Source of the DNA: an uncultured Pseudomonadales bacterium
Lineage (GTDB): Bacteria; Patescibacteriota; Microgenomatia; UBA1400; UBA12028
NCBI GenBank assembly: GCA_964635905.1
Contig: CAZWPK010000004.1
Span: 25,012-89,011, forward strand
DNA length: 64,000 nucleotides
Direction of reading: 5' to 3'
The notes below the pieces were generated by a model that was given only the letters and a program-made list of their open reading frames with translations, was not told the origin of the DNA and searched no databases. The position numbers were made by a program, and so were the translations under genes. Positions within the stretch are counted from its first letter, which is position 1. Each line of letters starts with the position of its first letter. Positions 1-64,000 of this stretch are shown here, one piece after another.

Positions 1-65
1 TCTCTACGGCTGTAGCTTTCATTCTCTTCTAGAATACCTTTAAGAAAACGAGGTACAATCCAACC

Positions 66-1295
66 ATGGGGTATTCGCGTGACTTCATCAAAGGTATTGG
101 CTGGATCGGAGGAGTTCGATTTCTCTCGAAGGCAATCTTATTTGCCAAGGTCTTTATTTCCTATCGCTATCTTTCTCCACGTGAAGTAGGACTGTTTGGC
201 TTAGCTGTCCTTGCCCTTGGACTCTTGGAGATGGTCACCGAAACGGGTATCAACATCATCATCGTTCGTGACTCTCGGCCGCTGTCCTATTACATCAATA
301 CCGCCTATTTAGTTGCTGTTGTTCGTGGTGTCCTCATCTCTGCAGTTATTCTCCTTCTCTCTTTCATTCTGCCAACGTTTTTCAGAGATCAAGGCCTATT
401 TGGGTTACTTCTTCTTGTGAGTGTAATTCCCGTTATTCGTGGATTTATTAATCCTTCCATCATTCGGTTTCAAAAGGATCTGCAATATCATAAAGAAGCC
501 CTCCTACGTCTATCGTTACTCTTGGTAGATTCTATTGCCGCAATCGTGCTCGTTTCCAGATTTCATACCGCCCAAAGTTTGATTTGGGGAATGATTTTAG
601 CGGCACTGTGTGAAGTGTTATTCTCATTTGCATTTATTCGACCTTGGCCAAAATTTGAATTTAAAAAGAAAGTCTTTCATGAAATTGTAAATCCAGGGAA
701 GTGGATGAATTTCGCTGGAATTCTGGCGTATGCCGAACAAAACTTTGACAACGTCATTGTCGGTCGTGTGTTGGGTCCCACAAGTCTAGGTTATTATCAG
801 ACTGCCTTCAATCTCACCCGAGCTACCGTTGCAGAAATTGGGACCGCCTTTGCGCAGGTATTACTTCCCATCTATAGTCGAATCTCCGGTGACTCCAAAC
901 GCTTGCAGAAAGCAGTCTTGAGTACCGTTATCCCGGCAGCCCTATTGATGCTCATTCCGGTGATTCTATTAAATGTTCCACAAGTGCAAAATTTCATCAT
1001 TTTTTATCTGAAGGAGAAGTGGCGTCCCATGCTTCCGTTAGTCTTTTACCTCTCGATATCCGCTTGGTTTACCGGAATGAATGGCCTCATCAATCCGCTC
1101 TTTTTGGTACGTGATCAATTAAAGAGTTTGGTTTCCATGTATGCAATTGGGTTAGTCCTGATGCTCATTTCAGTCTGGGCTTTAAGTCATCGACTAGGTT
1201 TAGTCGGGGCAGCACAGGGTGTATTACTAGCAAAAATCTTACTCCAGCCCGTGGTGTTGTATTTAGCCATTACACGGAATGCAAAGAAATCATGA
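66..1295 (+). CDS. Polysaccharide biosynthesis membrane protein, Wzx-like flippase (MOP superfamily)
   Basis: 409 aa, ~12 predicted TM helices throughout; length and hydropathy match O-unit flippases; stop overlaps next start (ATGA). Confidence 0.55.
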   Translation: MGYSRDFIKGIGWIGGVRFLSKAILFAKVFISYRYLSPREVGLFGLAVLALGLLEMVTETGINIIIVRDSRPLSYYINTAYLVAVVRGVLISAVILLLSFILPTFFRDQGLFGLLLLVSVIPVIRGFINPSIIRFQKDLQYHKEALLRLSLLLVDSIAAIVLVSRFHTAQSLIWGMILAALCEVLFSFAFIRPWPKFEFKKKVFHEIVNPGKWMNFAGILAYAEQNFDNVIVGRVLGPTSLGYYQTAFNLTRATVAEIGTAFAQVLLPIYSRISGDSKRLQKAVLSTVIPAALLMLIPVILLNVPQVQNFIIFYLKEKWRPMLPLVFYLSISAWFTGMNGLINPLFLVRDQLKSLVSMYAIGLVLMLISVWALSHRLGLVGAAQGVLLAKILLQPVVLYLAITRNAKKS

Positions 1296-2065
1296 GTACA
1301 CCATTTTCCCTGACTGCCGTTGTCCTATCGAAGAATAGTGAAAAAACCCTATCTGCCTGTTTGGATAGTCTGTCGTTTGCAGACACGATCATTGTGGCCG
1401 ATGATGGATCGAGTGATACCACACTAGATATTGCCAAACGTCACAAGGCAAAAATACTTCCGCTGACTGCAACGTCAAGTTTTTCTACGAAACGGAACCA
1501 GGCATTGGCAGCAGTTACGACGCAATGGACACTCTTTGTCGATTCTGATGAAGTGGTGAGCAGTGCGCTACAAGAATCTATTGAAGCGTTTATCGCAGTC
1601 GCTCCGCCAACGACGGCAGGAGCTTTGCTGCAACGCGACGATATCTTTTTGGGTAGGCATCTGAAGTATGGCGAAACAGGGTCAACTTGGTTGTTGCGAC
1701 TAGCACGAACACATTCGGGGACTTGGAAGCGCAACGTGCATGAGGTATGGAAAGTGGAAGGGAGGGTCGAAAGTCTTTCCGGCATCTTACTGCATCGTTC
1801 GCACACTTCCATTACCTCGTTTTTTGACAAAATCATTGGGTACACCAGAATCGAAGCAGAAAGCCGAACAACGAAGAAGTCTCCATTTCTTTGGCTCAAA
1901 ACGATGATCGAACTAGTGCTCTTTCCACCGCTAAAGTTTGGGTATACCTATGTTGTGAAGGCTGGGTTTCGAGATGGCTTTCCCGGATTTGTCATGAGCT
2001 ATATGATGAGTATGCATTCCTTATGGGTTCGTATTCAGATTCTGGAGATTCTACGAAAGCGGTAA
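1292..2065 (+). CDS. Family 2 glycosyltransferase
   Basis: N-terminal 'LTAVVLSKNSEKTL...IIVADDGSSDTT' (GT-A fold DxD/DDGS motif); translationally coupled to the flippase. Confidence 0.75.
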   Translation: MSTPFSLTAVVLSKNSEKTLSACLDSLSFADTIIVADDGSSDTTLDIAKRHKAKILPLTATSSFSTKRNQALAAVTTQWTLFVDSDEVVSSALQESIEAFIAVAPPTTAGALLQRDDIFLGRHLKYGETGSTWLLRLARTHSGTWKRNVHEVWKVEGRVESLSGILLHRSHTSITSFFDKIIGYTRIEAESRTTKKSPFLWLKTMIELVLFPPLKFGYTYVVKAGFRDGFPGFVMSYMMSMHSLWVRIQILEILRKR

Positions 2066-3267
2066 GTAAACCCATCCACCATTCGTCTCTTTCCTCCTTT
2101 TTTCGCATTGGGGTTTTGTTAAGTATCGGGTTATGGGTATTTGGACAGTTTGAGCGTATCGAGCTTGATCAGGGCAGAGCCTTGTATGGGCATGACTTTG
2201 TACTTTTCGTACTCGTTACGATCACCGCTTGGAAATGGCGCGACGCACTACTAAAAAGTTTTTCAACTACAATTGGTGTGCTGTGGATTTCAAGCGTGAG
2301 TTGGATTGTGCTCAACATCAGTATTCACTTCGGATCTGATCCAACTGGAGCGCTCACGGGAACGTTGTACCTCGGTCGACTTTGTGTTCTGACGGGGTTT
2401 GCGTGGGCGCTAAGCATGTTGATAAAAACCCATCGACTGTCGTTACACTATTTTTCGCGGACGATTTTTGCAGCATTTTTTGCTGTCTCGGTGTTGGGAT
2501 TTGTACAATACTTTCTATTTCCAGACACCCGTTCACTGGTGTTGATGGGGTGGGACGATCATTATTTTCGGTTAATTTCTACCTTATTTGATCCTGGTTT
2601 TACCGGCATCATTTTGGCAATTGCTGCACTGTTGCATTTGCGAACTGCACTCTATAAGAAAATATCGAACGTTGAGATCTGCTTTATCGTGCTGCATGTG
2701 ATGGGATTATTGCTCACGTATTCCCGAGCCTCGTATCTGGCGTTTGCCACGGGAATTTTCTTGTTATTTTTTATTTTCCGACAGTGGAAAATTCTCTTCG
2801 TGCTACCCGTCTTTGTAAGTTTGTTACTCTTCTTGCCACGACCGGGAGGAGAAGGTGTGAAATTGGAACGAACGGCTAGTGTGGTCGCTAGAATTGAGAG
2901 TAACGCAGTGGCGCTGCAATCGAAGTCAGGTTTCAGCTGGCTAATTGGCAATGGTTGGTACGCAAAGAAAGTGGAACAACCAACGCAAGTCAAAGACGGT
3001 ATACAGGTCCCGAACCACTCCTCAGCCCCAGAGAATTCAGTTCTGTTTGTCTACTCGTCGTTAGGACTGATTGGAGTTGTTCTTATCGGACTACTGATTG
3101 GGGCAATGATCTTGCGTGTGGGATTAACGAGTGAGTTTGCAATAGTCATTTCAATGGTGCTTGTTCATTCACTCTTTTCCAATACGCTCTTTCACCCCTT
3201 CATTCTCATTCTGCTTGCCTGGATTATGGCACGAAGCGTACATGCCGCTCCTCAACAGTCTCAATGA
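2023..3267 (+). CDS. O-antigen ligase/polymerase family integral membrane protein (start uncertain)
   Basis: About 10-12 TM helices with a large loop near the C-terminal third, typical of WaaL/Wzy-like proteins; the ORF-track start at 1891 overlaps the GT2 gene, so the first in-frame ATG (2023) was chosen. Confidence 0.45.
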   Translation: MGSYSDSGDSTKAVSKPIHHSSLSSFFRIGVLLSIGLWVFGQFERIELDQGRALYGHDFVLFVLVTITAWKWRDALLKSFSTTIGVLWISSVSWIVLNISIHFGSDPTGALTGTLYLGRLCVLTGFAWALSMLIKTHRLSLHYFSRTIFAAFFAVSVLGFVQYFLFPDTRSLVLMGWDDHYFRLISTLFDPGFTGIILAIAALLHLRTALYKKISNVEICFIVLHVMGLLLTYSRASYLAFATGIFLLFFIFRQWKILFVLPVFVSLLLFLPRPGGEGVKLERTASVVARIESNAVALQSKSGFSWLIGNGWYAKKVEQPTQVKDGIQVPNHSSAPENSVLFVYSSLGLIGVVLIGLLIGAMILRVGLTSEFAIVISMVLVHSLFSNTLFHPFILILLAWIMARSVHAAPQQSQ

Positions 3268-3931
3268 GTGCAGCGTTGATGGCTTTGATGACAATGGTGT
3301 TATCGCCTTCTGATAACTGAACGGCTCCAGAGAATGCGCCATTATTGGCGACAAATAGGATGCGATCATTAATATAGACTTTGTTTCCCGCATCCGTTTT
3401 CCCTTTGACGGTGATGGGATTATCCCGTCGCTTGGTCACATCTTGATTCTCGGTAGGTGATTCAATCTCCAGCTTTGGTGCATCTTTGACAAAGGAAATG
3501 TGGAGTTCTCCGGAAGGGTTGCTTCGAACACTTTGCTCATTTTCAACCACGGCGGTAAAGGTATTGTCACCTGACTCTAACGTGACCGCATCAAAAGTAA
3601 ACGAGCCTGCGTCATCCGAACGAGTCTCTGGTCCTGGTACTCCATTTTGAAGCAAGATGACTTTGGAATTGGGTTGTGCACTTCCTGCTAGAGCTAAGGA
3701 TGCGCTCGAGGTCGCATCAAAGGGCTGCTCTAGAGTCGGACGAGAAGGCAGAATTGTATTCTCACTGGTCGCTGCTTTGTAGCCTAGGTTGCGAAGCGCC
3801 ATCACGCGAATAAATCCAGGCAGAATTAGGAAGAGAAAGGCAACAATCAAGCCTATGCCGCTTCCAAAAAAGATCAGCGTTTGACGAAGCAGTATTTTTT
3901 GTTCATGTGATTGCAGTCTGGAGTGGGGCAT
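3224..3931 (-). CDS. Membrane-anchored hypothetical protein with beta-rich extracellular domain
   Basis: N-terminal TM 'LIFFGSGIGLIVAFLFLILPGF', then a Ser/Thr/Asn-rich beta-strand-like region; convergent with the ligase gene. Confidence 0.4.
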   Translation of the reverse strand: MPHSRLQSHEQKILLRQTLIFFGSGIGLIVAFLFLILPGFIRVMALRNLGYKAATSENTILPSRPTLEQPFDATSSASLALAGSAQPNSKVILLQNGVPGPETRSDDAGSFTFDAVTLESGDNTFTAVVENEQSVRSNPSGELHISFVKDAPKLEIESPTENQDVTKRRDNPITVKGKTDAGNKVYINDRILFVANNGAFSGAVQLSEGDNTIVIKAINAALIETVEERHVRFVP

Positions 3932-3960
3932 GGCTAGTAGTATCGACTAATCTTTCTACT

Positions 3961-4036
3961 CGATCAAGTAGTAGACAACATCTCTTGGAGCCAACGGTCG
4001 GGATCGAACCGACGACCTGCGGTTTACGATACCGCT
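3961..4036 (-). tRNA. tRNA-Thr (anticodon CGT)
   Basis: Reverse complement GCCAACG...CGTTGGC-T-CCA folds as a cloverleaf: 7-bp acceptor, GCTC/GAGC D-stem, anticodon loop AUCGUAA, GTTCGATCC T-loop, CCA encoded. Confidence 0.85.
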
Positions 4037-4074
4037 GCTCTACCAGCTGAGCTACGTTGGCAAGGCTCTTCAAG

Positions 4075-5073
4075 CTAGTATTGTACTAGAGAACTGCTAT
4101 TTTTTTTAGACAGCACTTTTCTAGCCGCCAGCGCAATGTGGCGCGCCGTGATTCCGTAGTGTTCATAGAGTTGCTTTGGGGTTCCCGATTGGCCGAATTG
4201 ATCCTGCACACCGACAAACTCCATGGGAAGTGGTAAATGGCTGGCTAGCGTCTGTGCTACCGTACTTCCTAGTCCTCCAATTACCTGATGATCTTCAATT
4301 GTCACCACACAACCGGTTTTTTGACAGTGGGACAATAAGCCCTGGACATCAAACGGTTTGAGCGTATGCACATTGAGGACCTGCGCCTGAATTCCTTGAT
4401 TTAGCAGGTGCTGTCGGGCAAGCAACACGTCATAGAGAAGGGGACCCGTAGACACCAAAGTTACGTGTTCACCTGTTGCAACTTCTTGGACTTTTCCGAG
4501 CTTAAACGGGGTCGTAGGTGTAGAGAGAATGGGAGTTGGTTCTCGGGCGATGCGAAGGTAGACGGGACCGACATGGGAGGCGGCAGCGTTTACTGCTTCT
4601 TCCGTCTGTAGACTATCCGCAGGGGAGAGAACGGTCATATTGGGGAGGACTTGGGTGATCGCCAAATCTTCCAACGCTTGGTGTGTGGCACCGTCAGGAC
4701 CGACAGAAAGACCCGCATGTCCCCCAACAATTTTCACATTCGCATTGGAGTACGCCACGCTCACGCGTAACTGGTCCCAGTTGCGACCTGGACTAAAGAC
4801 TGCATAGGAGCAGACAAAGGGGACTTTGCCACACAATGCCAGTCCTGCCGCAATTCCTAGCATGTTTTGTTCTGCAACCCCACATTCAATAAATCGACTC
4901 GGAAACTCGGTTGCAAACTCTTGAACACGGAGTGACTCCGAAAGATCCGCGGTGAGCACCACAATGTTTTGCTGTTGCTTGCCTAGCCGCAGAAGGGCTC
5001 GACCAAATCCATCGCGGGTTGCTTCTTTTTTAATGTCTAATGGGTTCTCGATGGTGTTCCAATGCGATGTCAT
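4075..5073 (-). CDS. Transketolase, C-terminal (pyrimidine-binding + C-terminal domain) subunit
   Basis: 'EFPSRFIECGVAEQNMLGIAAGLA', 'GGHAGLSVGPDGATHQ' transketolase Pyr-domain motifs; ATG at 5073-5071 overlaps the N-subunit stop (ATGA). Confidence 0.85.
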   Translation of the reverse strand: MTSHWNTIENPLDIKKEATRDGFGRALLRLGKQQQNIVVLTADLSESLRVQEFATEFPSRFIECGVAEQNMLGIAAGLALCGKVPFVCSYAVFSPGRNWDQLRVSVAYSNANVKIVGGHAGLSVGPDGATHQALEDLAITQVLPNMTVLSPADSLQTEEAVNAAASHVGPVYLRIAREPTPILSTPTTPFKLGKVQEVATGEHVTLVSTGPLLYDVLLARQHLLNQGIQAQVLNVHTLKPFDVQGLLSHCQKTGCVVTIEDHQVIGGLGSTVAQTLASHLPLPMEFVGVQDQFGQSGTPKQLYEHYGITARHIALAARKVLSKKNSSSLVQY

Positions 5074-5924
5074 GCCATTCCTTGAGTTGAAAGTTCTTGT
5101 AACGCTTGCGCTGCTTGTGCGGGATTGGGAGGTTTCCCATGCCAAGTGTAGTCCTGTTCCATAAAGGACACCCCTTTTCCTGGAATGGTGTGGGCGATGA
5201 TGCAGGTTGGTTTTTCATGAATCGCTTTTGCGGCGATACAAGCAGACTCAATCTCCGCAATCGAATGTCCATCCACTTCAATGACATGCCAATTAAAGCT
5301 TTCATACTTTTCACAGAGAGGTTCTAACGGCATGATGGTTTGTGTTGTTCCGCTGATTTGGATGTCATTGCGATCAATAATTACGGTCAAGTTGAAGAGG
5401 TGGTACTTTGAAGCGAAGAGCATTGCTTCAAAAACTTGTCCCTCGTTATGTTCCCCATCACTCAAGATACAGTACACATGGGCTGGGTTGTTCTCTAATC
5501 GCAAGGCTAACGCCATTCCGATTGCCTGAGAAAACCCTTGCCCTAGGGGACCACTGCTTGTTTCAACCCCTGGACAATCTAGTCTACTTGGATGACCCTG
5601 AAGGCGCGAACCAAACTGGCGCTGCGTTTCTAACTCTTTAACAGAAAAGTACCCAGATTCCGCGAGGCTCGCGTAGAGCACAGGACAGATATGCCCACAC
5701 GACAAAATCAGTCGATCTCGTTCATTCCAGGCTGGATTACTGGGGTCATGATTAAGCAGTGAAAAGTAGAGAACGGAAAAGACATCCGCCATCCCAAGGG
5801 CCCCCGCACTGTGACCAGATCCAGCTTTGGCAAGCATGCTGATAATATCTTTGCGGATCGTTGTCGCTTTTGCTTTAAGCTCTTGGTGTGTACAGTTGAA
5901 TGGATTCACTTCTCTATCATACAA
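5070..5924 (-). CDS. Transketolase, N-terminal (TPP-binding) subunit
   Basis: 'GSGHSAGALGMADVFSVLYF', 'GHPSR', 'SDGEHNEGQVFEA' TPP-binding signatures; split two-gene form. Confidence 0.85.
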   Translation of the reverse strand: MYDREVNPFNCTHQELKAKATTIRKDIISMLAKAGSGHSAGALGMADVFSVLYFSLLNHDPSNPAWNERDRLILSCGHICPVLYASLAESGYFSVKELETQRQFGSRLQGHPSRLDCPGVETSSGPLGQGFSQAIGMALALRLENNPAHVYCILSDGEHNEGQVFEAMLFASKYHLFNLTVIIDRNDIQISGTTQTIMPLEPLCEKYESFNWHVIEVDGHSIAEIESACIAAKAIHEKPTCIIAHTIPGKGVSFMEQDYTWHGKPPNPAQAAQALQELSTQGMA

Positions 5925-5994
5925 ACTGAGAAATGGACAGTACAGGGGTAGCGCAAGGGATACGTCCTACTGCGATGCATTGCAGCAAGGAAGA

Positions 5995-7077
5995 TTACGT
6001 GTCCGTTGCGTAGAGAGGTCCGATTTCCTCAAGAAGACTGGGGATGAGTGCTTGTGCTAGCGTATTTCCAATGAGCACATGAGCTCGCTCTTTTGGGACA
6101 TTCCACACTACGAATAGATGTAACCAATACAACATTATGTTTGAAATCTGAATCCTTTTCTCTGCGTCTTTTGAGACCTCAGCAGGTAGAGTTTTGATCA
6201 TTTTTTCACGTTGATAACGAATGCGTGCAATTTGTATGGATGGCAACTGATTCGAATGATAAATAAAGTATCTGGTTTCTTGTTCAAGCAGCTCTGTAAG
6301 CGAAGCAATGGCTTGCGCATTACCCATTTTTGAGACGATTGCTTTCAACTGTTCTTGCTTTTCACTCAAATTATCAGCGCGAATTGAATAGTTCAAATCA
6401 AGACCAATTTCCTTCATCATAAGATGAAAAAGGTCAATACTACGAACCGATCCCATGGTTGAGATTGTTGCACGTTGTCTTTTAGTAATTTCTTGAATCA
6501 CGGGATTGGGAACAAAGGCAACATGGTGGCTGTTGACTCCTGGAAGTCTCATGACTCTGGGGACTATCGTCTCGCCACGATCTTCATTCTTACGTTGTAA
6601 ATTGACAAACTCGACAAGAATGAGGTGTGAGGTGTTTGGAGGGTATTGTCTACTAAGAAATTGCTGTACTTGTGCAACCATCAGGTCTGACGTTGCCCAG
6701 TCTTCCTTGGTTTTGAATTCTGAATCTTTCTTTTTGAGTATTAATTCTTGTAGTGCATGTGTGCGATCGTAATAGACATAATCGATGTGAAGATTAATTC
6801 CATACATGCTCAAGATTTGTCGGGCAGCCACAGCAAGTGCAGTGGTCCAGGTTGTTTTCCCAGAACCTGGTGGTCCAAAAACTGTCACAACAGTTTTTTC
6901 GTTGTGAGCGATATCACGAATTAACTCAATTCCGATTGAATGCCCATTCGAATCTTGAAAGGCTTCCAAATTGGTCGTACTTGCAGCATGACGAACCGAG
7001 GAGTTACTGCTCGTTCGTTCCGCAAACTCTCGGAGAAGTTGCTTACTCTTTGGCAGCTCGAAATCTGGAAAACTCAT
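5995..7077 (-). CDS. P-loop NTPase / small-molecule kinase-like protein (AAA_33/zeta-toxin-like fold)
   Basis: Walker A 'FGPPGSGKTT', Walker B-like 'HLILVEF'; start ATG immediately abuts the stop of the upstream histidine kinase. Confidence 0.5.
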   Translation of the reverse strand: MSFPDFELPKSKQLLREFAERTSSNSSVRHAASTTNLEAFQDSNGHSIGIELIRDIAHNEKTVVTVFGPPGSGKTTWTTALAVAARQILSMYGINLHIDYVYYDRTHALQELILKKKDSEFKTKEDWATSDLMVAQVQQFLSRQYPPNTSHLILVEFVNLQRKNEDRGETIVPRVMRLPGVNSHHVAFVPNPVIQEITKRQRATISTMGSVRSIDLFHLMMKEIGLDLNYSIRADNLSEKQEQLKAIVSKMGNAQAIASLTELLEQETRYFIYHSNQLPSIQIARIRYQREKMIKTLPAEVSKDAEKRIQISNIMLYWLHLFVVWNVPKERAHVLIGNTLAQALIPSLLEEIGPLYATDT

Positions 7078-8238
7078 TTAAAGTTGATGAATTGGCAGAG
7101 TTACCGTTACAGTGGTTCCTACACCGACGGTTGAATCAATGGCGATCGTTCCGTGGTGTGCCTGCACAATTTTGTTGCTAATAAATAATCCTAAACCTAA
7201 ACCTTCTTTTGTATTTTCTTTCCCTTTATAAAATTCCTCAAACAGATGGGTTAAATCAGACGATTCAATTCCCTTGCCCTGATCTATCACATGAAAAACA
7301 ATGGAGTCTTTCCCATCTTCAATTTTCAAGAGCACCGTTTTCTTATCATTTGTAAATTTTGCCGCATTATTGAGTAGATTAATAAAGACTTGAACCAACT
7401 TGTCACGATCTGCAACGAGATGCCGGTTGGGATTTAAGATCAGGTTGCTGACTTCTAGCGTCTGGGTAGGATACGACATCTGGAAATCATTGAGAACTAT
7501 CGTTACTAAATCAGTCACCAGCACATTCTTAAAGGTGTAATTCATTTTCCCAGAACGAATTTGGTTGATGTGCAGTAACTCGTTGATGAGGCGACTCATG
7601 CGCTTTGAAGACAATAACAGCGAATTGATCCAGACTGGGTTTGGGACGGTATTTTTCTCCACACATTTTTTCACGAGTTCCACGTAGGCAAGAATTGCAG
7701 TTAGCGGGGTTTTGAGCTCATGACTTGCCATTGAAACGAATAAGTCACGCGTGGAGACGGCTTCCTTTAAATCTGAAAGCAGTGAGATATTCCGTAACTT
7801 TAAACTTGCTAGTGAGCCGAATAACTGCAATGTTTGCATTCTCTTGGCAGTGATTGGTTTGGAGTACTTTGAATCAAGGGCAATCACACCGATCGCATAA
7901 TTTTCATAGGAGAGGGGAATAAACACAATCCGTTTCGTTTGCGACTTCCCGTACACAGGATGAATCTTTTTCATTTTGGAAACGGGCACGACTACGGCTT
8001 TTTTTGTCTTAAACGACTGGTACGTGTACCCTTCCATTCGAGGAACAATTTGCAATTCCTTTGGAACAGTAGAATAGACACGCACAAGTTTGTCGTGCTT
8101 CATCAGGAAGATACTTCCATACATCGCATCTGCCAGACGTTGGGCCTCTTGTACGATGGCTGAATACGTATCATCAGCCGTCAAGGTTCCCATGAGCCGC
8201 AGGGTGGATTTGTACACTGCTGTTATGGATGTATTCAT
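7078..8238 (-). CDS. Cytoplasmic sensor histidine kinase with N-terminal GAF-like domain
   Basis: H-box 'ASHELKTPLTAILAYVEL', N-box 'FINLLNNAAKFT', G1 'DQGKGI', G2 'GLGLGLFISNKIV'; no TM segments; ~160 aa N-terminal GAF-like region. Confidence 0.8.
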   Translation of the reverse strand: MNTSITAVYKSTLRLMGTLTADDTYSAIVQEAQRLADAMYGSIFLMKHDKLVRVYSTVPKELQIVPRMEGYTYQSFKTKKAVVVPVSKMKKIHPVYGKSQTKRIVFIPLSYENYAIGVIALDSKYSKPITAKRMQTLQLFGSLASLKLRNISLLSDLKEAVSTRDLFVSMASHELKTPLTAILAYVELVKKCVEKNTVPNPVWINSLLLSSKRMSRLINELLHINQIRSGKMNYTFKNVLVTDLVTIVLNDFQMSYPTQTLEVSNLILNPNRHLVADRDKLVQVFINLLNNAAKFTNDKKTVLLKIEDGKDSIVFHVIDQGKGIESSDLTHLFEEFYKGKENTKEGLGLGLFISNKIVQAHHGTIAIDSTVGVGTTVTVTLPIHQL

Positions 8239-8421
8239 TAATGGAGAACTAGTATATTACAACTATTGATTGTATCATTCTTGAGAAGAACCAGATAGCG
8301 TGACTCTCAAAACTGAGACCAATGTAAGAGAATTTTGTCAGCTGAACGGCTCGTTTATTACCACAGAGATTCACAGGCGTTACACTATAGGTCATCACCA
8401 AGTGGTACGGAGAACCTATCT

Positions 8422-8637
8422 ATGGGAAAACCTTTTGAAACATTGGGAAGAATTGCAGAAGAACTTGCAAAGAAACTGGGTGTTGCAACCAAGTCAGATA
8501 CCCTTGCTCCGTTATCCAGAGAAGAATTAGAACGACAAAAGGTGAAGGTGCTGTCGGAGTTTAATGCTGCAGAGAATGCCTATATGTTCATTCACTTTGC
8601 AGATATTGTGAACTTGCGTGGAGGTGCATATGACTGA
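8422..8637 (+). CDS. Small hypothetical protein
   Basis: ORF with a GGAG-type RBS before ATG 8422; no recognisable motif. Confidence 0.2.
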   Translation: MGKPFETLGRIAEELAKKLGVATKSDTLAPLSREELERQKVKVLSEFNAAENAYMFIHFADIVNLRGGAYD

Positions 8638-8670
8638 AACCCTCAGCTTGCAGCGTACGTTAAAGGAGCC

Positions 8671-8859
8671 ATGGCAGAGGATGTATTTAACATGATTCCG
8701 GAAAGTGTAGTAACAATCACTATCAATGGAACTACCTATCATCGATCACGATCGGTTGCAGATCAGCCTACTGCAAAGCTATGGGATAGGGAGGATCTTA
8801 TTACGTACTTCAGGGCTCAATTCGGAAGTAACTGGAGAGAACCGGCGGGGCGAAGGTAA
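8671..8859 (+). CDS. Small hypothetical protein
   Basis: 62 aa ORF with strong RBS (AAAGGAG); no recognisable motif. Confidence 0.2.
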   Translation: MAEDVFNMIPESVVTITINGTTYHRSRSVADQPTAKLWDREDLITYFRAQFGSNWREPAGRR

Positions 8860-9053
8860 CCGTAGCAATAATCATTCGGGAATCAGAGTCAGTTTGCGTC
8901 CTGAGTTGGTAAACGTACTTTGCTCTAACAGAGTAGACTAGAATTTTCCTGAAGATAATTACCCACCCAAAAAGTGGATTGTCTTCGTATGGAATGGTGT
9001 ATCAGTCAGGCTTTAAAAAAAGCAATTCTCACAATGTCTATGAGTACTCTCAA

Positions 9054-9572
9054 CTACTCTCGAACAATCATCAACATGTCCGTATTAACGTTTAAGTCCA
9101 TGCGTCGCATGAATTCTAGATAGATTGAATAGAGTGAAAATTTATTGTCACCACTAAATAGAAATTCGTAAAGCTCTAGAAGTTTCTCTTTTTCTGGTTC
9201 GCTCAAATCGCTGAAAGGTTTGTCAATACTATCGGAATTTTGCAATAGTCTGCCAAATCTTGTCGATGACTCATGGACTTCTCGAGAAATATCTGGACTA
9301 TTAAAAAATGAGGCAGGTTTAAGACCAGTGCTAGGATCTACCACACTGGTATATGTCATGGATATTGAATCAATAATACTTGAAGCCAGTCGGGCGACTC
9401 TGCTTTCGGATTCAACCTTATCTCCAACATTTGTGTCAAAAAGCCATTTTTCACCTGGAGTACGACGATTTTGATCACCACGAGGCACACCTGGAGCAAT
9501 GTCAAGGTTATTTCGCGATCTTTGATTTACTTTTTTTAAATGGGAATGATGCGCTTCGGTATATGATGCCAT
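9054..9572 (-). CDS. Hypothetical protein
   Basis: 172 aa ORF, no TM, no recognisable motif; lies next to tRNA-Gly. Confidence 0.35.
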   Translation of the reverse strand: MASYTEAHHSHLKKVNQRSRNNLDIAPGVPRGDQNRRTPGEKWLFDTNVGDKVESESRVARLASSIIDSISMTYTSVVDPSTGLKPASFFNSPDISREVHESSTRFGRLLQNSDSIDKPFSDLSEPEKEKLLELYEFLFSGDNKFSLYSIYLEFMRRMDLNVNTDMLMIVRE

Positions 9573-9730
9573 AGATACACCTCTTACATGCTACTAGAAA
9601 TACTATACACCTCAAGTCAAGTTATATAGTTTCAAGACAATGTTTCTTGTAATTTCTGAAAATGTCAGTCTTGAACTCGAAGAGAAGTTCGTTCCTGAGG
9701 AAAAAGGAAAAATTTTTGCTCTATGTACTG

Positions 9731-9805
9731 TGGAGCGGGATAGGGGAATCGAACCCCCCTCTCATCCTTGGGAAGGATGCATACTACCGATGTACTAATC
9801 CCGCA
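9731..9805 (-). tRNA. tRNA-Gly (anticodon CCC)
   Basis: Reverse complement GCGGGAT...ATCCCGC-T-CCA; anticodon loop UUCCCAA; GGTTCGATTCC T-arm; CCA encoded. Confidence 0.85.
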
Positions 9806-9886
9806 TGTTGCATTAATTTTATCAAATAAAAGGGGAGTCGCTAGCTGCAACTCCCCTTTCCTCTTTTTCAAACTATATGATTCCAA

Positions 9887-10690
9887 CTATTTCCCTGGCA
9901 TAGTTAGCACTTGTCCGGGGACAATAATTCCTGGATTCTGTCCAATGGTTGACTTGTTTGCGTTATAAATTTCTACCCATTTGTATCCGTCATTGTACTG
10001 AGCTACGGCAATCTTCCAGAGTGAGTCTCCTTTAGCCACGGTATAACTTCCACCAGTGGTTTGTGTAGGTGCGGCAGATGAACTCGGTGTTGCACTCGGG
10101 GCTGGTGATGCCGTAGGAGTAACACTTGGAGTTGGACTGGCAGTTGGCGATGCGGTAGGCGTAGCAGTGGGACTTGCTGTAGCTACACTTGTTGGCGTGG
10201 GACTGGGTGTACCCGTCGGAGTCGAAGAAGCCACCGCAATCGTGGATCCTGTTGGACTAGGTACCGCACTTCCTGACGCAGTAACATCTGGAATGACCAA
10301 TTCTTGTCCTTGGGTGAGTGTGTACGGGGACTCTAAATTGTTTGCTTTTGCAATTTCGGTCCACTTGTATCCATCGCCATAGACTTCTTGCGCAATTGTC
10401 CACAATCCATCATTGGATTGCACGGTATAGGTGCGTGGAGACCCCATCAAGTCTTCTGTACTCGTGGTGTCACCAATTTCACTAATTTGAGGCGCTGTTT
10501 GTGATGACGATCGACGGATAAAGAAAAACAGGGCTGCAGCTAAGGCAATCACGACAAAGACCCCTAGTAGCGTCGAAAGCTCGGATTCATACCGACGAAT
10601 CAAGTCCATGAAGGATTGTTGAGTAGTGATTTCTTCTTGTTCCTCAACAACAGAAGAGGTGCGAACTTTTCGCTTTTTGGGAGCTGCCAT
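9887..10690 (-). CDS. LysM-domain peptidoglycan-binding protein (2 LysM repeats, Pro/Thr/Ser linker, N-terminal TM)
   Basis: Two LysM motifs ('YTVQSNDGLWTIAQ...YKWTEIAKAN', 'YTVAKGDSLWKIAV...YKWVEIYNAN'); TM 'LLGVFVVIALAAALFFFI'; TPTASP-type linker. Confidence 0.8.
   Translation of the reverse strand: MAAPKKRKVRTSSVVEEQEEITTQQSFMDLIRRYESELSTLLGVFVVIALAAALFFFIRRSSSQTAPQISEIGDTTSTEDLMGSPRTYTVQSNDGLWTIAQEVYGDGYKWTEIAKANNLESPYTLTQGQELVIPDVTASGSAVPSPTGSTIAVASSTPTGTPSPTPTSVATASPTATPTASPTASPTPSVTPTASPAPSATPSSSAAPTQTTGGSYTVAKGDSLWKIAVAQYNDGYKWVEIYNANKSTIGQNPGIIVPGQVLTMPGK
10056..10230. repeat. Imperfect tandem repeats encoding the (S/T)PT(A/P)-rich linker of the LysM protein
   Basis: Repeated gcgtagga/gtgggact-type units; protein shows TPSPTPTSVATASPTATPTASPTASPTPSVTPTASP. 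Confidence 0.5.
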
Positions 10691-10892
10691 ATGCCTTCCT
10701 TTTGCCCGACGTAACGGGCTAATCGTCTAAACTATTTGGATAATCTCTGGGGCAGCAGATTGTATTCAAAGTACGAAGTTTCTTAGGAAGTGTCAAGAGG
10801 GAATCGTGTTGATCTGCCTCTTGATACTCGCCACACACTTGAAAAAAAAGGATTCACTACTGATAATACCAACCAATAATGGGGGATTAACT

Positions 10893-11258
10893 ATGGCAGA
10901 ACGAATTAGAGTAATGGTGGTCAAGAGTAATGAATATGCAGCAATGCAAGCTGCACTATTTCAGGCACTTGGGGGCTCTTTGGGAATGGATTTTACGTCT
11001 ACAACTACCGAAGATGCAGCAATTCAAGCTTTCAAAAATGATCAAACTGATTTTATTGTTTCAGGATATCAAGACATCAATTGGCGAAAACTACTTCATG
11101 AAGTAGGTCCAGATAGAATGCTTGTCTACTCCGCCTATTCCGATGTTGAGACGAGATCAGCAGTGGAATCAGCCGGTGTTTCATACGTGGTGTTAAATGG
11201 GACGGAGGGAATGAGCGCCGTAATTTTGAACATTTTAGGCCGATTTCCACGGGAATAA
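10893..11258 (+). CDS. Aspartate-less receiver (pseudo-REC) domain protein, paralog 1
   Basis: ~121 aa; aligns by eye along its length with CheY-like receivers (beta1 'RVMVV', 'DFIVSG', 'MLVYSA', 'VSYVVL'); phospho-acceptor Asp and acidic pair replaced; RBS GGGGGA. Confidence 0.5.
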   Translation: MAERIRVMVVKSNEYAAMQAALFQALGGSLGMDFTSTTTEDAAIQAFKNDQTDFIVSGYQDINWRKLLHEVGPDRMLVYSAYSDVETRSAVESAGVSYVVLNGTEGMSAVILNILGRFPRE

Positions 11259-11295
11259 GTGTTAGGTTAATCGTTCTGGTGCAACGTGTGCGTCA

Positions 11296-11679
11296 TTACT
11301 CTCCACCAATGATCTGAATGTAGTTACCATCAAGATCCGCGAAGGTGGCGAAATACTTCTCAAATGTAAATGCCTTAAACGGAGCTGCAATCACTTCAAC
11401 TTCTTTGCTTTTAAGATACTCGAATGCCTCACTGACTGAAGCGACATTAAGATTAAACATATGCCGTGCAGGATCCATATTCTTTCCGTGAACTTGACTA
11501 TGTTGCCCGATCCACAGCCATGTACCACCCGGTTCAATTTCAAAGAGAACTCCCGTATCTTGAGGATGATCCTGCTCTTCGATCACCTTGAATCCGAACA
11601 CGGATTGATACCAATCCGCAAGTTTGCGGAAGTCCTCGGACCAGATTAAGACCGTAGATAGTTTTTCAAATCGGATCAT
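11296..11679 (-). CDS. VOC family protein (glyoxalase/bleomycin-resistance/FosB-like fold)
   Basis: ~127 aa, beta-alpha-beta-beta-beta pattern 'FEKLSTVLIWSEDFRKLADWYQSVFGFKV...DLDGNYIQI'; start overlaps the GNAT stop (ATGA at 11676-11679). Confidence 0.6.
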   Translation of the reverse strand: MIRFEKLSTVLIWSEDFRKLADWYQSVFGFKVIEEQDHPQDTGVLFEIEPGGTWLWIGQHSQVHGKNMDPARHMFNLNVASVSEAFEYLKSKEVEVIAAPFKAFTFEKYFATFADLDGNYIQIIGGE

Positions 11680-12113
11680 AATAATGAGTCCTCCTTTAAC
11701 TCTTTCCAAAAACACGTGTAGTTGTGCTCACTAGTGACAAATCCGCGTTTGGGATAAAAATGTTGCAACATGGCATTCTCTGCATCCGCAAACAAACATG
11801 TCTCAATTGCACCCTGTTCTCGGGCATGCTGTTCGGCTGTTGCGATCATTTTCGAAGCCAGTCCTTGATTGCGACGTTGTGGTGCCACCGCCAAACGAAA
11901 GTGAAAGACCACTTTTGATCCATAGTTAATGGAGAAAATAGAAGAGACGACAGTTAAACCTTCAACGCCTACTAAGATAGCCGTGGGATTTGCGGCGACC
12001 ATGCTTTCAAGATTTTCTGGTGATTCCCAAGTATCCGCATACAAATGGACCTCTTGTAACAGACGCTTTAGAGAGTCGTAATCGCTGGTTTGATACGGAC
12101 GAATGGTTACCAT
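11676..12113 (-). CDS. GNAT family N-acetyltransferase
   Basis: 'VAPQRRNQGLASKMIATAEQHAREQG' acetyl-CoA-binding motif A; overlaps the upstream LmbE-like gene by 7 nt. Confidence 0.75.
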   Translation of the reverse strand: MVTIRPYQTSDYDSLKRLLQEVHLYADTWESPENLESMVAANPTAILVGVEGLTVVSSIFSINYGSKVVFHFRLAVAPQRRNQGLASKMIATAEQHAREQGAIETCLFADAENAMLQHFYPKRGFVTSEHNYTCFWKELKEDSLL

Positions 12114-12859
12114 TTCAGATGAATGTAATGAAATTTTTCTAAAAAGGTATTTTCAAACTTAAATGAATTCAAGATATCCTCAACGCCATCTGCATCGAAC
12201 TGACTTTTGTGCTCTGCCAAGGCACGCCGTTTTACATCTTGAAGCTGGGTACAATCAAAATCGAAATTACAGTTACGCTCATCTGTAAGGAGAAGATCAT
12301 AGACGCTGTGCTCCGTGACTCCCTGCGTGTAATGATCTGTGAAAAAGGATCGGTCGCGTGAAAAGGGATAGACGGCATCAATTGCAGCTTCTCCTACTTT
12401 GCGATGGTCACGATGTTGTACAAAATATCCTTGCTTGTTATAGGTGGGCAAATATTGAAGTGATGGTTCATGCGTACACACCATATCGACTTTGAATTTG
12501 CGAATGTAAAAAGAAATCTCACCGATTAACGCCAAGTTACTTTCCACCGCACCATCGGCGTGTCCGAGACAAACAATGTGATCGTTCGGAACCCCAACTA
12601 CTCCAAGGGCTGCTTTTTCCTCAGCTAGACGAATGGCAGCAAGCTCCGTTTCAGAAATCGTATTCTCTCTACTTCCGCGTGCCCCGTTGGTGACTAAGAG
12701 GACATAAACGTCTTTTTTGTCGATTACCAACTGATGCATGAGAGATGCAAAAAAGACGATTGAATCATCGGGGTGGGCAGTGACCACCAGAATTTTTTGT
12801 TTGTTTTCAAAGATTTGAGCGTAGGTATACATGAGTGGAGTATAGCAAAGGGATGGTGA
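12107..12859 (-). CDS. LmbE/PIG-L family N-acetylglucosaminyl deacetylase
   Basis: 'KILVVTAHPDDSIVFFASL' (HPDD[ES]) and downstream 'HRDH' zinc-binding motifs; start set at 'MYTYAQIF...' because the longer ORF-track extension overlaps paralog 2. Confidence 0.7.
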   Translation of the reverse strand, partial: SPSLCYTPLMYTYAQIFENKQKILVVTAHPDDSIVFFASLMHQLVIDKKDVYVLLVTNGARGSRENTISETELAAIRLAEEKAALGVVGVPNDHIVCLGHADGAVESNLALIGEISFYIRKFKVDMVCTHEPSLQYLPTYNKQGYFVQHRDHRKVGEAAIDAVYPFSRDRSFFTDHYTQGVTEHSVYDLLLTDERNCNFDFDCTQLQDVKRRALAEHKSQFDADGVEDILNSFKFENTFLEKFHYIHLKW

Positions 12860-13001
12860 TCTTACAAAGTGTTGTGATCGTTGAAATGGGTTCACTGGTT
12901 CGTGTGAAGCTCTGAGCACACGCTCTAGATTAAATGAAATGGTATTGCTTGTTAACAATTGGTTTGCCAGGATCCACCACAGATATATTCTAGGAGACAC
13001 T

Positions 13002-13361
13002 ATGGCAGAAAAAAGACGTATAGGTGTTCTAAAGCGGGGGCGATTGGGGCATGATCTAGCGAGTGCATTAAATGGCGAGGATCCACAGTTGCAATTTATT
13101 GCACTGCCGGATGAACAGTTTGCTGTGGATGCTTTAAACAAGGGGTATGCTTCACTTATTGCCTCGGGAGTTGTTGGTATTGCGTGGGAAGATGTGTACC
13201 GCCAAGTTGGAATAGACCGTTTTATTGCGTACTCGACAGAAGTGACTGACGAAGAACTCGATATCATGAAGAAAGCTGGAATTTCGTTTGTTCCACAAGC
13301 ATTTCGAGAAAGCATAGAAAATCTGCTTGTTGTTATTCGCAGTAAAGTATCAAGAGAGTAG
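13002..13361 (+). CDS. Aspartate-less receiver (pseudo-REC) domain protein, paralog 2
   Basis: ~120 aa; shared motifs with paralogs 1 and 3 ('LIASGVVGIAWEDV', 'DRFIAYS', 'AGISFV', C-terminal '...SRE'); RBS AGGAGA. Confidence 0.5.
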   Translation: MAEKRRIGVLKRGRLGHDLASALNGEDPQLQFIALPDEQFAVDALNKGYASLIASGVVGIAWEDVYRQVGIDRFIAYSTEVTDEELDIMKKAGISFVPQAFRESIENLLVVIRSKVSRE

Positions 13362-13427
13362 TAAAAACTAGAGAGTTATTTTGGCCATTGTGTAAGTAGA
13401 TCGTGAAGTTCATAAAAAGGAGTAAAT

Positions 13428-13796
13428 ATGTCAGAAGTTGTGAACGTGGTAATGTTAAAAAAAGGTGGTATCGCTCAACAGTTAGCAAAAGCTTTCAATG
13501 ATTTTGATCCACAGATTGTATTTTCAGGTACGGACTCTGAAGAGATTGCAGCAAAGACAGTCCTTGATGGCACTGCGCATCTGATTGTTTCCGGACTAGT
13601 CGGAGTTGATTGGGAATACGTACTCAAAACGGTGGGTGACGAGAGACTAATAGTCTATGCTCCAGTCAATTTCCCGCAAGATCGGATTGCACGAAGTCAA
13701 GTCAATAACGCTGGTGCAACTTTTGTAGAAATGCGCATCACCGAAGGAGCAGCGCCATTACTACAGGCTATTATTAAAAAATTTCCACGCGACTAA
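13428..13796 (+). CDS. Aspartate-less receiver (pseudo-REC) domain protein, paralog 3
   Basis: ~122 aa; 'HLIVSGLVGVDWEYVLKTV' aligns with CheY '[21 protein letters not shown]', with G in place of D57; 'LIVYAP' (T87->Y); C-terminal '...FPRD'. Confidence 0.5.
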   Translation: MSEVVNVVMLKKGGIAQQLAKAFNDFDPQIVFSGTDSEEIAAKTVLDGTAHLIVSGLVGVDWEYVLKTVGDERLIVYAPVNFPQDRIARSQVNNAGATFVEMRITEGAAPLLQAIIKKFPRD

Positions 13797-13837
13797 GTCA
13801 CTGGACATATTGTACAACCGCCTATCCTTAAGATGCT

Positions 13838-13870
13838 AAAAAGCACATAGATACTATGTGCTTTTTTATT
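13838..13870 (+). terminator. Rho-independent terminator / IS200 left-end stem-loop
   Basis: Perfect hairpin aagcacatag-atac-tatgtgctt followed by TTTTTTATT. Confidence 0.6.
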
Positions 13871-13972
13871 GCTTTCCATGCAGAAAACCGCGCAGGACAT
13901 TCCATTGGAGCGAAGCGAGGAATGCGCGGATGAATGAGCGAAAGCATGGCGGAGCCATGCTAAGCTGTTGCC

Positions 13973-14404
13973 ATGCGAATTCGGCAGCTCAATCATTCTG
14001 TATATCAGGTGCAATATCACATTGTGTGGGGGACCAAGTACCGACGGAAAATACTCAAGGAGTATGTGAAGACAGCATTGATCAAAAGTCTTCACAAAGT
14101 ACAGAGGAAGTTTCCAACTTGGTATTTCCACCGCATCAATACCGATCAGGACCATGTGCACCTGATCATTGAGATACCTCCCAAAGATAGCCTTGCGTTT
14201 TGTGTGCAACAACTCAAAAGTAGCACCAGTGCTGACCTGCAGAAACAGTTTCCCTTCATTGCACGTATTTTTCCAGATGGAAGTATGTGGTCTGTCGGCT
14301 ACTTTGTCAGCACGATCGGACTCAATGAAGAACAAATTCAAAAATATGTGGACAAGCAAGGCCAAAAAGATAAGAGTATGGATGTAACCGCCGAATATGC
14401 ATGA
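13973..14404 (+). CDS. tnpA: IS200/IS605 family transposase TnpA (HUH Y1 transposase)
   Basis: 'YHIVWGTKYRRKIL', HUH motif 'HVHLIIEIPP', catalytic Tyr region 'SVGYFVSTIG'; ~140 aa. Confidence 0.85.
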   Translation: MRIRQLNHSVYQVQYHIVWGTKYRRKILKEYVKTALIKSLHKVQRKFPTWYFHRINTDQDHVHLIIEIPPKDSLAFCVQQLKSSTSADLQKQFPFIARIFPDGSMWSVGYFVSTIGLNEEQIQKYVDKQGQKDKSMDVTAEYA

Positions 14405-14410
14405 GTAGCG

Positions 14411-14452
14411 GAGCAAAAGAAACCCCGCACTTAGCGTTAGCGTAGTGCGGGG
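14411..14452 (-). terminator. Rho-independent terminator of hsp20 (also plausible IS right-end hairpin)
   Basis: 9-bp perfect stem ccccgcact/agtgcgggg followed on the minus strand by TTTCTTTTGCTC. Confidence 0.6.
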
Positions 14453-14482
14453 AGTACGTCATTACTCCAATAATTCAATCAC

Positions 14483-14896
14483 TTATTTACCAGTGGATTT
14501 AACGGTCAGTTTCTTTGGTTGTGCTTTTGCAGCTTTGGTAAACCTGATATGTACTAACCCGTGAGCCAGCTCTGTTTCGGGCTCAATGGTAATGTCAATG
14601 TCTCCAGGAACTGCAAGTTGGTAGGAGAAGTATTTTTGAGACCGTCGAAAGAACTTTTTTCCTTCTTTTTCTTCCTGTTTTGCTTCGGCTACAATCCTTA
14701 GCATGCCCTTCTCAAAAGTAATATCGATATCTTTGTCTTGAATTCCTGGGACTGCAGCTTCGACGTAGACATGTTTATCATCTTCAGCAACCGATAATCC
14801 ACTTGGAGTGTTGGTCATCATTCCCCAGTCTTCATCATCCATCATGGATGGAAGGGAAGGAAATGAGAAGAAAGAACGTGGTAATAAATAGGACAT
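14483..14896 (-). CDS. Hsp20/alpha-crystallin family small heat-shock protein
   Basis: 'DDKHVYVEAAVPGIQDKDIDITFEKGMLRI...AHGLVHIRFTK' ACD signature; RBS GGAGGA before ATG 14896. Confidence 0.85.
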   Translation of the reverse strand: MSYLLPRSFFSFPSLPSMMDDEDWGMMTNTPSGLSVAEDDKHVYVEAAVPGIQDKDIDITFEKGMLRIVAEAKQEEKEGKKFFRRSQKYFSYQLAVPGDIDITIEPETELAHGLVHIRFTKAAKAQPKKLTVKSTGK

Positions 14897-15262
14897 AGTC
14901 CTCCTTTCCCCAATAGGGAATACTGTATGTAATTTCTGTATGCTAGATACAGAGAGCACAGTTGCGATAAAGGTGGGTAATTAACCCGGTGAGTGTTTAC
15001 CCCAACTGCCTTCTCTATATCTAACGCATCAACTCAATCTGTATTGTGTTTTTACTATCGAATTAGCAATAAAATATCATGACTGCTAAACGGTGTCAAG
15101 CAGTCAAACACGCCGAGTGCCAGCTCTGTTGGAAAGATGTATCCTTGTGCGGGACAAACGCATTGAGTAAACGCACACAATCCAAGCAATTCACGCTTGG
15201 ATAAACGTAAGTACGCATGACTACTGATCAGCAGAGCTTATAGAAGATGCCCTATGGAGAGG

Positions 15263-15772
15263 CTACATTAATGGAGTCGGAGCAGGGGTAGCTAATCCAG
15301 GCCCTGTGGCTGGTGAGGTCGGCAAATCAGCACAGGCGGATTTTTGAACACTTACGGCAAGTGGACCCATGCCCTTAAGCGCAGCCATCGAGACATCGAG
15401 TTGAGTTGCAGAAGTGCCATTACTCAGGGATGTGAGAGGATATTTGACTTCTCCAAGCTTTGTACAACTTCCCATGTAAATATTGGCAGTTTGTGCTGAA
15501 GCTGCTTGCATGTCAGAAAGTGAAATGGTCACCGTTACCCGTCCATTTTGTTCTTCTAAGACTGCAGTTCCCGAAACTCCGGAGTTATTGTTGGGAAGTA
15601 ACGAAATGGTGGTCGTGCCAATCATGGAATCCGTTTCTTGTGTCGGTGAACTTGGGGTGTCTTGAAAACGCAGGGAAGAGTCTGTCGTTTCTGGAACCGA
15701 AGGCGTTGTAGCACGACACGCGGTAAGAAGGATGCTAGTGATTGCCAGCAAGAGGAATCGTTTGGTCATAGT
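15263..15772 (-). CDS. Lipoprotein, hypothetical
   Basis: Signal peptide + lipobox 'LLLAITSILLTAC'; Ser/Thr-rich; no further motif. Confidence 0.45.
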   Translation of the reverse strand, partial: TMTKRFLLLAITSILLTACRATTPSVPETTDSSLRFQDTPSSPTQETDSMIGTTTISLLPNNNSGVSGTAVLEEQNGRVTVTISLSDMQAASAQTANIYMGSCTKLGEVKYPLTSLSNGTSATQLDVSMAALKGMGPLAVSVQKSACADLPTSPATGPGLATPAPTPLM

Positions 15773-15892
15773 ATGTCTCCAAATTAAACGATGTGTTTTG
15801 CTAATCCTAATGGATACATCTGTATTCAGTCTACACGACTTTTTAAAAATGTTTTCGTAAGAATGCACGAAATTGAACTATGATAGGATAGA

Positions 15893-16336
15893 GTGACTAT
15901 GATCAAGGAAAAAATCCAATCCCAACTTAAAGAGGCAATGAAAGCTAGAGACAGTGTGAAGTTAGAAACGCTGCGCTTCCTGCTCTCCGAATTAAAGTAT
16001 GCAGAAATCGCACTACAGCATGAATTGACAGAGGAAGAAGAGCTTCAAGTGCTTTCCAAAGAAGTGAAGAAACGCACCGATGCGGTGCAGCTTTTTAAAG
16101 ATTCTGGACGTGACCAATTAGTCATAGAAGAAGAAGCAAAATTAGTCTTTATTCGTTCGTTCCTTCCTGCCCAACTGTCCGCACAAGAATTAGAGGTAAT
16201 TGTGGATGACGTGATTGCAAATGTTTCTGATCGTTCATTTGGATCCGTGATGAAAGAAGTTGTTTCACACACTAAGGGAAGAGCCGATGGGAAAACAATT
16301 AGTTCACTAGTAAAGACAAAATTAGGAAATGCATGA
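15893..16336 (+). CDS. GatB/YqeY domain protein
   Basis: 'EKIQSQLKEAMKARDSVKLETLRFLLSELKYAEI' typical YqeY N-terminus; ~147 aa. Confidence 0.75.
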   Translation: MTMIKEKIQSQLKEAMKARDSVKLETLRFLLSELKYAEIALQHELTEEEELQVLSKEVKKRTDAVQLFKDSGRDQLVIEEEAKLVFIRSFLPAQLSAQELEVIVDDVIANVSDRSFGSVMKEVVSHTKGRADGKTISSLVKTKLGNA

Positions 16337-17178
16337 ATTTAACGTCTTTTCAAACATCCGATGGCTGGTTTACCATTGCTCCCTTTGATCACCGTGGCTC
16401 GCTGGCAACTTCCTTGAAGTTGGATTTATCCAATCAATTGGATCGCGAAAAATTTCTCCATATTAAGCAGTTGTTTATGCGGATCTTAAGTCCACATGTG
16501 TCTGCCGTCCTCACGGATCCTGAATATGGGATTCGGACTCTGGATGATAAAGCAGCCAACTGCGGTTTGTTTCTGTCGTTAGAAGAATCTGGGTATTCCT
16601 CAGATAAAGATGCAATGACGATCTTGCGCTCCGACTGGGGAGTAGCAGGAGTGAAGAAACATGCAGCGGGTGCCAAACTATTAGTCTATGTGAACCCGAC
16701 ATCTTCAACCGCTGATGCCAAACTCAAATTGATTGAGTCGGTAGCCAATGAGTGTTCACTTGCCCAAGTCCCGTTTTTACTCGAGCCGGTGCTCTATCCG
16801 CTGGAGCAGTCACCGTTGTGGGAAAAAGAAGGGGATGAACAGTGGATTGCCACCCATTTAGAAGTCTGTAAAACCATGGCTCCATTTTGTGACATTTTAA
16901 AAATTCAGTATCCCGGTAGTCAGGATGCGTGTGCGAAGGTTTCATCACTACATCCAAACTGGATACTTCTTTCTAGAGGTGCTGCTTTTGAGACATTTAC
17001 GGACTATTTAACCACTGCCGCACGACAGGGGTGTAAGGGATTTGCCGCAGGGCGTGCCGTCTGGCAAGAAATTGAGGAGTTGGACGCGAGAGAATGGGAA
17101 GGGTTTCTTCGTACCACTGCTGTCCCTAGACTACTAGAATTGAGTCAGATTCTTCGTACTGCGAATACACTTGCATAA
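16333..17178 (+). CDS. Class I aldolase-like TIM-barrel protein (LacD/DeoC-family-like), tentative
   Basis: 'IAPFDHRGSLA' resembles the LacD 'ALAFDQRGAL' N-terminal motif; ATGA-coupled to the YqeY gene. Confidence 0.3.
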   Translation: MNLTSFQTSDGWFTIAPFDHRGSLATSLKLDLSNQLDREKFLHIKQLFMRILSPHVSAVLTDPEYGIRTLDDKAANCGLFLSLEESGYSSDKDAMTILRSDWGVAGVKKHAAGAKLLVYVNPTSSTADAKLKLIESVANECSLAQVPFLLEPVLYPLEQSPLWEKEGDEQWIATHLEVCKTMAPFCDILKIQYPGSQDACAKVSSLHPNWILLSRGAAFETFTDYLTTAARQGCKGFAAGRAVWQEIEELDAREWEGFLRTTAVPRLLELSQILRTANTLA

Positions 17179-17208
17179 CTGCCTGTCGCATAGGATACTC
17201 GAGACTTC

Positions 17209-18174
17209 ATGGCCTCTTTTCCACTACGTTTATTGCAACAACTTTTGTTAGCTTGGTATCAAAAAAATAAGCGACCATTGCCATGGAGAGAATTGGTTCC
17301 GTTGAAGAATCAGGGAGTTGGTTCATCCGTTATCCGTGACCCATATAAAGTGATCGTTTCAGAAATGATGTTGCAACAAACACAAGTGCAAACGGTGCTA
17401 CCCAAATACGCCGCCTTTCTTGAGCGTTTTCCCACTTTGGATGCGTTAGCTGCAACTCCCCTTGCGGAGGTGATCATTTCTTGGAAAGGATTAGGATATA
17501 ACCGTCGGGCAAAGCATCTCTTGGAAACTGCAAAGATAATTTCCACTACCCACAAGGGAAACTTTCCTTCGGAAGAGCAGACACTGCGATCATTACCAGG
17601 GTTTGGTCCGTATATGGTGTCTGCAGTTCAAGTTTTTGCCTTTGGAATGCAAGGCGCTGTAATTGATGTGAATGTTGCACGTGTGTTGACCCGCACCCAG
17701 GTTGGGGTAGACATTCTTCCTGCCAAAGCGCTAACAGCACTTGCAGAGCAATCCGTGCCATTAGGGCATGCTGATGACTGGCATCAGGGCTTAATGGATT
17801 TTGGATCCACCATTTGTACCGCGAAAGCACCGCGTTGTACGGACTGCCCAGTTTCAAGACTTTGTTGCGCCAATCAACAAGCAAAAGCTGCAGGTTTTCT
17901 GTCATATGCGGAGTGGCTGGTTGCGCATCCGGTCAAAAAAAAGACGTCAACAAAAGATCGTGGAAAACGTTTTGAAGAAACCGATCGCTATTTTCGTGGG
18001 CGCATTATTGACTATTTACGTCAAGGGTCATTGCCGATGGTAGAGCTACAGGAAAAAATGCGCGCAGAGCATCAGCTAGATAATCGGGTGCGCTTTGGCT
18101 CTTTAATTGAAGCTCTGATGGTCGATGGTTTAATCCAGATTCAAGGCACAGAGGTGGGATTAAAATTAACTTAA
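17209..18174 (+). CDS. mutY: A/G-specific adenine DNA glycosylase MutY-like (HhH-GPD + 4Fe-4S)
   Basis: 'LLAWYQKNKRPLPWRE', HhH 'LPGFGPYMVSAVQVFAFG', cluster 'CTAKAPRCTDCPVSRLC' (C-x6-C-x2-C-x5-C). Confidence 0.7.
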   Translation: MASFPLRLLQQLLLAWYQKNKRPLPWRELVPLKNQGVGSSVIRDPYKVIVSEMMLQQTQVQTVLPKYAAFLERFPTLDALAATPLAEVIISWKGLGYNRRAKHLLETAKIISTTHKGNFPSEEQTLRSLPGFGPYMVSAVQVFAFGMQGAVIDVNVARVLTRTQVGVDILPAKALTALAEQSVPLGHADDWHQGLMDFGSTICTAKAPRCTDCPVSRLCCANQQAKAAGFLSYAEWLVAHPVKKKTSTKDRGKRFEETDRYFRGRIIDYLRQGSLPMVELQEKMRAEHQLDNRVRFGSLIEALMVDGLIQIQGTEVGLKLT

Positions 18175-19484
18175 AGGATATCCACGCGCAAAATGAGCTC
18201 AACAAGTTGCGCCAGGAAATAGGAACAAAACAGCAATAAGAATCCAACCACCGCATTGGTGATGCGATGTTTTCCAGCTTCCTGACTTTGCGGATTACTA
18301 GCTCCGCCCAACATTTCAAAACCGCCCCAAATAATCATGGTAAACAAAATGAGTCCCGAGAAGGTGAACAGATAGGGAAGTGCGCGCGAAATTATTCCTC
18401 GGGGAGTTGTTAAGTCTGCATTGGGCTGGCCATTGAAAATTGCTTGATTGAGTTGGTCGAATGTATAAGCACTTGCACCAGACTCGCCGATGGCTGGGGC
18501 GGTTGGAAGAACAGTTGGCGGTGGGGTATTGGGACTTGCCGGGGCAGTTGCTGAACAACCAGATAAGCTATTATCTGCCCACCCACAACACAGCGCTCCC
18601 GGTTGCGGTGGAACGAACGGCGTATTAACTGCACAGCCGCAGGTTTCGGTTGCTGGGTTGTATGCCTGTCCACAAGACTTTGCCGGACGTGGAATAGTGG
18701 CAGGATCTTGACGTGCACAGTTATCATTGCCTCCATCCAGGTTTAGTGGATCATTCCAGCCACAGCAAATGCGACCTGACGGAAGTGTCTGCGTTCCATT
18801 GGCACAAATACAGTTTGTTGTAGCTTGTCTGCTAGCAGGGTATGATTCTCCACACACAGCCGGAACCGGAGCAGAAGAAGGTTCATTCTGGAGACAAATA
18901 CCTCGGCTATCTACCCATCCACAACAAAAGTTTTGGGTACCAAAATCATTTACTCCACTGCGACAGGTACACGAGGTGTTAGACATTCTTGGAATGATTG
19001 CCCCACAACTGGCATAGGAGGTTGGGGGAGTGGCAAAACAACTATCATTGGTAACTGTTCCGCAGCAGGTTTTGATAGTGTTGTCGGATTCATCGAGGTA
19101 GGATCCATTCGCAGGACAGCTGGGGTCACAGACGGCATTCGGTCTTTCGTTCGTGTATCCGCTGCCACAAGCAATGACTTCTGCTTCTCCAGCGCCCACA
19201 ATAGGCCGACACACAGCATTGGCTGTGCCTTTGTTTTCGATATACCCACAGCAATATCGATTAGGATCCGACGTTCCTCCAGAGTACTCAGCTTGACAGT
19301 CGGATGGACAGATATTTTGTGGTGCAGTATATTCCTGCCCACAGGTACCTGCGTATTGAGCTTGAGCAGATCCAGGAGAAACTCCAATAAACAAGAATAG
19401 CGAAAGAAGTACAATCCAACAATAACGCATACAGCTTGATCCAGTGTAGCGTATTGCAAAAGTCAGCGAAAGAAGAGCAAACAT
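18171..19484 (-). CDS. Secreted Cys-rich repeat protein with C-terminal two-helix membrane hairpin
   Basis: Signal peptide 'MRYCWIVLLSLFLFIGVSPGSAQA'; five recurrences of '[YFIL]CCG[YTW]' in ~55-aa units; C-terminal hydrophobic-loop-hydrophobic segment. Confidence 0.5.
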   Translation of the reverse strand: MFALLSLTFAIRYTGSSCMRYCWIVLLSLFLFIGVSPGSAQAQYAGTCGQEYTAPQNICPSDCQAEYSGGTSDPNRYCCGYIENKGTANAVCRPIVGAGEAEVIACGSGYTNERPNAVCDPSCPANGSYLDESDNTIKTCCGTVTNDSCFATPPTSYASCGAIIPRMSNTSCTCRSGVNDFGTQNFCCGWVDSRGICLQNEPSSAPVPAVCGESYPASRQATTNCICANGTQTLPSGRICCGWNDPLNLDGGNDNCARQDPATIPRPAKSCGQAYNPATETCGCAVNTPFVPPQPGALCCGWADNSLSGCSATAPASPNTPPPTVLPTAPAIGESGASAYTFDQLNQAIFNGQPNADLTTPRGIISRALPYLFTFSGLILFTMIIWGGFEMLGGASNPQSQEAGKHRITNAVVGFLLLFCSYFLAQLVELILRVDIL

Positions 19485-19570
19485 CAGCGAATGGACTCTT
19501 GATAGTGGAACACATGGTCTCTTGCTATAATGAGGTGTTCTTTTCTTCCACTTAGAGAGTGAGATGTCCT

Positions 19571-20428
19571 ATGGAACAGCTGTTTACGTTGATTATTTAT
19601 CAGCCTTTTTTGAACATTTTAGTGTTCTTCTATTGGTTGCTCGGGGAAATTGGGATGAAGCCCGATATGGGTGTAGCGGTCATTCTGATGACCTTAGTGC
19701 TTCGGGTTGTAATGATTCCGCTCTCCATCGCCTCTGATCGCAGTGAACATGAACGCGAAGAAATAGGGCAACGGGCCCGGGAAATTCAAGAAAAGTATTC
19801 TTCAGACCCGGTGCGGATGAATCATGAGCTCAAGCTCATTATGCGGACCAAACCACGCATTTTGATTGCGGAGATGGTCGAGCTCTTTATCAACATTGTT
19901 ATTTTCTTTTTACTGTTGCGTCTCTTTAGCAGGGGACTGGAAGGAGCAGACCTGCATCTTTTGTATCCGATATTTCCCCACCCTCCTACACCATATAACT
20001 TAGTTTTCTTAGGGCGTTTTGATTTGACCCACCCCAATGTGTTCTTAAACTTGTTGCAGTCCTTTGTCATCTTGCTCGTCGAAGTGGCCGCAGAATACAC
20101 CTCTCCGTTTCGCAATATTTTGTCCTTACAGAAGAAAACAGAGGTTGTCAGTGTCAATCCGATTACTCGGACGGGAACGCGCTATGCCTACGAGACGCGA
20201 TCACGCATTCGGTCTCTACAATTCTTCTTACCCATCGTCTCGTTTCTCATTTTCATGTTTCTGCCTGCCGGCAAGAAACTCTTTATCGTGACGACCTTAC
20301 TTTTTAGTCTGTTTTTGATGCTCTTAAAGGCGATTCGGCGTTACTTTATTCAAGCGTTTCCCGCACCAGCCAGTGAACCAGAGCCCATCCCAACGAGTCC
20401 AGAAGCGCCGAGCTCTTCACATTCCTAA
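19571..20428 (+). CDS. yidC: Membrane protein insertase YidC/Oxa1 family (short form)
   Basis: 'IIYQPFLNILVFFYWLLG...GVAVILMTLVLRVVMIPLSI' matches the conserved YidC TM core; ATG chosen over upstream GTG. Confidence 0.7.
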   Translation: MEQLFTLIIYQPFLNILVFFYWLLGEIGMKPDMGVAVILMTLVLRVVMIPLSIASDRSEHEREEIGQRAREIQEKYSSDPVRMNHELKLIMRTKPRILIAEMVELFINIVIFFLLLRLFSRGLEGADLHLLYPIFPHPPTPYNLVFLGRFDLTHPNVFLNLLQSFVILLVEVAAEYTSPFRNILSLQKKTEVVSVNPITRTGTRYAYETRSRIRSLQFFLPIVSFLIFMFLPAGKKLFIVTTLLFSLFLMLLKAIRRYFIQAFPAPASEPEPIPTSPEAPSSSHS

Positions 20429-20497
20429 TACGGGAAATTTTCAAGAAATATTCCAGATCACACAAAACAGTCAAAGTTCGTAGTACAATAGACGCCT

Positions 20498-21142
20498 ATG
20501 GAATTTGATCGCTTAGTTGTTTCTTTTTTGGTCGACGAGGTGGTCGGCGGATTTTTCATTTCCGTTCCACCGGGTCACGTAGCCTGTGTTTACGATCGGG
20601 GGCGCGGGGTTCTGCCCAAAGTCTGGGGACCAGGACTGCATTTAAAAATTCCATTCTGGCAGGTTGCCAAGATGTTTAACGCCCAAATCCTCGAATACAC
20701 GATTCGACGGGGTGTTACGGTCGATCACACCAATAAGGAAAGCTTAATGGATGAGACCATCATGACCACCAGTAAAGATGGACATGAACTGGAGATTGAA
20801 GCCTCCGTACTGTTTCGCATTGATAAGAAGAATGCTCCGGAACTATGGGAAAACATCGGAGAGAATCTGGTTAGTAAAGTGGTTCGTCCCACTTGCCGAA
20901 GTAGAATGGCAGCTGTTTTTGCCTCCTTAACCACCCAAGAGATCAAGGCAAACCGAACAAGTATTGAAGACGCCCTCAAAGAAGAGATTAATTCCTATTT
21001 TCACGATAAGGGTTTGAACTGCGAAGGTGTACTTTTGTCTCAAGTACGCGTGCGCCACGGTGATGACATTGTCAGACCATTGATTGCTGCCGACGTCAAA
21101 TCCATTTTGGATCCGGAAGTGGTGATCCATCAGGCATCCTAA
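20498..21142 (+). CDS. SPFH/band-7 (prohibitin/stomatin-like) domain protein
   Basis: N-terminal hydrophobic segment then 'IMTTSKDGHELEIEASVLFRID...PELWENIG...VVRPTCRSRMAAVFASLTTQEI' SPFH pattern. Confidence 0.65.
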   Translation: MEFDRLVVSFLVDEVVGGFFISVPPGHVACVYDRGRGVLPKVWGPGLHLKIPFWQVAKMFNAQILEYTIRRGVTVDHTNKESLMDETIMTTSKDGHELEIEASVLFRIDKKNAPELWENIGENLVSKVVRPTCRSRMAAVFASLTTQEIKANRTSIEDALKEEINSYFHDKGLNCEGVLLSQVRVRHGDDIVRPLIAADVKSILDPEVVIHQAS

Positions 21143-21167
21143 TAGGCTTAGCACTCCAAAATTCCTA

Positions 21168-21220
21168 TTGACAATGCGCAAGACTTCGCTAAAAATAGCA
21201 CTTGCATTACGTGAGTGATA
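21168..21220 (+). promoter_or_regulatory. sigma-A-type promoter (TTGACA-16-TAAAAT) with overlapping CIRCE-like HrcA operator upstream of groES
   Basis: -35 TTGACA 21168-21173, -10 TAAAAT 21190-21195; inverted repeat ATAGCACTT-N9-GAGTGATAA (21196-21220) vs CIRCE consensus TTAGCACTC-N9-GAGTGCTAA; additional half-site TTAGCACTC at ~21148. Confidence 0.5.
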
Positions 21221-21377
21221 AAACTTCATTGCTCACAGTTTTAAGGTTAATGTACCAAACTGTAACACGCCACTTCTTAATTTCTAAAGTCGTGGTATTG
21301 TATCGGTTCAGAGTATCGTAACAGTAATAGAAAAGGATGTTGGCTTTTAAAGCACGCATCTTTGTAGGAGGATGACT

Positions 21378-21686
21378 ATGACACTATCCGTGTCTGCAAT
21401 TAAACCCATGCCAGGCTATGTCTTAGTAGAGCCGGCAAAATCCCAAAAGCAAACAGAATCCGGAATCTATCTTCCGGATTCGCATGATGAAAAAGCCCAA
21501 CACGGCACCGTCGTTGCCCTTGGATCCGATACTACGGATGAAAAAGGCAATAAGGTTATTTCCCCAGTCAAGAAGGGTGACATGGTCATCTACAAGCAGT
21601 GGGGCGGAAACGCATTCAAACTGGGTGACACGGAATATCAATTTTTCAAATTTGAAGACGTATTAGCAACAATTTCAACGAAATAA
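21378..21686 (+). CDS. groES: Co-chaperonin GroES
   Basis: 'IKPMPGYVLVEPAKSQKQTESGIYLPDS...GTVVALG' classic GroES; AGGAGG RBS. Confidence 0.9.
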   Translation: MTLSVSAIKPMPGYVLVEPAKSQKQTESGIYLPDSHDEKAQHGTVVALGSDTTDEKGNKVISPVKKGDMVIYKQWGGNAFKLGDTEYQFFKFEDVLATISTK

Positions 21687-21694
21687 GGGGGATT

Positions 21695-23326
21695 ATGGCT
21701 GCAAAACAATTACTTTTTAACGATGACGCTCAGCAAAAAATGCTGGTCGGAATCAAAAAACTCTCCGATGCGGTAGTAACCACACTTGGACCTCGAGGCG
21801 GAAACGTCGCCATCGATAAGTCCTGGGGTGCTCCAACCGTCGTCCACGATGGAGTTTCGGTTGCCAAGGAAATTAGTCTTCCCGATCCATTTGAGAACAT
21901 GGGAGCCCAATTAGTCCGTGAAGCCGCCAGTCGAACCAACGATGCAGCTGGAGACGGAACCACCACCGCAACCTTACTTGCCCATCACATTACGGCTCTT
22001 GGGATGAAGAACATCGCTGCCGGTGCCAATGCAATGTTGCTTAAAAAGGGAATTGATCGTGCGGTAACGGCAGTTGTCGATCAAATTAGTGCCGTTGCCA
22101 AACCCGTCAAACAAGAAGAATGGGTGAAAGTAGCCACCATTAGTGCTCAAAATGAAGTCATCGGTGAAAAAATTGCCGAAGCCCTCAAATTGGTCGGTAA
22201 AGATGGTGTGGTCACGGTAGAAGAAGGAAAGACATCCGATATCGAGATCCTGCATACCGCTGGTATGTCGTTTGATCGTGGATATGCGTCCCACTACTTT
22301 GTGACCAACTCCGATGCCATGGAAGCAGTTTTAGAAGATCCGTATATCTTGATCACTGATCAAAAGATCAGTTCTATTCAAGATCTGTTACCCTTCTTGG
22401 AAAAACTCATGAAGTTGAGTAAAACCCTGGTGATCATCGCCGATGATATCGATGGGGAAGCCTTGGCAACCTTGGTTGTCAACAAAATGCGTGGTGTCTT
22501 TAACGTCTTGGCTATCAAAGCTCCTGGCTTTGGTGACCGACGCAAAGCGATGCTCCAAGATATTGCCGTGTTGACCGGTGGACAATTCATTTCTGCCGAT
22601 ACCGGACGCAAATTGGATTCCGTTTCCCCAGAAGACTGTGGACGTGCGGATTCTGTGTCTGCTACCAAAGATTTGACCACCATTGTGGGTGGCAAAGGCA
22701 AGAAACAAGACATTGATGCTAGAGTCGCTCAAATTCGCAAAGAAGTCGATCGCACCTCCTCGGAATTTGACAAAGAGAAACTCGAAGAACGACTCGCCAA
22801 ACTCACCGGTGGAGTTGCAGTCATCAAAGTGGGTGCTGCATCTGAGATAGAGATGAAGGAGCTCAAAGAGCGCGTCATCGATGCCAAAGAAGCAACTCGA
22901 GCAGCCATTGAGGAAGGTGTTATTCCTGGAGGTGGAGTCACATTCCTCCACGCTTCTAAGGTCCTCGACAAGATGACAGCCGACGATGAAGACGAAGCTA
23001 CTGGAATCAAGATCGTCAAAGAAGCATTGCGTATGCCAATCCGCAAGCTCGCTGAGAACAGTGGATCCGATGGTGGAGAAGTCCTCTATCAACTCCTCGA
23101 GAAAAATGACAAGGAATGGGGATTTAACGCTAGTACACGAAAGTTTGGCAACATGATCAAAGAAGGTGTCATTGATCCCGCTAAAGTCGCCAAACACGCA
23201 CTGCGCAATGCTGCATCCGTGGCAACCATGATCCTGACCACCAAAGTCCTGATTACGGACATCAAGGAGCCCAAAGCTGCTCCAGCTGGTGGACCAGGCG
23301 GAATGGATGGAATGGGAATGATGTAA
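21695..23326 (+). CDS. groEL: Chaperonin GroEL
   Basis: 'AAKQLLFNDDAQQKMLVGIKKLSDAVVTTLGPRGGNV', 'AGDGTTTATLLA', C-terminal GGM-type tail 'GGPGGMDGMGMM'. Confidence 0.95.
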   Translation: MAAKQLLFNDDAQQKMLVGIKKLSDAVVTTLGPRGGNVAIDKSWGAPTVVHDGVSVAKEISLPDPFENMGAQLVREAASRTNDAAGDGTTTATLLAHHITALGMKNIAAGANAMLLKKGIDRAVTAVVDQISAVAKPVKQEEWVKVATISAQNEVIGEKIAEALKLVGKDGVVTVEEGKTSDIEILHTAGMSFDRGYASHYFVTNSDAMEAVLEDPYILITDQKISSIQDLLPFLEKLMKLSKTLVIIADDIDGEALATLVVNKMRGVFNVLAIKAPGFGDRRKAMLQDIAVLTGGQFISADTGRKLDSVSPEDCGRADSVSATKDLTTIVGGKGKKQDIDARVAQIRKEVDRTSSEFDKEKLEERLAKLTGGVAVIKVGAASEIEMKELKERVIDAKEATRAAIEEGVIPGGGVTFLHASKVLDKMTADDEDEATGIKIVKEALRMPIRKLAENSGSDGGEVLYQLLEKNDKEWGFNASTRKFGNMIKEGVIDPAKVAKHALRNAASVATMILTTKVLITDIKEPKAAPAGGPGGMDGMGMM

Positions 23327-23359
23327 TCGGATTCCATAACCAAGAAGATCGAAGTTTAA

Positions 23360-23392
23360 AAAGCCCTCAAGCTAATCCTTGGGGGCTTTTGG
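23360..23392 (+). terminator. Rho-independent terminator after groEL
   Basis: Stem agccctcaag/cttgggggct (one G-U) then TTTT. Confidence 0.6.
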
Positions 23393-23406
23393 TATGATGG
23401 GTAGAT

Positions 23407-23943
23407 ATGGCAACAGATGCAGACACAATGAACAGACTTATACGAGAACGATGGCTAACAGACTTTGAAGGGAGAACGGAACAGCTTGTTCTTGATCTGG
23501 CAGAGGATCGTCCACTTGAGGATTCAACGATCCAAAAATGGATTAAAGACTATCTGTTTTTGCGGAGTGTCGAAGAGGAAATGAACACGGAACCTGCGGA
23601 TACAAGCTCCAGTCTTGAACGAAAAATTGCTCGAGCAAAGACAGATTTTCAAACCAAACTACTGACTGAAGAACTACAGAAAATTGGATTGGCCAGTCCG
23701 GTGATCCTGGACTATCTAAAAAGAGAACATACTGTTGTTGAGTCGAATGGCTTGTATGCAGCTCGAAACATCACTCCCACCACGCTTCAAAAGCAAGCTC
23801 TTTCGGTCGGTGGCACGCTGACTACTGCGGAAGCAATCTATGTCGTGCTCGATGCACTCACAACGAAACTGGAGTCTATCGCTAAACCAGATACCCTTCG
23901 TTCAAGATGGCAAAAACTGCTTGTCCAGGCCACCCGAGTATAA
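23407..23943 (+). CDS. Hypothetical protein
   Basis: 178 aa, acidic N-terminus, no recognisable motif. Confidence 0.35.
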   Translation: MATDADTMNRLIRERWLTDFEGRTEQLVLDLAEDRPLEDSTIQKWIKDYLFLRSVEEEMNTEPADTSSSLERKIARAKTDFQTKLLTEELQKIGLASPVILDYLKREHTVVESNGLYAARNITPTTLQKQALSVGGTLTTAEAIYVVLDALTTKLESIAKPDTLRSRWQKLLVQATRV

Positions 23944-24268
23944 GCTTCACAGTCCAAGCAGTCCGTTGCTTCTTCGACAGTGAAAATGGAACGGTACTCA
24001 ACCTTTGTGGGTTGACCGTTTCGCAGCTCCTTGCTTCTGCGGGAGTTGAGCAGTTATACGGACCCGATGGTGCCGTAGCCGCCTTCCAGGAGCACCACCG
24101 CTTCACGCACATTCAAGAGGGCTGCGTTTATCGCTCGGCGTTTGGTCAGTAATATCAGTTTTCTCGTTTTGTTTTTTGAGCAAGGGGCGGTCAGGAGACC
24201 GCCCCTTAACCTTAGGCCAGCACTGTATAGTTGCGAGCTTAAGATTAAGGTTTGCTATCATTGCTCTC

Positions 24269-24877
24269 ATGAATATTACTTCTATCTATTTCCACTATAA
24301 AATTCCACTCAACCTAGAACGTCATATGCTGCAGGTAACTGCGGTAGGGATGTTTGTATGTGATGCCTGGAATGGTCCGGTTATAAACCGAGATCTTATT
24401 CGTTCTGCCTTACTCCTCCACGACATGGGAAATATCCTCAAATTTAAGCGACCTTTTCTAGGGGAACTTGAGGACAATGCTGCGTATTGGGAACAGGTCC
24501 GAGAGGACTATCAAGCCAAGTATGGAACAGATGTGCAGCAGGCAACGCTAGCTATTGTTCAAGAGTTAGGACTATCCGATGTGTACAATCTTCTTGTGGA
24601 AATGCGATCCGCCTGGGAACAGGAGGCAGTGGTCTCTTGGGAAACTCGGATCTGTGAGTATGCGGACTGTTGCGTCACACCCAATGGCATTGAAGGTTTT
24701 GAAACACGGATTACTGATCTAAAGAACCGCTATGATCTCGAAGAAAGTTCAACAACCATCGTACTTCTTCGAAAAAATGCAGAAATGGTTAAGGAACATG
24801 TTTCAAGTGAAGTATTAACTCTTCAGACTCAGGATTTCTCTACTGAAATGAAACGCTTAAAAGAAGTGGAAGTGTAG
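24269..24877 (+). CDS. HD-domain protein (putative phosphohydrolase), tentative
   Basis: 'ERHMLQV...LLLHDMGNILKF' fits the H...HD metal-binding motif; ATG 24269 chosen because the upstream ORF extension runs through a strong hairpin. Confidence 0.45.
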   Translation: MNITSIYFHYKIPLNLERHMLQVTAVGMFVCDAWNGPVINRDLIRSALLLHDMGNILKFKRPFLGELEDNAAYWEQVREDYQAKYGTDVQQATLAIVQELGLSDVYNLLVEMRSAWEQEAVVSWETRICEYADCCVTPNGIEGFETRITDLKNRYDLEESSTTIVLLRKNAEMVKEHVSSEVLTLQTQDFSTEMKRLKEVEV

Positions 24878-24879
24878 GG

Positions 24880-24953
24880 TGTCAGGGGCGGGCTTCGATC
24901 CCGCGACCGCCACGTTATGAATGTGGTGCTCTACCAGCTGAGCTACCCTGACA
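24880..24953 (-). tRNA. tRNA-Met (anticodon CAT)
   Basis: Reverse complement GTCAGGG-TA-GCTC-AGCTGGTA-GAGC...anticodon loop UUCAUAA...GGATCGAAGCC...CCCTGAC-A; CCA not encoded. Confidence 0.7.
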
Positions 24954-25031
24954 ATGAGTGTTGCCTAGTTTTGCCAGACAAAGTACTATTTTATACCATC
25001 AATCCGCCTTTGCGGCGGATTGAAATCATGT

Positions 25032-25099
25032 TGCGGGGCAAGGAGTCGAACCTTGTCTGCGAGATTATGAGCCTCACGTGCAGCCGTACACTACCCCGC
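25032..25099 (-). tRNA. tRNA-like gene, anticodon CAT (initiator or Ile2/lysidine type?), atypical short D-arm
   Basis: Reverse complement GCGGGGT...anticodon loop CUCAUAA...GGTTCGACTCC...GCCCCGC-A; only ~68 nt with a 3-bp D-stem; CCA not encoded. Confidence 0.45.
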
Positions 25100-25155
25100 G
25101 CGCAAGGGTACTATCGTACCACGAAGATTCTCTCTGGACAACCTGGTGTCATGTG

Positions 25156-25539
25156 TTAGTTTGAGGGGGTAGATGATGGGGAGGCTATCTGAAGAATGGT
25201 CTCTCCAGGAAGCTGCATGCGCAGTTCTTCGCGAATGATTTTCTCCTTGGCATAGGAGGAGTTGGATTCCTCGAGTTCTTGAATCAACTGCATCCCTCGG
25301 GTTTCTTCAGTCGAAAGTTGTTCTTCTGCCTGGGTTTTCCGTTCGACGACTTGGCGTACGCTTAGTCCAGAACGGATCAACCCAATCCCCACAAAGAGGC
25401 AAGCGAGCGTCCAAATGCCAATAATCAAAGGATGAGTAAGAAACCGTTGCCATCCCAATGGTGTTGATTGAAACGAAGAACTACTTGATCTTCTACGGTG
25501 AAGTACTCGTCGATAATCGGCAAAAGAGGAGGTAGCCAT
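25156..25539 (-). CDS. Septum formation initiator family protein (FtsB/DivIC-like)
   Basis: Short cytoplasmic tail, single TM 'LIIGIWTLACLFVGIGLI', coiled coil, then 'KEKIIREELRMQLPGETILQI', the conserved FtsB/DivIC C-terminal motif. Confidence 0.5.
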   Translation of the reverse strand: MATSSFADYRRVLHRRRSSSSSFQSTPLGWQRFLTHPLIIGIWTLACLFVGIGLIRSGLSVRQVVERKTQAEEQLSTEETRGMQLIQELEESNSSYAKEKIIREELRMQLPGETILQIASPSSTPSN

Positions 25540-25645
25540 AGTTACAGACTTGTCATTGACGCTAAACCTTAAAATTGTTATTATAAGACATTGAAAATCT
25601 GATCTTTGGATCAGTATACCGTACAAATCAATTAGAAAGCATTTC

Positions 25646-26521
25646 ATGGACGACTCACGGACGTTACTCGAATTCCATCAGCAATTTTTGCAGGACTTAA
25701 AGGCCAAAGGCCGAGCCAGTGCCACAGTGATTGCCTATGGGAAAGATATCGAACAATTCTTAGAATTCCTCCAGAAACGCGAAGGGAAACAACTTCCTTC
25801 GGATGTTTCCTCAGAGGATATTGAGGAATTTAAGAAGAATCTCTCTGGAGAACGCTATACCGATAAGTCGATCTACCGCAAAATTAACTCTATCAAGTCC
25901 TATTTTCGATTTTTGCGCACTACTGGCGTGATCACGGAAAACCCGGCTAACTCGGTTTCCCATCCTAAATATGAGCTTTCAGAGCCTCGAGTGCTGACCA
26001 AATTAGAATATCGCGCCCTCCGTGATGCCTGTCGAGCGGACAAGCGTATTTCCACGATCGTGGAAGTTTTGCTGCAAACCGGGATGCGGATCAGTGAATT
26101 GGCAAACCTTGAGGTTGAAGATGTTAATCTGGATCAGCGTCAGGTGCATATTAAACCCCAGGAATCCCATCCTGGTCGCATTGTGCCTTTAAACAACGCC
26201 GCAATTACGGCACTTCGAGAATATCTCGAAATTCGACCCAAAACACGTCAAAAAACCCTGTTTGTGACGAAAACCTGTCGACCATTCTTGGTTCGCAACA
26301 TTCGTACGGCTATTGATCGGTATTTCCGCTTGGCTGGAATTAAGGATGCGAAGGTCAACGACCTCCGTCATACCTTCATTGTGCAGCAGCTAGCAGCCGG
26401 AACACCTCTGGTGTACGTCAGTCAGCTCGTAGGACACAAACGCATCACCACCACAGAAAAATACCTAAAACTTCTCCAGACTCCTGATTTTCAGACAGAG
26501 ATCAAAGTCGAAGAACTCTAA
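25646..26521 (+). CDS. Tyrosine recombinase XerC/XerD family
   Basis: N-terminal core-binding region 'FLQDLKAKGRASATVIAYGKDIEQFLEF'; catalytic 'LRHTFIVQQLAAGTPLVYVSQLVGHKRITTTEKY' (R..H..R..Y). Confidence 0.8.
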   Translation: MDDSRTLLEFHQQFLQDLKAKGRASATVIAYGKDIEQFLEFLQKREGKQLPSDVSSEDIEEFKKNLSGERYTDKSIYRKINSIKSYFRFLRTTGVITENPANSVSHPKYELSEPRVLTKLEYRALRDACRADKRISTIVEVLLQTGMRISELANLEVEDVNLDQRQVHIKPQESHPGRIVPLNNAAITALREYLEIRPKTRQKTLFVTKTCRPFLVRNIRTAIDRYFRLAGIKDAKVNDLRHTFIVQQLAAGTPLVYVSQLVGHKRITTTEKYLKLLQTPDFQTEIKVEEL

Positions 26522-26609
26522 CCACGGGCTGTTTTCGTTGCTCCACTCCCTAGTCCTATCGACGAATCTTGGCTATAATGAAAGTTCTAGTGTAGAGTAG
26601 AGGATACTT

Positions 26610-28799
26610 GTGGGACGACGTCGAAAATCTTCACCAATAAAACTACAAATTCGCCAAGACTTGGCATATTCCATTGCAAGCCTAGTGTTTTTTGCGTTTG
26701 CAGGCCTAACAATGTTCGCCTTTCGCGGTGAAGGTCATGTCTTTTCCGTGGTCAATTCACTCCTCCGGGGCTGGTTTGGGGGAACGTCCTTATTAGTTCC
26801 GTTTCTTTTCTTTAGTGCGGGTCTCATGCTCACACGCATTAAATGGGCATTTGCCAAACCGCATGTCTTCTTAGGCGCAATGATTCTGTTTTTGGGAAGT
26901 ACGAGTCTGTTCTCCGAAGGGGCGTTTGGAATTTTAGTCTTTGAATGGCTGGCAGATACCATTTCGGCCACTGGGGCGAGTTTTGTGTCCCTGTTAGTAA
27001 TCATTGCTGGGTTTTTGATCATGACGGATACGGGACTTAACGACATTATTCACTTTATTGGCTCCATCTTTGAAGTGGTACCGAGTAAACCGGTCTTAAA
27101 CGTAAAACCCGTCAAAGGCTTGGAAGAAGAGGAAGAGGAAGGTAAAGACGATGCCAAAGCGGATTTGTTCGCGGATACCAAGATCCAAGTCTTAGATAAT
27201 CCAGTGCCTGCGCACGCAGCACCACTGGTAAAAACAGCATCCCCGGCAATGGACCCAGAAAAGAAAATCGAATTACTTAAAAAAGTAGAAGAAGCAACCG
27301 CGCCAAAAGCGCAACCGGCTAAAAAAGAACCCGATGAACAGAAATTCCAAGTCTGGACATTACCACCCGTTACATTGTTGGATCTCAAATCCGGTGGACA
27401 GGCAAATCGAGGTGATGTGCGTTCCAATGCAGAAGTGATTGAGAAAACCTTAGATTCATTTGGAATTACTGCCCGTATTGTTGAAGTAAACCGCGGTCCT
27501 GCGGTGACGCAATTTGGACTGCAAATTGGAACCGGAACGAAACTGTCAAAGATTACGGGACTGGCCAATGACTTGGCGTTAGCGTTGGCGGCTCCCACGG
27601 GTCAAATCCGTATTGAAGCTCCCATTCCAGGGAAATCCCTCGTCGGTGTGGAAATTCCCAACATCAGTAGTGAATTCGTTACCTTGCGCACCATGCTGTT
27701 ATCCGAGCAAATGAAGAAGGTGCCATCTAAATTGGCAGTTGCCTTAGGCCTAGACGTTTCTGGAAAACCGGTGGTGATTGATATTGGCAAGATGCCACAC
27801 TGTTTGATTGCCGGTGCAACCGGCTCTGGAAAATCTGTCTGTATGAATGCCTTTATCGCCAGTATCTTGTTTCGTGCCACCCCAGAAGAAGTGAAGTTTA
27901 TTATGGTAGATCCCAAGCGAGTGGAACTCACACAGTACAATGACATTCCGCATCTGTTAACCCCAGTGATCACTGATACCCAAAAAGTGTTAGGAACCTT
28001 GCAATGGGCGGTCAATGAAATGAACAATCGCTACAAGCTGTTTGCGGAAGTGGGAGTGCGTAACATTTCTGCGTACAACGAAATGGCAGGATTCCAAGCC
28101 ATGCCGTATATCGTGATCGTCATTGACGAGTTGGCGGACATCATGTTGCTGTCACCAGCCCCAGTCGAAGAAGCCATTACGCGAATCGCGCAAATGGCCC
28201 GTGCCGTCGGGATTCATTTAATCTTGGCTACGCAGCGACCGTCCGTCAACGTCATTACGGGACTGATTAAAGCTAACGTCCCAACCCGTATTGCCTTCAA
28301 TGTGTCATCGATGATTGATTCCCGTGTGATCCTCGATTCGCCAGGTGCCGAAAAATTGCTAGGTCGTGGAGATATGTTATACATCCCACCCGATCAAGCC
28401 AAACCAACCCGTGTCCAAGGAACTTTTGTGGCCGACCATGAAATTTCGCGACTGATTGAATTTATTCGTCAGCAGGGACGACAACCTACCTACGTCCATG
28501 AAATCCAAGAAAAATTCCAAACCGTTGTACCTACTTCTGCAGGAGGATCGAAAGAAGGGGGAACAGCCGATAAGGATGAACAACTGATGGTCGATGCGAT
28601 TCGCGTCATGTTGCAATACAACAAAGCCTCCGTCTCTGTCTTACAGCGACGATTATCGCTTGGATACGGACGTGCCGCACGCATCATGGACATGTTGGCC
28701 GAAGAGGGTGTGGTCGGTGACGATCAAGGCAGCAAAGGGCGTGAGATCAATGTGACCAGGGCACAAGAATTTGTTGCCCAACGTGAAGCAAACGCCTAA
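26610..28799 (+). CDS. ftsK: DNA translocase FtsK/SpoIIIE
   Basis: 4 N-terminal TMs, acidic linker, Walker A 'IAGATGSGKSVCMN', 'VIVIDELADIM', C-terminal gamma winged helix 'DEQLMVDAIRVMLQYNKASVSVLQRRLSLGYGRAARIMDMLAEEGVV'; GTG start. Confidence 0.9.
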   Translation: MGRRRKSSPIKLQIRQDLAYSIASLVFFAFAGLTMFAFRGEGHVFSVVNSLLRGWFGGTSLLVPFLFFSAGLMLTRIKWAFAKPHVFLGAMILFLGSTSLFSEGAFGILVFEWLADTISATGASFVSLLVIIAGFLIMTDTGLNDIIHFIGSIFEVVPSKPVLNVKPVKGLEEEEEEGKDDAKADLFADTKIQVLDNPVPAHAAPLVKTASPAMDPEKKIELLKKVEEATAPKAQPAKKEPDEQKFQVWTLPPVTLLDLKSGGQANRGDVRSNAEVIEKTLDSFGITARIVEVNRGPAVTQFGLQIGTGTKLSKITGLANDLALALAAPTGQIRIEAPIPGKSLVGVEIPNISSEFVTLRTMLLSEQMKKVPSKLAVALGLDVSGKPVVIDIGKMPHCLIAGATGSGKSVCMNAFIASILFRATPEEVKFIMVDPKRVELTQYNDIPHLLTPVITDTQKVLGTLQWAVNEMNNRYKLFAEVGVRNISAYNEMAGFQAMPYIVIVIDELADIMLLSPAPVEEAITRIAQMARAVGIHLILATQRPSVNVITGLIKANVPTRIAFNVSSMIDSRVILDSPGAEKLLGRGDMLYIPPDQAKPTRVQGTFVADHEISRLIEFIRQQGRQPTYVHEIQEKFQTVVPTSAGGSKEGGTADKDEQLMVDAIRVMLQYNKASVSVLQRRLSLGYGRAARIMDMLAEEGVVGDDQGSKGREINVTRAQEFVAQREANA

Positions 28800-28832
28800 C
28801 CAGTTATTTTTCACTGCATCTACAAAAGCACT

Positions 28833-29465
28833 ATGATGAAATCTGTTGGAGAATTATTGCGGTCCAATCGTGAGAAGCAAAAAAAAACGTTAGAATCGAT
28901 TGCTAAAACCACGCAAATTAAACTGGAATATTTGCAAGCTCTAGAAGAGGATGAGTTTCATCGCTTGCCCTCGATTGTTGCCGCAACTGGATTTTTGGTC
29001 ACCTATGCACAAGCCCTAGAGCTAGATCCAACGACTGCCGTTGCTCTCATGCGGCGCGACTTTCCCACGGTGCAAGATGTGTCGTATCCGATTCTAGTGG
29101 TCCGACGACATGCGCGCGAGCAACGAAAACGCATCATTGGGATCGCACTTTCATTATTAGCAGTTTTTCTAGTCTTAGTCTCTGGCTATGGATTTTGGAG
29201 CTATCAGCGCGTCCGACAAGCTCCGCGGGTGACGATTCTTTCCCCAGAAGATGGCGAACAAGTGATCTCTCCAGTGGTGATTCGAGGCAAAACAGCGTCA
29301 GATGCCATCGTCGAAATCGATGGACAATCCATCGGTGTGAATCAAGATGGAGACTTTGTGACCCAACTCGATTTAAATCCGGGCGATCATGTGATCAGTG
29401 TAAATGTGAAAAACCGTTATGGAAACGCTCAGTTAACGCAGGTCATGATCAAGGTAGAAAAGTGA
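28833..29465 (+). CDS. RodZ-like cytoskeleton protein (HTH + TM + C-terminal domain)
   Basis: XRE-type HTH 'SVGELLRSNREKQKKTLESIAKTTQIKLEYLQALEEDEF', TM 'IIGIALSLLAVFLVLVSGYGFW', beta-rich C-terminal domain. Confidence 0.55.
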   Translation: MMKSVGELLRSNREKQKKTLESIAKTTQIKLEYLQALEEDEFHRLPSIVAATGFLVTYAQALELDPTTAVALMRRDFPTVQDVSYPILVVRRHAREQRKRIIGIALSLLAVFLVLVSGYGFWSYQRVRQAPRVTILSPEDGEQVISPVVIRGKTASDAIVEIDGQSIGVNQDGDFVTQLDLNPGDHVISVNVKNRYGNAQLTQVMIKVEK

Positions 29466-29517
29466 TTCAAGACCTGTACAATACGGTGTACGTAGGGAAT
29501 ATATCTGGGAGATACTT

Positions 29518-29811
29518 ATGCAAGATCCAATTGTCATCTTATTAGTGGTTATTGTTGTACTGTTGTCCGTCATCATCGTGTCCTTTTTAGTTGTTCTGAC
29601 GATCGTGCTACTGGCGTTAAAAAAGACATTGATTCAACTGCAAGTTGCCATCGATAACGTGGAAGATACTGCACTGCGATCGTTGTCACCGCTGTTAAAT
29701 CTTCGCTCCATCGTTACCGATTTAGGTGGTTTTATGAGTGCGATTGGTTCGGTTACGTCGTTGTTTGCCAATAAGAAACGCACGAAATCACTCAAAGACC
29801 GTAACGATTAA
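29518..29811 (+). CDS. Small membrane protein (DUF948-like), hypothetical
   Basis: N-terminal TM 'IVILLVVIVVLLSVIIVSFLVVLTIVLL' then helical segment; ~97 aa. Confidence 0.35.
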   Translation: MQDPIVILLVVIVVLLSVIIVSFLVVLTIVLLALKKTLIQLQVAIDNVEDTALRSLSPLLNLRSIVTDLGGFMSAIGSVTSLFANKKRTKSLKDRND

Positions 29812-29849
29812 GCAGATTCTTTTCGTTTCCTTGGTATAATCATTCGGCT

Positions 29850-31733
29850 ATGACGATTTCTTTACTACGCTCTAAGTATCTGGAATTTTTTAAGGCACGT
29901 GGACATGTCATTGTTCCTAGTAGCCCGTTAGTTCCAGAGAATGATCCGACGACCTTGTTCACAGGTTCTGGGATGCAACCCATGATTACCTATCTATTAG
30001 GGGAAACCCATCCGCAAGGAACACGCATTGCAGATTCTCAAAAGTGTTTTCGTTCTCAGGATATCGAAGAAGTCGGTGACAATCGTCATACGACCTTTTT
30101 TGAAATGTTAGGTAACTGGTCCCTTGGAGATTATTTCAAAACCGAACAGATTGAGTGGATTTTTACCTTTCTGACTAGTAAGACCGAGGGATTAGGTTTA
30201 GATCCAAACCGCTTATTTGTCACGGTATTCCGTGGACAAGAAGATATCGGAATTCCCAAAGATACTCAAGCCGTGGACCTTTGGAAAACCCAGTTTAAAT
30301 CGGTGGGAATACTTGCCAAGGATATCGATCATTCGGATAGAGATGGTATGCAGGATGGACGCATTTTCTATTACGAAGCCAAAAAGAATTGGTGGTCACG
30401 TGCTGGGGCTCCGGAGAATATGCCGGTAGGAGAACCGGGAGGACCGGATAGTGAAGTGTTTTATGATTTTGGAGCAGATCGAAAGTTTCATGAGACGTCG
30501 AAATGGAAAGATGAGCCGTGCCATGTGAACTGTGACTGTGGCAGATTTATGGAGATCTGTAACAGTGTGTTCATGACCTACCGGAAAACGGAAGCAGGAT
30601 TTGTGCCCTTAGATCAACAAAATATTGATTTTGGCGGAGGACTGGAACGCATGATTGCAGCGGTGGAGAATACCGTAGACGTCTTTGAAACCGACGCGTT
30701 TTCAACCTTAATTGCAAAAATCGAAGGTCTGTCAGGGAAATCCTATGACAGTAGTGAAACCGTGACGCGATCCATGCGCGTGATTGCAGACCATCTCAAA
30801 GCTGCTGTGATGTTAGCCTCCGATGGAGTCTTTCCATCTAATAAAGGTCAGGGGTATTTTGCCCGTAGACTTTTGCGCCGCTGTATTCGTGTTGCGCATA
30901 CGCTCGGAATTGAAACACAGTTCTTATCAACGTTAGTTCCAGTGGTCATCGATGCCTACAAAGAAGCCTATCCCAATCTCGAGAAGCATTCACAACTAAT
31001 TGTGGAACAAATCGATCAAGAAGAAACCAAGTTTAGAAAAACGCTTGCCAAGGGACTCAAGGAGATTGAAAAAGTCGGAACCTTGGATGGCAATAGTGCT
31101 TTTAAAATGTACGAAACCTATGGCTTCCCACTAGAACTCACGCAAGAAATTGCGATCGAACGCGGACAGCACGTGGATACCGCGCAGTTCCAAGCTGAGT
31201 TTAACAAGCACAAAGAACTGTCTCGTTCTGCTTCCTCAGGAATGTTTAAGGGTGGTCTGGCAGACCAATCCGATATCACCATCAAATACCATACAGCCAC
31301 CCATCTATTGCAAGCAGCACTCCGAAAAATCCTTGGAACCCATGTGCAACAAAAGGGAAGTAACCTCACCGGAGAACGGCTGCGGTTTGATTTCTCTCAT
31401 CCTGCAGCTCTATCCGATGAAGAAAAGAAACAGGTAGAAGATCAGATCAACAGCTGGATAACACAAGATTTGCCGGTTACCAAAGAAATGATGTCAAAGC
31501 AAAAGGCTCTAGATTCTGGAGCTATTGCGTTCTTTATTGAAAAGTATCCCGACGAAGTCTCCGTGTATACGATCGGAAGTGATCCGAAAACAAATTGGAT
31601 TTCGAAGGAACTCTGTGGTGGACCTCATGTCGAACACACCGGAGTAATTGGTCCGATACAAATCTACAAAGAAGAAGCCGTATCTGCAGGGACGAGACGG
31701 ATTTATATTCGACTGAATAGTAAAGTCAACTAA
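29850..31733 (+). CDS. alaS: Alanine--tRNA ligase, short form (catalytic + tRNA-binding + editing domains, no C-Ala domain)
   Basis: 'KYLEFFKARGHVIVPSSPLVPENDPTTLFTGSGMQP', 'FEMLGNWSLGDYFK', editing 'HTATHLLQAALRKILGTH' and 'CGGPHVEHTG'; ends at 627 aa. Confidence 0.9.
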   Translation: MTISLLRSKYLEFFKARGHVIVPSSPLVPENDPTTLFTGSGMQPMITYLLGETHPQGTRIADSQKCFRSQDIEEVGDNRHTTFFEMLGNWSLGDYFKTEQIEWIFTFLTSKTEGLGLDPNRLFVTVFRGQEDIGIPKDTQAVDLWKTQFKSVGILAKDIDHSDRDGMQDGRIFYYEAKKNWWSRAGAPENMPVGEPGGPDSEVFYDFGADRKFHETSKWKDEPCHVNCDCGRFMEICNSVFMTYRKTEAGFVPLDQQNIDFGGGLERMIAAVENTVDVFETDAFSTLIAKIEGLSGKSYDSSETVTRSMRVIADHLKAAVMLASDGVFPSNKGQGYFARRLLRRCIRVAHTLGIETQFLSTLVPVVIDAYKEAYPNLEKHSQLIVEQIDQEETKFRKTLAKGLKEIEKVGTLDGNSAFKMYETYGFPLELTQEIAIERGQHVDTAQFQAEFNKHKELSRSASSGMFKGGLADQSDITIKYHTATHLLQAALRKILGTHVQQKGSNLTGERLRFDFSHPAALSDEEKKQVEDQINSWITQDLPVTKEMMSKQKALDSGAIAFFIEKYPDEVSVYTIGSDPKTNWISKELCGGPHVEHTGVIGPIQIYKEEAVSAGTRRIYIRLNSKVN

Positions 31734-31884
31734 ATTGTTTTTTTCTTACGTACATCTATACTAACTAAATTATGACCGATACTGACAATTCCTACAAAAG
31801 CATGATAAGAGATCTGAATGATCGAAAACGATTGATAGAAAAGATACTTCACCCCAAGGTTCCACTCGAGAAGCTGCGCTTACA

Positions 31885-32172
31885 ATGGAGCTAAATGATG
31901 ATGAAGCAAAACAAAAAGAGGTTGAATTTGTTGATGAACAGGAGAAGAGGAAATCAAACGTTTTTTCAAGAATTGTAGATAGACTACGACATAGGGATGA
32001 AGGCAAAACCAGTGAACCGACAATTCGACAAAAATTAAACTCTGAGCTGGTGGAGCGGTCTGGATCGTCAATATTAAATACGATCCGAAGCAGCAGGGAT
32101 TTTGATGAAATTCGGAGTTTTTCCGCGCTTGATGCAACCTATACTTTGCCTGATCAAATTGTTAAAACTTAA
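31885..32172 (+). CDS. Small hypothetical protein (possibly a gene fragment)
   Basis: 95 aa ORF in an AT-rich stretch; a 40-aa ORF in another frame directly precedes it. Confidence 0.2.
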   Translation: MELNDDEAKQKEVEFVDEQEKRKSNVFSRIVDRLRHRDEGKTSEPTIRQKLNSELVERSGSSILNTIRSSRDFDEIRSFSALDATYTLPDQIVKT

Positions 32173-32634
32173 ATGCGGAACAATTATCACTACTAGAGAG
32201 TAGAATTTATGATTCTTGTGATTCGCGGATTAGGCAACTTCACTTCGAAGTTGCAGGTACTTTTATTGAACAAATAACTGAAGCATCGACTGTACCTGAG
32301 CTGGCTCGAGTCGTTGATATGTATGCAGATCAAATTAACTATGGTGACTCTTACAGCATCATTTTGGATGCAGCAATAAAAAGAAGATTTTCAACAACAA
32401 ACATTGTACATCCAAGCGCGGAAGATATTTATAACACTCGAGACATTGTTGAACGCAAACTCCAGGAAAAAAGACGAGAACTTACATCAAAGACAAAATA
32501 GATAAAGTTGCGAAGTTTTGTGATTTTTATCAATAAACGCATTGTCAAGATTTGTACGTCTGCAGTTGATTTCTTCCCTCATTTCTTCATAATGAGTAGT
32601 ACTCCACTAGCAACTGGAGGGTTCGTTCTACCCT

Positions 32635-34650
32635 ATGAAACTGCCATTTCTTGGCTCCTCTCAACCAGTCCATTCAATCTATTCCATCGCCATCAGTAGT
32701 GGTGTCGTTTGGGCTTCCAGTTGGCATGTAGAGGGAAGTGAGATTAAAGTTGATTCGATTTCTGAACCCATCGAATGGGATAGTAATGATGAAGAAACCT
32801 TGCTAGAAGCAGTAGATACTGCGATAGCAAACTTTCCCGCAGCCGCGGAAATCTTATTTGCTCTTCCTGATGATTGGGTCAATGGTCAGGGAATTGCCCA
32901 AACAAAAAAACCGCTATTACGTACCCTCACGCAAAAGTTAGAACTCCATTCTGTGGGATTTGTCGTGACAGCAGAAGCCGTCATCGCTCGGCTCACGGAA
33001 CAATCCAATACTCCTTTTAGTGCGGTTTGTGTGTTTGTCGAAGAACAATCATTTGTCGTCTCATGTGTGCGTCATGGCCAATCGTCATCACTGATTCGGG
33101 TTGGGAGAAGTGGAGAGAGCGTGAATGATTTGATGGAGGCATTTAGCCGACTCAAAGCAACTGATCTTCCATCCCTCTTAGTTCTCTCAACCTTGTCTGC
33201 TTCCGACGAAGAGTTGCAGGAACTCGCCAATGAGATCACCTCCAATAACTGGAATCCATCGTTATTTCAACAGTTGCCAAAGATCCTCCATATTGAGCCT
33301 AAACAAGTACTCATTGCGGTGTCGCAGACTGGTGGCAAGGAAGTGGCAAAAGTCCTTGGGTTTGCAACTGCCAAACCAGAGGCTGCCCATACACCCCCAA
33401 GCTTCACTCCCGTCGTTGCACCCCAGCAGGAAGAAACTGAAGAGCCAACTCAAGAAGAAGAGCTCGTTCACGACGATGATATGGATGGTCAACGGGCATC
33501 GTTGTTATCCAGACTTCCAAAACCAGTTCTTGTGGGTGGAGTGATTCTTCTTCTCCTGGGTGTAGCCGGAGCACTTGCATCGTTTTTGTTCTTGCCGAAT
33601 CTAACCAAAGCCACGGTGGCAATTACCTCCAAGTCTAATCAGCTTTCCATGAGTCAGACCGTTATTCTAGATCCAAAAGCAGAATCACCTACAGAGTCCA
33701 CACTTCCGGTGAGCCTAAGTTCCACCCAAGTTACCGGTTCCAAAGAAGTCCCGACCACAGGGAAGAAAACCGTGGGAGATAAAGCGAAAGGAACAGTCAC
33801 AATCTATAACAAGACGTCCCAAGCCAAAAGCTTTCCAGCGGGATCCACAGTCAAGTTTGGAAAGTTGTCTTTTGTGACGGATGAAGAAGTGAGTGTTGCT
33901 AGTGCAAGTTCGACGATGAGTGAGACTGTCCATGGGAAAGCCACAGTGAAGGCGACGGCATCCGTACCTGGAGAAGAGAGTAACATTGGATCTAATCAAG
34001 AGCTCATTGTGGGCACCTATGACCAATCGGCGTTCATTGCCAAAAGCGAAACAGCCTTTATAGGTGGTAACAGTAAGAGTGTAACCTCGGTAACGCAAAA
34101 AGATCAGGACGAAGCGGTCAAAGCACTAACAGTCGATTTGAAAGAACAAGCCAAAGAGGCGGTCAAACTTACAGCCAATGAGGTTCAAGAGGTGATTGTT
34201 CTCGATGATCTCGTTGTTACTTCAAAAACCTTTAACCAGCCAGTGGGAGCGGAAGCGAGCTCTGTTTCGGTCACCATGAATGCAAGTGCCTCTGGGTTGC
34301 TGTATACCAAGGGTCAAATGCAATCCTTTGCCAAAGAGAAACTCCAAATCCAAGCTGCGGGGCAGTCCCTTGTGGAACCAAGCGTCACCGTCGAAGTGAC
34401 TGGACAAAAACTACTGGGGAAACAGCAGGTGGAACTTACCCTTGCATTGTCTGCACAAAGTAAGCCAACCGTCGATCCCACCTCGATCGCAAAAATACTG
34501 GCTGGAAAAAATCTAGAAGAAAGTAAAGCCTTTTTGGATTCTCAGGATTCGATTGCATCCTACACCATAACCACATCGCCCTCTTTCTTACGTGTGTTCA
34601 CATCCAAGCTACCTAAGAATGTCGACCATATTACCGTCACCGTTGACTAG
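32635..34650 (+). CDS. Large bitopic membrane protein: cytoplasmic N-domain (possibly actin-like FtsA/PilM-like), TM, Ser/Thr-rich extracellular domain
   Basis: TM 'VLVGGVILLLLGVAGALASFLFL' at ~aa 300; N-terminal 'SIYSIAISSGVVWASSW' resembles the phosphate-1 beta-hairpin of FtsA/PilM; C-terminal 340 aa beta-rich, S/T/K-rich. Confidence 0.45.
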   Translation: MKLPFLGSSQPVHSIYSIAISSGVVWASSWHVEGSEIKVDSISEPIEWDSNDEETLLEAVDTAIANFPAAAEILFALPDDWVNGQGIAQTKKPLLRTLTQKLELHSVGFVVTAEAVIARLTEQSNTPFSAVCVFVEEQSFVVSCVRHGQSSSLIRVGRSGESVNDLMEAFSRLKATDLPSLLVLSTLSASDEELQELANEITSNNWNPSLFQQLPKILHIEPKQVLIAVSQTGGKEVAKVLGFATAKPEAAHTPPSFTPVVAPQQEETEEPTQEEELVHDDDMDGQRASLLSRLPKPVLVGGVILLLLGVAGALASFLFLPNLTKATVAITSKSNQLSMSQTVILDPKAESPTESTLPVSLSSTQVTGSKEVPTTGKKTVGDKAKGTVTIYNKTSQAKSFPAGSTVKFGKLSFVTDEEVSVASASSTMSETVHGKATVKATASVPGEESNIGSNQELIVGTYDQSAFIAKSETAFIGGNSKSVTSVTQKDQDEAVKALTVDLKEQAKEAVKLTANEVQEVIVLDDLVVTSKTFNQPVGAEASSVSVTMNASASGLLYTKGQMQSFAKEKLQIQAAGQSLVEPSVTVEVTGQKLLGKQQVELTLALSAQSKPTVDPTSIAKILAGKNLEESKAFLDSQDSIASYTITTSPSFLRVFTSKLPKNVDHITVTVD

Positions 34651-34665
34651 TCTTCTGCCTGTATT

Positions 34666-35505
34666 TTGAGTACACTGAATGCGTATCCTCCTATGGCAGT
34701 CATTCGTTACACAAAACACCGTCCTGTTTCTCGACCACCAGTACGAACCAAGATCAAACGCGAACGGATGATCAAATTATTTGTGTTGCATCGATTAGCA
34801 CCCTTCTTTCTCATGGCCACCGGTGTATTCTTACTGGTGAGTGTGGTGTTTCCCATTTTAAGCTCGGAATTGAATCGGTCGACGTCGATTCAAGCTGGAG
34901 CAACACAGAATCTCTCTGAATCCGAATTGGCAATGGATTCGATATCTCCGCGAGAATATTTATTACCCACTCCCATTCCGACACCCATCATCGTTTCGGA
35001 CACTCTCGACTTTACCGATCTCTCTAACTGGTTTCCAGATTCGGTTCTTCCTATCGTTGAACCAAAAGAAGAAAAGCGCTATTTGATTTCCATTCCAAAA
35101 GTGAATATTGAAGATGCAGAAGTAGTCGTGGGTGGAAAAGAATTGGATGATCACTTAATCCAATATCCAGGGACATCTTTACCTGGTGATTTTGGAGCTC
35201 CGGTCATCTTTGGTCACTCGGTGTTACGTTCGTTCTATAATCCGGCAAAATCGAATCCACGTCGGTACATTTCCATTTTCTCAAAGATTATGACCTTATC
35301 AAAAGGTGATGAAATTCTCGTAAATGAAGATGGGGTGCACTATCGCTATCAGGTGCTCTCCAAAACCGAAGTTCAACCAACAGATTTATTCATTCTAGAG
35401 CAGCAACGAGATAGCCGACTTCTTAAATTAGTTACCTGTGTTCCGGAAGGGACCTATTTGCGTCGCGGAGTGGTGACGGCAGTCCTTGTAGAATCGAAGC
35501 GATAA
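34666..35505 (+). CDS. Sortase family transpeptidase
   Basis: N-terminal TM; catalytic His 'APVIFGHSVL', Cys 'LKLVTCVPEG', Arg 'LRRGVV' in canonical order. Confidence 0.75.
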   Translation: MSTLNAYPPMAVIRYTKHRPVSRPPVRTKIKRERMIKLFVLHRLAPFFLMATGVFLLVSVVFPILSSELNRSTSIQAGATQNLSESELAMDSISPREYLLPTPIPTPIIVSDTLDFTDLSNWFPDSVLPIVEPKEEKRYLISIPKVNIEDAEVVVGGKELDDHLIQYPGTSLPGDFGAPVIFGHSVLRSFYNPAKSNPRRYISIFSKIMTLSKGDEILVNEDGVHYRYQVLSKTEVQPTDLFILEQQRDSRLLKLVTCVPEGTYLRRGVVTAVLVESKR

Positions 35506-35565
35506 CAAAGCTCTTCGATTTTTCGTGTATACTCACACCATCTTTATACCTGTTCTGATCCGTAT

Positions 35566-35976
35566 ATGAACTATCTTGCCCTCGATTATGGTACTCGTCG
35601 CATTGGCGTGGCTATCGCGACGACACCCTTAGCAGAACCACTCGTCATTGTGCAAAATAAACTGGCAAATGACCAAGCGATTATTACGGACTCCGCACTG
35701 CAATCGATCCTCGACTTAATCAAGCGTCATCAGATTGAAAAAATTGTGGTCGGTGTTTCCGAAGGGAAGACCGCCGAAAAAACACTGCAATTTTGTGAAC
35801 TGTTATCCAAAAAGACAGAGATTGTGATTGAACAAGTGGATGAGACGCTCTCCTCCTTTCATGCCGACGAACTGAGTCAGTTTCAAAAGAAATCGAAACG
35901 CGAAGCCGATAAAGATCACATAGCAGCAGCAAAATTCTTACAAGACTATTTAGATCTCCTACCGCAGACAATCTAA
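35566..35976 (+). CDS. ruvX: Putative pre-16S rRNA nuclease / Holliday-junction-resolvase-like YqgF (RuvX)
   Basis: 'YLALDYGTRRIGVAIATTPLAEPL' RNase H-like N-terminus of YqgF. Confidence 0.8.
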   Translation: MNYLALDYGTRRIGVAIATTPLAEPLVIVQNKLANDQAIITDSALQSILDLIKRHQIEKIVVGVSEGKTAEKTLQFCELLSKKTEIVIEQVDETLSSFHADELSQFQKKSKREADKDHIAAAKFLQDYLDLLPQTI

Positions 35977-36018
35977 GGGTTGTTTGATCGGGAGTTTTTT
36001 TTTACACTGTCACTTCAC

Positions 36019-36990
36019 ATGAAACGAACACCAATCTTGATAGGGGTATTCCTTTTTCTGGGGCTAGTAGTCATTACTGGCGTTGGACTTGTAGCTTTTC
36101 TATTTTTTCCGAAAGCACGAACTGCACCAACCCAAAAAATCGTCATCAAAAAGGGAGACACCCTTTTTAAAGTTGCAGCGCAGTTGGAAGAGGCTGGAAT
36201 TGTTCGCACTGCTTGGGGGATCAAAGTGGCAGCCAAAATAGGAACAGCTCCAACCATTCATCCGGGAACCTATGAACTATCACCGTCCATGAGCCCACAA
36301 CAAATTCTTGATACATTATCGACAGAACCAGAAGAAGCATGGGTGACTTTTTTAGAGGGATTGAGAGTTGAAGAATACGCGCAGGAAATGGAAAAGAATT
36401 TTCCCGACACTTTTAATACGCAGGAATTTTTGACGTTGGCCAAAGCCAAAGAAGGAAGGTTATTTCCGGATACCTATTTATTAGAAAAAAATGTTTCCCC
36501 ACCAATGTTGATTTCATTGCTGTCCAATACGTTTGATAAACGCTATGCCCAAGCAGGTGAGGGTGGAATGGTTGATACAGTACTGACTCAACAGCAATTA
36601 GTTGTATTGGCGTCGTTGCTAGAACGTGAGGCAAGAGGTGAAGACTCAATGAAAATGGTTGCTGGAATTCTGTTAAACCGACTTCGTATTGGGATGCCTC
36701 TGCAAGTGGATGCAACGCTACAGTATGCCAAAGGATATGATCGTAAGGCAGAGACGTGGTGGTCTACACCCAAATCGGAAGACAAAGCCATTGATAGCCC
36801 GTTTAATACCTACAAAAACACAGGCTTACCTCCCAGTCCGATTTGTAATCCTGGGCTACTGGCACTAAAAGCTGCCCTCTCTCCCACAAAGTCCAATTAT
36901 TTGTATTACATTTCCGATACGAAAGGTGCGATGCATTACGCGACGACCTATCCTGAACATCAAAAAAATATTGAAACCTACTTAAAATGA
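36019..36990 (+). CDS. mltG: Endolytic murein transglycosylase MltG (YceG family)
   Basis: N-terminal TM, 'GTYELSPSMSPQQILDTL', 'LQVDATLQYAKG', 'YLYYISDTKGAMHYATTYPEHQKN' YceG signatures. Confidence 0.8.
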   Translation: MKRTPILIGVFLFLGLVVITGVGLVAFLFFPKARTAPTQKIVIKKGDTLFKVAAQLEEAGIVRTAWGIKVAAKIGTAPTIHPGTYELSPSMSPQQILDTLSTEPEEAWVTFLEGLRVEEYAQEMEKNFPDTFNTQEFLTLAKAKEGRLFPDTYLLEKNVSPPMLISLLSNTFDKRYAQAGEGGMVDTVLTQQQLVVLASLLEREARGEDSMKMVAGILLNRLRIGMPLQVDATLQYAKGYDRKAETWWSTPKSEDKAIDSPFNTYKNTGLPPSPICNPGLLALKAALSPTKSNYLYYISDTKGAMHYATTYPEHQKNIETYLK

Positions 36991-37214
36991 GCGACGCTTC
37001 AGAACCAATTTTTATCACTCCTAAAACAGATCTTGTTCTCCTGGAAGATCGCTATGGTCTAGACGCGCTTCGTGGGGCAATGGATGATCCGAAACTCCCT
37101 GCAGAGATTCAATCAATTGTAGCGTTCTACGTACTATCAACTTCGAGTGGAACAGAGTTGAAGCGAGCAGTTGTTTCTGAATATCCAGCTGGATGGAAAC
37201 AGAGACGTCAATAG
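36987..37214 (+). CDS. Small hypothetical protein
   Basis: 75 aa ORF ATGA-coupled to mltG; acidic, no motif. Confidence 0.3.
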   Translation: MSDASEPIFITPKTDLVLLEDRYGLDALRGAMDDPKLPAEIQSIVAFYVLSTSSGTELKRAVVSEYPAGWKQRRQ

Positions 37215-37285
37215 TTCTTAGAGAATGTATCTGTGATGGTAGACACAGGAAATATTCAGCTTCTAAGCGTACAATAGCATACGTG

Positions 37286-38851
37286 ATGATGCTTAAACTC
37301 TTGATTCCCGTATTGGCACTTCTTGGTCTACTTGATGCCGGGTACCTTACCTATGAAAAAATGATGGGAATCGTTCCTCCCTGCAGCCCATCCTTTGACT
37401 GTGAGACGGTATTGCAGAGTTCTTGGTCATCCATCGGACCCATTCCTGTCTCGGTGATGGGGATGCTTTACTATACTGTCATCTTGTTTTTGGGAAGCCT
37501 TCTTGTTCTGGATGTGAAAAACATTCCATTTCGAGGACGTGGTGTCTCCCTATTTCAGATCGTGCGATTCGTCTCTACTGTTGGCTTTTTAAGCTCAATG
37601 GGGTTTGTGTATCTGATGGCGGTTGTGATTCAAGCCTGGTGTCCCTATTGTGTAATCTCCGCTGGAATTAGTACGGTTCTCTTCCTGATTGTGTATCTCT
37701 TGTCGCGCAGTCGCACCCAAAGTACCCAAAGAGTCTCAGAGTATCCCTTAAATCTGGCATTCTTTGCTTTTGTCTATCAGGTTCTCTTAAAACCAATTTT
37801 ATTTCGGTTTAACCCGGAAACGATTCATCATCTCTTTGTTCGGTTTGGAAAAATACTCGGGATGACTCCAGCAACGCGGGCATTAACACGTTGGTGTTTT
37901 TCCTATCCCAATTCTGTCCCCATTGTTCTTGCTGGTATCGATTTCACAAACAAAGTTGGATTATCCGCAGGGTTTGACTATGATGCGGACCTTACGCAGA
38001 TTCTTCCGGACATCGGTTTTGGGTTTGCAACCCTGGGTACAGTGACATTGCACCCATATGAGGGGAACACCCGACCAATGCTCACGCGCTTTCCAGACTC
38101 AAAAGCGCTTTTGGTAAATAAAGGCTTTAAGTCCATCGGAGCCCCTGCGGTGATTGCGAAACTAGAAGGGCAGACCTTTCGAATTCCCATTGGTATTAGT
38201 ATCGGGAGCACCAATAAGATTTTTAACTCCTCCAAGGAACAGATCGATGATGTGGTAAAAACTTTTCGGCTGTTTGAAGCTTCCAGTGTTGCGCACTCCT
38301 ACTATGAATTGAATATCAGTTGTCCCAACACCAAAGGAGGACAACCCTTTACGGATGCGAAGCGCTTAGATGCACTGCTCAAAGCCTTACGAGTGCTCCA
38401 GATTCAAAAGCCCGTGTTCGTCAAACTTCCCATCGATCTTGCGGATGGCTTAAGTCGGGCGACTACCCATACACAGCTACTCTCCCTGGTAGACCGAATG
38501 TCAAAAGAACCCTGGATCGTTGGCCTCATCAGTGGCAATTTAACTAAAGATCATGAAAATACTTCCGTTTCCACTTCCGACCGCACACAATGGAAGCAAC
38601 GCAAAGGAGGAATTAGCGGGAAACCTACCTTTGAACGCTCTAATCTCCTTATTTCCGCACTCCGCAAACGCTTTAGGTCTCGTTTTCTTATTATTGGGAC
38701 AGGAGGGGTTTTTTCCGGCGAGGATGCGCTAACAAAGCTTTCATCGGGAGCGGACCTTGTGCAGTTAATTACAGGAATGATCTATCAAGGCCCGCAGGTA
38801 ATTGGAGATATTAATTGGGTCCTCTCGGGAAAAGACTCTAAAAAAAAGTGA
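37286..38851 (+). CDS. Fusion protein: N-terminal VKOR (vitamin K epoxide reductase/DsbB-like) membrane domain + C-terminal family-2-like dihydroorotate dehydrogenase (FMN TIM barrel)
   Basis: VKOR: loop Cys pair 'PPCSPSFDC', TM CXXC 'AWCPYCVISAG'. DHODH: 'LFRFNPETIHHLFVRF' (quinone-site helices), 'GIDFTNKVGLSAGFD', 'GFGFATLGTVTLHPYEGNTRPMLTRF', 'LVNKGFKSIG', 'ELNISCPNTKG', 'GGISGKP', 'IIGTGGVFSGEDA...LVQLITGMIYQGP' match E. coli PyrD block by block. Confidence 0.75.
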   Translation: MMLKLLIPVLALLGLLDAGYLTYEKMMGIVPPCSPSFDCETVLQSSWSSIGPIPVSVMGMLYYTVILFLGSLLVLDVKNIPFRGRGVSLFQIVRFVSTVGFLSSMGFVYLMAVVIQAWCPYCVISAGISTVLFLIVYLLSRSRTQSTQRVSEYPLNLAFFAFVYQVLLKPILFRFNPETIHHLFVRFGKILGMTPATRALTRWCFSYPNSVPIVLAGIDFTNKVGLSAGFDYDADLTQILPDIGFGFATLGTVTLHPYEGNTRPMLTRFPDSKALLVNKGFKSIGAPAVIAKLEGQTFRIPIGISIGSTNKIFNSSKEQIDDVVKTFRLFEASSVAHSYYELNISCPNTKGGQPFTDAKRLDALLKALRVLQIQKPVFVKLPIDLADGLSRATTHTQLLSLVDRMSKEPWIVGLISGNLTKDHENTSVSTSDRTQWKQRKGGISGKPTFERSNLLISALRKRFRSRFLIIGTGGVFSGEDALTKLSSGADLVQLITGMIYQGPQVIGDINWVLSGKDSKKK

Positions 38852-38889
38852 ACTGAATGGGATTTTTAGAGTCTAACTTGACGTCCCTC

Positions 38890-38918
38890 TTGCAACTTGA
38901 GAAGATCTCACCTATAAT
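38890..38918 (+). promoter_or_regulatory. sigma-A-type promoter (TTGCAA-17-TATAAT)
   Basis: -35 38890-38895, 17-nt spacer, -10 TATAAT 38913-38918. Confidence 0.5.
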
Positions 38919-39039
38919 CATAAGACTTTGGGCTAGAGGTCAGTGGTAAGAAAAACGTAATTTTTCCTAAAGAAACAACTTAACGCAAGAGAGAGACAAT
39001 GTTTTACATTGGGAGCTTCTAACGTACAAGAAAAAATAA

Positions 39040-39073
39040 ACAAGGCATGAACACAAGAGTGCCTTGTTTTTTG
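39040..39073 (+). terminator. Intrinsic terminator/attenuator hairpin 25 nt upstream of the rpoB start
   Basis: 8-bp stem acaaggca/tgccttgt, 12-nt loop, then TTTTTGTG. Confidence 0.55.
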
Positions 39074-39099
39074 TGTTCTCTATAGAGAGGTAACGCCGT

Positions 39100-42000
39100 A
39101 TGCAAACACTACGCCAATATTGGGGAAAACAAGACATCAAACTCCCGAAACTTGACCTTACACGTGTGCAACGTGAATCGTATGAATGGTTCCTCAAGGA
39201 AGGCATTCAAGAAGCCCTCAATGAAATTAATGCCGGTAATGGCATTGAAGACTTCACACGAAAGAACTGGAAGCTGGAATTTGGAGAATTTTCTTTAGGG
39301 AACCCTAAGATTTCTCCCGCAACCGCACGTCGTAAAGCCTTAACTTATGACATGCCGTTACGTGTCATGGCAACCTTGACGAATAAACAAACCGGTCAAC
39401 AAACTCGTCAAGAAGTCTTTTTAGGTGATATTCCTAAAATGACCCAAACGGGAACATTTATTATTAATGGTGTTGAACGTGCCGTCGTAAACCAGCTCGT
39501 TCGTGCTCCTGGAATTTTCTACTCCGCCGATATTGATCCCAACACGGGTCGCAGTCTGTATCATGCAGAACTTCGTCCCCTTCGTGGATCTTGGTTAGAA
39601 TTGTCGGTTGGTCGCGGAGATGTGATCACCGTCAAGATTGATAAACATCGAAAAATCGCAGTCACAACTCTCCTTCGAGCCTTAGGCTATGCCTCCAACG
39701 ATGATATCGTGGGTATGTTCTCCGATACGGATAAAAACCCCGATCATCAATACATTCAAGCAACGCTTGCCAAAGACACCACCGCAACGACTGCGGAAGC
39801 GTTGTTGGAAATCTACGAAAAAATGCGTCCTGGGGAACCAGCCGTCTTAGAGAATGCAACCGAACTGTTAAACGAACTGTTCTTTGATCCTCGTCGCTAT
39901 GACTTGGGCAAAGTTGGTCGGTACAAGATGAACCGACGACTCAAAGTGAATATTCCGAACGAAAAAGAGAACCATGTCTTGACCAAAGACGATATTATTG
40001 CCGCGATTAAATACTTAATTGGACTCCAGAATGGTCAAGGAAAAGTGGATGATATTGATCACCTCTCGAACCGTCGCGTCCGTCGAGTCGGTGAATTAGT
40101 GTTAACCAACGCCTTTAGAATTGGATTACTCCGGTTGGAACGTGCGATTCGTGAAAAAATGTCACTGTCCAAGACCGATGAATTATTGACACCAAGTTCA
40201 CTCGTCAACGCACGACCATTAATAGCGACAATTTCAGAATTCTTCCGACGAAATAGACTCTCTACCATTTTGGATCAAACCAATCCTCTTTCCGAAGTGG
40301 ATAACCTCCGTCGTTTGTCCGTGATGGGATCTGGTGGTGTGACCCGAGAACGTGCCAGTTTCTCCATGCGTGACATTAATGCCTCGCAATATTCTCGTAT
40401 TGACCCGGTCCGGTCTCCAGAAGGACAAAACATCGGATTGGTGACCTACATGTCCTTATATTCACGCGTTAATGACTATGGCTTTTTGGAAGCTCCGTAT
40501 CGTCAAGTGATTAAAGAAGAGAAAAATGGAAAAGTACTCATGCGTGTATCGGATGAGATCGTCTACATCGCTGCTGACGAAGAAGAAGATTACGTGATCA
40601 CCCACGCTGGAATTGATATCGATGCCAAAGGATACATTTCTGATGAATGGGTTCCATTTAGAACGGGAAACGAATTCTTAGAAGGATCTGTCGAACGTGT
40701 CCAACTGATTGACATCGTTCCACGCCAAGTCGTAGGAACCTCTGCCTCGTTGATTCCATTCGTGTCGCATGACGAAGCGATTCGTGCCTTGATGGGTACC
40801 CACATGCAATGTCAGGCTGTTCCACTCTTAAAGCCAAGTAGTCCGGTCGTCGGAACTGGGATGGAAGGCTCTGTTGCCGCAGCCATGGGACGTGTTGTCT
40901 ATGCTCGCCATGAAGGAACCGTTGACTTTGTTGATGGAAATAAAGTGGTCGTCACCTTAAATGACAGTGAAGTTACCGCCTTAAAGACCGAACAACTAGA
41001 AGAAAATGAATACGTGCATGTTGAAGGTAAAAAAGAAATTTATTCTATTGTGAAGTTTTACCGTACCGCTCAGAGTACCTGTTACTCTCAAAAACCAATG
41101 GTAACGGTAGGTCAAAAAGTACAACGTGGAGACATCCTCATTGATGGACCATCGTCACAAGGTGGAGAACTTGCATTAGGACAAAACCTACTGATTGCCT
41201 ATACTTCCTATGAAGGATTAGGTTACGAAGACGCGATCATTATTTCAGATCGATTAGTGAAGCAAGATTTGCTCACATCCATTCATATTAATGAGTATGA
41301 ATGCCAAGTGATGGATACAAAACTTGGGCCTGAAGAGCTGACTGCTGATATTCCCAACGTTTCTGACATCGAGCGACGTAACTTAACCACAGACGGAATT
41401 GTGGCAATTGGAAGTGAAGTCAGTCCAAACGATATTTTGGTGGGAAAGATTGCACCTAAAGGTGAAACTGAATTGACCGCTGAAGAACGATTACTTCGTG
41501 CTATTTTCGGAGAGAAAGCTCGAGAAGTCCGTGATACCTCGCTGCGTATGCCACATGGTGAATCCGGAACGGTGATTGATGTCAAAATCTTGGATCGAGA
41601 AAAAGGTGATGAATTAGATCCAGGGGTCAACAAAGTCGTGACGGTCAAAGTTGCCATTATTCGTAAGGTAACGGTCGGAGACAAGCTTGCGGGACGACAC
41701 GGGAACAAAGGTGTGATCAGTAAGATTGTTCCTCAAGAAGATCTTCCATACTTAGAAGATGGAACACCTGTCGACATTATTATTTCTCCATTGTCCGTGC
41801 TTGCCCGTATGAACTTAGGTCAGCTCTTGGAAGCACATTTGGGCTGGGCAGCAGAAAAGTTGGGTTACAAAGTGGCAGTCCCCGTCTTCGAGGAAGTCTC
41901 TGAAGACAAGATTACCTCCGAGATGACAAAAGCAGGCCTTCCAGTTTCTGGAAAAGTACGCTTGTATGACGGAAAAACTGGAGAATCGTACAGTGAAGAC

Positions 42001-42570
42001 TCCGTGGTCGGTGTCGGATATATCTTGAAACTCATTCACATGGTGGATGACAAGATGCATGCTCGATCAACCGGACCATACTCTTTAGTTACGCAACAAC
42101 CATTAGGAGGAAAAGCTCAAATGGGTGGACAGCGACTAGGAGAAATGGAAGTTTGGGCCTTAGAAGCACATAAGGCAGCCTATACCTTACAAGAAATGTT
42201 GACGATTAAATCGGATGACGTGTTCGGTCGAACCAAAGCTTTCGAGGCAATCGTGACCGATCAAGTGATTCCAGCAAGTTCAATTCCAGAATCATTTAAG
42301 GTCTTGATGCGAGAACTCAATTCGTTGGGACTCGATGTCGTCATGATGGAACCAGAAATCGTTGAAACCAAAGAGGACGTAGGAACCAAGGAAAACTTGA
42401 CCGATGCCAGTGGCCAAACGGTAGTGGCAGATGATCCGAGCATGATCTCAGATGCTCCGAGTGAGGATGCGGGTGGTGTAGTAACGGGAGAAGAAGATAA
42501 CTTTGAACAAGCCCAAGAAGTAGAGGACGACCGAGAACCGTCTGCAGAAGATTTGGCCGAGGAAGTCTAA
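39100..42570 (+). CDS. rpoB: DNA-directed RNA polymerase subunit beta
   Basis: 1156 aa; 'GTFIINGVERAVVNQLVRAPG', 'NRRVRRVGELV', 'GGQRLGEMEVWALEA'; acidic C-terminal tail. Confidence 0.95.
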   Translation: MQTLRQYWGKQDIKLPKLDLTRVQRESYEWFLKEGIQEALNEINAGNGIEDFTRKNWKLEFGEFSLGNPKISPATARRKALTYDMPLRVMATLTNKQTGQQTRQEVFLGDIPKMTQTGTFIINGVERAVVNQLVRAPGIFYSADIDPNTGRSLYHAELRPLRGSWLELSVGRGDVITVKIDKHRKIAVTTLLRALGYASNDDIVGMFSDTDKNPDHQYIQATLAKDTTATTAEALLEIYEKMRPGEPAVLENATELLNELFFDPRRYDLGKVGRYKMNRRLKVNIPNEKENHVLTKDDIIAAIKYLIGLQNGQGKVDDIDHLSNRRVRRVGELVLTNAFRIGLLRLERAIREKMSLSKTDELLTPSSLVNARPLIATISEFFRRNRLSTILDQTNPLSEVDNLRRLSVMGSGGVTRERASFSMRDINASQYSRIDPVRSPEGQNIGLVTYMSLYSRVNDYGFLEAPYRQVIKEEKNGKVLMRVSDEIVYIAADEEEDYVITHAGIDIDAKGYISDEWVPFRTGNEFLEGSVERVQLIDIVPRQVVGTSASLIPFVSHDEAIRALMGTHMQCQAVPLLKPSSPVVGTGMEGSVAAAMGRVVYARHEGTVDFVDGNKVVVTLNDSEVTALKTEQLEENEYVHVEGKKEIYSIVKFYRTAQSTCYSQKPMVTVGQKVQRGDILIDGPSSQGGELALGQNLLIAYTSYEGLGYEDAIIISDRLVKQDLLTSIHINEYECQVMDTKLGPEELTADIPNVSDIERRNLTTDGIVAIGSEVSPNDILVGKIAPKGETELTAEERLLRAIFGEKAREVRDTSLRMPHGESGTVIDVKILDREKGDELDPGVNKVVTVKVAIIRKVTVGDKLAGRHGNKGVISKIVPQEDLPYLEDGTPVDIIISPLSVLARMNLGQLLEAHLGWAAEKLGYKVAVPVFEEVSEDKITSEMTKAGLPVSGKVRLYDGKTGESYSEDSVVGVGYILKLIHMVDDKMHARSTGPYSLVTQQPLGGKAQMGGQRLGEMEVWALEAHKAAYTLQEMLTIKSDDVFGRTKAFEAIVTDQVIPASSIPESFKVLMRELNSLGLDVVMMEPEIVETKEDVGTKENLTDASGQTVVADDPSMISDAPSEDAGGVVTGEEDNFEQAQEVEDDREPSAEDLAEEV

Positions 42571-42579
42571 AGGAGAACT

Positions 42580-45500
42580 ATGAAACAAGTTGTCGATTTT
42601 TCCGCTCTAAAAATACAGCTCGCCTCACCGGATTCGATTCGTTCCTGGTCCCATGGTCACGTGACGAAACCAGAAACGATTAACTATCGAACCTTAAAAC
42701 CAGAGAAAAGTGGGTTGTTTGCCGAAGAAATTTTCGGACCAACCAAAGACTGGGAATGTTACTGTGGAAAGTACAAACGCAGTCGCTATAAGGGAATCAT
42801 CTGTGATAAATGTGGAGTTGAAGTCACGCAAAGTCGTGTTCGACGTGAACGCATGGGTCATATTGATCTTGCAACCCACGTTGCCCACATTTGGTTCTTC
42901 AAAGGTGCTCCGAGTAAGCTCTCTCTGTTATTGGACATTTCTCCTCGTAACCTATCTTCGATCGTGTACTTTAGTCAATACATTGTCTTAGCAGTCGATG
43001 AAGAAGAACGTACCAAAATCTTAGAGCAATTAGATTTGGATTGTGCTCAAGCATTGGAGAAACTCAAAGAAGAGACGTCGGTGAAGATGGAAGAGATCAA
43101 AGAAAAGTTAACCGAACAAAAATCCACGATCAAGGATCGTGTCAAAGGTAAAGAATCCCAGGAACTCAAGAAAGAGGAGCTGGATCTTCGAGCCAAGCAG
43201 CAAATTGCTACCCTCAAAGATGATTTGGATGTTGCCACCGCGCAAACAGAAGAAGTCTATAAGACCATCAAGGAAATGGTAAAACGCTTTAAACCGCGAA
43301 CCATTTTAACGGAAGATGAATATTTAAAGCTCGACGAATACAATGCGGCAAGTCACTTGCGTGTGAGTATGGGTGCCGAGAGCTTGCTCGAAGTCATTCG
43401 ATCCATTGATTTGGAAAAATTGACAGGAGAATTGGTCGAAGAGGTTCGAGTTGCTCAAGGACAGAAGCGCGTAAAGGCGACCAAACGTCTGCGTGTTGTT
43501 GAAGGATTTCGAAAATCTTCCATTAAGCCCGAATGGATGCTCCTGAAAGTATTGCCAGTCATCCCTCCAGATCTGCGTCCAATGGTGCAGCTCTCTGGTG
43601 GTCGATTTGCAACCTCTGACCTAAACGATCTCTATCGTCGTGTCATTAACCGCAACAACCGTCTGAAACACTTAATGGACTTAGGGGCTCCTGAAATTAT
43701 TTTGCGTAACGAAAAACGCATGTTGCAAGAAGCGGTTGACGCTTTAATTGATTCCTCACAGACAAAAGTAACGCGACGTCGAACCATGAAGAAGCCATTG
43801 CGTTCATTGTCTGAAATGCTGCGTGGTAAACAAGGACGTTTCCGACAGAACCTCTTAGGTAAGCGTGTGGACTATTCTGGTCGTTCCGTTATCGTTGTCG
43901 GCCCTGAATTAAACTTAAACCAATGTGGTCTTCCAAAAGACATGGCATTGGAAATGTTTAGACCCCATGTACTGCGTGAGTTAATCAAGCAGGGAATTGC
44001 CCCCAACTTAAAGAGTGCCAAGCATGCCTTAGAGCGACGCTCTCCAGAAGTGTTCGATATTTTGGAACGCATCATTGAAAACTATCCGGTTTTGTTAAAC
44101 CGTGCTCCAACATTACACAAGTTGGGTATCCAATCGTTTTATCCTGTCTTAATCGAAGGAAACGCGATTCGACTCCATCCCTGTGTCTGTGCGGGATACA
44201 ACGCGGACTTTGACGGAGACCAGATGGCTGTTCATGTGCCGTTAACCGAACAAGCCAAAGAAGAAGCTCGAAGTTTGATGATGGCCCACCACAACTTGTT
44301 AAAACCAGCAGATGGATCTCCAATCACGGTTCCAAACAAGGAAATGGCAATGGGAGCCTACTACATGACCTCCATTGATGAGTCTCGACCCATGTCCCCG
44401 ACAATCTTTGCCTCCGCTCTGGAAGCCGAACGAGCATTGCAATCCGGGAAAATTTCTCAACGACAGCATATCAAAGTGCGCTTAACAATTGCAGGGAAAA
44501 CCTCGATTGTTGAAACCACTGTCGGACGAATTCAGTTCAATGCTGTCTTGCCTGAATTCTTGCAATTCATTAATGCGCCAGTAACTGCCAGTGCGATCAA
44601 AGAGCTTACCCGCAAGGCAATTGCAACCCTCTCTTCGGAAGAAGTGATGAAGCTGATTGACTCTATAAAGAATCTTGGCTTTGCTGCTGCTACCTATTCC
44701 GGTCTATCTGTTGCTGTCTCGGACTGTCAGATGATTGCCGAAAAGGATGGGATTATCATTGGGGCGAACAAACGAGCGGAAGAAATTGAAGATTCGTATG
44801 CGCAAGGACTGATTACCTTGGACGAGAAACGACGTCTTACCCAGCAAGTTTGGTTAGAGACCACCGATGAAATTGCTGAAAAGACCTGGGCAGCACTGCG
44901 TGATGACAACGCCGTTAAGATCATGATCAACTCTGGAGGAACACGTGCCAGTAAGGATCAGGTCAAACAGCTGGGAGCAATGCGTGGACTCGTCGTCGAC
45001 CCCTTAGGGAAAATCGTGGACATGCCAACAAAGAGTAACTTTAGAGAAGGTCTATCGATCTTCGAATACGTGACCTCTGCGCGTGGATCACGAAAAGGAT
45101 TAACCGACTCTGCGTTAAAGACCGCAGACGCCGGATACCTTACTCGACGTTTGGTTGACGTAGCCCACGAAGCGATTATTCGCATGGAAGACTGTGCAAC
45201 CACCAACGGAATCGAAATTGAACGCGCAGGAACTCGAGAAAGAGTGTTCAAACTTCGTATTGCCGGACGAATCCTTCTTGCCGATGCCGTTGACTCAAAA
45301 GGGAAGATCATCGTGGCTGCAGGTGAATTGATTGATGAAGAAAAGTCCAATGCCATTGAGGCCTCGGATGTCGCTGTTGTCAGTGTTCGTTCTCCATTAA
45401 CGTGTGCCGCACGAGTGGGAATGTGTTCTAAGTGTTATGGTTGGGATTTCTCAACTAAACAATTAGTTTCACTCGGAACCCCAGTCGGAGTCGTGGCAGC

Positions 45501-46275
45501 CCAAAGTATCGGTGAACCTGGTACACAGCTAACCATGCGGGTGAAGCACACTGGAGGTATCGTCGGACTTGACGTGACCCAAGGTCTCCCACGTGTGGAA
45601 GAGTTGTTTGAAGCACGCGTGCCAAAGAGTGTCTCTCCAATTTCGCAAGTTTCAGGTAAAGTTGCCGTTGAAGAAACAGAAGTCGGACGCTTGGTCAAGA
45701 TTGTCAATCCAAATAACGATGATGATGTGGTGGAATATTCCATTCCAATCACCAGCGTCTTGGCAGTCGAAGCAGGGCAGATGATTGCAGCCGGAACCCA
45801 GCTTGCCCATGGTCCATTGGATATCAAAGAAGTCTTAGATATTCGAGGAATGCGCGCCGCTCAAACCTATTTGATTGAAGAAATTCAAAAGGTCTATGAG
45901 GGACAGGGAATTCCAATTAATGACCGACACTTTGAAGTGATTGTCAAGAAAATGAGTGACAAACTTCGAATTGAAAGTTCTGGAAACACCGCGTTCTTAC
46001 CTGGTGAGATCATTGAGAAGTCACGCTTCTATGAAGAAAATCAATCCGTGTTGGCTCAGGGTGGAGAACCATCTACTGCGCAGGTCATGATCCTAGGAAT
46101 CACACGATCCTCATTGTTTACCGAGTCATGGCTATCTGCTGCCTCTTTCATGGAGACAACGCATATCCTTACGGACTCTGCATCCGAAGGTCGTATCGAT
46201 CAACTGGTCGGATTAAAGGAAAACGTCATTATCGGACGATTGATCCCAACCAGTCCAGATCGAGCCGCAGTGTAA
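42580..46275 (+). CDS. rpoC: DNA-directed RNA polymerase subunit beta'
   Basis: 1231 aa; zinc finger 'CYCGKYKRSRYKGIICDKCGVEV', catalytic 'NADFDGDQMAVHVP', 'GLKENVIIGRLIP'. Confidence 0.95.
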   Translation: MKQVVDFSALKIQLASPDSIRSWSHGHVTKPETINYRTLKPEKSGLFAEEIFGPTKDWECYCGKYKRSRYKGIICDKCGVEVTQSRVRRERMGHIDLATHVAHIWFFKGAPSKLSLLLDISPRNLSSIVYFSQYIVLAVDEEERTKILEQLDLDCAQALEKLKEETSVKMEEIKEKLTEQKSTIKDRVKGKESQELKKEELDLRAKQQIATLKDDLDVATAQTEEVYKTIKEMVKRFKPRTILTEDEYLKLDEYNAASHLRVSMGAESLLEVIRSIDLEKLTGELVEEVRVAQGQKRVKATKRLRVVEGFRKSSIKPEWMLLKVLPVIPPDLRPMVQLSGGRFATSDLNDLYRRVINRNNRLKHLMDLGAPEIILRNEKRMLQEAVDALIDSSQTKVTRRRTMKKPLRSLSEMLRGKQGRFRQNLLGKRVDYSGRSVIVVGPELNLNQCGLPKDMALEMFRPHVLRELIKQGIAPNLKSAKHALERRSPEVFDILERIIENYPVLLNRAPTLHKLGIQSFYPVLIEGNAIRLHPCVCAGYNADFDGDQMAVHVPLTEQAKEEARSLMMAHHNLLKPADGSPITVPNKEMAMGAYYMTSIDESRPMSPTIFASALEAERALQSGKISQRQHIKVRLTIAGKTSIVETTVGRIQFNAVLPEFLQFINAPVTASAIKELTRKAIATLSSEEVMKLIDSIKNLGFAAATYSGLSVAVSDCQMIAEKDGIIIGANKRAEEIEDSYAQGLITLDEKRRLTQQVWLETTDEIAEKTWAALRDDNAVKIMINSGGTRASKDQVKQLGAMRGLVVDPLGKIVDMPTKSNFREGLSIFEYVTSARGSRKGLTDSALKTADAGYLTRRLVDVAHEAIIRMEDCATTNGIEIERAGTRERVFKLRIAGRILLADAVDSKGKIIVAAGELIDEEKSNAIEASDVAVVSVRSPLTCAARVGMCSKCYGWDFSTKQLVSLGTPVGVVAAQSIGEPGTQLTMRVKHTGGIVGLDVTQGLPRVEELFEARVPKSVSPISQVSGKVAVEETEVGRLVKIVNPNNDDDVVEYSIPITSVLAVEAGQMIAAGTQLAHGPLDIKEVLDIRGMRAAQTYLIEEIQKVYEGQGIPINDRHFEVIVKKMSDKLRIESSGNTAFLPGEIIEKSRFYEENQSVLAQGGEPSTAQVMILGITRSSLFTESWLSAASFMETTHILTDSASEGRIDQLVGLKENVIIGRLIPTSPDRAAV

Positions 46276-46295
46276 TACTAGAGTGAACATCAAAA

Positions 46296-46334
46296 AAGGG
46301 ACCCCAACGATAGTAGTTCGAGGGTCCCTTTTGG
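46296..46334 (+). terminator. Rho-independent terminator after rpoC
   Basis: gggaccc...gggtccc stem followed by TTTTGG. Confidence 0.6.
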
Positions 46335-46350
46335 TATTGTAACCAGCCTT

Positions 46351-46953
46351 TTGTTTGGGTATCATTTGGGAATGAAATCACTGACGCTCGATCAAGTTAA
46401 AATCGCCATTACTTTGGGTACGATCGCAATTGCGATTGTTCATATCTGTTTTCCAACCTTAGGTATCGACACCACAACATTGGTTTTGATCGGAATTGCG
46501 ATTTTTCCTTGGATTTTCCCCATCCTTAAATCCATTGAGTTTCCTGGAGGTTTAAAGATTGAAATGGCCGACTTACAAAAATTAGGGATGGAGGCGAAGG
46601 AATCTGGGCTATTGGAACGAAAGAAAAAACCAACCAAAAAATCCTATCCCTTTGAACAAGTGACGCAAGTGGATCCTAATTTAGCTCTCGCGGGACTGCT
46701 AATCGAAATTGAAAAAGTATTACACAAAATAGCTGAGAAGAATTCGATCAAAAATTCATCGTCCTCCGTACTTTTGATTCGTCATATGGTCCGGGATGAT
46801 ATTCTGTCGGTGGAAGAGGGTGTAGTCCTCTCGGACCTTCTCACTTTATTATCCCAAGCTGTCCATGGTGCGGTGGTGGACCCCGAGGCTTCTGCCTGGG
46901 CAATCACGACCGGAATCTTAATTCTAGAAGCCTTAGAAGCGCGATTAAGTTAG
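46351..46953 (+). CDS. Hypothetical membrane protein (2-3 N-terminal TMs + soluble C-terminal domain)
   Basis: 'IAITLGTIAIAIVHICF', 'LVLIGIAIFPWIFPIL' TM segments; no motif; lies between rpoC and rpsL. Confidence 0.4.
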   Translation: MFGYHLGMKSLTLDQVKIAITLGTIAIAIVHICFPTLGIDTTTLVLIGIAIFPWIFPILKSIEFPGGLKIEMADLQKLGMEAKESGLLERKKKPTKKSYPFEQVTQVDPNLALAGLLIEIEKVLHKIAEKNSIKNSSSSVLLIRHMVRDDILSVEEGVVLSDLLTLLSQAVHGAVVDPEASAWAITTGILILEALEARLS

Positions 46954-47074
46954 TTCCCTTGTCTTGAGGAGGTTCTTGTGCTATTATTCAACTCTTCTCT
47001 GAAGCACGGAACGGTTTCTTTCAAATAAAGAAAACGGAGTAAGAGAAGATTCGTATTGATTCATTAATCAGTAA

Positions 47075-47099
47075 GGCAACCCGTGGGTTGTCTTTTTTT
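47075..47099 (+). terminator. Rho-independent terminator
   Basis: caaccc-gtg-gggttg then TCTTTTTTT. Confidence 0.55.
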
Positions 47100-47113
47100 A
47101 TAGAAAGAAGAGT

Positions 47114-47530
47114 ATGCCAACAATCAACCAACTCATTCGCAAAGGCCGTGGCACCAAAGGGAAACGGATTAAAGCCACCGCACTGCGCAAGAGTTACAAC
47201 AGTAAAACACGTGAGATTACAAAGACATCAAGTCCACAAAAGCGTGGTGTTTGTGTCGTTGTGAAGACCATGACTCCAAAGAAACCAAACTCAGCGTTGC
47301 GTAAAGTTGCTCGTGTACGATTAAGTAACAAACAAGAAGTGACTGCCTATATCATGGGTGAAGGCCACAACCTAGCAGAACACAGTATTGTGTTGGTTCG
47401 CGGTGGACGTGTGAAAGATTTACCTGGTGTAAAGTATCACATCGTTCGAGGCAAGTTTGACTGTCAAGGTGTTGCCAAACGAATGACCTCTCGTAGTAAA
47501 TACGGAGTAAAACGACCGAAGAAAGCATAA
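47114..47530 (+). CDS. rpsL: 30S ribosomal protein S12
   Basis: '[13 protein letters not shown]...[16 protein letters not shown]' S12 signature. Confidence 0.95.
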
Positions 47531-47575
47531 TTTCCTATTTAGATATTTAAATTTACAAAAAGGTACTAACAATCT

Positions 47576-48055
47576 ATGTCACGCGCACACTCATCACTAC
47601 GACGACCAGTCATGTCTGACCCTCGCTATGGATCAGTCAAAATTGCAAAGTTAATTAACAGAACCATGAAAGATGGAAAAAAGTCGGCTGCCCGAACTCA
47701 AATCTATCTGGCGTTGGATATTCTTAAAGAAAGACTCAATAAAGAGCCTCTCGAAATCTTTGAAGACGCATTACGAGCCGTAACTCCTCAAATGGAAGTA
47801 CGATCCCGCCGAGTCGGTGGAGCGGCATACCAAGTCCCAATGCCAGTTCGAGGTCCTCGAGGATTCTCATTAGCAGTTCGTTGGCTCATTGAAGAAGCAC
47901 GCAAGCGACCAAGCAGTACCTATCACTCGTTTGGAGAAAAATTTGCGGCTGAAATCATGGATGCCCTCAAAGGTGAAGGTGGAACAATTGCGAAGAAGAC
48001 CAGCATGCATCGTATGGCCGATGCCAACAAAGCCTTTGCTCACTTTAGATGGTAG
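47576..48055 (+). CDS. rpsG: 30S ribosomal protein S7
   Basis: 'MSDPRYGSVKIAKLINRTMKDGKKS...AIMDA' S7 pattern. Confidence 0.9.
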   Translation: MSRAHSSLRRPVMSDPRYGSVKIAKLINRTMKDGKKSAARTQIYLALDILKERLNKEPLEIFEDALRAVTPQMEVRSRRVGGAAYQVPMPVRGPRGFSLAVRWLIEEARKRPSSTYHSFGEKFAAEIMDALKGEGGTIAKKTSMHRMADANKAFAHFRW

Positions 48056-48206
48056 AAGCTTTGGGATTCTGTATCTTTAAATACAGATCATGATCGGAAC
48101 CGTAGACTCTACAACACATTTTTTCGAGTGTAGCAGCTTACAATGCGTAGTCAGTTGTTTTAAACTTATAAAAAGAACTTAGATCTAGAAGTAAATAAAG
48201 GACTTT

Positions 48207-50357
48207 ATGGCTCAACAAACCGTTAAAACGAATCAACGCGATCTCCCTTTGGATCGTATTCGTAACTTTGGAATTATCGCGCACATTGATGCAGGGAAGA
48301 CAACCACCTCCGAACGTATTTTGTATTACACCGGAAAGTCCTACAAAATCGGAGACATTGATGAGGGAAATACCCAGATGGACTGGATGGAACAAGAGAA
48401 AGAGCGAGGAATTACCATCGTATCTGCAGCCACGACCACATTCTGGACGCCTGTGTTGGATACGGCAGTTTCTCATGTTCCCTATCGCTTCAACTTGATT
48501 GATACCCCGGGCCACGTCGACTTTACCGCCGAAGTGGAACGCTCACTCCGTGTTCTTGACGGTGGAGTCACCGTTCTTGACGGAGAAGAAGGTGTGCAAT
48601 CGCAATCCGAAACAGTGTGGCGACAAGCAGACAAATATAACGTGCCTCGTATCTGTTTTGTCAACAAAATGGATAAATTGGGAGCAGATTTCCTTAGAAC
48701 CGTTGAAGATATCCGAACCAAGTTCGGAGTAAAACCTGCAATCATGGCACTCCCAATTGGAGCAGAAAACTTCTTTAAGGGAATTGTTCTGGTATTAGAT
48801 CGCAAAGCCCTAATTTGGGAAGGTGATGAAACCGGAGCCAAATATACACTGACCGATGACATTCCAGAAGAAATGAAGGATCAGGTCGAAGAGTATCGTG
48901 CAAAATTGGTCGAAGAAATCGCAGAGACGGATGATGCCATGCTAGAGAGATTCTTTGCTGGAGAAAACATTCCAGTTAACGAATTAAAACAAACCCTTCG
49001 AAAAGCAGTTATCAGTTACAAGTTAGTTCCCGTGTTCTGTGGAAGTAGTTTGCGCAACAAAGGTGTTCAACCTCTCCTGGATGCAATTGTAGAATACTTA
49101 CCATCCCCACAGGACATTAACCACATCAACGGAACCAACCCTGACACGGATGCGGAAGAAGTGCGAAAGCTTACCCCTGAAGAACCATTCTGTGGACTTG
49201 CGTTTAAAATCCAAACCGATCCTCACGTGGGACGAATCACTTATGTGCGTATCTATTCTGGAAAATTGACCTCTGGTAGTTATACCTATAACTCCACCAA
49301 GGGTGAAAAAGAACGCGTGGGTCGACTGCTTCTTATGCATGCTAACCAACGAGAAGAAATCGCCGAAGCCTGGGCAGGAGAAATCGTCGCCGTCGTCGGA
49401 CTCAAATACACGAAGACTGGTGACACCCTCTGTGATGAAAACCACCCGATTCGTTTGGAAGGAATTTCATTCGCAGATCCCGTTATCTCCATGGCAATTG
49501 AACCAAAAACCAAGAATGACCAAGAAAAGATGGGTTTGGCTTTAGGAAAACTATTAGAAGAAGATCCAACCTTTAAAGTTGCCCATAACGATGAAACTGG
49601 ACAGACCACCATCGCTGGAATGGGAGAACTTCATTTGGAAATTCTCGTAGACCGTATGAAACGTGAATTCAATGTGGAAGCCAATGTCGGTGCCCCACAA
49701 GTTGCCTACCGTGAAACCATTAAGCAAGTTGCTGAAGCAGAAGGAAAGTACATTCGTCAGTCGGGTGGACGTGGACAATACGGTCACTGTTGGCTACGTG
49801 TGGAACCCAAAGATCGTGGAACGGGATACGAATGGGTTAACGGAATTGTCGGTGGTGTCATCCCTCGAGAATTTGTTCCCGCCGTTGAAAAAGGTGTCCG
49901 CGAAGCCTTAGAGAATGGTGTACTTGCGGGATACCCATTAGTCGACGTGAAAGTCACCTGTTTTGATGGAAGTTACCACGAAGTAGACTCGTCAGAAATG
50001 TCCTTTAAGATCGCTGGATCCATGGCATTGCAGTCTGCAGTGAAGCAAGCAGACATCGTCTTACTCGAACCAATCATGCAAGTAGAAGTCACCACCCCCT
50101 CCGAGTTTATGGGTGATGTGATTGGTGATCTTTCGAGTAAGCGTGCTCAAATCCAAGGATCTGATCAACGTGGAACTGCTGTTGTTATCCGAGCATTGGT
50201 ACCACTCTCTGAAATGCAGGGATATGTCACCACGCTTCGATCCATGACACAGGGACGTGCAGCATCCGTGATGATTCCTTCGCACTACGATGAAGTGCCA
50301 CAAAACATTTCTGCAAAGATCGTAGAGAAGAATAAACCAACGGGAAGGGCAGCATAG
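48207..50357 (+). CDS. fusA: Elongation factor G
   Basis: '[22 protein letters not shown]', 'DTPGHVDF', 716 aa. Confidence 0.95.
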
Positions 50358-50361
50358 GTTT

Positions 50362-50796
50362 ATGAATGAGAACACTCATCCGTTGTCTCTCTACTTTCAG
50401 TTACGAAATATCCAGTATGGAAAGGAAAGAAAAGATACTGAGAGGTTAAATGATCGAAAGGGAGAAGTCTCTACCAGAAAGAAACTGGAAGGACATTATT
50501 TGTCAGCGCTACGGTATAAAGTTGAGCATATGCAGAAGTATTTGGATGCATTACTCTCAACCGAGGATGGAAATTCTGATCTAGCATTTCTTGCAATTCG
50601 AGGGTTTAACCTAACCTTACAAGAAACTATTATCGCTGCCGAGCAAGAAGCCGTTGCACTTATTGAAGAATGGAATACAAGTGCGGAACCAAAAGACTGG
50701 GTAAATAAATCGCTAAACAATATTGGGAATGAACTACTGAGTTTGTTTGATATAGAACAGAAAAAAGATAAGTTTATTAGTTCAAGAAGAAACTAG
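50362..50796 (+). CDS. Hypothetical protein inserted between fusA and tuf
   Basis: 144 aa ORF starting 4 nt after the fusA stop; helical, K/E-rich; locally AT-rich. Confidence 0.4.
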   Translation: MNENTHPLSLYFQLRNIQYGKERKDTERLNDRKGEVSTRKKLEGHYLSALRYKVEHMQKYLDALLSTEDGNSDLAFLAIRGFNLTLQETIIAAEQEAVALIEEWNTSAEPKDWVNKSLNNIGNELLSLFDIEQKKDKFISSRRN

Positions 50797-50887
50797 AGTA
50801 TAAACCGCTTTTAAATTATAAATAATCTAGTACAATAAAGGTTCGCAGTATTATAGTAAATAATTATTATCAAAGGAATACAACATT

Positions 50888-52066
<1,179 letters not shown>

Positions 52067-52092
52067 TCTTGGTTATTTTAAACCGAACTTTA

Positions 52093-52125
52093 AAAGCCCT
52101 TCCCGTAAAACGGAAGGGCTTTTTG
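52093..52125 (+). terminator. Rho-independent terminator after tuf
   Basis: aaaagcccttccg-taaaa-cggaagggcttttt. Confidence 0.7.
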
Positions 52126-52325
52126 TATAGTGAAGAAGCCTGTGTAATCCCCGAAGAGTGGTTCTTGTAGGTATTTAAACTTGGTTGTTTGTATCAGTGG
52201 TGGAGTTAATAAGTATAATGCCTAATTACCTCGAGTGAAATGGAGAAATACCAATCAGTACCTGGCAATTTTCATACGAAAGTGTTGTGTTCTGTTTGTG
52301 TAGTGTTTTCCTCTAGATCCTCCTC

Positions 52326-52354
52326 TTGTCACCAGAGAAAGGCTGGTATATAAT
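52326..52354 (+). promoter_or_regulatory. sigma-A-type promoter of the S10 operon (TTGTCA-17-TATAAT)
   Basis: -35 52326-52331, -10 52349-52354; ~45 nt upstream of rpsJ inside a 330-nt leader. Confidence 0.5.
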
Positions 52355-52398
52355 ATTTTTCTTGCTCTTTGACAGTAAGAACTTAGTTAATATTTGGT

Positions 52399-52728
52399 AT
52401 GGCAACTCAAAAACCAACCACCGGCAAACCACGTATTCGCGTTCGATTAAAATCATTTGACCATCGAGTGGTGGATAGTGCAGCCAAGAAGATTTTAGAG
52501 ACAGCTCTTTCTACTGGAGCTCGAGTCGTCGGTCCTGTACCAATGCCTACTCACAAAAAGCAATTCACCGTATTAACCTCTCCTCATACTGATAAAAATG
52601 CTCAAGAGCATTTTGAAGTGCGTACGCACAAACGTATGATCGATATTGAGGAACCAACCAGCAAGACCATTGATGCACTCATGCATTTGGAATTACCGGC
52701 AGGGGTCGGAATTCAAATTAAAATGTAA
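52399..52728 (+). CDS. rpsJ: 30S ribosomal protein S10
   Basis: '[20 protein letters not shown]...VGPVPMPT' S10. Confidence 0.95.
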
Positions 52729-52877
52729 AAGTTAACTTGTTTGACTTTTGCCTTTTGATTTAACAATCAAAACAATGACATGCGTATATCGCACACATCG
52801 AACACCAGTTGGTGAGTGATACGCAAAGGCAAATGAAACCGCCTTTGTGGGGCGGATTTTTTTTGGAAAAAAACAGT

Positions 52878-53657
52878 ATGATCAATCAGATACTTGCGAC
52901 CAAACGACACATGACGCAAGCCTGGACCAAATCCGGGAAGCGTATTCCTGTCACGGTGTTAAAAGCCGATGATTGTATGGTTGTAGGAAAAGCGAACACC
53001 GAAGGTAAAATCCAAATCGGTGGATCTGTCAAAAAACTGAAAAACATGCATAAACCTCAACGTGCCAGCCTCGAAAAAGCTGGCGTTTCTTTAGGTTTTC
53101 GTAAAGTCTGTGAAGTCACTGCTTCCGATGCCGATTTAACCCTCGCTATCGGTACCAAAATCGCTCCACAGCAAGTTCTTTCATTGGGTGACATCGTAAA
53201 AGTGACTGGAACCAGTAAAGGTTCCGGATTTACCGGTGTCGTGAAACGCCACGGATTTAAAGGTGGATCACGAACCCACGGACAAGCAGACCGAGAACGT
53301 GCACCAGGCTCTATCGGTGCTGGAACAACTCCAGGTCGTGTGTACAAAAACAAACGCATGGCTGGTCGAGCTGGAAACGAACGAGTAACCGTAGAAGGAC
53401 TTCAAGTTGTAGCTTTAAATGAGCAAACCGGTGAAGTCTGGTTAAAAGGCTTAGTTCCAGGCGCAATGAATGGGATTGTTTTGATTACCAAAGTAGAGAG
53501 TACCTCCTTTGATGGATTACTTTCTACCGACGCTGTCAAAGCCATGGAAGCTCCAGTAGCAGAGCCTACAACAGAAGAAGCACCAGTAGCCGAGGAAGAT
53601 ACGACCACTGTAGAACCAACCGATGCACCTGTGACAAGTGAAGTACAACCAGAATAA
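52878..53657 (+). CDS. rplC: 50S ribosomal protein L3 (acidic Pro/Thr/Glu-rich C-terminal extension)
   Basis: 'GTSKGSGFTGVVKRHGFKGG', 'RMAGRAGN'; start set at MINQ... (ORF track starts earlier); tail 'EAPVAEPTTEEAPVAEED'. Confidence 0.9.
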   Translation: MINQILATKRHMTQAWTKSGKRIPVTVLKADDCMVVGKANTEGKIQIGGSVKKLKNMHKPQRASLEKAGVSLGFRKVCEVTASDADLTLAIGTKIAPQQVLSLGDIVKVTGTSKGSGFTGVVKRHGFKGGSRTHGQADRERAPGSIGAGTTPGRVYKNKRMAGRAGNERVTVEGLQVVALNEQTGEVWLKGLVPGAMNGIVLITKVESTSFDGLLSTDAVKAMEAPVAEPTTEEAPVAEEDTTTVEPTDAPVTSEVQPE

Positions 53658-53662
53658 CCTTT

Positions 53663-54367
53663 ATGAAATTGGCAACCTATACAATTACCGGAAAAAAGAC
53701 AGCAGATACCGATATCTCCCTGTTTGATAATGCAGCGCATCCAAAAATCGTTGCTCAAGCAGTGCGTGTGTTCTTATCGAACCAACGCTCAGGTTCCGCC
53801 GCAACCAAGACTCGTGGTGAAGTGCTCATGACGAAATCCAAATGGTACAAGCAAAAAGGTACTGGCCGAGCCCGCCATGGTGCTCAATCCGCTCCCTTGT
53901 TCGTTGGAGGTGGAGTCGCACATGGACCTCGTGGTGTTTCGAACTGGAAACTTTCCATGAGTAAGACTATGCGACGCCGTGCGCTAGAGACTGCATTGGC
54001 GATGCAAGCAAATGATGGGAAAGTTGTGATCGTGGATGGACTGGAAAAAGTAAAAGGAAAGACCTCTGAGATCGTCAGTTTCTTGGGTGCAATGGAAATT
54101 GCCTCAAAAGCAGTCTTAATCGTGGTTGGCAAGAGTGAACCACTATTACTTCGAGCTACCAACAACATGCCAAACGTGTTTGTGTGTCCTGCCGATAACT
54201 TAACAACGTATTATGTTGCTCGAGCTCAAAAAGTTTTGTTAACACCAGATGCAGTCGAGAGTTTCCAAGCTCGATTCGCGGTCGCTACCAAAGAAGAAGT
54301 GGCAGCTCCAGCCCCTGAAAAGAAACCAAACGTAAAAAAAACCGTGCGAAAGGTTAAAACAGCCTAA
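53663..54367 (+). CDS. rplD: 50S ribosomal protein L4
   Basis: 'KQKGTGRARHGAQSAPLFVGGGVAHGPR' L4. Confidence 0.9.
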   Translation: MKLATYTITGKKTADTDISLFDNAAHPKIVAQAVRVFLSNQRSGSAATKTRGEVLMTKSKWYKQKGTGRARHGAQSAPLFVGGGVAHGPRGVSNWKLSMSKTMRRRALETALAMQANDGKVVIVDGLEKVKGKTSEIVSFLGAMEIASKAVLIVVGKSEPLLLRATNNMPNVFVCPADNLTTYYVARAQKVLLTPDAVESFQARFAVATKEEVAAPAPEKKPNVKKTVRKVKTA

Positions 54368-54372
54368 TTGCT

Positions 54373-54666
54373 ATGAACCCGTTTATCTTAAAGTCACCAT
54401 TGATTACCGAAAAGACGTACCGACTAGCGCAAACCAATCATGTCTATACGTTTGAAGTTGACCCAGCGGCAACCAAAGGTCAAATTCGTGAAGCAGTGCA
54501 AGAGACATTTGGAGTAAACGTACTCACCGTTACGACCAGTAAAATCGCCGGTCGAGTGAAGCGCACTGGCCGCAAGCGCATGTCGCATGTGATCCCTAAA
54601 GGGAAAAAAGCAATGGTAAAGATCCAAGCGGATCAAACAATTGAGGTATTTGCAATTAACGAATAA
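54373..54666 (+). CDS. rplW: 50S ribosomal protein L23
   Basis: '[38 protein letters not shown]' L23. Confidence 0.9.
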
Positions 54667-54667
54667 T

Positions 54668-55504
54668 ATGGCACTTAAAGTACACAAAGCCACCACCGCA
54701 GGACGCCGCCATCGTAAAGATGTCGATAACACCGTGTTGACGAAAGGACGACCAGAAAAGTCATTACTCGTCAAAGGTGTGTTAAAGCGCCAAGGACGCA
54801 ACAATGAAGGTAGAATTACCGTTCGTCATCGTGGAGGTGGAAACAAACGAAAGTTACGCGTTATTGACTTTCGACGTGACAAAATCGGCGTACCCGCAAA
54901 GGTCATGACGATTGAATACGATCCAATGCGAACCGCTCGAATTGCCTTGTTAAATTACGCAGATGGTGAGAAGCGCTACATTCTAGTTCCTGAAGGACTA
55001 GAAGTTGGACAAACGATCGTGAGTGGTCCAGAAGCAGATATTGTTGTTGGAAACACCATGCCATTATCACGCATCCCAGTTGGAACACCGATTCATGGAA
55101 TCGAAATTACTCCTGGGAAAGGTGCTCAGCTGATTCGCTCCGCAGGATCTAGTGCATCAGTCCAAAGTAAAGAAGGATCCTACGTTACCGTCATGATGCC
55201 TTCCAAAGAGTTGCGCTTGATCAAAGCCGACTGTATGGCAACCATCGGACAAGTTGGAAACGTAGAATGGAAAACAACCAGTTTTGGAAAAGCTGGACGC
55301 CGTCGCTATATGGGATGGAGACCAGCTGTACGTGGAACTGCCCAGCACCCTGGATCGCACCCACACGGAGGCGGAGAAGGTCGAAGTGGAATTGGACTCA
55401 AATATCCAAAGACTCCATGGGGCAAGATCGCACTTGGAAAGAAAACTCGAGATCGTAAGAAATATAGTAAGAAGCTGATCGTTCGCGATCGCAGAGTGAA
55501 ATAA
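54668..55504 (+). CDS. rplB: 50S ribosomal protein L2
   Basis: '[17 protein letters not shown]', '[29 protein letters not shown]' L2. Confidence 0.95.
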
Positions 55505-55508
55505 ACTT

Positions 55509-55790
55509 ATGGCACGATCAAACAAAAAAGGACCATACATTGACGAACGCCTCTTAGGCAAAGTCATGAAGCAAAAGGTAGGACGCAAAGAACCCATTAA
55601 AACGTGGAGTCGTGCGTGTCAAATCCCACCAGAATTCGTGGGACACACATTTTTGGTTCACAATGGGAAAAAGTTTATTGAAGTCTTTGTGAACGAAGCA
55701 ATGGTAGGACACCGCTTAGGAGAATTCTCCTTAACGCGAACCTTCCATGGACACGGCAAGATGGTTAAGCGCACATTAACCAAGACATAA
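55509..55790 (+). CDS. rpsS: 30S ribosomal protein S19
   Basis: '[16 protein letters not shown]...[29 protein letters not shown]' S19. Confidence 0.95.
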
Positions 55791-55804
55791 AAAGAATAAA
55801 GAAT

Positions 55805-56326
55805 ATGGAAATCGTGAGCAAACAAACATACGTTCGTCAGAGTCAACAAAAGCTTCGAGATGTGGCTCGGGTAGTTAAACACTTACCGATTCCTGCTTTA
55901 CGCTTACAGTTAACACAGATGAACCGCGAAGCAGCAAAACGCATTTTGGAAACTGTAAACCAAGCAGTGGCGAATGCGCAACACAATTTTGGTGTGAGCG
56001 AAGATCAATTGACCTTAAAGGAATTATTGATTCTTCGTGGTCCACACTACAAGCGTATGCGACCAGTCAGTCGTGGACAAGGACACGCGATTTTGAAGAG
56101 AACCAGTCATATTGTGGTTCGCTTAGCGACTGCTGAAGCTGTAACAGCTAAACCAGCAGCTCATGACCATGACCACGATCATGCCCATGAAGCAGCAGCA
56201 GCACAGGCAGAAGTAGTAGCAGAAGAGAAAACTGTAAAGTCCGCCCCAAAAACAGAGAAAAAGGCGGCTCCAAAGAAGACATCAACGAGTACCAAAAAAA
56301 AGACAACACAAAAGGATGAGAAATAA
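55805..56326 (+). CDS. rplV: 50S ribosomal protein L22 with His/Asp-repeat and Lys-rich C-terminal extension
   Basis: L22 core to ~aa 115, then 'KPAAHDHDHDHAHEAAAAQ...KKAAPKKTSTSTKKKTTQKDEK'. Confidence 0.9.
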   Translation: MEIVSKQTYVRQSQQKLRDVARVVKHLPIPALRLQLTQMNREAAKRILETVNQAVANAQHNFGVSEDQLTLKELLILRGPHYKRMRPVSRGQGHAILKRTSHIVVRLATAEAVTAKPAAHDHDHDHAHEAAAAQAEVVAEEKTVKSAPKTEKKAAPKKTSTSTKKKTTQKDEK

Positions 56327-56329
56327 CCT

Positions 56330-56986
56330 ATGGGTCAAAAAGTAAATCCGCACGTCTATCGACTTGGAAATCTGTATACTTGGGATTCCCTCTGGTATAC
56401 CAACAAACATGACTACAGCATGACGTTGTTAGAAGATGTGAAGATTCGAAAGTTCTTAAGCGCCAAATTAAAGAATGCTGGACTCGTGAAAATTGAAATT
56501 GAACGATCCGTCAATGCACTCAAGCTTCGATTCTTAGTGAGTCGACCGGGTGTGGTGATTGGACGAGGAGGATCAAACTTAGATCAATTAAAGCAAGAGA
56601 TCGCAAAGTTGTTAAAAATCAATCCGAATGACAAAAAAGCCATGAAGATTGTGATTGACGAAATTGTAGAAGTGAAGCGACCCGATTTGGCAGCAAAGTT
56701 AGTCGCAGAACGTATCGCAGAACAATTGGTTAAGCGTATGCCACAGCGACGTGCAGTAACCCAGGCATTAGAGAAGTCTATGGGTGCTGGAGCCAAAGGA
56801 ATTAAGATTGTTCTCTCTGGTCGTATTAACGGCGCTGAGATCGGACGACGCGAGAAATATGTGCAAGGAACCGTACCTACCCAGACCTTGCGCGCAGACA
56901 TTGATTACGCACACGTACCCGCTTTAACCCGTTCTGGATACGTCGGAATTAAGGTGTGGATTCATAAAGGTGAAAAAACAAACTAA
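56330..56986 (+). CDS. rpsC: 30S ribosomal protein S3
   Basis: 'MGQKVNPHVYRLG', KH domain, 'GRINGAEIGRREKYVQG' S3. Confidence 0.95.
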   Translation: MGQKVNPHVYRLGNLYTWDSLWYTNKHDYSMTLLEDVKIRKFLSAKLKNAGLVKIEIERSVNALKLRFLVSRPGVVIGRGGSNLDQLKQEIAKLLKINPNDKKAMKIVIDEIVEVKRPDLAAKLVAERIAEQLVKRMPQRRAVTQALEKSMGAGAKGIKIVLSGRINGAEIGRREKYVQGTVPTQTLRADIDYAHVPALTRSGYVGIKVWIHKGEKTN

Positions 56987-56995
56987 AAGGGATGT

Positions 56996-57403
56996 ATGTT
57001 ACAGCCGAAGAAAATGAAATACCGAAAGATGTTTAAAGGCCGACGCGCTGGGCTCTCTACACGAGGGGCTGAAGTGTCTTTTGGAGATTTTGGTCTAAAA
57101 GCGGTGGAATGTGGATGGTTCTCTGCTCGACAAATCGAAGCAGCTCGACGCACCATCACCCATCACACCAAACGTTTAGGGAAAATGTGGATCCGAGTAT
57201 TCCCGGATAAGCCAATTACCCAAAAGCCAGGTAACGTGAAAATGGGTGGTGGAAAAGGTGATGTGAAAGAATATGTAGCAGTGGTTAAGCCAGGCAGAGT
57301 GTTATTTGAATTGGGTGGAGTTCGAGAAGATATTGCACGGGAAGCATTGCGAAAAGCAGCGCACAAGATTCCCATGAAGACAGTCTTTATCGTGAAAGAA
57401 TAA
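56996..57403 (+). CDS. rplP: 50S ribosomal protein L16
   Basis: '[16 protein letters not shown]...[12 protein letters not shown]' L16. Confidence 0.95.
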
Positions 57404-57405
57404 GT

Positions 57406-57612
57406 ATGAAACGCAATGATAAAAAAGCACTACAAGAAATGGACGTCCTCGCTTTACAAAAGCGTGGTGAGGAATTACGCAAAGAATTTGCAGTATCCAA
57501 AATGCAGTTTCGCGTAGGGAAACTTAAAAACGTTCGTTTGCTTTCGGTGTTACGCCATAAGTTGGCAGTCGTTGAAACTCTGTTAACACAAAAAGAAAAG
57601 GTAAATGCTTAA
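57406..57612 (+). CDS. rpmC: 50S ribosomal protein L29
   Basis: 68 aa, 'ALQKRGEELRKEFAVSKMQFRVGKLKNV' L29 helical pattern; position after L16. Confidence 0.85.
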   Translation: MKRNDKKALQEMDVLALQKRGEELRKEFAVSKMQFRVGKLKNVRLLSVLRHKLAVVETLLTQKEKVNA

Positions 57613-57613
57613 T

Positions 57614-57850
57614 ATGAAACGTTTTACAGGAATCGTCGTTCGTGCCTCTACTGCTAAGACAGTATTTGTGGAAGTGGCTCAAGAATGGGTACACCCGAAG
57701 TACCAAAAGAAAATGAATTTAAAACGCGTATTTCCAACGCACGATGAAGTAGGAGTAAAGGTTGGAGATCAAGTGGTGATTTCGGAATGCAAACCAATGA
57801 GTGCAACGAAGTTTTTTAAAGTAGAGGAAGTCGTTACTAAGAACGCTTAA
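57614..57850 (+). CDS. rpsQ: 30S ribosomal protein S17
   Basis: 'KRFTGIVVRASTAKTVFVEV...HPKYQK...HDEVGVKVGDQVVISECKPMSATK' S17. Confidence 0.85.
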   Translation: MKRFTGIVVRASTAKTVFVEVAQEWVHPKYQKKMNLKRVFPTHDEVGVKVGDQVVISECKPMSATKFFKVEEVVTKNA

Positions 57851-57856
57851 TATTGT

Positions 57857-58231
57857 ATGGTCCAATTACGATCCGTCTTAACATCAGCTGACAACTCCGG
57901 AGCCCGAAGCTTGCGTGTTCTCCATATTCATGGAGGTTCACGACACGTCAAAGGCACGATCGGAGATATCGTAACTGCATCCGTCATTGACGCCGCCACA
58001 CAAGGACAAGTCAAAAAAGGCGAGATGGTCAAAGCGGTGATTGTTCGCACTCGTAAAGAATTCCGTCGTAAAGATGGAAGCTTTATTCGTTTTGACGATA
58101 ACGCAGCCGTGGTGATCGATACGATCAAAGGGAAACAACCACGAGGAAGTCGTATCTTTGGACCAGTGGCTCGTGAAGTAAAAGAGCTGGGATTTGATAA
58201 AATTGCATCTTTGGCACAGGAAGTGCTCTAA
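57857..58231 (+). CDS. rplN: 50S ribosomal protein L14
   Basis: '[17 protein letters not shown]...[25 protein letters not shown]' L14. Confidence 0.95.
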
Positions 58232-58236
58232 AACCT

Positions 58237-58539
58237 ATGAAATTTAAAGCTGGCGATAATGTACAGGTAACCGCAGGAAAAGACAATGGAAAGCATGGAA
58301 AAGTGCTCAAGGTCTATCCAAAAGAAGAGAAAGTTCTCGTTGAAGGCGTGAACATGTACGTGAAGCATGTTAAACCAATACAAGGACGATCTGGTGAAAA
58401 AATTCGCAGAGAACGACCATTGCACACTGCCAGTGTCGCAATCATGAACCCCGATACCGGAAAAGTGGACCGTATCGGATACAAGATGGAAGGTGGAGAG
58501 AAAGTGCGTATCTTTAAGAAGACTGGGAAGGCAATTTAA
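58237..58539 (+). CDS. rplX: 50S ribosomal protein L24
   Basis: 'MKFKAGDNVQVTAGKDNGKHGKVLKV' KOW motif. Confidence 0.9.
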   Translation: MKFKAGDNVQVTAGKDNGKHGKVLKVYPKEEKVLVEGVNMYVKHVKPIQGRSGEKIRRERPLHTASVAIMNPDTGKVDRIGYKMEGGEKVRIFKKTGKAI

Positions 58540-58543
58540 ACAT

Positions 58544-58834
58544 ATGGGAGAAACTCTAAGTAAAGTCGAACTTTTAGAAGTTTTTCATATGGAGCATGTA
58601 GATCGTTTGTGGGGTACTAACACACCTGGATATATTGTAACTTTGGCAACAGCTGGAAAAAACGGAGAAACATTGTATCTGAATGATTCTGCTTTTGCCA
58701 AACAGAACTTAGCAGGAATTGAGCGTAGCAATAGAGGAGATGTAATTAGGCTTACTGCTATACGTGATGCAGACGGAAAATTACTAGATATTGCAGACTT
58801 TATGGCACTTTATAGAGGCGTAGATAGAGATTAA
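58544..58834 (+). CDS. Hypothetical protein inserted between rplX and rplE
   Basis: 96 aa ORF starting 5 nt after the L24 stop and ending 5 nt before the L5 start; no motif. Confidence 0.4.
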   Translation: MGETLSKVELLEVFHMEHVDRLWGTNTPGYIVTLATAGKNGETLYLNDSAFAKQNLAGIERSNRGDVIRLTAIRDADGKLLDIADFMALYRGVDRD

Positions 58835-58838
58835 GTTT

Positions 58839-59399
58839 ATGAACCGATTACAAGAAAAATACCAAACTACAGTCATTGACCAACTCGAAAAAGAGTTTAA
58901 CAAGACAAATCGTATGGCGGTTGCAAAACCAACCAAGATTGTCGTTAATGTCGGAGTGTCAAAAAAAGAAAACGCAGATACCAGTAAAGCAATTGAAGCT
59001 TGGGTCCAACAATTTACAATTATTGCTGGTCAAAAACCAAAGATCTCTAAAGCCAAGAAATCGATCGCTGGATTTAAGATGCGACAGGGAGATCCAGTGG
59101 GTGTCACTGTTACTTTGCGTGGAGTCCGCATGTGGGAATTCTTGGATAAGTTGATTGCAATCGTTTTGCCCCGTGTCAAAGATTTCCAAGGGGTGAAGAA
59201 AAGTAATATGGATAGTGTCGGAAACTACAACTTAGGGCTTACCGAACAAATCGTGTTCCCTGAAATCAACTACGACATGATTCATAAAGTAGCTGGCTTA
59301 CAGGTCACAATCGTCAACAAAGCGGACAACCGAGCTGAAGCATTAAAGATGCTTGAATTATTAGGGATGCCGTTTGAAAAAGAAGAAGAGAAGAACTAA
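58839..59399 (+). CDS. rplE: 50S ribosomal protein L5
   Basis: 'MNRLQEKYQTTVIDQLEKEFNKTNRMAVAKPTKIVVNVGV' L5. Confidence 0.95.
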   Translation: MNRLQEKYQTTVIDQLEKEFNKTNRMAVAKPTKIVVNVGVSKKENADTSKAIEAWVQQFTIIAGQKPKISKAKKSIAGFKMRQGDPVGVTVTLRGVRMWEFLDKLIAIVLPRVKDFQGVKKSNMDSVGNYNLGLTEQIVFPEINYDMIHKVAGLQVTIVNKADNRAEALKMLELLGMPFEKEEEKN

Positions 59400-59402
59400 T
59401 CT

Positions 59403-59594
59403 ATGGCAAAATTAAGCAAAATCAATAAAACCATTCGACAAAATGCAAAAGGCTTTTCAAGCCGACGCAAGAACCGTTGTAACCTCTGCGGTCGCCCCCG
59501 TGGATTCATGCGTTACTTTGGAATCTGTCGTCTGTGTTTTCGAGAATTAGCAGCAAAAGGTGAACTACCAGGTGTAACAAAGGGAAGTTTCTAA
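59403..59594 (+). CDS. rpsN: 30S ribosomal protein S14 type Z (zinc-binding)
   Basis: 63 aa, '[25 protein letters not shown]' four-Cys zinc ribbon. Confidence 0.9.
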
Positions 59595-59603
59595 AAAAAA
59601 TGT

Positions 59604-59996
59604 ATGATTACTGATCCAATCGCAGACATGCTCACCAGAATCAAGAATGCCTATATGGCTCGCAAAGAATCGGTTATTATGCCGTATTCTAAAGTCAAAG
59701 AGTCCATTGCCAAGGTACTAATTGAACACAAGTACATCAAAGATGCACAGATGCAGGAGATTGAAGGAAAAAAGAATCTCATGGTTACCTTATCCTATAT
59801 GGGTAAAACACCTGCAATGACCGATGTAAAACGGGTGAGTAAACCAGGACTACGAAGATATTCTGGAGTTGATACCATCAAGCGCACATTGGGTGGATAT
59901 GGAATAACCATTGTTTCTACCAGCCAAGGTGTGATGGACGATAAATCAGCCAAAAAGAAAAACATTGGAGGCGAAGTACTTTGCCAAGTGTGGTAA
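59604..59996 (+). CDS. rpsH: 30S ribosomal protein S8
   Basis: 'MITDPIADMLTRIKNAYMARKESV' S8. Confidence 0.95.
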   Translation: MITDPIADMLTRIKNAYMARKESVIMPYSKVKESIAKVLIEHKYIKDAQMQEIEGKKNLMVTLSYMGKTPAMTDVKRVSKPGLRRYSGVDTIKRTLGGYGITIVSTSQGVMDDKSAKKKNIGGEVLCQVW

Positions 59997-60008
59997 AAAG
60001 GAATACCT

Positions 60009-60269
60009 ATGAATAGTTCAGAATTTTCACCCAAAAATGTAGAAGAAAGTCGTGAAACACTTGTTGATTGGGCAGAGGAAGTTGCTACAAGAGAAATTGA
60101 AACGGGAACCGAAATTAGTAGTGGATTGCTTATTCAAAATGAAATCGCGTGGATCATTAACGTGCTAGCTGCGGACGAATACAAGTTTGAAGGGTACTCA
60201 CTCACCAAAGAGGAGCGAGAATCATATGAACAAAGAATAAATCAGTTATATGAGATATGGGGAATGTAA
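60009..60269 (+). CDS. Small acidic hypothetical protein inserted between rpsH and rplF
   Basis: 86 aa, strongly acidic ('EESRETLVDWAEEVATREIETGTE'); in-operon spacing of ~12 nt on both sides. Confidence 0.4.
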   Translation: MNSSEFSPKNVEESRETLVDWAEEVATREIETGTEISSGLLIQNEIAWIINVLAADEYKFEGYSLTKEERESYEQRINQLYEIWGM

Positions 60270-60284
60270 TTAAAGAAATAATGT

Positions 60285-60836
60285 ATGTCAAAAATCGGAC
60301 GTCAAATTATTGAAATACCAGCGGGAGTCACCATTACGGTTGCTTCCAATACCATTACGGTCAAAGGTCCAAAGGGAGAACTGTCAACTCCTACAATGCC
60401 AGGGATTACACTGACGGTTGCAGATGGCAAAGGAACTATCACTCGAAACAGTGATCTACCTCCTATGCGCGCTGCACATGGATTGATCCGTTCCTTGGTT
60501 GCCAACATGGTCAAAGGGGTTACCGAAGGCTTTGAGAAGCGTTTGGAAATGGTTGGAACCGGATATCGTGTTACCGCCAAAGGCCAAGGGATTTCGCTCT
60601 CTGTGGGTTTTTCCCATCCAGTCGATGTGGTTCCCCCAAAGGGCATTACCTTTACAGTAGAGGGTAACAACAAGATCATTGTCAAGGGAATTGATAAAGG
60701 ACTAGTTGGACAAATTGCTTCCAACATTCATGAAGTCCGACCTCCTGAGCCCTATAAAGGCAAAGGAATTAAGTACGAAAACGAGATTATTCGACGTAAA
60801 GCAGGGAAAGCAGCCAAAGCTGCAGGATCTAAGTAA
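60285..60836 (+). CDS. rplF: 50S ribosomal protein L6
   Basis: 'MSKIGRQIIEIPAGVTITV...VKGPKGEL' L6. Confidence 0.95.
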   Translation: MSKIGRQIIEIPAGVTITVASNTITVKGPKGELSTPTMPGITLTVADGKGTITRNSDLPPMRAAHGLIRSLVANMVKGVTEGFEKRLEMVGTGYRVTAKGQGISLSVGFSHPVDVVPPKGITFTVEGNNKIIVKGIDKGLVGQIASNIHEVRPPEPYKGKGIKYENEIIRRKAGKAAKAAGSK

Positions 60837-60844
60837 TAAATTGT

Positions 60845-61201
60845 ATGAAAGTGAACCATAACATCACCACCAAAGAACGCCGTACGATTCGAGTTCGTAG
60901 TAAAGTACGGGGCACAGCCGAGCGCCCGCGCTTGACGGTCTATCGTTCCAACGAAACTACGTATATACAGGCAATCGATGACACGCTCGGAAACACCTTA
61001 AGTGCTGCCAATGCCAAAATGAAAAAGCTTAAAAAAGAATTAACGAAGCTTGAAGAAGCAATTGAACTTGCCAAAGTGTTAGCTTCTGATTTAAAGAAAA
61101 AAGGAATTACTAAATTAGTGTTTGACCGTGGAAGCTACCGCTACCATGGACGCGTAAAAGCCATTGCTGATACCGTTCGTGCGCAAGGTATTGAAATGTA
61201 A
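60845..61201 (+). CDS. rplR: 50S ribosomal protein L18
   Basis: 'RPRLTVYRSNETTYIQAIDD...LVFDRGSYRYHGRVKAIADTVRAQG' L18. Confidence 0.9.
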   Translation: MKVNHNITTKERRTIRVRSKVRGTAERPRLTVYRSNETTYIQAIDDTLGNTLSAANAKMKKLKKELTKLEEAIELAKVLASDLKKKGITKLVFDRGSYRYHGRVKAIADTVRAQGIEM

Positions 61202-61210
61202 GAAAAACCT

Positions 61211-61939
61211 ATGGATAAAAAACGTTTTGAACGCAACCAAGAACCAAAAGAATTTGACGAGAAAGTCGTCCAAGTTAGTCGTGTTTCTAAAAAGACAAAA
61301 GGTGGAAACAAAATGGGATTTTCAGTGCTCATGGTTGTGGGAGACAAAAAAGGTCGTGTCGGAGTGGGACTTGGTAAGGCCAAGGACGTCCTCTCTGCCA
61401 TCCGTAAGGGTGTAAAGAAAGCAAAGCGCAAACTTATTAGTATCCCAATGAATGGAACTACCATTCCGTTCCCCATTGAAGTGAAGTTGGGAGCCGCCAG
61501 TGTCTTGCTTAAACCCGCTCCAAAGGGAAGTGGAATTATTGCTGGTGGTCCTATCCGCAGTGTCGTGAATGCTGCAGGAATTCGCGATATCAGTAGTAAG
61601 ATCAAAGGTTCCAACAACAAAGCCAGTAATGTGTATGCAACTTTTGAAGCCCTAAAGCAAATTACTCGACTTGTTGAACACAAGGGCATTAAATTAAAGT
61701 CTGTTGTTCAAGTGGAGGAAGAAGAGAAACAGAAGTTAAGAGAATTAGATAAGAAGGCAGCCAAACCACAAGTTGAAGAAAAGAAAACAGCGCAGCCAAC
61801 TGCTCATCGACGTCCGGCTCCTGCTCGACGACCCGCCAAAGAGGCAGTCAAAAAAGAAGTAGCCCCAGTAGAAGCAAAAGCGGTAAGAGAGCAGCCAAAA
61901 GAAGAAGTGAAGGTTGAAGAAACTAAGAAGTCAGAATAA
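61211..61939 (+). CDS. rpsE: 30S ribosomal protein S5 with ~80-aa Lys/Glu/Pro-rich C-terminal extension
   Basis: 'VVQVSRVSKKTKGGNKMGFSVLMVVGDKKGRVGVGLGKAKDV' S5 core; tail 'EEEEKQKLRELDKKAAKPQVEEKK...'. Confidence 0.9.
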   Translation: MDKKRFERNQEPKEFDEKVVQVSRVSKKTKGGNKMGFSVLMVVGDKKGRVGVGLGKAKDVLSAIRKGVKKAKRKLISIPMNGTTIPFPIEVKLGAASVLLKPAPKGSGIIAGGPIRSVVNAAGIRDISSKIKGSNNKASNVYATFEALKQITRLVEHKGIKLKSVVQVEEEEKQKLRELDKKAAKPQVEEKKTAQPTAHRRPAPARRPAKEAVKKEVAPVEAKAVREQPKEEVKVEETKKSE

Positions 61940-61952
61940 GACAAAGGAATGT

Positions 61953-62390
61953 ATGTTGCACAACTTATTAAAGATTACCAGTCGAGCTAAAAAACGCCTT
62001 GGTCGTGGAGGCGGATCTGGAAAAGGTTTTCATACCGTCGGTCGTGGAACAAAGGGACATACATCAAGAGAAGGTGGAACGATTCCATTGTGGTTTGAAG
62101 GTGGACAGTTACCCTTAATTAAGCGATTGCCATATCTTCGTGGAAAAGATCATTTTGATTCCGTTAATACCAAACCCGTTGCAATTGATTTATCGCGCAT
62201 TGCTCGATTAACTGGACAAGATATTACCCCAGAAACGTTAGTCGCAGCCGGATTAATCAAATCGGTATATCTTCCCGTGAAGTTAGTGGGATCTGCAAAA
62301 CTGACAAGCGTTGGTGAAGTTCGTGGTGTGGCCGCTTCTGCATCTGCACGTAAAGCCTTAGAAGAGGCAGGAGCCCGATTGTCTATCTAA
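61953..62390 (+). CDS. rplO: 50S ribosomal protein L15 (no L30 gene between S5 and L15)
   Basis: 'LLKITSRAKKRLGRGGGSGKGFHTVGRGTKGH' L15; the S5 stop abuts it with no room for rpmD. Confidence 0.85.
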   Translation: MLHNLLKITSRAKKRLGRGGGSGKGFHTVGRGTKGHTSREGGTIPLWFEGGQLPLIKRLPYLRGKDHFDSVNTKPVAIDLSRIARLTGQDITPETLVAAGLIKSVYLPVKLVGSAKLTSVGEVRGVAASASARKALEEAGARLSI

Positions 62391-62419
62391 ATTAGCAGTA
62401 CAAAAGTCTTTCTGCTACA

Positions 62420-63730
62420 ATGGACCTTCGGTTTTACAAGATTGAAAAAACGATCATGCGCTCTTTTTTCTCACAATTTTTTTCCAATAAAGAACTACTC
62501 CGACGTGTTGGATTTACTTTAGTCATTTTTGCCGTATTTCGATTGTTTGCACACCTACCTGTTCCTGCTGTAGATATTGATCAGCTCAAAAGCTTCTTTG
62601 GTGGAAACCAATTGTTAGGCTTGTTAAACATTTTTTCAGGTGGAACTTTAGCGAATTTCTCAGTAATGGCGATTGGAATCAATCCGTATATTACGGCTTC
62701 GATTGTCATTCAATTGGCAACGATGTTGATTCCAAAGTTAAAGGAACTCTCTAAAGACGGGGAGAGTGGGCGTGAAGTGATTAATCAATACACCCGCTTC
62801 CTTTCCCTCCCGCTAGCAGTACTTCAGAGTATCTCTGTTCTTGTCTTATTAAACAGCCAAGGTTTGATTCTGACCTCTGATCCACTAAAGATCGTGGCGA
62901 TGATCTTTACCTTAGTGGCGGGAACCATGATTTTAATGTGGCTAGGAGAATTGATTACGTTGTACGGAATTGGGAATGGAATCTCCATGGTCATTTTTGC
63001 CGGAATCGTCGGACAATTGCCTCTGACAGCAATTCAAACCGTCTCTATTTCTCAGACGGCACTACTCCAGACAGGGCTCTTTGCTCTGTTAGCAGTCGTG
63101 GTGATTGCCAGCATCGTGGTGATGACAGAAGCTGTGCGGCGGGTACATTTGCAGTCCGCTCGTCGTTCTCGTGGGTCCTCTGACTATGGAGTTACCAGTA
63201 CCTATTTGCCCCTACGCATCAATCAAGCGGGAGTGCTTCCCATCATGTTCGCAGTTTCCTTAGTGTTGATTCCATCTTTTGGAGCCCGATTATTGGTTCA
63301 ACTGCCCAATGAGCAGATCAAACAGGCTGCGACTTGGTTGATCGCTAATTTCATTCCTGGTAGTACTTGGTATGAAATCACCTACTTTTTTATGGTCTTT
63401 GCCTTTACCTATTTTTCGACCGCCGTTTTCTTTGATCCGGAGGATTTGGCAGAGGAACTCAAGAAGAGTGGAGCCTATGTTCCGGGCGTTCGACCAGGAA
63501 AACCAACTGCTGAACTCATCACCCGCATCATTACCCGGATTACCTTAGCAGGTGCAATCTATTTAGGCATCATTGCCATCTTGCCATCGATTGCCAGTAA
63601 ACTGACCGATAATCCAGGACTAACCATTGGAGGAACAGGATTGTTGATCGTCGTTTCTGTCGTGTTGGAAACTGTCAAACAAGTGCAGGCATTACTGGTA
63701 ACACAAAATTACGATAAGTTTGCAGAATAA
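62420..63730 (+). CDS. secY: Protein translocase subunit SecY
   Basis: 10 TM; '[16 protein letters not shown]', '[23 protein letters not shown]' SecY. Confidence 0.95.
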
Positions 63731-63840
63731 GGCGAGCTTCAATATTTAACGGTCTAAATAGGTCATCTATTTAGAGGGTTGAGTGTTGAACTCAAATTAT
63801 TTTTATACAGAGGGGAAGTTTTATTTAACTTACCGTTCTT

Positions 63841-64000
63841 ATGAAACTTATCTTAATTGGTATCCAGGGTGCTGGAAAATCGACGCAAGGAAATTTGTTA
63901 TCCAAAGCGTTAAGTGTTCCGTATCTTTCTAGCGGTCATATTTTCCGTGAGATGACCAAAGAGAAAACCCAACTGGGCAGATTCTTGAAAGAAACGCTCA
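63841..64000 (+). CDS. adk: Adenylate kinase (5' part; runs off the window)
   Basis: 'MKLILIGIQGAGKSTQGNLLSKAL...SSGHIFRE' P-loop and NMP-binding start. Confidence 0.85.
   Translation, partial: MKLILIGIQGAGKSTQGNLLSKALSVPYLSSGHIFREMTKEKTQLGRFLKETL

Follow-up and report, generated by a model that had tools for sequence, protein, structure and literature searches.

A VKOR/DHODH-like pairing conserved across hundreds of species of ultra-small (CPR) bacteria: an altered flavoenzyme active site suggests a redox role other than ordinary pyrimidine synthesis

The window analyzed here, a 64,000-nt stretch of contig CAZWPK010000004.1 (assembly GCA_964635905.1, positions 25,012 to 89,011, forward strand) from the Patescibacteriota (Microgenomatia), carries a gene that encodes a VKOR membrane domain fused to a dihydroorotate dehydrogenase (DHODH)-like flavoenzyme. 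Its features are given below in window coordinates, with the evidence for each in parentheses.

37232..37247, no strand assigned: Crp/Fnr-type palindrome-like box TGTGATGGTAGACACA, located 39 to 54 nt 5' of the ATG at 37286 (motif search in upstream regions).
37286..38851, plus strand: the whole gene, a VKOR/DHODH-like fusion of 521 aa plus the stop codon (ORF list, Pfam, NCBIfam).
37286..37720, plus strand: VKOR domain, aa 1-145, a four-helix membrane bundle (Pfam, alignment to Synechococcus VKOR 4NV6/3KP9, AF2 model with a pLDDT of 93.6, K+R bias of the loops).
37382..37402, plus strand: Cys pair CSPSFDC (C33, C39) in a predicted outer-face loop, followed by the invariant Ser45 (alignment to 4NV6, conservation in homologues, translation).
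37640..37651, plus strand: CXXC center CPYC (C119, C122) at the predicted outer end of TM4 (alignment to 4NV6, conservation, translation).
37703..37747, plus strand: basic, predicted cytoplasmic linker after TM4 (SRSRTQSTQRVSEYP), where split homologues divide into two genes (AF2, comparison with split homologues, K+R bias).
37748..37900, plus strand: class 2 DHODH N-terminal helical domain (quinone-tunnel helices) with the invariant His181 of NPETIHH (NCBIfam, alignment to E. coli PyrD, AF2 helices).
37901..38830, plus strand: DHODH-like FMN-binding TIM-barrel domain (Pfam DHO_dh, E = 1.3e-48; Foldseek).
37979..37981, plus strand: Tyr232 in AGFDYD, which replaces the Lys of canonical DHODHs (alignments to canonical DHODHs, translation).
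38312..38332, plus strand: active-site loop NISCPNT, with Cys346 (38321-38323) where class 2 enzymes have their catalytic Ser (structure alignments, conservation, translation).
38534..38551, plus strand: GNLTKD, which retains the substrate-binding Asn418 and has an invariant Leu419 where the canonical NTT has its first Thr (alignments, translation).

The VKOR and DHODH-like halves lie in a single frame (37193..38851, plus strand) with no stop codon or frameshift between them, which bears out the first-pass annotation of this DNA, where the gene had been described as one ORF. Translation from the start at 37286 (MMLKLL) gives a protein of 521 aa that matches a database protein (P0001, 521 aa) with 100% identity from end to end. 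The upstream in-frame ATG at 37193 is probably not used, and the Crp-like box falls inside the extension that would start there. A frameshift or an assembly chimera is excluded because the same fusion is shared by hundreds of independent assemblies. As the first-pass annotation had noted, the gene lies directly 5' of rpoB (at 39100, 249 nt after the stop codon), and no pyr gene is found among the ORFs that flank it in the window. A promoter and terminator scan around the gene gave no signal over background, except for a promoter-like site before rpoB.

The VKOR half matches the Pfam VKOR profile (PF07884) at aa 6-136 with a score of 82.9 bits against a cut-off of 27.5 (E = 2.9e-23), covering profile positions 2-133 of 134, and the helices of its AF2 model span aa 2-26, 55-74, 89-115, and 120-144. 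In the HMMER alignment to Synechococcus VKOR, C33 and C39 fall on C50 and C56, while C119 and C122 fall on C130 and C133 (CPYC versus C130-M-Y-C133); the presence of a VKOR domain with both Cys pairs, proposed earlier from the letters alone, is thereby confirmed. The four-TM core, the loop Cys pair, the loop Ser, and the TM4 CXXC are all shared, residue for residue, with the Synechococcus VKOR-thioredoxin protein (3KP9/4NV6). Both VKOR Cys pairs, as well as the Cys of NISCPNT, are kept in 120/120 homologues with 46-100% identity, and such invariance of five cysteines is far beyond chance. The four VKOR cysteines, the loop Ser, and three residues around the CXXC (W118, S125, and A126) are invariant in 103-120 sequences.

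Contrary to the expectation at first reading, fusion to a thioredoxin is not the norm for bacterial VKORs; the nearest relatives here that are not linked to a DHODH are stand-alone VKORs beside a separate DsbA-like gene. Among slightly more distant VKOR relatives (39-44% identity), a DsbA>VKOR operon is found in 3/3 cases, and one relative is a VKOR-DsbA fusion; in having such sister VKORs, the fusion family resembles the actinobacterial pairs of VKOR and MdbA/DsbA. Unlike those pairs, the fusion VKORs have no adjacent thioredoxin or DsbA gene: a CXXC scan detected no thioredoxin-fold or DsbA-like partner in the window, and phmmer searches with the DsbA domain of protein P0188 detected no DsbA/MdbA-like gene within 10 kb of the DHODH-linked VKORs at 85 loci.

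In the C-terminal half, aa 215-510 match Pfam DHO_dh (PF01180) with 166.2 bits (cut-off 27; E = 1.3e-48). The best NCBIfam matches of this half, within aa 159-516, are models of quinone-dependent (class 2) DHODH, whose alignments start at model position 2-6 (aa 159-167); therefore, the N-terminal helical extension is present, and in the AF2 model its helices span aa 155-172, 177-191, and 195-205. Among the class 2 models, the cut-off of TIGR01036 is just reached (200.8 bits versus 200), and ten subfamily models of the NF0036xx (PRK05286) series all stay under their own cut-offs, the two best at 260.2 versus 448 and 255.6 versus 267. Class 1 DHODH models score 51-65 bits against cut-offs of 269-330, and class 1A structures in the PDB are matched at aa 322-520 with E values of ~1e-8 to 1e-9. 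A Foldseek search of the PDB re-found only class 2 DHODHs, with target-normalized TM-scores of 0.82-0.89 to the human, E. coli (1F76), and M. tuberculosis enzymes. Neither of two related families accounts for this half: dihydropyrimidine dehydrogenase PreA was rejected with 16.7 bits against a cut-off of 335 (NF006183), and dihydrouridine synthase was rejected with no Dus match in Pfam. These comparisons show the C-terminal half to be a class 2 DHODH descendant with an FMN TIM barrel and a retained quinone-tunnel domain, and they uphold the class 2 scaffold with an N-terminal helical domain that had been recognized at first reading. With class 2 DHODHs such as E. coli PyrD and the human enzyme, it shares (at 28-30% identity) the two-helix quinone-tunnel domain with a DPExxH-type His, the FMN TIM barrel, the four substrate-binding Asn residues, and the NISxPNT loop.

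The active site of this scaffold is altered. Where class 2 DHODHs keep Ser, Lys, the Asn of GINIGKN, and NTT, the fusion half has Cys, Tyr, Ser, and NLT; it is also tethered or operon-linked to a VKOR and lacks a pyr context, unlike the class 2 enzymes. The first of these replacements had been noticed in the first-pass annotation and is confirmed by HMMER alignments to solved structures, in which Cys346 coincides with the catalytic Ser of the M. tuberculosis and A. baumannii enzymes; the class 2 Ser base (E. coli Ser175, human Ser215) is Cys346 in 103/103 and in 120/120 sequences. The annotation of this half as a DHODH is correct for the scaffold, but the assignment as a true DHODH overlooked the other three replacements. 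The Lys of AAGxDK (E. coli Lys66, human Lys100, Leishmania Lys44) is replaced by Tyr in 101 and by Trp in 2 of 103 family sequences, whereas the GINIGKN Asn is replaced by Ser and the first Thr of NTT by Leu, each invariantly or nearly so across the family. This Lys binds FMN and the carboxylate of orotate (PMC12481576, PMC12197698), the latter contact being seen in a solved class 1A enzyme (PMC12481576). Class 1A DHODHs (Lactococcus and the fumarate-dependent enzymes of trypanosomatids) resemble the fusion half only in using Cys as the active-site acid/base; they are distant in sequence (35-65 bits), soluble, devoid of the N-terminal quinone domain, and keep the Lys. Their active site also reduces fumarate, by a ping-pong mechanism (PMC12481576), which offers a precedent for a DHODH site working reductively. 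The fusion family has lost none of the four Asn residues that bind the pyrimidine ring: N278 (aligned with a one-residue shift), N343, N348, and N418 show no variation, so dihydroorotate (DHO) or orotate is still a possible substrate. Alignment to E. coli PyrD shows that His181 of the quinone tunnel and the FMN motifs have been retained. As judged from the sequences, the altered active site suggests a redox role other than ordinary pyrimidine synthesis.

The AF2 model of the full-length protein is confident overall, with a pTM of 0.89. Mean K+R counts are 1.2 for the N-terminus, 3.7 for loop 2, and 3.2 for the linker after TM4, compared with 0.8 and 0.35 for the two Cys-bearing loops. Taken with the positive-inside rule, the predicted four-TM topology has both Cys pairs facing outward and locates the FMN domain in the cytoplasm. 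A fifth TM helix with an external flavoenzyme was considered and rejected: the hydrophobicity of the segment at aa 155-175 is only borderline, this segment corresponds to helix alpha-1 in the alignment with E. coli PyrD, and the DHODH-like partners of split systems, which begin at this segment, have no signal peptide or TM segment. In this respect the fusion differs from the Synechococcus protein, whose VKOR is joined through a fifth TM helix to an extracytoplasmic thioredoxin-like domain, whereas here a cytoplasmic FMN enzyme is predicted to follow TM4. With the redox centers across the membrane from each other, a mobile quinone would therefore be needed, and the direct, hard-wired electron path between FMN and the VKOR relay that had been envisaged at first is unlikely under the modeled topology. 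The protein is instead a predicted two-sided membrane redox enzyme, with a complete VKOR whose Cys relay faces outward and a flavoenzyme in the cytoplasm.

Relatives of the fusion protein are found in at least 556 species-level genomes, and the VKOR/DHODH-like pairing has been maintained across hundreds of species of ultra-small (CPR) bacteria. The best 80 relatives all come from Microgenomates-type CPR bacteria; 71 of them show the same fused architecture and 9 are split, with the two genes adjacent or clustered in most split cases. Both domains are present in all 120 best homologues. Each of the four closest stand-alone VKORs examined lies directly 5' of a DHO_dh gene of the Cys/Tyr type, either with a 4-nt overlap or with a flavodoxin gene between the two. 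The two halves form an obligate pair: about 90% of the sampled genomes carry them as a fusion, and nearly all others as adjacent or clustered genes. Annotation pipelines label such proteins "quinone-dependent dihydroorotate dehydrogenase"; apart from these labels, we found no dedicated curated family for the fusion. Our literature search found no paper describing a VKOR-DHODH fusion, and the papers in which VKOR and DHODH are mentioned together all deal with ferroptosis.

The description of the gene as sitting alone is accurate for the window, where no remnant of a lactate dehydrogenase (LDH) gene was found between yceG and the fusion gene (tblastn, E>5), but not for its relatives. In split clusters and at some fused loci, the pair recurs in several arrangements with genes for L-lactate dehydrogenase, flavodoxin, and a Crp-type regulator. 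A peroxiredoxin is also present at one such locus, and a DsbD_TM-thioredoxin reductive pathway is found near the fusion in one genome. A GTGA-N6-TCAC box with at most one mismatch occurs in 6 of 80 upstream regions, compared with 0.6 expected; all six boxes are 52-61 nt upstream, and the respective loci either belong to the clade of the window or have an adjacent Crp or LDH gene. FNR-type boxes (TTGAT-N4-ATCAA) showed no clear enrichment in the upstream regions. In phmmer searches with E. coli MG1655 queries, no homologues of CarA/B or PyrB/C/E/F/I were detected in 1.37 Mb of CPR DNA (1.31 Mb of loci plus the 64-kb window), an absence that is suggestive only; these loci share synteny. Nucleotide biosynthesis, including UMP synthesis, has been described as largely missing from CPR bacteria (PMC4742961).

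Respiratory chains, too, are generally reported to be absent from CPR bacteria (PMC12931201). The reading that we favor, with a probability of about 0.35, is that in such cells the flavoenzyme half re-oxidizes the quinol produced by the VKOR. To our knowledge, most CPR bacteria lack quinone synthesis. The VKOR would work in its usual direction, oxidizing a DsbA/MdbA-like partner for the folding of secreted proteins and reducing quinone, and the two halves would exchange electrons through this membrane quinone, which would shuttle in a private loop from the outer leaflet, where the VKOR pocket lies, to the DHODH tunnel at the inner leaflet and back. The flavoenzyme half would run "backwards," re-oxidizing the quinol and passing the electrons via FMN to a cytoplasmic acceptor bound at the remodeled site, with Cys as the acid/base, as in fumarate-reducing class 1A enzymes, and Tyr in place of Lys. 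The electrons could go to O2, to fumarate or another enoate, to a pyrimidine, or, in the split systems, to flavodoxin. The flavoenzyme would thus stand in for the missing respiratory chain, and pyrimidine biosynthesis would not be its primary role.

Several observations bear on this proposal. It agrees with the consistent pairing of the two domains, with the predicted topology, and with the retention of the VKOR residues, His181, and the FMN motifs, which speaks for catalytic competence. The usual direction of the VKOR is favored by the DsbA>VKOR operons of the relatives with 39-44% identity and by the DsbD-type reductive pathway nearby in one genome. A CPR-enriched family of MdbA-like oxidoreductases, often encoded beside VKOR, was described by Meheust et al. 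(2019), who proposed pilin disulfide formation (PMC6744442). A role other than that of a plain DHODH is supported by the four replacements (Lys to Tyr, Ser to Cys, Asn to Ser, and Thr to Leu) and by the lack of pyr genes in 1.37 Mb, and a redox role is supported by the LDH, flavodoxin, and Crp-type regulator neighbors, the peroxiredoxin at one locus, and the Crp-like box. On the other side, no DsbA/MdbA-like gene lies beside the DHODH-linked VKORs (85 loci and the window), DHO or orotate could still be the substrate, the TIGR01036 cut-off is just reached, and orotate as the acceptor would be uphill. Textbook redox potentials are about -0.26 V for orotate/DHO, about -0.12 V for DsbA-type disulfides, and about -0.07 V for menaquinone, with flavodoxin below DHO/orotate; by these values, the orotate-linked disulfide formation suggested at first reading would be thermodynamically unfavorable. 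The linkage to LDH and flavodoxin fits the opposite electron direction equally well.

In that opposite direction, the VKOR would be reversed, and electrons from a cytoplasmic reductant (DHO, or reduced flavodoxin in split systems) would pass via FMN and quinone to the VKOR cysteines and on to extracytoplasmic disulfides or oxidants, serving as the electron sink of a fermenter or as a source of reducing power at the cell surface. Such outward electron disposal, which we consider somewhat unlikely, is the thermodynamically favored direction by the same potentials. It would also suit the clustering and probable co-regulation of the pair with flavodoxin and LDH, the latter a classical fermentative electron dump, and the absence of an adjacent DsbA-like gene, which sets the DHODH-linked VKORs apart from their DsbA-linked sisters. 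However, the closest outgroup VKORs are DsbA-partnered oxidases, and all characterized VKOR and DsbB proteins that we know of run from thiol to quinone. Moreover, a DsbD-type reductive pathway is already close by in at least one genome, the Lys-to-Tyr replacement speaks against DHO as the donor, and no terminal extracellular acceptor is known.

It is slightly less probable still that the flavoenzyme is an ordinary biosynthetic class 2 DHODH with Cys as an alternative catalytic base, for which the VKOR is a neighbor or fusion partner sharing a scarce, possibly host-derived quinone acceptor, the quinol being re-oxidized elsewhere, whether by O2, a bd/bo oxidase, or some other enzyme. The profile matches to quinone-dependent DHODH, the TM-scores of 0.82-0.89, and the pipeline names all agree with this explanation, as do the retained substrate-binding Asn residues, FMN motifs, and quinone-tunnel His; quinol oxidases and quinone-related genes have been reported in some Patescibacteria (PMC12931201). 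It is opposed by the general lack of UMP synthesis in CPR bacteria (PMC4742961) by the absence of any pyr gene in 1.37 Mb, and by a gene neighborhood made up of LDH, flavodoxin, and Crp instead of pyr genes. Further, the two best equivalog models stay below their cut-offs (260 versus 448 and 255.6 versus 267), and the Tyr, Ser, and Leu replacements depart from all canonical DHODHs compared. In such an arrangement, the two halves would compete with each other as quinone reductases, and no oxidase is known. Finally, that the VKOR half is a mere membrane anchor or a degenerate domain with no redox role of its own is very improbable: eukaryotic class 2 DHODHs do use an N-terminal TM anchor, and the fusion does set the quinone tunnel at the membrane surface, but an anchor would be expected neither to keep its four cysteines, loop Ser, W118, S125, and A126 invariant in 103-120 sequences nor to persist in split systems as a separate, translationally coupled gene.

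Quinol re-oxidation by the flavoenzyme, our favored reading, and outward electron disposal can be accommodated in one broader proposal, which we regard as an even bet. The VKOR/DHODH-like pair, joined in some lineages by LDH, flavodoxin, and a Crp-type regulator, may constitute a hitherto unrecognized, self-contained transmembrane redox loop of CPR bacteria, in which a neofunctionalized DHODH descendant no longer makes orotate and a private quinone couples external thiol/disulfide chemistry to a cytoplasmic flavin, either as the terminal oxidant for disulfide formation or as a minimal means of outward electron disposal without respiration. The functional analogy would be with DsbB/VKOR coupled to a respiratory chain and with Ero1/Erv, the flavin sulfhydryl oxidases, where the oxidation of external or lumenal thiols is coupled via quinone or flavin to a terminal acceptor. 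The proposed flavin module, however, is derived from DHODH, would lie across the membrane from the thiols, and is not homologous to Ero1/Erv.

To attach to their hosts, CPR bacteria depend on surface proteins that are secreted and disulfide-bonded, among them pili and sortase substrates. The VKOR/DHODH-like pairing offers a concrete candidate both for the re-oxidation of VKOR and for the persistence of a "quinone-dependent DHODH" in CPR cells. Should the flavoenzyme half prove to act on a new substrate or to work in reverse, the DHODH family would gain a new functional class; hundreds of "quinone-dependent dihydroorotate dehydrogenase" annotations would then be wrong, and metabolic reconstructions that count the fusion gene as a step of the pyrimidine pathway would need correction.

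The gene at 37286-38851 (+) had been read in the first-pass annotation as a one-gene fusion of a VKOR membrane domain with a class 2 dihydroorotate dehydrogenase (DHODH), complete with the N-terminal helical extension of that class but with Cys in place of its catalytic Ser, and located upstream of rpoB; all of this was borne out. The six-frame ORF list has a single open frame (37193..38851, +) with neither a stop nor a frame change between the halves, and the product contains both Pfam domains, VKOR (PF07884; aa 6-136, E=2.9e-23, 82.9 bits against a cut-off of 27.5) and DHO_dh (PF01180; aa 215-510, E=1.3e-48). Translation from the ATG at 37286, by which all motif coordinates were confirmed, gives 521 aa with full-length 100% identity to a public protein (P0001). 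The frame stays open upstream to an ATG at 37193; 37286 was taken as the start because the additional 31 residues are missing from P0001 and their coding segment holds a Crp-like palindrome.

The ten top NCBIfam models are all “quinone-dependent dihydroorotate dehydrogenase” and align from model position 2-6 (aa 159-167) to aa 509-516; therefore, the class 2 extension is present. Class 1 DHODH models score only 51-65 bits and the PreA (dihydropyrimidine dehydrogenase) model 16.7 bits, so that the profiles favor a DHODH, as first proposed, rather than DPD/DUS. The top solved-structure matches (HMMER, E about 1e-39 to 1e-34) are the class 2 DHODHs of M. tuberculosis, A. baumannii, E. coli, and human, whose NVSSPNT/NISSPNT motifs align with NISCPNT of the query, placing Cys346 at the catalytic Ser position. 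The VKOR half alone, compared with the Synechococcus VKOR (4NV6/3KP9), aligns C33/C39 with C50/C56 and C119/C122 with C130/C133.

Upstream of the fusion gene lie ruvX, yceG/mltG, and a 75-aa ORF; rpoB follows after 249 nt. This gap contains a sigma-70-like promoter match (TTGCAA-17-TATAAT, 10/12; 38890-38918), which suggests that rpoB may be transcribed separately. Elsewhere in the window, the following ORFs were noted, the last two of which interrupt an otherwise standard str/S10/spc ribosomal-protein run:
4075-5924 (-): adjacent ORFs 5070-5924 and 4075-5145, which look like a transketolase encoded in two pieces, N- and C-terminal
50362-50796 (+): 144-aa ORF of unassigned function between the EF-G and EF-Tu genes
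60009-60269 (+): 86-aa ORF of unassigned function between the S8 and L6 genes

Searched against about 5.8 billion proteins, the fusion protein had 2,503 matches. The best 120 of these (46-100% identity) all have both Pfam domains, and all 120 keep the four VKOR cysteines and Cys346. Further invariant positions in the 103-sequence family alignment include S45, W118, S125, A126, H181, N278, N343, S345, P347, N348, K380, and N418. The few names on the matches are “hypothetical protein,” “dihydroorotate dehydrogenase,” and “quinone-dependent dihydroorotate dehydrogenase,” and the named matches come from Patescibacteria, Woesebacteria, Pacebacteria, and Cerribacteria. At least 556 genomes in GTDB r232 (one genome per species) have a relative, the best 80 being assigned to Woese-, Pace-, Roizman-, Gottesman-, and Cerribacteria, “Microgenomates,” and “Patescibacteria group.” Many third-party MAG records with this gene of the candidate phyla radiation (CPR) are titled “uncultured Pseudomonadales” or “uncultured Gammaproteobacteria,” and single records titled “Vitreimonas sp.,” “Methylococcaceae,” and “Limisphaerales” are also among the carriers (loci L007-L085). 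These non-CPR titles look like mislabels, because L007 (CAZNKS010000003.1, the same as L005) has the synteny of the window's CPR relatives, ftsK-alaS-sortase-ruvX-yceG-LDH-fusion-rpoB-rpoC (LDH, L-lactate dehydrogenase).

NISCPN is present in all 80 genome loci, and the fusion is a single ORF in 71 of them. In the other 9, domain HMMs built from the family alignment find the halves as separate genes; in one of these (L050), the HMM search detected no VKOR inside 10 kb of the DHODH gene. The VKOR half alone matches 433 clusters at E<=1e-10 among 1.84 billion cluster representatives, and the best 150 of these are nearly all stand-alone VKORs of 138-200 aa. The closest stand-alone VKORs that were looked up, four in number, each lie directly upstream of a DHO_dh gene, in one case with a flavodoxin gene between, and these partners (L092-L096) share the AGFDY, NISCPN, and GNLTKD signatures with the fusion.

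Loci with separately encoded halves (positions within each locus)
L045, L048, L059: VKOR then DHODH, stop and start overlapping
L052, 4951-7445: VKOR-LDH-DHODH
L057, 8220-11140: VKOR-LDH-flavodoxin-DHODH
L039 (9980-13731), L051: DHODH, opposite-strand Crp-type regulator, VKOR-LDH
L046, 7457-11059: mirror image of the L039/L051 order
L093, L094, L095/L096: VKOR then DHO_dh, 4-nt overlap
L092, 703-5075: VKOR-flavodoxin-DHO_dh

Three of three more distant stand-alone VKORs (E of 1e-15 to 1e-18) sit in DsbA-like>VKOR operons. The DHODH-linked VKORs are thus closely related to the classical DsbA-oxidizing VKORs and differ from them in their partner, which is very constant. Taken together, the fused, split, and operon-linked forms argue strongly that the two halves function jointly. 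Among close relatives, VKOR is also fused to a DsbA-like domain via a long linker (P0188, 488 aa) or to an Archease domain (P0267, 285 aa).

When genes up to five positions from the target were clustered across 85 loci, the commonest neighbors, an ELP3-like radical-SAM gene, a methyltransferase, VIT1, MazG, and RecQ, followed lineage-specific synteny. A class I methyltransferase (254-257 aa) lies directly upstream on the same strand in 24 loci (among them L001, L003, L048, and L095), the ELP3-like gene just past it in 28, and the VIT1 iron-transporter gene downstream on the opposite strand in 25. These surroundings, possibly tRNA modification genes, are probably lineage synteny and not part of the system. 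LDH (Pfam Ldh_1_N + Ldh_1_C) is found, variously arranged, in at least 12 loci, and the Gln in its specificity loop presumably marks a lactate, not a malate, dehydrogenase. A Crp/cNMP-binding regulator is present in at least 11 loci. The split clusters in L052, L057, L092, L039, and L046 are compact and draw on one set, VKOR, L-LDH, flavodoxin, and a Cys/Tyr-type DHODH, in varying order; the flavodoxin (PF00258) recurs in the last four, and a Crp-type regulator lies inside or beside four of the five. In a single example (L093, 275-4988), an AhpC/TSA peroxiredoxin and an NADPH-dependent FMN reductase (FMN_red) adjoin a Crp / VKOR>DHODH cluster, a possible link of the pair to peroxide or oxygen handling.

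In the closest relatives from the window's clade with long contigs, LDH is divergent, upstream of the fusion on the opposite strand. The window has no LDH in this yceG/mltG-to-fusion gap and no detectable remnant (tblastn E>5); instead, the gap is filled by the 75-aa ORF without a Pfam match (36987-37214). Six of 80 loci have a TGTGA-N6-TCACA palindrome of the Crp/Fnr type, with at most one mismatch, ahead of the start of the VKOR or fusion gene (0.6 expected from shuffles of the 80 upstream regions; sd 0.76, maximum 3). All six boxes are 52-61 nt upstream of the alignment-estimated start, and the loci (the window, L006, L007, L004, L032, and L035) belong to the window's clade or have an adjacent Crp/LDH gene. 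The window's copy is as follows:
37232-37247: Crp/Fnr-type palindrome-like box TGTGATGGTAGACACA, 39-54 nt ahead of the start codon at 37286

Neither a pyr nor a DsbA/Trx-like gene is among the conserved neighbors in the 85 loci. The lack of pyr neighbors, already remarked on in the first-pass annotation, extends to the window plus 1.31 Mb of loci, where E. coli CarA, CarB, PyrB, PyrI, PyrC, PyrE, and PyrF have zero phmmer matches; the DsbA domain of P0188 likewise has none in the loci.

The AlphaFold2 model computed from the family alignment is confident (mean pLDDT 93.6, pTM 0.89) and has long helices at 2-26, 55-74, 89-115, and 120-144, a lower-confidence linker, and helices 155-172, 177-191, and 195-205 leading into a beta/alpha barrel; in Foldseek, the C-terminal 350-380 residues match class 2 DHODHs with target-normalized TM-scores of 0.82-0.89. 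Family means of K+R are 1.2 in the N-terminus (about 8 residues), 3.7 in the TM2-TM3 loop, and 3.2 in the post-TM4 linker, against 0.8 in the 28-residue cysteine loop and 0.35 in the short pre-CXXC loop. This distribution points to the usual VKOR orientation, in which the cysteines face outward and the N- and C-termini lie inside. A fifth TM helix is ruled out: segment 155-175 is of borderline hydrophobicity and aligns with helix alpha-1 of E. coli PyrD, and the split DHODHs, which begin at the equivalent segment, have neither a signal peptide nor a TM segment. The flavoenzyme half is so predicted to be cytoplasmic, putting the redox centers on opposite membrane faces, which speaks against the “hard-wired” electron path suggested earlier. 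The only evident link between them is a quinone that shuttles between the pocket of VKOR and the tunnel of the DHODH half.

Alignment of the family with E. coli PyrD, compared with HMMER alignments to solved structures, shows that the quinone-tunnel His (H181, in a DPExxH-type motif), the FMN motifs (K380, GG(I/L)SG(K/R)P, and GTGG), T349, and the four Asn residues that bind the pyrimidine ring are all kept. In contrast to canonical enzymes, the fusion family has invariant Cys346 for the class 2 catalytic Ser, Tyr232 for the Lys of AAGxDK (101 Tyr and 2 Trp in 103 sequences), invariant Ser305 for the Asn of GINIGKN, and invariant Leu419 for the first Thr of NTT. In a class 1A DHODH of known structure, the orotate carboxylate accepts a hydrogen bond from the corresponding Lys (PMC12481576), and for the human enzyme Lys100 is listed among the residues of the active site with hydrogen bonds to substrate and FMN (PMC12197698). 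The TIGR01036 cut-off is exceeded by 0.8 bits, and all PRK05286 subfamily models are below theirs. Because of these active-site changes and equivocal curated-model scores, we call the C-terminal half class 2 DHODH-derived and do not class it as an orthologous PyrD.

The analysis shows an outward-facing VKOR relay that has kept every catalytic residue and an inward-facing FMN enzyme whose quinone tunnel is intact and whose substrate site is remodeled, in an obligate partnership and a redox-flavored neighborhood. The normal activity of VKOR, as of class 2 DHODH, is quinone reduction. A fusion of two competing reductases is hard to rationalize unless the quinol is oxidized elsewhere; failing that, one of the halves has to work in reverse. 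A classical electron-transport chain is missing in most Patescibacteria (PMC12931201), nucleotide biosynthesis is largely missing in CPR bacteria (PMC4742961), and CPR are enriched in an MdbA-like oxidoreductase, often beside VKOR, that has been proposed to form pilin disulfides (PMC6744442). In the reading that we favor, at a probability of roughly 35%, VKOR would work in its normal direction and the flavoenzyme half would re-oxidize the quinol. This fits the sister VKORs being DsbA oxidases, the DsbD-type reductive pathway near the fusion in one genome, and the use of Cys as acid/base in C=C-reducing family members; its weakness is that the acceptor is putative and that orotate in that role would be uphill. 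Flow from dihydroorotate or flavodoxin via quinone and VKOR to external disulfides would be thermodynamically easier, and the LDH and flavodoxin linkage fits a fermentative electron-disposal regulon; however, such reversal has no known precedent in VKOR or DsbB enzymes, and we consider it somewhat less likely than the favored reading. The conservative reading, a plain biosynthetic DHODH sharing scavenged quinone with VKOR, is weakened by the active-site changes and the genomic context, and we regard it as improbable. The invariant cysteines and the split operons all but rule out a VKOR half that serves only as an anchor.

VKOR and DHO_dh are both well-known families. Precomputed domain tables already show the two together, and annotation pipelines call the fusion a quinone-dependent DHODH. 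A full-text literature search of incomplete coverage found no published account of the fusion, of its operon-linked version, of the changes in the active site, or of the association with LDH, flavodoxin, and Crp. The chances appear evenly balanced that the VKOR / DHODH-like pair constitutes a new functional system, and the case for the fusion is stronger and broader than was visible from the window sequence alone.

Follow-up and report, generated by a model that had tools for sequence, protein, structure and literature searches.

A species-restricted orphan ORF between rplX and rplE is one of at least 16 small ORFs inserted at ribosomal protein gene junctions in a Woesebacteria family

Introduction

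The S10-spc cluster is the textbook case of a frozen gene order, and its genes serve as standard markers for phylogeny and for the binning of metagenomes. ORFans commonly enter genomes beside native genes, whose promoters they borrow; a single insertion event places them in native operons, where purifying selection usually acts on them, and insertions inside pre-existing operons are much rarer than additions at operon ends (Price, Arkin and Alm 2006, PMC1480536). For the str/S10/spc cluster, the insertions of known genes that have been described lie mostly between operons, while the nrdHEF insertion lies inside the rpoBC operon, and rpsN has been replaced precisely by recombination with its neighbors left undisturbed (Brandis 2021, PMC8046335). 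Orphan mini-genes that replace one another at r-protein junctions were not described in the literature that we searched, and a search for small ORFs within the ribosomal operons of CPR bacteria gave no relevant work.

Here, we describe ORF96, an open reading frame of 96 codons that lies between rplX (uL24) and rplE (uL5) in a 64,000-nucleotide stretch of DNA (the window) from a genome that we assign, from its sequence, to Candidatus Woesebacteria (Patescibacteria). ORF96 has features by which an ORFan in an operon is recognized: it has no homologs beyond close relatives, it is on the same strand as its neighbors with operon-like spacing and no promoter of its own, and it is absent from relatives in which rplX and rplE are kept adjacent. 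As with other ORFans in operons, a lineage-restricted gene adjoins native genes and would use the native promoter. The difference lies in the setting and in the company it keeps. ORF96 and the comparable inserted ORFs described below, which we call cassettes, sit inside the most conserved operon cluster known and at many of its junctions, and they show strain-level replacement, a near-uniform small size, acidity, and a recurrent 3′ motif. The cases of Brandis resemble ours in that the cluster can acquire genes and a single coding sequence can be exchanged, but they concern known metabolic genes and not orphan mini-genes at S10/spc intercistronic junctions. ORF96 is an ORFan inserted into an operon, and the more novel part is the family-wide turnover of cassettes together with their end motif.

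Integron cassettes offer a further comparison. They too are promoterless, co-oriented, and tightly packed, are mostly small orphan ORFs, are swapped between close relatives, and are expressed from an upstream resident promoter, as ORF96 probably is. Unlike integron cassettes, ORF96 has no attC site (an imperfect inverted repeat of 57–141 nt); the rplE ATG follows 4 nt after its stop codon, and there is no hairpin. The junction cassettes occur one at a time, at separate places between essential genes, not gathered in an array, and their flanks indicate homologous rather than site-specific recombination. The genes scanned in the neighborhood of ORF96 either belong to the translation apparatus or are ORFs that match no family, and no integrase or attI was seen among them. 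Unlike MITE and IS elements, ORF96 has at its ends no repeat other than the TAA stop codon. ORF96 resembles phage morons and free-standing homing-endonuclease genes in its precise placement between conserved genes, its variability among close relatives, and its deviant composition, but it resides in a bacterial chromosome, in an essential operon, and has neither a promoter or terminator of its own nor a nuclease motif.

Results

The window carries on its + strand a gene cluster of the str-S10-spc type, with the order rpoB, rpoC, S12, S7, EF-G, EF-Tu, S10, L3, L4, L23, L2, S19, L22, S3, L16, L29, S17, L14, L24, L5, S14, S8, L6, L18, S5, L15, and SecY. Upstream of ORF96 is rplX (58237..58539, + strand), identified by Pfam ribosomal_L24 (E = 2.9e-17) plus KOW and ending with a TAA stop at 58537-58539; downstream is rplE (58839..59399, + strand), identified by Pfam Ribosomal_L5 and L5_C. 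In agreement with a preliminary description of this DNA, which had reported an ORF between these two genes on the same strand, we observed an ATG-started frame of 96 aa at 58544..58834 (+ strand), whose acidic, orphan product begins MGETLSKVELLEVFHMEHVDRLWGT.... The same description had placed the ORF 5 nt from each neighbor; the spacing is actually 4 nt on both sides (TAA-ACAT-ATG and TAA-GTTT-ATG). The first spacer, ACAT (58540..58543, + strand), separates the rplX stop from the ORF96 start, as seen in the sequence and in the comparison of junctions, and the second, GTTT (58835..58838, + strand), precedes the rplE ATG and corresponds to the native (C)GTYT spacer of empty sites. The last nine nucleotides of ORF96, AGAGATTAA (58826..58834, + strand), encode Arg-Asp-stop and are also found in four unrelated cassettes, with three junctions represented. 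An alternative GTG start at 58493 would give a product of 113 aa and a 47-nt overlap with rplX; we consider this version less likely, as genes called independently on other assemblies have the 96-aa length.

The open frame of ORF96 is more than chance. A forward frame remained open across the 299-nt gap in 0.145% of 20,000 composition-preserving shuffles, and when codon usage was modeled on the window's own genes, frame +1 of ORF96 scored +0.10 bits per codon, the remaining five frames ranging from −0.47 to −1.74. ORF96 is also intact in four other independent assemblies, with 0–1 nt differences.

Apart from copies in its own species, no detectable homolog of ORF96 was found among about 15 billion proteins. 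A word-indexed search of 5.8 billion clusters matched one 99%-identical copy only. In an exhaustive HMMER scan of 1.84 billion representatives, the sole nonself match was P0002, an Ig-like repeat protein of 2191 aa (E = 7e-10), which we rejected as a relative of ORF96, the score being the sum of 21 near-identical repeats that contribute −3 to 9 bits each, none of them significant alone. Also rejected, as a chance match to the search pattern, was a viral contig, L095, in which the matched frame is full of stops and overlaps a real gene in another frame; phage genomes searched with ORF96 by tblastn gave no match, and nothing was found when viral contigs were scanned with L5. Searches of Pfam, NCBIfam, PHROGs, PADLOC, and PDB sequences with ORF96 were likewise negative, including those against the ribosomal families of Pfam and NCBIfam, S4e among them (no match at E < 1), and those against the PADLOC-DB defense models, which gave no match at E < 1 for ORF96 or for seven other cassettes. 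The absence of an HNH, LAGLIDADG, or GIY-YIG motif, noted in the preliminary description, was borne out by Pfam, NCBIfam, and PHROGs, which gave no PD-(D/E)xK match either. ORF96 contains no Cys, and reading by eye shows no HNH-like His/Cys cluster; the gene does not encode a homing endonuclease of any recognizable kind. An AlphaFold single-sequence model of the product was unconfident (pLDDT 40).

The composition of ORF96 sets it apart from the genes around it. Its product has a pI of 5.06 and a net charge of −4.3, while the pI of 16 neighboring r-proteins is 9.5–11.3, and it lacks the basic, RNA-binding composition expected of a ribosomal protein. Its GC3 is 0.219, compared with 0.408 ± 0.042 (minimum 0.30) for 34 host genes, which suggests that ORF96 originated recently in a donor of lower GC content. 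Within the ORF96 region, we found no promoter-like or terminator-like site on the + strand above the chance level, no Rfam match at E ≤ 1, and nothing unusual in RNA folding (z-score 0.00). No terminal repeats, hairpins, or target duplication longer than the TAA stop were found at ORF96, and neither the window nor the fetched loci contain paralogous DNA or protein. An RNA element, a MITE, and a local duplication are therefore out, as there is no Rfam match, repeat, folding signal, or second copy. ORF96 would most naturally be read as co-transcribed and translationally coupled with the spc operon, as the preliminary description had put forward, because it has no promoter or terminator of its own and is located 4 nt from both neighbors.

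To place ORF96 among its relatives, we found further assemblies via exact-sequence look-ups in the 90% protein clusters of L5, L14, L16, and S7. The best match among species representatives was the Candidatus Woesebacteria MAG L003, with amino acid identities of 98% for L5, 99% for L14, and 100% for S14; it represents a sister species because the operon DNA is only 88–92% identical. The assemblies constitute five species-level lineages with operon DNA that is 91–95% identical: lineage A (the window, L100, L104, L105, and L001), lineage B (L003), lineage C (L098, with L101 being the same contig), lineage D (L099), and lineage E (L096 and L097, with L102 and L103 being the same contigs, respectively). 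Each of the five lineage A assemblies has an intact ORF96, the copy in L104 being cut by the contig end, and the single SNP among the five copies is a nonsynonymous C220T in L001. In lineages B, C, and D, the L24|L5 junction is empty and reads TAA-CGTYT-ATG. Lineage E has at this junction an ORF of 76 aa (MTEQTVRIRVDHVDTT...IRIRD) that is unrelated to ORF96 (Smith-Waterman z = −0.3 against shuffles). In the sisters without ORF96, the L5 protein is at least 90% identical and L14 is 99–100% identical, L14 differing in L003 only. ORF96 was also absent from L002, L004, and 20+ further Patescibacteria loci; the more distant relatives that lack it are L002, L004, L082, L084, and L106–L118. Among the sampled relatives, it is confined to one species.

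These results bear on two statements of the preliminary description. Conservation of the ORF at the same position, the check it proposed, did not hold, with three sister species empty and a different ORF in the fourth. Its suggestion of a lineage-specific ribosomal or ribosome-associated protein is not supported, given this absence, the acidic pI, and the foreign codon usage; since sisters with 91–95% identical operons lack ORF96, it is not a lineage-wide ribosomal protein. The preliminary description had further equated absence in relatives with a nonfunctional spacer. This does not follow, as comparable inserted ORFs that several species have in common are under purifying selection.

We found traces of recombination next to ORF96. 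A tract in rplX (58309..58489, + strand) is 83–84.5% identical to every sampled relative, while the adjacent 5′ part of rplX and rplN are 94–97% identical; judged by this drop in identity against the sisters, the tract is likely the left part of an import that carried ORF96. In a sliding-window comparison, lineage A was 77–84% identical to all four sister lineages over rplX codons roughly 25–85, where the sister lineages are 93–99% identical to one another, and identity was back to 91–98% at the junction and in rplE. The last 50 nt of rplX are 86–90% identical, and the divergent tract stops short of the junction. Synonymous divergence (dS) was 0.80 for rplX, 0.32 for rplN, and 0.02 for rpsN. 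In lineage E (L102), identity dips to 80–84% on both flanks of the 76-aa ORF, and the 3′ end of rplX is of the distant-lineage type (GVEIK-stop). The divergent flanking tracts therefore indicate that ORF96 was imported by homologous recombination. Most simply, cassettes would travel together with fragments of the adjoining r-protein genes, through homologous recombination with DNA of more divergent, partly unsampled relatives; the exact endpoints of the ORF96 import, as far as the alignments define them, are uncertain. Replacement of one cassette by another is seen between L102 and L103, whose flanks are 99.4% identical: at L2|S19, one has an ORF of 369 nt (122 aa) and the other an ORF of 258 nt (85 aa) without similarity to it, and homology stops at the L2 stop codon and restarts at the S19 ATG.

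ORF96 is not the only ORF of this kind. At least 16 mutually unrelated ORFs of 68–144 aa, mostly acidic, occupy at least 10 str/S10/spc junctions in this Woesebacteria family; elsewhere, these junctions have a median length of 6 nt. Every inserted ORF is on the same strand as its neighbors and fills the gap almost exactly. The L24|L5 junction holds ORFs of 96 aa (window), 76 aa (L096/L097), 77 aa (L005), and 83 aa (L083). S8|L6 holds one of 86 aa (window, L100, and L003), and L2|S19 the two of 122 aa (L096) and 85 aa (L097). Further ORFs were found at L14|L24 (94 aa, L005), L6|L18 (75 aa, L005), L18|S5 (88 aa in L005 and 68 aa in L004), L5|S14 (79 aa, L084), S14|S8 (98 aa, L084), S7|fusA (134 aa, L120–L122), and fusA|tuf (144 aa, window). 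The window thus has a second cassette, ORF86 (60009..60269, + strand; pI 4.2, three helices predicted), between rpsH (S8) and rplF (L6), and a third ORF without a family match, ORF144 (50362..50796, + strand), which starts 4 nt past the fusA stop and is upstream of tuf. At its S7|fusA junction, where relatives have the 134-aa ORF, the window has a 151-nt noncoding spacer. Distant Patescibacteria and other phyla in the sample have compact junctions, apart from the L30 gene and a small number of unrelated cases.

Except for orthologs of one and the same cassette, the cassettes show no similarity to one another. Fifteen of 16 are acidic (pI 4.1–6.1), none has a Pfam match, and no nuclease, integrase, or transposase domain was found in any. 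When the L24|L5 ORFs of L083 and L005 were searched against a large protein database, only the queries themselves were returned. We considered whether the four L24|L5 ORFs (96, 76, 83, and 77 aa) share a β-rich pattern and an AbrB/KOW-like "GD-V-V..DG-K" stretch, as seemed so by eye, and rejected it, with Smith-Waterman z values of −0.3 to 1.7 being at the control level; homology of the four is not supported, with E > 0.1 in BLASTP and phmmer and no AbrB/MazE or KOW match in Pfam.

Two cassettes that are common to several species allowed selection to be estimated. ORF86 is 84% identical at the amino acid level between the window and L003, with a dN/dS of 0.32 (p = 0.016 against neutrality), and its C-terminal half is almost invariant between the two. 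For ORF134, comparison of L120 with L121 gave a dN/dS of 0.22 (p = 2.6e-6). The flanking r-proteins have dN/dS values of 0.01–0.14. Because of the ratios for ORF86 and ORF134, retained cassettes can be said to encode proteins under selection that evolve 5 to 10 times faster than their neighbors. A single-sequence model of ORF86 contains three helices, with a pLDDT of 71 overall and 80–88 in the conserved half; a fold search with this model gave generic helical matches only (E > 1) and no specific structural relative.

The cassettes share a feature at their 3′ ends. Eight of 15 end in AGA-RRW-TAA, compared with one of 71 window genes, that one being ORF96. The exact end AGAGATTAA is present in five cassettes, namely those at L24|L5 in the window, L096, and L005, at L18|S5 in L005, and at S14|S8 in L084, and these cassette ends account for 7 of the 17 occurrences of this 9-mer in 764 kb of fetched loci. 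An 11-mer, ATAGAGATTAA, is common to three cassettes from three different junctions and three genomes, and a 15-mer, GGAATTAGAAGTTAA, is common to the L24|L5 cassette of L083 and the S7|fusA cassette. The motif lies 9–13 nt upstream of the next start codon. A role of AGAGAT as a Shine-Dalgarno sequence was rejected: the duplex energy was −3.5 kcal/mol versus −3.9 kcal/mol for random windows (positions −20..−4, with the 16S tail assumed to be canonical), and the genome's own Shine-Dalgarno sequence looks like AAAGGAG. The shared motif hints at a process with more specificity than recombination alone. Three explanations are then left: a remnant of the upstream gene's terminus after duplication (L24 ends in ...GAAATCTAA or ...GCAATTTAA in various lineages), a requirement for the C-terminal peptide, or the signature of a specific capture mechanism.

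Discussion

We favor, at a probability of roughly 60%, the reading that ORF96 is a promoterless, horizontally exchanged accessory cassette that is expressed by translational coupling and whose product does not belong to the conserved ribosome. This reading builds on what was directly observed: the insertion with its pattern of presence, absence, and replacement, the foreign composition and orphan status of ORF96, the divergent flanks, and the selection on two sister cassettes. We propose that a cassette of about 295 nt, comprising spacer, ORF, and stop codon, entered one Woesebacteria species at its rplX|rplE junction through homologous recombination in which the conserved r-protein genes acted as homology arms. 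Transcription would start from the spc operon promoter, as suggested by the absence of signals belonging to ORF96, and its anatomy suggests that translation would proceed by termination-reinitiation across the 4-nt spacers. Such coupling reportedly needs overlaps or very short intergenic distances, and because the spacers are 4 nt on both sides of ORF96, coupling to rplE would be kept. ORF96 would then be one of at least 16 lineage-restricted small ORFs that are gained, lost, and replaced at str/S10/spc junctions. As part of this reading, its product is probably a small acidic soluble protein.

As to function, the small immunity and antitoxin proteins of polymorphic toxin and bacteriocin systems are 70–140 aa in length, acidic, extremely diverse, and strain specific, and they require constitutive expression. 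The junction cassettes seem similar to them in size, acidity, diversity, and strain specificity, but they have no sequence or structural match to such families, and no toxin gene is nearby. By analogy, the small size, acidity, diversity, strain specificity, predicted high constitutive expression, and purifying selection would best fit immunity, antitoxin, or decoy binding proteins. ORF96 may thus be functional and may act by binding, as an inhibitor, immunity protein, or decoy, rather than as an enzyme.

A translational bridge is an unlikely alternative. According to it, foreign DNA that landed in the junction is kept only for its frame, which is open, by chance or through selection, from 4 nt past the rplX stop to 4 nt ahead of the rplE start; this keeps ribosomes on the mRNA and so preserves coupling and anti-polarity for rplE and the downstream genes, and the peptide is irrelevant. 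All inserted ORFs fill their gaps almost exactly on the same strand, as a bridge would demand; ORF96 itself is an orphan whose codon usage is atypical and whose structure model is unconfident, and sister species work perfectly well with empty sites. The 151-nt spacer at S7|fusA of the window shows, moreover, that inserts at junctions need not encode anything. The selection data point the other way, since both cassettes common to several species are under significant purifying selection (dN/dS 0.22 and 0.32), and ORF86 has a nearly invariant C-terminal half and a helical model of fair confidence. A useless peptide made at the level of ribosomal proteins would be costly, and a simple deletion would restore the compact state. 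The persistence of ORF96 in five assemblies from two sample series would also argue against neutrality.

We regard as improbable a selfish mobile element, whether of the homing type, a MITE/IS derivative, or integron-like, that targets stop-spacer-start junctions and for which AGA-RRW-TAA is the recognition or cleavage signature. The enrichment of this motif at cassette ends (8/15 versus 1/71 window genes) speaks for such an element, as do the sharing of ATAGAGATTAA by three cassettes and of GGAATTAGAAGTTAA by two, the failure of Shine-Dalgarno pairing to explain the motif, and the ORF-precise boundaries. The equipment of such an element, however, is missing: there are no terminal inverted repeats, hairpins, or target duplication beyond the TAA stop, no cassette has a nuclease, integrase, or transposase domain, and the 4 nt past the stop codon leave no room for an attC-like site. 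The lack of relatedness among the cassette proteins rules out a mobility function common to them, and the divergent flanks fit ordinary homologous recombination.

Even less probable, in our view, is a lineage-specific ribosomal or ribosome-associated protein that would be made in stoichiometric amounts with r-proteins, or one dedicated to chaperoning or escorting a neighboring basic r-protein (uL24 or uL5, for instance). The location of ORF96 and its likely coupled expression inside the spc operon would suit this role, a small acidic protein (pI 5.06) could in principle bind basic r-proteins, and in archaea, the gene for the ribosomal protein S4e is at the L24|L5 position. Yet ORF96 has no Pfam similarity to S4e or to any ribosomal family at E < 1, and its codon usage is foreign. 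Three sister species lack it and a fourth has an unrelated ORF in its place despite r-proteins that are 90–100% identical, and the cassettes at other junctions are all mutually unrelated. Finally, an assembly or annotation artifact, conceivable in a metagenome-assembled genome, is effectively refuted by the identical insertion and junctions in five independent assemblies (four sequencing runs plus the NCBI contig).

Returning to the accessory cassette, we tentatively consider a bolder version, which we think doubtful as a whole. The str/S10/spc junctions of one Woesebacteria family could have the dedicated role of a platform on which genes for small acidic effectors are exchanged, resembling an integron without an integrase, in which the ultra-conserved r-protein genes provide homology arms that work across species, as well as constitutive expression, and the AGA-RRW-TAA end, together with the 11–15-mers common to otherwise unrelated cassettes, marks a specific capture or expression mechanism. 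The cargo, ORF96 among it, could be strain-specific immunity, anti-toxin, or anti-phage binding proteins that possibly protect the translation machinery.

In this group of ultra-small bacteria, the junctions of r-protein operons are sites of fast turnover for orphan genes. Cassettes are replaced even between strains that are 99.4% identical, alongside purifying selection in the two cassettes tested. Recombination tracts that accompany cassettes can affect concatenated r-protein trees and operon-synteny filters, and caution is advised in both uses. The cassettes also offer a natural system for how translational coupling tolerates and shapes inserted cistrons, and they make up a set of predicted abundantly expressed proteins in organisms whose biology, including episymbiosis and phage resistance, is little known. 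The junctions may constitute an unrecognized niche for accessory genes, one that would offer the highest constitutive expression in the cell with no need for regulatory DNA.

Exchange of the L2|S19 ORF and a recurrent cassette 3' end

At the junction between rplB (L2) and rpsS (S19), we compared two strains of sister lineage E, in which the flanks are 99.4% identical and yet the ORFs that they enclose are completely different (L102 1776..2144, 122 aa; L103 189..446, 85 aa). The homology between the two loci ends exactly at the L2 stop and restarts at the S19 start.

The cassettes, the mostly acidic small orphan ORFs that fill junctions of the str, S10 and spc operons, recurrently terminate in the motif AGA-RRW-TAA. 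This 3' end was found in the window at 58826..58834, where ORF96 between L24 and L5 ends, in lineage E (L096 3988), and in related loci carrying cassettes (L005 3988 and 6555, L084 2028, L083 ~983, and L120 ~7380). Five ORFs, unrelated to one another and spread over three junctions, contain AGAGATTAA, and the 15-mer GGAATTAGAAGTTAA is common to two unrelated ORFs at different junctions. A Shine-Dalgarno role of the end motif was unsupported by an energy test in which the 16S tail was assumed.

ORFs at the fusA|tuf, S8|L6, and S7|fusA junctions

The unknown ORF144 (50362..50796, + strand; 144 aa, pI 6.0) starts 4 nt past the fusA stop and is separated from tuf by an AT-rich spacer of ~90 nt. 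No match was obtained for it in Pfam or PADLOC, and its 90% cluster has one further member only. Between rpsH (S8) and rplF (L6) lies the unknown ORF86 (60009..60269, + strand; 86 aa, pI 4.2), which has an orthologue in L003 of sister lineage B with 84% amino-acid identity and a dN/dS of 0.32, and which is lacking in lineages C, D, and E. The predicted fold of its product consists of three helices (pLDDT 71), and no structural relative was found.

In the relatives L120 (6984..7388), L121, and L122, a 134-aa orphan ORF lies between rpsG (S7) and fusA, with a dN/dS of 0.22 for L120 versus L121. The window has in its place a 151-nt non-coding spacer (48056..48206), of which only the final ~21 nt (TAGAAGTnAATAAAGGACTTT) are also found in these relatives; the fusA Shine-Dalgarno sequence lies in this shared part. 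The spacer does not constitute a structured RNA (z=0.41).

A stable gene between rpoC and rpsL

Pfam gave no match for an unknown ORF of ~193-200 aa between rpoC and rpsL (46351..46953, + strand), the N-terminal part of which is hydrophobic. Since it is conserved in the relatives L120-L122 with a dN/dS of 0.05, it is a stable lineage gene, in contrast to the cassettes.

The L30 region and other loci

L30 is typically absent in the Candidate Phyla Radiation, and rpmD (L30) is not present between rpsE and rplO here; the L15 ORF as listed (61914..62390) begins at TTG, its first part overlapping the end of S5. Elsewhere in the window, a VKOR (vitamin K epoxide reductase) domain at the N terminus and a dihydroorotate dehydrogenase domain at the C terminus are encoded by one and the same 552-aa ORF (37193..38851, + strand). 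Two Armatimonadota MAGs carry a gene for an EF-G-like GTPase of ~690 aa within the spc operon, between rplE (L5) and rpsN (S14) (L046 4570..6642; L079 4547..6625).

Extended and mosaic ribosomal protein genes

Long C-terminal extensions were observed in S5 (rpsE, 61211..61939), where the extension is rich in Lys, Glu, and Pro, and in L22 (rplV, 55805..56326), where an HDHDHDHAHE run is accompanied by a Lys/Thr-rich tail; L22 is also the fastest-evolving ribosomal protein here, with 80% identity to L003.

Against the same locus, rpsN, encoding type Z S14 (59403..59594), has a dS of 0.02, compared with 0.3-0.9 for the adjacent genes. The contrast is a mosaic pattern and indicates recent interspecies recombination inside the operon.

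Follow-up and report, generated by a model that had tools for sequence, protein, structure and literature searches.

An apparently lineage-restricted orphan gene for a small acidic protein between rpsH and rplF in the spc operon of a CPR bacterium

The gene between rpsH and rplF

The window, by which we mean the whole 64-kb stretch of DNA that was analysed, contains the spc operon; few gene orders in prokaryotes are as conserved as that of S10-spc. At the rpsH-rplF junction of this operon lies an additional ORF, termed ORF86 here, which the sequence-only reading had described as a same-strand 86-aa ORF tightly packed between its two neighbours. That description was confirmed by the sequence, the residues quoted there agreeing exactly, and the features concerned are as follows.

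59604-59996, + strand: rpsH (S8), the neighbour on the 5' side (Pfam PF00410, E = 1.4e-45)
59997-60008, + strand: 12-nt spacer from the S8 stop codon to ORF86, with a Shine-Dalgarno-like AAGGA at 59998-60002, 6 nt 5' of the ATG
60009-60269, + strand: ORF86, apparent orphan protein-coding gene, ATG to TAA, 86 aa plus stop (from the ORF listing and the sequence)
60270-60284, + strand: 15-nt spacer from ORF86 to rplF, ending in an AATGT-ATG context common to S8, L6 and L18
60285-60836, + strand: rplF (L6), the neighbour on the 3' side (Pfam PF00347, E = 2.5e-38)

ORF86 takes up 261 nt of the 288-nt S8-L6 gap. Its GC content is 0.38, slightly below that of the neighbours, and its GC3 is 0.31, compared with 0.33-0.45 in most neighbouring genes. 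Comparison of upstream regions across the operon revealed that the AAGGAAT motif of ORF86 is also present 5' of tuf and L15. No repeats or mobile-element genes flank ORF86, and neither a paralog nor a source sequence was found in the 64-kb window. The earlier reading had also pointed to a second insertion in the spc operon, and one is indeed present at the L24-L5 junction (58544-58834, 96 aa).

Several other features of the surrounding region were recorded. A 144-aa ORF at 50362-50796 (+), another unexpected gene within the str operon, begins 4 nt after fusA (EF-G), ends 91 nt before tuf and has no Pfam, PHROG or PADLOC family, and a 200-aa ORF with a TTG start (46351-46953, +) lies between rpoC and rpsL; the N-terminal third of its product is hydrophobic, and it matched no family significantly. 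Between tuf and rpsJ (S10), a 332-nt gap (52067-52398) holds no ORF longer than 44 aa and gave nothing in Rfam at the gathering threshold; the S10 operon presumably has its promoter and leader here. L22 (55805-56326) carries a fast-evolving C-terminal extension of ~60 residues that includes an HDHDHDHAHE motif and a tail rich in Lys and Thr (84% identity to the sister genome, L001), and S5 (61211-61939) has a Lys/Glu/Pro/Ala-rich C-terminal extension of ~70 residues. S5 is followed directly by L15 across a 13-nt gap (61939-61953) without an L30 gene, consistent with a CPR/Patescibacteria origin; among named relatives, a Candidatus Woesebacteria MAG is the closest.

When the S8-L6 gap was shuffled 5000 times with dinucleotides preserved, 0.04% of the shuffles gave a + strand ORF that reached 86 aa or more (P = 0.0004), the mean longest + strand ORF being 32 aa. 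When 5.8 billion proteins were searched with a word index, the ORF86 product itself and one ortholog (P0002; 86 aa, 84% identical) were the only matches. P0002, a hypothetical protein by its annotation, comes from a Candidatus Woesebacteria bacterium, and its gene occupies the same S8-L6 junction in the Ca. Woesebacteria assemblies GCA_018060955.1 and GCA_020047435.1. The identical ORF86 allele was recovered from the Logan assemblies SRR8893623, SRR31757420 and SRR31757421 and from one NCBI source, and this recurrence of an unchanged allele in independent assemblies argues against an assembly artefact.

Comparing ORF86 with its ortholog in L001 revealed 29 nucleotide differences, distributed 5/7/17 over the three codon positions. 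The dN/dS ratio (Nei-Gojobori) was 0.32 with Jukes-Cantor correction and 0.37 uncorrected, below neutrality at a binomial P of 0.005 for a test on two alleles and 29 substitutions. Only the +1 frame is open in the pair. The alleles are equally long and free of indels within the ORF, though the spacer 5' of it differs by a 2-nt indel, measuring 12 nt in the window and 10 nt in the ortholog, with GGGAAT. The 15 neighbouring genes tested gave dN/dS values of 0.00-0.14, the ORF86 value being 3-30 times higher, and the non-synonymous rate of ORF86 is ~3-4 times that of S8 and L6. Two segments of the gene were distinguished in this comparison.

60054-60119, + strand: fast-evolving segment, codons 16-37 (second half of acidic helix 1 and the loop); 10 of 22 residues differ, pN/pS 0.58, nucleotide identity to the ortholog 76-79%
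60120-60266, + strand: conserved C-terminal two-thirds, codons 38-86 (hydrophobic helix 2 and helix 3); 46 of 49 residues identical, pN/pS 0.23, pS only 0.11, nucleotide identity 96-97%

That the 3' half diverges so little at synonymous sites, a trait it has in common with other gene ends of the operon, could result from recombination or mRNA-level constraint rather than from protein constraint. Across 59400-61000 the identity to L001 forms a mosaic, with 96-100% at gene ends and junctions and 69-83% in gene centres, and dS along the operon ranges from 0.02 (S14) to 1.05 (SecY). The mosaic suggests inter-lineage recombination or strong mRNA-level constraint around translational-coupling sites. 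Because the ORF is longer than expected by chance and displays third-position bias, a dN/dS below 1 and a Shine-Dalgarno-like site, ORF86 is most probably a genuine coding gene, constrained yet evolving several-fold faster than its neighbours. Consensus scans predicted no + strand promoter-like or terminator-like sites at its borders, from which we infer that ORF86 is co-transcribed with the spc operon and translated.

The S8-L6 junction and other inserts in related lineages

Relatives were chosen by ranking L6 homologs, and the operon was obtained from eight further lineages (L086-L091, L214 and L215) with L6 identities of 66-76%. All eight lack ORF86, the spacer between S8 and L6 being 4-69 nt, and among the matches listed, none of 187 other bacterial loci has an S8-L6 junction longer than 200 nt. 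In the comparative check of this junction, proposed in the sequence-only reading, the gene was thus present at the same junction in the sister species and missing from the eight relatives. Since the junction is empty in 8/8 relatives, ORF86 probably entered the operon on the branch shared by the window species and its sister. The 69-nt S8-L6 spacer of L088 (L088:2932-3000) holds a short inverted repeat (cccgagatgcaatctcgagg) and no ORF, indicating that this junction can expand without a gene.

ORF86 combines the features by which an orphan gene is recognised, namely an ORF longer than chance with coding evolution, no outside homolog, and an empty orthologous site in outgroups. On this evidence it appears to be a very young, lineage-restricted orphan gene of only two closely related CPR species. 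It is like other taxonomically restricted bacterial genes in its narrow range, short length, low GC3, fast evolution and empty outgroup site, but differs from them in sitting between two essential ribosomal genes instead of in a variable region, and in being accompanied by unrelated orphans in the same operon of related lineages.

Of the clade's 70 spc junctions counted over L14-S5, 9 are longer than 200 nt, each holding a same-strand ORF of 68-96 aa, versus 1 of 987 junctions (203 nt) at 190 other bacterial loci among the matches listed. This enrichment (Fisher P = 1.4e-10) is indicative only, since shared ancestry is ignored and the control set is taxonomically uneven. The control loci came from a genome-contig scan with the L6 protein, mostly Actinobacteria and Firmicutes among the matches listed, and from a metagenome scan with an S8 C-terminal pattern, in which the best L6 identity was below 59% with no closer relatives. 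Besides ORF86, the following inserts were mapped.

58544-58834, + strand: window insert, L24-L5, 96 aa from ATG (the longest ORF extends to a GTG at 58493)
L086:1023-1307, same strand as the operon: L14-L24 insert, 94 aa
L086:1616-1849, same strand as the operon: L24-L5 insert, 77 aa
L086:3561-3788, same strand as the operon: L6-L18 insert, acidic, 75 aa
L086:4150-4416, same strand as the operon: L18-S5 insert, 88 aa
L088:3911-4117, same strand as the operon: L18-S5 insert, 68 aa
L091:2540-2791, same strand as the operon: L24-L5 insert, 83 aa
L091:7413-7748, same strand as the operon: secY-adk insert, 111 aa

The L24-L5 inserts form one family (L086/L091 47% identical, E = 3e-22; L091/window 34%, E = 8e-6), which is missing from the sister genome L001 and five others. 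The word-indexed search with the window member returned a 99%-identical copy as the sole match, no Pfam, NCBIfam, PHROG or PADLOC family was found for it, and AF2 run on the single sequence gave no usable model (pLDDT 40.5). This insert sits at the junction that eS4 occupies in archaea. Apart from the L24-L5 family, no similarity was detected among the inserts or between them and ORF86, which by local alignment with a shuffle test is unrelated to the other operon inserts, including the acidic 75-aa L6-L18 ORF of L086. No Pfam or PHROG family was found for any of the clade inserts, and at least six unrelated insert families occupy different junctions of the spc operon in this clade. A report of small ORFs inside CPR spc operons was not found in the literature, the incomplete coverage of which makes this weak evidence of novelty. 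The insertions analysed in the cluster of Gammaproteobacteria and Bacilli lie mostly between operons (PMC8046335); there too the cluster is occasionally entered by foreign genes, but the examples are known metabolic genes (tusDCB, bfd-bfr, nrdHEF, ilv-leu) and not small orphans between neighbouring ribosomal genes inside spc.

The location raises the possibility that ORF86 encodes a lineage-specific accessory ribosomal protein, or a dedicated chaperone or assembly factor that serves a neighbour such as S8 or L6, made in step with ribosomal proteins. The operon position, the tight packing, the gene's own Shine-Dalgarno site and purifying selection are all consistent with this role, and the strong negative charge of the product would suit binding to basic ribosomal proteins. 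Precedents exist as well: the archaeal spc operon gained eS4 at the L24-L5 junction and eL32 and eL19 at the L6-L18 junction, sites at which some of the clade inserts also lie, and in B. subtilis the L7Ae-like YbxF/RplGB is encoded between rpoC and rpsL. Like ORF86, these are non-universal same-strand genes in the str/S10/spc supercluster that are co-expressed with ribosomal proteins; unlike ORF86, they are members of clearly defined families that are widely conserved and known to bind the ribosome, and none is located at S8-L6. ORF86 has no Pfam match to archaeal-type eS4, eL32 or eL19, and its product matched no ribosomal protein family or fold. It is confined to two sister species and missing where L6 is still 66-76% identical, its non-synonymous rate exceeds that of S8 and L6 by the ~3-4 fold given above, and the other clade inserts are unrelated and patchy. 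We regard a ribosome-associated role as unlikely.

The product of ORF86 and competing readings

As the sequence-only reading had noted, the product is very acidic, with a pI of 4.2 (4.19), a net charge of -12 and 19 D/E against 7 K/R; it includes the peptide LLIQNEIAWIINVLAADEYK. Structure prediction, one of the checks that reading had proposed, yielded an AF2 model (pLDDT 70.7) with three predicted helices (residues 8-32, 37-57 and 67-84), best modelled in the C-terminal two-thirds (pLDDT 81-86), but no specific fold match, the model being a generic three-helix bundle. No BFVD fold match with E<1 was obtained. A HMMER profile search run exhaustively over 1.84 billion cluster representatives returned the P0002 cluster and two spurious tandem-repeat proteins; the latter (P0123 and P0124, 925 and 1111 residues) were rejected as homologs, their scores being summed over 10-13 weak repeats. 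There was no family match in Pfam (E<=1), NCBIfam, PHROGs or PADLOC and no match among PDB sequences, and scans with the ORF86 alignment found no relatives in JGI metagenomes or IMG/VR.

A small acidic product had earlier been taken to fall in the range of immunity proteins, antitoxins or anti-sigma/anti-adaptor proteins, and an orphan antitoxin, immunity, anti-sigma or anti-defence protein, perhaps borne by a mobile element or phage, could exploit the expression of the operon. The fast-evolving acidic first helix is the sole hint in this direction, and with a pN/pS of 0.58 the variable segment does not exceed 1. No cognate toxin, sigma factor or effector is adjacent, the neighbours at 12 and 15 nt being ribosomal genes; the searches of PADLOC, Pfam, NCBIfam and PHROGs gave 0 families, and the lack of an IMG/VR relative, of a BFVD match and of flanking repeats or mobile-element genes also speaks against such an origin. 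The structural match to Tsi6, a small helical immunity protein, is non-specific, being one among 791 generic helical matches. The proposal is left unsupported, and we think it quite unlikely.

Very unlikely, too, is a non-functional ORF86, in which a cis-acting RNA element, or DNA that is neutral or in decay, keeps an open frame by happenstance. The dN/dS above that of the neighbours would fit a function that is weak or being lost, the frame stays open in 16% of sequences given 29 random substitutions, and the nucleotide conservation of the 3' half could be at the RNA level. These points are outweighed in our judgement by the P of 0.0004 for a gap-spanning ORF arising by chance, by the third-position bias and a dN/dS significantly below 1, and by an ortholog of identical length whose ORF is free of indels though its spacer is not. 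A structured or cis-regulatory RNA was considered for the insert and rejected, as the DNA gave no Rfam match at E<=1 or at the gathering threshold and its RNA is predicted to be less stable than shuffled sequences (z = +1.0 and +1.3).

Finally, the suggestion that ORF86 is a stalk-like protein, replacing an acidic bL12 (L7/L12) supposedly missing from the genome, is almost certainly wrong, the candidate failing in profile, architecture, genomic location and conservation alike. It does resemble bL12 in being small, acidic, helix-rich and encoded among translation genes, and the earlier statement that no L7/L12, L10, L1 or L11 genes lie 5' of rpoB (39100-42570) holds: the upstream genes were identified as a DHO-dehydrogenase/VKOR fusion, YceG, RuvX and a sortase, and tblastn with the E. 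coli proteins as queries detected none of the four, hence no rplKAJL, anywhere in the 64-kb window. The fusion gene (37193-38851, +), immediately 5' of rpoB, encodes 552 aa in which VKOR (vitamin K epoxide reductase) and dihydroorotate dehydrogenase domains are joined. The search for rplJ and rplL covered the 64-kb window and ~5 kb downstream of secY, the latter being an ordinary adk-map-infA-S13-S11-S4-rpoA-L17 region. ORF86 shares no sequence or profile similarity with bL12 (neither L12 nor L12_N detected with Pfam at E<=1, 0 in NCBIfam, no meaningful BLASTP match to E. coli L7/L12), its model is all-helical without a hinge or an alpha/beta C-terminal domain, it is not next to rplJ, and it is missing from close relatives and so not conserved even within the clade. 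In addition, bL12 is reported to be kept in CPR, where it is among the proteins present and enlarged, the reported losses being uL30, bL9, uL1, bS21 and others (PMC9297842).

Origin of ORF86 and gene gain in the spc operon

The reading we favour, with a probability of roughly 0.7, is that the ancestor shared by two closely related Woesebacteria-like CPR species acquired ORF86, a lineage-restricted orphan, at the rpsH-rplF junction, and that the gene is under moderate purifying selection and rides on the spc operon without a core ribosomal role. ORF86 would be transcribed within the spc-operon mRNA, as the lack of predicted + strand promoters and terminators at its borders suggests, and translated from its own AAGGA ribosome-binding site. 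The resulting protein would be small and strongly acidic and consist of three helices, of which the first is acidic and evolves fast and the second and third form a conserved hydrophobic core. Small same-strand genes would be captured or born in the operon and ride on its strong transcription. Because at least six unrelated orphans occupy the same operon in the clade, the position of ORF86 points to hitchhiking rather than to a core ribosomal role, and it probably reflects a permissive, highly transcribed operon more than a partnership with S8 or L6.

The gene may have arisen de novo from an expanded spacer or by transfer from an unsampled source. As for its function, we tentatively suggest, from charge, size and location only, a dispensable acidic protein that would be made together with the ribosomal proteins and might bind a basic partner, either a free ribosomal protein or another nucleic-acid-binding surface. 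It is also conceivable, if unlikely, that the spc operon of this clade is a nursery or landing pad in which some inserts have by now become lineage-specific ribosome-associated proteins, in which case ORF86 and the more widely conserved L24-L5 family would be new accessory ribosomal proteins or acidic chaperones for basic ribosomal proteins.

ORF86 represents a new orphan family, unusual in its location. Taken alone it is a hypothetical protein with two known alleles and modest by itself, and the clade-wide pattern matters more. Its value is that of a clean, datable example, with empty sites in the outgroups and a sister species that retains the gene under selection. A clade with at least six unrelated orphans in spc offers a compact system for gene birth or capture and for the way in which such genes gain expression in streamlined genomes, and it raises the question of lineage-specific protein partners on CPR ribosomes, which are already without uL30 and bL9. 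If some of the inserts have indeed become ribosome-associated, these bacteria would be re-enacting the archaeal/eukaryotic addition of eS4, eL32 and eL19 to the same operon.
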